This document shows, in pieces, positions 1 through 64,000 of a stretch of 64,000 nt of DNA. The stretch is from Eledone cirrhosa. Taxonomy: Eukaryota. Below the pieces are notes generated by a model. The model was not told where the DNA came from and did not search any database. It saw only the letters and a list, made by a program, of their open reading frames with translations. How positions within the stretch are numbered: the stretch's first letter is position 1; each line of letters begins with the position of its first letter. The DNA is taken from positions 30,256,001 to 30,320,000 of the forward strand of contig OZ024758.1 in NCBI GenBank assembly GCA_964016885.1, read 5' to 3'. Made by a program: the position numbers and the translations under genes.

Positions 1-36663: not shown

Positions 36664-37054
36664 TAGTGTATATATATATATGTATATATCCGGGAGAGAT
36701 GACCCCTTAGCCTTTGTCAAGGCAGAATTCTAGGAGAAGGAAAACTCTGATATAACACCTGCAACCCTGATGGTATCCAATGATGTTGACTTGTTCTTCT
36801 TTTTGGTAAATATCATCTTAGTTAAGAGAGTGGGACTGGCTTTGTGCAGTGCCTTTGCTCACTATAAAAGCTTCACAGCACAGACATTGCTTTATATCTG
36901 GAGATCTCTCTGCACTTGTCCTCACATGGTACCATGGGCCCAGCACTATGTGTCAATAATTGTCACAAGTGTAGTGTTTGTACCAGAGTTTTCAAGTCGC
37001 TGGCTGGACTAAAAAGTCACACTCGTTCAGCGCATTGGTAGGAGTTCTCCTACA

Positions 37055-37254
37055 NNNNNNNNNNNNNNNNNNNNNNNNNNNNNNNNNNNNNNNNNNNNNN
37101 NNNNNNNNNNNNNNNNNNNNNNNNNNNNNNNNNNNNNNNNNNNNNNNNNNNNNNNNNNNNNNNNNNNNNNNNNNNNNNNNNNNNNNNNNNNNNNNNNNNN
37201 NNNNNNNNNNNNNNNNNNNNNNNNNNNNNNNNNNNNNNNNNNNNNNNNNNNNNN
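37055..37254. other. Assembly gap (200 N)
   Basis: Run of N. Confidence 1.
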
Positions 37255-37456
37255 TCCAGAGTTGACATTGCACTCAGTGCTCCTTTGGGAGCCCCTACAT
37301 GGACACACTAGAAGCGGAAGACCAATGTTAACGTATGTTGATGCCCTAAGGACAGACACTGGTCTGTTGGAGACGCAGGACATGGCAGCGATAATGAGGG
37401 ACAGAGACCGCTGGAGAGAACTCGTCCATGGATCTCGGGAATTTTACCCGCCTTAG
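37255..37456 (+). mobile_element. RTE-like LINE 3' fragment
   Basis: VLLWEPLHG..RSGRP.LTYVDAL..DTG...MRDR..WR, a typical RTE-type ORF end. Confidence 0.75.
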
Positions 37457-37512
37457 ATAGAGAGATAGAGATGTATATATATATATAGTCGCTTACCACC
37501 ATATATATATAC

Positions 37513-40500
37513 AGGAGAGATTGTAGGGATGCTAGGGTGGAAGAAAATTGATGTCTGTTGTGTGGAGAAGATAGTCAGCTAGATTCCTGGTAGGCAAAAA
37601 ACATTGCTGCACATTTTTGAGGGTTGGAAACGTCGAGGCAGAGTAAGTATCTTATCTGACAAATGGGTAGATAAGGTAATCTCTGAACGTGAGAATCATT
37701 AATCTCAGACTAAATAGATCAATGACCACAATTATATCTGGTTTGACAGATAGCTTTGATGAATCCCTAATGCACACTACTGCACTAATGGATGATAGTG
37801 ACTCCCTAATGCACACTACTGCACTAACAGATGATAGTGCAGTAGTGTGCATTAGGGAGTCACTATCATCTGTTAGTGCAGTAGTGTGCATTAGGAAGTC
37901 ACTATCATCTGTTAGTGCAGCAGTGTGCATTAGGGAGTCACTATCATCTGTTAGTGCAGTAGTGTGCATTAGGGAGTCACTAACGGATGATAGTGACTCC
38001 CTAATGCACACTGCTGCACTAACAGATGATAGTGACTTCCTAATGCACACTGCTGCACTAACGGATGATAGTGACTCCCTAATGCACACTACTGCACTAA
38101 CGGATGATAGTGACTTCCTAATGCACACTGCTGCACTAACGGATGATAGTGACTCCCTAATGCACACTGCTGCACTAACGGATGATAGTGACTCCCTAAT
38201 GCACACTACTGCATTAACAGATGATAGTGACTTCCTAATGCACACTGCTGCACTAACGGATGATAGTGACTCCCTAATGCACACTGCTGCACTAACGGAT
38301 GATAGTGACTCCCTAATGCACACTGCTGCACTAACAGATGATAGTGACTCCCTAATGCACACTGCTGCACTAACGGATGATAGTGACTCCCTAATGCACA
38401 CTACTGCATTAACAGATGATAGTGACTTCCTAATGCACACTGCTGCACTAACGGATGATAGTGACTCCCTAATGCACACTGCTGCACTAACGGATGATAG
38501 TGACTCCCTAATGCACACTGCTGCACTAACAGATGATAGTGACTTCCTAATGCACACTGCTGCACTAACGGATGATAGTGACTCCCTAATGCACACTACT
38601 GCACTAACAGATGATAGTGACTTCCTAATGCACACTGCTGCACTAACGGATGATAGTGACTCCCTAATGCACACTACTGCACTAACAGATGATAGTGCAG
38701 TAGTGTGCATTAGGGAGTCACTATCATCTGTTAGTGCAGTAGTGTGCATTAGGAAGTCACTATCATCTGTTAGTGCAGCAGTGTGCATTAGGGAGTCACT
38801 ATCATCTGTTAGTGCAGTAGTGTGCATTAGGGAGTCACTAACGGATGATAGTGACTCCCTAATGCACACTGCTGCACTAACAGATGATAGTGACTTCCTA
38901 ATGCACACTGCTGCACTAACGGATGATAGTGACTCCCTAATGCACACTACTGCACTAACGGATGATAGTGACTTCCTAATGCACACTGCTGCACTAACGG
39001 ATGATAGTGACTCCCTAATGCACACTGCTGCACTAACGGATGATAGTGACTCCCTAATGCACACTACTGCACTAACAGATGATAGTGACTTCCTAATGCA
39101 CACTGCTGCACTAACGGATGATAGTGACTCCCTAATGCACACTGCTGCACTAACGGATGATAGTGACTCCCTAATGCACACTGCTGCACTAACAGATGAT
39201 AGTGACTTCCTAATGCACACTGCTGCACTAACGGATGATAGTGACTCCCTAATGCACACTACTGCACTAACAGATGATAGTGACTTCCTAATGCACACTG
39301 CTGCACTAACGGATGATAGTGACTCCCTAATGCACACTACTGCACTAACAGATGATAGTGACTTCCTAATGCACACTGCTGCACTAACGGATGATAGTGA
39401 CTCCCTAATGCACACTACTGCACTAACAGATGATAGTGACTTCCTAATGCACACTGCTGCACTAACGGATGATAGTGACTCCCTAATGCACACTGCTGCA
39501 CTAACAGATGATAGTGCAGCAGTGTGCATTAGGAAGTCACTATCATCTGTTAGTGCAGCAGTGTGCATTAGGAAGTCACTATCATCTGTTAGTGCAGTAG
39601 TGTGCATTAGGAAGTCACTATCATCTGTTAGTGCAGTAGTGTGCATTAGGAAGTCACTATCATCTGTTAGTGCAGCAGTGTGCATTAGGAAGTCACTATC
39701 ATCCGTTAGTGCAGCAGTGTGCATTAGGAAGTCACTATCATCTGTTAGTGACTTCCTAATGCACACTGCTGCACTAACAGATGATAGTGACTCCCTAATG
39801 CACACTGCTGCACTAACAGATGATAGTGACTCCCTAATGCACACTGCTGCACTAACAGATGATAGTGACTCCCTAATGCACACTGCTGCACTAACAGATG
39901 ATAGTGACTTCCTAATGCACACTACTGCACTAACAGATGATAGTGCAGCAGTGTGCATTAGGGAGTCACTAACAGATGATAGTGACTCCCTAATGCACAC
40001 TGCTGCACTAACGGATGATAGTGACTCCCTAATGCACACTACTGCACTAACGGATGATAGTGACTCCCTAATGCACACTACTGCACTAACGGATGATAGT
40101 GACTCCCTAATGCACACTACTGCACTAACGGATGATAGTGACTCCCTAATGCACACTACTGCACTAACGGATGATAGTGACTCCCTAATGCACACTACTG
40201 CACTAACGGATGATAGTGACTCCCTAATGCACACTACTGCACTAACAGATGATAGTGACTCCCTAATGCACACTACTGCACTAACAGATGATAGTGACTT
40301 CCTAATGCACACTACTGCACTAACAGATGATAGTGACTCCCTAATGCACACTACTGCACTAACGGATGATAGTGACTTCCTAATGCACACTACTGCACTA
40401 ACAGATGATAGTGACTTCCTAATGCACACTACTGCACTAACAAATGATAGTGACTCCCTAATGCACACTACTGCACTAACAGATGATAGTGACTCCCTAA

Positions 40501-43500
40501 TGCACACTACTGCACTAACGGATGATAGTGACTTCCTAATGCACACTACTGCACTAACAGATGATAGTGACTCCCTAATGCACACTGCTGCACTAACAGA
40601 TGATAGTGACTTCCTAATGCACACTGCTGCACTAACAGATGATAGTGACTCCCTAATGCACACTGCTGCACTAACGGATGATAGTGACTCCCTAATGCAC
40701 ACTGCTGCACTAACAGATGATAGTGACTCCCTAATGCACACTGCTGCACTAACAGATGATAGTGACTTCCTAATGCACACTGCTGCACTAACAGATGATA
40801 GTGACTTCCTAATGCACACTACTGCACTAACAAATGATAGTGACTCCCTAATGCACACTACTGCACTAACAGATGATAGTGACTCCCTAATGCACACTAC
40901 TGCACTAACGGATGATAGTGACTCCCTAATGCACACTACTGCACTAACAGATGATAGTGACTCCCTAATGCACACTGCTGCACTAACAGATGATAGTGAC
41001 TTCCTAATGCACACTGCTGCACTAACAGATGATAGTGACTCCCTAATGCACACTGCTGCACTAACGGATGATAGTGACTCCCTAATGCACACTACTGCAC
41101 TAACAGATGATAGTGACTCCCTAATGCACACTGCTGCACTAACAGATGATAGTGACTTCCTAATGCACACTACTGCACTAACAGATGATAGTGACTCCCT
41201 AATGCACACTACTGCACTAACAGATGATAGTGACTCCCTAATGCACACTGCTGCACTAACAGATGATAGTGACTTCCTAATGCACACTGCTGCACTAACA
41301 GATGATAGTGACTCCCTAATGCACACTACTGCACTAACAGATGATAGTGACTTCCTAATGCACACTACTGCACTAACAGATGATAGTGACTCCCTAATGC
41401 ACACTGCTGCACTAACAGATGATAGTGACTTCCTAATGCACACTGCTGCACTAACAGATGATAGTGACTCCCTAATGCACACTACTGCACTAACAGATGA
41501 TAGTGACTTCCTAATGCACACTACTGCACTAACAGATGATAGTGACTCCCTAATGCACACTGCTGCACTAACAGATGATAGTGACTCCCTAATGCACACT
41601 GCTGCACTAACAGATGATAGTGACTTCCTAATGCACACTACTGCACTAACAGATGATAGTGACTCCCTAATGCACACTGCTGCACTAACAGATGATAGTG
41701 ACTTCCTAATGCACACTACTGCACTAACAGATGATAGTGACTCACTAATGCACACTACTGCACTAACAGATGATAGTGACTCCCTAATGCACACTGCTGC
41801 ACTAACAGATGATAGTGACTTCCTAATGCACACTGCTGCACTAACAGATGATAGTGACTCCCTAATGCACACTGCTGCACTAACAGATGATAGTGACTTC
41901 CTAATGCACACTACTGCACTAACAGATGATAGTGACTCCCTAATGCACACTGCTGCACTAACAGATGATAGTGACTTCCTAATGCACATTACTGCACTAA
42001 CAGATGATAGTGACTCCCTAATGCACACTACTGCACTAACAGATGATAGTGACTCCCTAATGCACACTGCTGCACTAACAGATGATAGTGACTTCCTAAT
42101 GCACACTACTGCACTAACAGATGATAGTGACTCCCTAATGCACACTGCTGCACTAACAGATGATAGTGACTTCCTAATGCACACTACTGCACTAACAGAT
42201 GATAGTGACTCCCTAATGCACACTACTGCACTAACAGATGATAGTGACTCCCTAATGCACACTGCTGCACTAACAGATGATAGTGACTTCCTAATGCACA
42301 CTGCTGCACTAACAGATGATAGTGACTCCCTAATGCACACTACTGCACTAACAGATGATAGTGACTTCCTAATGCACACTACTGCACTAACAGATGATAG
42401 TGACTCCCTAATGCACACTGCTGCACTAACAGATGATAGTGACTTCCTAATGCACACTGCTGCACTAACAGATGATAGTGACTCCCTAATGCACACTACT
42501 GCACTAACAGATGATAGTGACTTCCTAATGCACACTACTGCACTAACAGATGATAGTGACTCCCTAATGCACACTGCTGCACTAACAGATGATAGTGACT
42601 CCCTAATGCACACTGCTGCACTAACGGATGATAGTGACTCCCTAATGCACACTACTGCACTAACAGATGATAGTGACTCCCTAATGCACACTACTGCACT
42701 AACAGATGATAGTGACTCCCTAATGCACACTGCTGCACTAACAGATGATAGTGACTTCCTAATGCACACTGCTGCACTAACAGATGATAGTGACTCCCTA
42801 ATGCACACTGCTGCACTAACGGATGATAGTGACTCCCTAATGCACACTACTGCACTAACAGATGATAGTGACTCCCTAATGCACACTGCTGCACTAACGG
42901 ATGATAGTGACTCCCTAATGTACACTGCTGCACTAACAGATGATAGTGACTTCCTAATGCACACTACTGCACTAACAGATGATAGTGACTCCCTAATGCA
43001 CACTGCTGCACTAACAGATGATAGTGACTTCCTAATGCACACTGCTGCACTAACGGATGATAGTGACTTCCTAATGCACACTACTGCACTAACAGATGAT
43101 AGTGACTTCCTAATGCACACTGCTGCACTAACGGATGATAGTGACTTCCTAATGCACACTACTGCACTAACAGATGATAGTGACTTCCTAATGCACACTG
43201 CTGCACTAACAGATGATAGTGACTCCCTAATGCACACTGCTGCACTAACAGATGATAGTGACTTCCTAATGCACACTACTGCACTAACAGATGATAGTGA
43301 CTCCCTAATGCACACTGCTGCACTAACAGATGATAGTGACTTCCTAATGCACACTACTGCACTAACAGATGATAGTGACTCCCTAATGCACACTACTGCA
43401 CTAACAGATGATAGTGACTCCCTAATGCACACTGCTGCACTAACAGATGATAGTGACTTCCTAATGCACACTACTGCACTAACAGATGATAGTGACTCCC

Positions 43501-46500
43501 TAATGCACACTGCTGCACTAACAGATGATAGTGACTTCCTAATGCACACTACTGCACTAACAGATGATAGTGACTCCCTAATGCACACTACTGCACTAAC
43601 AGATGATAGTGACTCCCTAATGCACACTGCTGCACTAACAGATGATAGTAACTTCCTAATGCACACTGCTGCACTAACAGATGATAGTGACTCCCTAATG
43701 CACACTACTGCACTAACAGATGATAGTGACTTCCTAATGCACACTACTGCACTAACAGATGATAGTGACTCCCTAATGCACACTGCTGCACTAACAGATG
43801 ATAGTGACTTCCTAATGCACACTGCTGCACTAGCAGATGATAGTGACTCCCTAATGCACACTACTGCACTAACAGATGATAGTGACTTCGTAATGCACAC
43901 TACTGCACTAACAGATGATAGTGACTCCCTAATGCACACTGCTGCACTAACAGATGATAGTGACTCCCTAATGCACACTGCTGCACTAACGGATGATAGT
44001 GACTCCCTAATGCACACTACTGCACTAACAGATGATAGTGACTCCCTAATGCACACTACTGCACTAACAGATGATAGTGACTCCCTAATGCACACTGCTG
44101 CACTAACAGATGATAGTGACTTCCTATTGCACACTGCTGCACTAACAGATGATAGTGACTCCCTAATGCACACTGCTGCACTAACGGATGATAGTGACTC
44201 CCTAATGCACACTACTGCACTAACAGATGATAGTGACTCCCTAATGCACACTGCTGCACTAACGGATGATAGTGACTCCCTAATGTACACTGCTGCACTA
44301 ACGGATGATAGTGACTCCCTAATGCACACTACTGCACTAACAGATGATAGTGACTCCCTAATGCACACTGCTGCACTAACGGATGATAGTGACTCCCTAA
44401 TGCACACTACTGCACTAACAGATGATAGTGACTCCCTAATGCACACTGCTGCACTAACGGATGATAGTGACTCCCTAATGCACACTACTGCACTAACAGA
44501 TGATAGTGACTTCCTAATGCACACTACTGCACTAACAGATGATAGTGACTTCCTAATGCACACTACTGCACTAACAGATGATAGTGACTTCCTAATGCAC
44601 ACTGCTGCACTAACGGATGATAGTGACTTCCTAATGCACACTACTGCACTAACAGATGATAGTGACTTCCTAATGCACACTACTGCACTAACAGATGATA
44701 GTGACTCCCTAATGCACACTACTGCACTAACAGATGATAGTGACTTCCTAATGCACACTACTGCACTAACAGATGATAGTGACTCCCTAATGCACACTGC
44801 TGCACTAATGGATGATAGTGACTCCCTAATGCACACTGCTGCACTAATGGATGATAGTGACTCCCTAATGCACACTGCTGCACTAATGGATGATAGTGAC
44901 TCCCTAATGCACACTGCTGCACTAATGGATGATAGTGACTCCCTAATGCACACTGCTGCACTAATGGATGATAGTGACTTCCTAATGCACACTAATGCAC
45001 TAACAGATGATAGTGACTTCCTAATGCACACTGCTGCACTAACAGATGATAGTGACTTCCTAATGCACACTACTGCACTAACAGATAGTGACTCCCTAAT
45101 GCACACTACTGCACTAACAGATGATAGTGACTTCCTAATGCACACTGCTGCACTAATGGATGATAGTGACTTCCTAATGCACACTACTGCACTAACCGAT
45201 GATAGTGACTTCCTAATGCACACTGCTGCACTAACAGATGATAGTGACTTCCTAATGCACACTACTGCACTAACAGATGATAGTGACTCCCTAATGCACA
45301 CCACTGCACTAACAGATGATAGTGACTTCCTAATGCACACTGCTGCACTAATGGATGATAGTGACTCCCTAATGCACACTGCTGCACTAATGGATGATAG
45401 TGACTTCCTAATGCACACTACTGCACTAACAGATGATAGTGACTCCCTAATGCACACTGCTGCACTAATGGATGATAGTGACTCCCTAATGCACACTGCT
45501 GCACTAATGGATGATAGTGACTTCCTAATGCACACTACTGCACTAACGGATGATAGTGACTCCCTAATGAACACTGCTGCACTAACAGATGATAGTGCAG
45601 TAGTGTGCATTAGGAAGTCACTATCATCTGTTAGTGCAGCAGTGTGCATTAGGGAGTCACTATCATCCGTTAGTGCAGTAGTGTGCATTAGGGAGTCACT
45701 ATCTGTTAGTGCAGTAGTGTGCATTAGGAAGTCACTATCATCTGTTAGTGCAGCAGTGTGCATTAGGAAGTCACTATCATCTGTTAGTGCAGTAGTGTGC
45801 ATTAGGAAGTCACTATCATCCATTAGTGCAGCAGTGTGCATTTGGGAGTCACTATCATCCATTAGTGCAGCAGTGTGCATTAGGAAGTCACTATCATCTG
45901 TTAGTGCAGTAGTGTGCATTAGGGAGTCACTATCATCTGTTAGTGCAGTAGTGTGCATTAGGAAGTCACTATCATCTGTTAGTGCAGTAGTGTGCATTAG
46001 GAAGTCACTAACAGATGATAGTGACTCCCTAATGCACACTGCTGCACTAACAGATGATAGTGACTTCCTAATGCACACTACTGCACTAACAGATGATAGT
46101 GACTTCCTAATACACACTGCTGCACTAACAGATGATAGTGACTTCCTAATGCACACTACTGCACTAACATGATAGTGACTTCCTAATGCACACTGCTGCA
46201 CTAACAGATGATAGTGACTTCCTAATGCACACTACTGCACTAACCGATGATAGTGACTTCCTAATGCACACTGCTGCACTAACAGATGATAGTGACTTCC
46301 TAATGCACACTACTGCACTAACAGATAGTGACTCCCTAATGCACACTACTGCACTAACGGATGATAGTGACTCCCTAATGCACACTGCTGCACTAACAGA
46401 TGATAGTGACTCCCTAATGCACACTACTGCACTAACGGATGATAGTGACTTCCTAATGCACACTGCTGCACTAACGGATGATAGTGACTTCCTAATGCAC

Positions 46501-49500
46501 ACTACTGCACTAACAGATGATAGTGACTTCCTAATGCACACTACTGCACTAACAGATGATAGTGACTTCCTAATGCACACTACTGCACTAACAGATGATA
46601 GTGACTTCCTAATGCACACTACTGCACTAACAGATGATAGTGACTTCCTAATGCACACTACTGCACTAACAGATGATAGTGACTTCCTAATGCACACTAC
46701 TGCACTAACAGATGATAGTGACTTCCTAATGCACACTACTGCACTAACAGATGATAGTGACTTCCTAATGCACACTACTACACTAACAGATGATAGTGAC
46801 TCCCAAATGCACACTGCTGCACAAACAGATGATAGTGACTTCCTAATGCACACTGCTGCACTAACAGATGATAGTGACTTCCTAATGCACACTACTGCAC
46901 TAACAGATGATAGTGCAGCAGTGTGCATTAGGAAGTCACTATCATCTGTTAGTGCAGTAGTGTGCATTAGGAAGTCACTATCATCTGTTAGTGCAGCAGT
47001 GTGCATTAGGAAGTCACTAACAGATGATAGTGACTTCCTAATGCACACTACTGCACTAACAGATGATAGTGACTTCCTAATGCACACTGCTGCACTAACA
47101 GATGATAGTGACTTCCTAATGCACACTACTGCACTAACAGATGATAGTGACTTCCTAATGCACACTACTGCACTAACAGATGATAGTGACTTCCTAATGC
47201 ACACTGCTGCACTAACGGATGATAGTGACTTCCTAATGCACACTACTGCACTAACAGATGATAGTGACTTCCTAATGCACACTACTGCACTAACAGATGA
47301 TAGTGACTTCCTAATGCACACTACTGCACTAACAGATGATAGTGACTTCCTAATGCACACTACTGCACTAACAGATGATAGTGACTCCCTAATGCACACT
47401 GCTGCACTAACAGATGATAGTGACTTCCTAATGCACACTGCTGCACTAACGGATGATAGTGACTTCCTAATGCACACTACTGCACTAACAGATGATAGTG
47501 ACTCCCTAATGCACACTACTGCACTAACGGATGATAGTGACTCCCTAATGCACACTGCTGCACTAACAGATGATAGTGACTTCCTAATGCACACTACTGC
47601 ACTAACAGATGATAGTGACTTCCTAATGCACACTACTGCACTAACAGATGATAGTGACTTCCTAATGCACACTGCTGCACTAACGGATGATAGTGACTTC
47701 CTAATGCACACTACTGCACTAACAGATGATAGTGACTTCCTAATGCACACTACTGCACTAACAGATGATAGTGACTTCCTAATGCACACTACTGCACTAA
47801 CAGATGATAGTGACTTCCTAATGCACACTACTGCACTAACAGATGATAGTGACTCCCTAATGCACACTGCTGCACTAACAGATGATAGTGACTTCCTAAT
47901 GCACACTACTGCACTAACAGATGATAGTGACTTCCTAGTGCACACTACTGCACTAACAGATGATAGTGACTTCCTAATGCACACTGCTGCACTAACGGAT
48001 GATAGTGACTTCCTAATGCACACTACTGCACTAACAGATGATAGTGACTTCCTAATGCACACTACTGCACTAACAGATGATAGTGACTTCCTAATGCACA
48101 CTACTGCACTAACTGATGATAGTGACTTCCTAATGCACACTGCTGCACTAACGGATGATAGTGACTTCCTAATGCACACTACTGCACTAACAGATGATAG
48201 TGACTCCCTAATGCACACTACTGCACTAACGGATGATAGTGACTCCCTAATGCACACTGCTGCACTAACAGATGATAGAGACTTCCTAATGCACACTACT
48301 GCACTAACAGATGATAGTGACTTCCTAATACACACTACTGCACTAACAGATGATAGTGACTTCCTAATGCACACTGCTGCACTAACGGATGATAGTGACT
48401 TCCTAATGCACACTACTGCACTAACAGATGATAGTGACTTCCTAATGCACACTACTGCACTAACAGATGATAGTGACTTCCTAATGCACACTACTGCACT
48501 AACAGATGATAGTGACTTCCTAATGCACACTACTGCACTAACAGATGATAGTGACTCCCTAATGCACACTGCTGCACTAACAGATGATAGTGACTTCCTA
48601 ATGCACACTACTGCACTAACAGATGATAGTGACTTCCTAATGCACACTGCTGCACTAACGGATGATAGTGACTCCCTAATGCACACTACTGCACTAACAG
48701 ATGATAGTGACTCCCCAATGCACACTGCTGCACTAAAAGATGATAGTGACTTCCTAATGCACACTACTGCACTAACAGATGATAGTGACTTCCTAATGCA
48801 CACTGCTGCACTAACGGATGATAGTGACTTCCTAATGCACACTACTGCACTAACAGATGATAGTGACTTCCTAATGCACACTACTGCACTAACAGATGAT
48901 AGTGACTTCCTAATGCACACTACTGCACTAACAGATGATAGTGACTTCCTAATGCACACTACTGCACTAACAGATGATAGTGACTCCCTAATGCACACTG
49001 CTGCACTAACAGATGATAGTGACTTCCTAATGCACACTGCTGCACTAACGGATGATAGTGACTTCCTAATGCAGACTACTGCACTAACAGATGATAGTGA
49101 CTCCCTAATGCACACTACTGCACTAACGGATGATAGTGACTCCCTAATGCACACTGCTGCACTAACAGATGATAGTGACTTCCTAATGCACACTACTGCA
49201 CTAACAGATGATAGTGACTTCCTAATGCACACTGCTGCACTAACAGATGATAGTGACTTCCTAATGCACACTACTGCACTAACAGATGATAGTGACTCCC
49301 TAATGCACACTGCTGCACTAACAGATGATAGTGACTTCCTAATGCACACTGCTGCACTAACGGATGATAGTGACTTCCTAATGCACACTACTGCACTAAC
49401 AGATGATAGTGACTCCCTAATGCACACTACTGCACTAACGGATGATAGTGACTCCCTAATGCACACTGCTGCACTAACAGATGATAGTGACTTCCTAATG

Positions 49501-52500
49501 CACACTACTGCACTAACAGATGATAGTGACTTCCTAATGCACACTGCTGCACTAACAGATGATAGTGACTTCCTAATGCACACTGCTGCACTAACAGATG
49601 ATAGTGACTTCCTAATGCACACTACTGCACTAACAGATGATAGTGACTTCCTAATGCACACTGCTGCACTAACGGATGATAGTGACTTCCTAATGCACAC
49701 TACTGCACTAACAGATGATAGTGACTTCCTAATGCACACTACTGCACTAACAGATGATAGTGACTCCCTAATGCACACTGCTGCACTAACAGATGATAGT
49801 GACTTCCTAATGCACACTGCTGCACTAACGGATGATAGTGACTCCCTAATGCACACTACTGCACTAACAGATGATAGTGACTTCCTAATGCACACTACTG
49901 CACTAACGGATGATAGTGACTTCCTAATGCACACTACTGCACTAACGGATGATAGTGACTTCCTAATGCACACTGCTGCACTAACGGATGATAGTGACTC
50001 CCTAATGCACACTACTGCACTAACAGATGATAGTGACTTCCTAATGCACACTACTGCACTAACAGATGATAGTGACTCCCTAATGCACACTGCTGCACTA
50101 ACAGATGATAGTGACTTCCTAATGCACACTGCTGCACTAACGGATGATAGTGACTCCCTAATGCACACTACTGCACTAACAGATGATAGTGACTCCCTAA
50201 TGCACACTACTGCACTAACAGATGATAGTGACTTCCTAATGCACACTGCTGCACTAACGGATGATAGTGACTCCCTAATGCACACTACTGCACTAACAGA
50301 TGATAGTGACTTCCTAATGCACACTACTGCACTAACGGATGATAGTGACTCCCTAATGCACACTACTGCATTAACGGATGATAGTGACTCCCTAATGCAC
50401 ACTACTGCACTAACAGATGATAGTGACTCCCTAATGCACACTGCTGCACTAACAGATGATAGAGACTTCCTAATGCACACTACTGCACTAACAGATGATA
50501 GTGACTTCCTAATACACACTACTGCACTAACAGATGATAGAGACTTCCTAATGCACACTACTGCACTAACAGATGATAGTGACTTCCTAATGCACACTGC
50601 TGCACTAACAGATGATAGAGACTTCCTAATGCACACTACTGCACTAACAGATGATAGTGACTTCCTAATACACACTACTGCACTAACAGATGATAGTGAC
50701 TTCCTAATGCACACTGCTGCACTAACGGATGATAGTGACTTCCTAATGCACACTACTGCACTAACAGATGATAGTGACTTCCTAATGCACACTACTGCAC
50801 TAACAGATGATAGTGACTTCCTAATGCACACTACTGCACTAACAGATGATAGTGACTTCCTAATGCACACTACTGCACTAACAGATGATAGTGACTCCCT
50901 AATGCACACTGCTGCACTAACAGATGATAGTGACTTCCTAATGCACACTACTGCACTAACAGATGATAGTGACTTCCTAATGCACACTACTGCACTAACA
51001 GATGATAGTGACTTCCTAATGCACACTGCTGCACTAACGGATGATAGTGACTTCCTAATGCACACTACTGCACTAACAGATGATAGTGACTTCCTAATGC
51101 ACACTACTGCACTAACAGATGATAGTGACTCCCTAATGCACACTACTGCACTAACGGATGATAGTGACTTCCTAATGCACACTACTGCACTAACAGATGA
51201 TAGTGACTCCCTAATGCACACTGCTGCACTAACAGATGATAGTGACTTCCTAATGCACACTGCTGCACTAACGGATGATAGTGACTTCCTAATGCACACT
51301 ACTGCACTAACAGATGATAGTGACTTCCTAATGCACACTACTGCACTAACAGATGATAGTGACTCCCTAATGCACACTACTGCACTAACGGATGATAGTG
51401 ACTTCCTAATGCACACTACTGCACTAACAGATGATAGTGACTCCCTAATGCACACTGCTGCACTAACGGATGATAGTGACTTCCTAATGCACACTACTGC
51501 ACTAACAGATGATAGTGACTTCCTAATGCACACTACTGCACTAACAGATGATAGTGTCTCCCTAATGCACACTGCTGCACTAACGGATGATAGTGACTTC
51601 CTAGTGCACACTACTGCACTAACAGATGATAGTGACTCCCTAATGCACACTGCTGCACTAACAGATGATAGTGACTCCCTAATGCACACTGCTGCACTAA
51701 CGGATGATAGTGACTTCCTAATGCACACTACTGCACTAACAGATGATAGTGACTTCCTAATGCACACTACTGCACTAACAGATGATAGTGACTTCCTAAT
51801 GCACACTACTGCACTAACGGATGATAGTGACTCCCTAATGCACACTACTGCACTAACAGATGATAGTGACTCCCTAATGCACACTGCTGCACTAACAGAT
51901 GATAGTGACTTCCTAATGCACACTGCTGCACTAACGGATGATAGTGACTTCCTAATGCACACTACTGCACTAACGGATGATAGTGACTTCCTAATGCACA
52001 CTACTGCACTAACAGATGATAGTGACTCCCTAATGCACACTACTGCACTAACAGATGATAGTGACTTCCTAATGCACACTACTGCACTAACGGATGATAG
52101 TGACTTCCTAATGCACACTACTGCACTAACGGATGATAGTGACTCCCTAATGCACACTACTGCACTAACAGATGATAGTGACTCCCTAATGCACACTGCT
52201 GCACTAACAGATGATAGTGACTTCCTAATGCACACTGCTGCACTAACGGATGATAGTGACTTCCTAATGCACACTACTGCACTAACAGATGATAGTGACT
52301 TCCTAATGCACACTACTGCACTAACAGATGATAGTGACTCCCTAATGCACACTGCTGCACTAACAGATGATAGTGACTTCCTAATGCACACTGCTGCACT
52401 AACGGATGATAGTTACTCCCTAATGCACACTACTGCACTAACAGATGATAGTGACTTCCTAATGCACACTACTGCACTAACGGATGATAGTGACTTCCTA

Positions 52501-64000: not shown

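What the first reader, a model, noticed from the sequence alone, without database searches (positions are those of the whole stretch)
37835..47019. Six inversions in the satellite all break at the unit's own CACTA/TAGTG mini-hairpin and keep the frame
Seen: inverted blocks at 37835-37982, 38693-38840, 39512-39750, 39941-39971, 45593-46010 and 46911-47019 (4, 4, 6, 1, 11 and 3 units). Every entry is at TAGTG and every exit at CACTA or TAGTG, the 5-bp inverted repeat in CACTA-ACAGATGA-TAGTG. This hairpin is absent from the RTE at 7.5 kb (CTCTA...CAAGG). Block 5 carries local rare variants (ATGGAT, the 3-bp deletion, CCCAAATG), so it was templated from neighbours. Inference: recurrent site-specific template switching, like a self-encoded invertible site. 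Any transcript would fold into dsRNA homologous to the RTE endonuclease, a possible silencing trigger.
Basis: partly seen in the sequence, partly recalled or inferred. Interest (0 to 1): 0.8.

Follow-up and report, generated by a model that had tools for sequence, protein, structure and literature searches.

The report
Flipped blocks in an octopus minisatellite
A long tandem repeat that grew out of a dead retrotransposon in an octopus-type genome holds six short backwards blocks whose ends all fall on a five-letter mirror motif inside the repeat unit, most likely the scars of ordinary DNA-copying slips rather than a dedicated flipping switch or a silencing device.

Summary
Six inverted blocks lie at the stated coordinates in an 18.5-kb array of 474 units of 39 bp, expanded inside an RTE endonuclease region. 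All 12 junctions overlap by exactly 5 nt at CACTA/TAGTG.

The interpretation shrinks. Blocks 1 and 2 are one event copied by an 858-bp duplication, so there are at most five events. There are only two junction sequences. Keeping the frame is automatic. CACTA/TAGTG is simply the unit's best inverted homology (14 of 18 bp). Fold-back at the 8-nt hairpin on the top strand is not supported by variant matching.

Block 5 mirrors both flanks exactly at its junctions (top two of 62 shifts; 0 of 287 control windows do this). That is the DUP/INV/DUP shape of small inverted triplications, with matching sizes (median 148 bp, 5-bp junctions). Blocks 4 and 6 fit in-place flips. Blocks 1-3 match neither flank.

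Most likely cause: microhomology-primed template switching plus array turnover. Copying of founder junctions is the main rival. I found no recombinase and no sign of transcription; the array lies 14 kb past the paladin stop. Read-level confirmation was inconclusive.

The parts
37764..56285 (+). 39-bp minisatellite array, 474 units; unit = CACTA + 8-nt spacer S + TAGTG + 21-nt segment M
37652..37810 (+). Left remnant of the host RTE copy (endonuclease region) running into the first unit
   Evidence: blastn to the RTE copy at 7290-9700, 71-79% identity
56236..57446 (+). Right remnant of the host RTE copy; continues collinearly after the last unit
   Evidence: 71.8% identity over 1359 columns to the RTE copy; sequence
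40240..40257 (+). One example of the unit's 18-bp quasi-palindrome (5-bp arms, 14 of 18 positions self-complementary)
37835..37982 (-). Inverted block 1 (148 bp), identical to block 2
38693..38840 (-). Inverted block 2 (148 bp); no mirror of either flank
37790..39071 (+). 858-bp (22-unit) direct duplication carrying blocks 1 and 2; exact over 37790-38213 against 38648-39071
39512..39750 (-). Inverted block 3 (239 bp), the only one with a TAGTG exit; variant content unlike its neighbourhood
39941..39971 (-). Inverted block 4 (31 bp): one flipped 21-nt segment between its arms
45593..46010 (-). Inverted block 5 (418 bp): centre of a DUP/INV/DUP arrangement
45208..45597 (+). Upstream flank copy mirrored by block 5 (14 of 20 tokens alike)
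46006..46434 (+). Downstream flank copy mirrored by block 5 (14 of 21 tokens alike)
46911..47019 (-). Inverted block 6 (109 bp) inside a two-unit alternation; fits an in-place flip
7286..9700 (+). Better-preserved RTE-type retrotransposon copy used for comparison; the 39-bp source stretch is at about 7520-7570 and lacks the arms
   Evidence: Pfam endonuclease E 2e-4 (below the curated cut-off), reverse transcriptase E 6e-15
23584..23721 (+). Last coding exon of a paladin gene, 14 kb before the array (context)

Best explanation
The six backwards blocks sit in a minisatellite that expanded from 13 codons of a dead RTE retrotransposon, and they most likely arose when a growing DNA end mis-primed on the unit's own 18-bp quasi-palindrome, copied a few units backwards and switched back. 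SHOWN: the array's origin inside the RTE, seamless 5-nt junctions at the best inverted homology of the unit, duplication of one block, and mirror similarity of block 5 to both flanks. INFERRED: that the blocks come from two to five separate template-switch events during replication or repair; that block 5 is a small inverted triplication whose flanks were later partly overwritten by array turnover; that blocks 4 and 6 are in-place flips; and that blocks 1-3 are older, or imported, and have lost their match to the flanks. Because every unit offers the same arms in the same register, any such event lands at the same spot and heals without a scar. No enzyme or function is needed.
For: Junctions: 12 of 12 at the longest exact inverted match of the unit, in the register with the best inverted alignment, 14 of 18 bp. 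A second 5-nt register, present in 58% of plus segments but with no extra pairing, is never used: p about 0.01 if the 10 junctions of 5 events are independent. In yeast ODIRA junctions, longer inverted repeats are used more often (PMC10766183, passages). Block 5: the centres at its entry and exit rank 3 and 1 of 391 placements by likelihood, give the longest mirrored runs, 11 and 10 tokens, among 445, and are the top two of 62 nearby shifts; 0 of 287 control windows show such a type-consistent pair. Sizes match small inverted triplications: median 148 bp here (5 events) against 160 bp; 5-bp against 6-bp junctions; 8- and 21-nt against 30-nt spacers (PMC13334657). In-place flips are the commonest short template-switch class, 45% of 794 human-chimp events (PMC5453318, passages).
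Against: Only 1 of 5 events shows the triplication signature. In block 5, 6 of 20 and 7 of 21 tokens differ from the flanks, the two flank copies share only 9 of 20, and a third local copy gives an equally long 10-token run, so a local higher-order repeat exists. Tokens differing by one base were counted alike when one of them was rare (2 copies or fewer). The control windows overlap and are not independent; 12 of 287 reach 0.66 on both adjacent sides and 2 of 287 have some adjacent pair on top. Blocks 1-3 mirror neither flank at any centre near their junctions, apart from 2-token comparisons. Four of five events keep the 8-nt spacer outside at both ends (p 0.016 if the four combinations were equal), whereas one strand using the 14-of-18 pairing at both switches would give the other combinations (my derivation). 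With two founder junctions the register preference is not significant (p 0.4). The 31-bp array at 12239-18599 has an equally good quasi-palindrome and no inversion, though only 1.7 were expected (p 0.18).
Confidence: 0.6

Rival explanations
1. One or two founder inversions made the two junction sequences. Unequal exchange, duplication and gene conversion then copied them along the array and refilled the blocks. The apparent site specificity is shared descent.
For: Blocks 1 and 2 are a demonstrated copy. Only two junction sequences exist, the third form being a reverse complement. All 6 entries follow the same spacer variant (p 0.12 for 5 events). All blocks lie in the left half of the array. 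Blocks 1-3 look non-local, for example 6 of 6 T at a site that is T in 12 of 36 neighbours. In Tribolium, conserved inversion junctions occur as identical copies on different chromosomes (PMC12581902, PMC13081366, passages).
Against: Block 5 is made of local variants arranged as mirrors about its own junctions, which points to origin on the spot. The tokens next to the junctions differ between blocks 2-6. Block lengths run from 1 to 11 units.
Confidence: 0.2
2. All blocks are in-place inversions made by recombination between two copies of the 18-bp quasi-palindrome, with no gain of sequence. Block 5 merely happens to sit in a 10-11-unit higher-order repeat.
For: A reciprocal exchange gives exactly the TAGTG...CACTA-bounded form seen in 4 of 5 events (derivation). 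Block 6 un-inverts to a perfect two-unit alternation, and block 4 fits its neighbours. A third related copy lies 21 units upstream of block 5.
Against: Block 3 (TAGTG at both ends) cannot come from a single such exchange. Block 5's length would have to equal the local period by chance (0 of 287 controls). Blocks 1-3 do not resemble their surroundings.
Confidence: 0.12
3. The blocks are artefacts of sequencing or assembly, such as fold-back reads or amplification chimeras.
For: The array starts 510 bp after a 200-N gap and is hard to assemble. The junctions could not be confirmed in independent data.
Against: Fold-back reads give exact mirrors; these blocks differ from their flanks and carry private variants. 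One block lies in a duplication whose copies have since diverged. Seams are exact at 12 of 12 junctions.
Confidence: 0.05
4. An enzyme flips these segments: a site-specific invertase, or a CACTA-family transposase that mistakes CACTA...TAGTG for its element ends.
For: [quoted passage not shown] Cuts after TAGTG and before CACTA would give the form seen in 4 of 5 events (derivation).
Against: There is no longer terminal repeat: the sixth base already mismatches. No 3-bp target duplication in 6 of 6 blocks. No recombinase or transposase domain in the 14 frames scanned (not all 32 ORFs were scanned). Block 3 does not fit. The arms are not clearly more conserved than the 21-nt segment (0.6 against 0.9 distinct changes per site).
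Confidence: 0.02
5. The blocks are kept because a transcript folds into double-stranded RNA that silences RTE elements.
For: An 821-nt stretch across block 5 would fold into one long stem, -754 kcal/mol. The unit derives from RTE coding sequence.
Against: Such folding is automatic for any inverted block in a tandem array. Homology to the RTE copy in the window is confined to a patch of about 35 nt: one exact 18-mer, no 19-mer, 21-mers with up to 2 mismatches at 15 start positions. The array begins 14 kb after the paladin stop, and no paladin exon lies beyond it.
Confidence: 0.04

Closest known systems
Small inverted triplications (SIT; PMC13334657)
   Same: DUP/INV/DUP shape (block 5), inverted part of about 150 bp, short reverse-complement junctions, short spacers, recurrent sites, a link to repeats.
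   Different: SITs were described in cancers and in rad27 mutant yeast, with none in wild-type yeast or in 15 human genomes. Here they are fixed in an animal genome assembly inside a minisatellite, where periodicity puts every junction at the same spot. Only 1 of 5 events keeps the mirror signature. FEN1 and Okazaki links are untested.
ODIRA inverted triplications (PMC10766183)
   Same: [quoted passage not shown]
   Different: ODIRA amplicons contain a replication origin and prefer 40-80 bp for arms plus spacer; here 18 and 31 bp, and blocks of 31-418 bp.
Four-point short template switches (PMC5453318)
   Same: Reverse-complement copying from nearby sequence; the in-place class (1-3-2-4) fits blocks 4 and 6.
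   Different: Described as scattered single events between genomes, not as repeated events in one tandem array.
Conserved inversion sites and macro-dyad symmetry in Tribolium satellites (PMC12581902, PMC13081366)
   Same: A satellite array that switches orientation at a few fixed junction sequences.
   Different: There the subarrays are multi-kilobase, centromeric and spread over chromosomes, with truncated or diverged monomers at the switch. Here 5.9% of one array is inverted, in short blocks with intact in-register units.
Retrotransposon-derived tandem repeats (PMC7004042)
   Same: An array expanded from a stretch inside a retroelement.
   Different: There from Ogre LTR elements in a plant; here from the endonuclease coding region of a non-LTR RTE.

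Membership tests
Small inverted triplication (SIT) | DUP/INV/DUP: the inverted part mirrors both flanks | tested here: inconclusive
   Met for block 5 (14 of 20 and 14 of 21 tokens; top two of 62 shifts). Block 6 mirrors both flanks 4 of 4 but with a mixed pair of centres. Not seen for blocks 1-3; block 4 too short.
Small inverted triplication (SIT) | Reverse-complement junctions of about 6 bp | tested here: met
   5-nt overlaps at 12 of 12 junctions
Small inverted triplication (SIT) | Inverted part about 160 bp, spacers about 30 bp (medians) | tested here: met
   Median 148 bp, range 31-418; spacers 8 and 21 nt
Small inverted triplication (SIT) | Arises at Okazaki junctions, suppressed by FEN1/Rad27 | not testable with these tools
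   No replication or genetic data
ODIRA | Junctions at pre-existing interrupted inverted repeats within 100 bp of each other | tested here: met
   Arms 8 or 21 nt apart in every unit
ODIRA | Preferred size of arms plus spacer 40-80 bp | tested here: not met
   Block 5 centres correspond to 18 and 31 bp; centres one to three tokens further out gave no signal
ODIRA | Amplified segment contains a replication origin | not testable with these tools
   No origin map
Four-point template switch | Inserted part is a reverse-complement copy of nearby sequence | tested here: inconclusive
   Met for block 5, compatible for 4 and 6, no local source for 1-3; the exact match of block 1 at 41072 arises in 317 of 1000 shuffles
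Site-specific invertase system (features recalled, not from a call) | Recombinase gene near the invertible segment | tested here: inconclusive
   None in 14 frames scanned; not all ORFs were scanned, and a distant gene cannot be excluded
Site-specific invertase system (features recalled, not from a call) | Long, conserved inverted recognition sites | tested here: not met
   5-bp exact arms, 14 of 18 at best; 67 of 500 shuffled units do as well
CACTA transposon | Ends begin CACTA and finish TAGTG | tested here: inconclusive
   The motifs are present, but five of six blocks are bounded TAGTG...CACTA, the reverse of an element
CACTA transposon | 3-bp target site duplication | tested here: not met
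   0 of 6 blocks
CACTA transposon | Terminal inverted repeats extending beyond the 5-bp motif | tested here: not met
   Mismatch at position 6
Tribolium-type macro-dyad satellite | Few conserved inversion junctions | tested here: met
   Two junction sequences in 12 junctions
Tribolium-type macro-dyad satellite | Multi-kilobase opposed subarrays | tested here: not met
   Longest block 418 bp; 5.9% of the array inverted
Tribolium-type macro-dyad satellite | Centromeric, on many chromosomes | not testable with these tools
   No whole genome held

The most novel reading that the evidence does not exclude
A repeat unit with an internal quasi-palindrome is a self-renewing germline hotspot for small inverted triplications. 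Every unit offers the same primer in the same register, so each event heals without a scar, and the inverted blocks persist as fossils shielded from homogenisation. This array would then record the birth of the fixed inversion sites and macro-dyad symmetry seen in larger satellites, and be a natural reporter for an event class so far seen mainly in FEN1-deficient cells.
Probability: 0.3. Interest if true: 0.55.

Novelty: new variant of a known kind. Interest (0 to 1): 0.33.

Why it matters
How satellite arrays acquire orientation switches at fixed positions is open: the Tribolium papers describe conserved inversion sites and suggest function, but the passages I read give no tested origin. This array offers a simple rule that can be tested across any long-read genome: switches fall on the unit's best inverted homology and start as short template-switch products. 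Unit variants let one block be read as a DUP/INV/DUP event. It also warns that identical junctions in a satellite need neither selection nor an enzyme. It does not point to a new enzyme or a function.

Tried and rejected
1. Top-strand fold-back at the 8-nt hairpin. The upstream mirror ranks 326 of 428, 141 of 415, 445 of 445 (one token only), 382 of 391 and 242 of 434 for blocks 2-6; block 1 has too little array upstream to test. Rejected.

2. Larger loops. Centres up to three tokens from each junction gave no signal for blocks 1-3 beyond 2-token comparisons.

3. A distant source for block 1. The exact 148-nt match at 41072 is expected by chance (317 of 1000 shuffles).

4. Read-level check. 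One search listed 24 runs, best share of words 0.32; no RNA holder listed. Four of the 24, all contig sets, were laid on 37260-38000. X1 covered 29 of 30 bins, no strand-changing joint was listed, and none of the 22 pieces shown (6298 not shown) bridged a junction. Inconclusive either way.

5. No whole genome is held. A unit pattern had 0 matches in metagenome contigs. Earlier findings: none.

6. Coding role. The array is stop-free over 2830 and 3430 codons on the plus strand and up to 2859 on the minus strand. This is a by-product: the unit is 13 codons, none of its common plus-frame codons is one change from a stop (worked out by hand), and a 2-bp deletion at about 46168 shifts the frame. 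No coding role inferred.

7. Selection on the arms: 0.6 distinct changes per site against 0.9 and 1.75 elsewhere. Too few to call.

8. Other arrays as controls: no inverted 9-mers in the 31-, 48- (two) and 20-bp arrays; no switches in three AT-rich compound repeats, and a few uninformative ones in three others.

9. Structure search of the paladin exon found nothing; the homolog search identified it.

10. Literature. Nine searches showed no paper on inverted triplications inside a minisatellite at a unit-internal palindrome, nor on this octopod repeat. Most hits were seen only as listings, and the library lacks most subscription papers.
Full report
CONTEXT. The window comes from an octopod animal. 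A plus-strand exon finds paladin of Octopus bimaculoides and a protein of Argonauta hians among 4 hits. tblastn places seven paladin exons between 354 and 23718, the last reaching the protein's end. No whole genome is held. The array runs 37764-56285 and parses into 474 units of 39 bp. It starts 510 bp after a 200-N gap. Both flanks align collinearly, at 71-79% identity, with the RTE-type copy at 7290-9700, which has reverse transcriptase and weak endonuclease Pfam matches. The unit is 13 codons of the endonuclease region. The copy at 7.5 kb has a short direct repeat 39 bp apart at this spot, a plausible seed (inference), and lacks the arms.

OBSERVATION. I wrote the unit as L (CACTA), S (8 nt), R (TAGTG), M (21 nt). 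Six blocks are inverted, at exactly the reported coordinates, and 12 of 12 junctions overlap by 5 nt on an arm with no scar. Four points reduce the claim. Blocks 1 and 2 are identical and lie in an 858-bp duplication. The exit of block 3 is the reverse complement of the other exits, so two junction sequences account for everything. L and R occupy the same positions modulo 39 in both orientations, so any break at an arm keeps the frame. Five blocks are bounded R...L, the arms facing across M.

IS THE SITE SPECIAL? The arms are the longest exact inverted match in the periodic unit (5 nt). The alternatives are a second 5-nt register inside M in 58% of plus segments, and 4-nt TGCA matches. L-S-R pairs with itself at 14 of 18 positions for the common spacer; the second register has only its arms. 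If ten junctions were independent, never using the second register has p about 0.01; with two founders p is 0.4. The quasi-palindrome itself is unremarkable: 67 of 500 shuffled units score as well, and the hairpin folds at -2.1 kcal/mol, z -1.2. The 31-bp array in the same window has an equally good quasi-palindrome and no inversion, with 1.7 expected (p 0.18). So the site is the best available microhomology, not a recognised sequence. In yeast, longer interrupted inverted repeats are used more often at inversion junctions (PMC10766183, passages).

WHERE DID THE BLOCKS COME FROM? I coded S and M variants as tokens and compared each block with every mirrored placement. It ranks 326 of 428, 141 of 415, 445 of 445, 382 of 391 and 242 of 434 for blocks 2-6, so it is not supported.

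Block 5 is different. It mirrors the upstream flank about its own first M (14 of 20 tokens) and the downstream flank about the S just after it (14 of 21). These are the top two of 62 nearby shifts. None of 287 control windows shows such a type-consistent pair, 2 show some adjacent pair on top, and 12 reach 0.66 on both sides (the windows overlap, and one-base differences involving rare tokens were counted alike). The two centres form the pair expected if one bottom-strand end folded at the 8-nt loop and returned across the 21-nt side (my derivation). Against this: a third of the tokens differ, the two flank copies share only 9 of 20, the matches are longest away from their own junctions, and a third related copy lies 21 units upstream. 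A two-ended repair event copying from both flanks would fit as well.

Block 6 un-inverts to a perfect two-unit alternation and block 4 is a single segment; both fit in-place flips. Blocks 1-3 match neither flank and look non-local. They may be older, or imported.

COMPARISON. Small inverted triplications have medians of 148/160/148 bp, 30-bp spacers and 6-bp reverse-complement junctions. They arise in rad27 mutant yeast, were not found in wild-type yeast or 15 human genomes, and are unstable on plasmids (PMC13334657: abstract, results parts 1-2 of 3, section 2.6 and discussion read). Here the median of five events is 148 bp and junctions are 5 bp. ODIRA shares the junction rule but prefers 40-80 bp and needs an origin. 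In the four-point model, in-place inversion makes up 45% of 794 events (PMC5453318, passages). Tribolium satellites switch orientation at a few conserved junctions with identical copies on different chromosomes (PMC12581902, PMC13081366, passages), which is the precedent for the founder-copy rival. Retroelement-derived arrays are known (PMC7004042, listing and passages). CACTA and TAGTG are also the ends of CACTA transposons (PMC4158355, passage), but there is no longer terminal repeat, no target duplication in 6 of 6 blocks, and no transposase domain in the 14 frames scanned. I opened no supplements; those of the SIT and Tribolium papers may list junction sequences that bear on novelty.

FUNCTION. 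RNA across block 5 would form one long stem, as for any inverted block in an array. Its match to the RTE copy in the window is a patch of about 35 nt with no exact 19-mer; closer RTE subfamilies elsewhere in the genome could not be checked. The array lies 14 kb past the paladin stop. Nothing here shows transcription. The giant open frames are a by-product of a stop-free 13-codon unit.

LEFT UNEXPLAINED. Four of five events keep S outside the block at both ends (p 0.016 under equal odds). One strand using the 14-of-18 pairing at both switches would give the other combinations. Reciprocal exchange, two-ended repair or shared founders each predict what is seen. All blocks lie in the left half of the array. 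The junctions are unconfirmed in reads.

VERDICT. A real and tidy case of microhomology-guided inversion inside a retrotransposon-derived minisatellite, with one block readable as a small inverted triplication. It is a new setting for known mutational processes, not a site-specific system. Interest 0.33.

Noticed in passing
window 354-23721 (+): Seven coding exons of the C-terminal half of a paladin gene; several tandem arrays and the RTE copy at 7.3-9.7 kb lie in its introns.
   Followed up: yes
window 27420-28095: A 676-bp near-perfect palindrome (89% identity to its own reverse complement), like a fold-back or MITE element.
   Followed up: no
window 12239-18599: Intronic 31-bp array with a 17-bp quasi-palindrome and no inversions. 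It has two identical irregular patches at 14411-14469 and 17052-17110, 2641 bp apart, made of partial repeats of the quasi-palindrome.
   Followed up: partly
window 37680-46172 and 46168-56460 (+); 37652-46231, 46164-52412, 52413-56300 (-): The 39-bp array is stop-free for thousands of codons on both strands, straight through the inverted blocks; gene finders may call false giant proteins here.
   Followed up: partly
window about 49600-54000: A 66-unit (about 2.6 kb) direct duplication in the right half of the array with an 83-token exact run; no inversion lies right of 47019.
   Followed up: partly
window 8965-9543 against 31562-32143: Two RTE fragments 97.8% identical in opposite orientation 22 kb apart, suggesting a recently active family; the frames carry a PHD-like finger after the reverse transcriptase.
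   Followed up: no
window 10538-11233 and 21300-21562: Two intronic arrays of a related 48-bp unit (about 80% alike), each running into the same interspersed repeat.
   Followed up: no
window 37255-37460: A very high-copy 3' end of another interspersed element directly after the assembly gap; present in contigs of all four runs laid.
   Followed up: no
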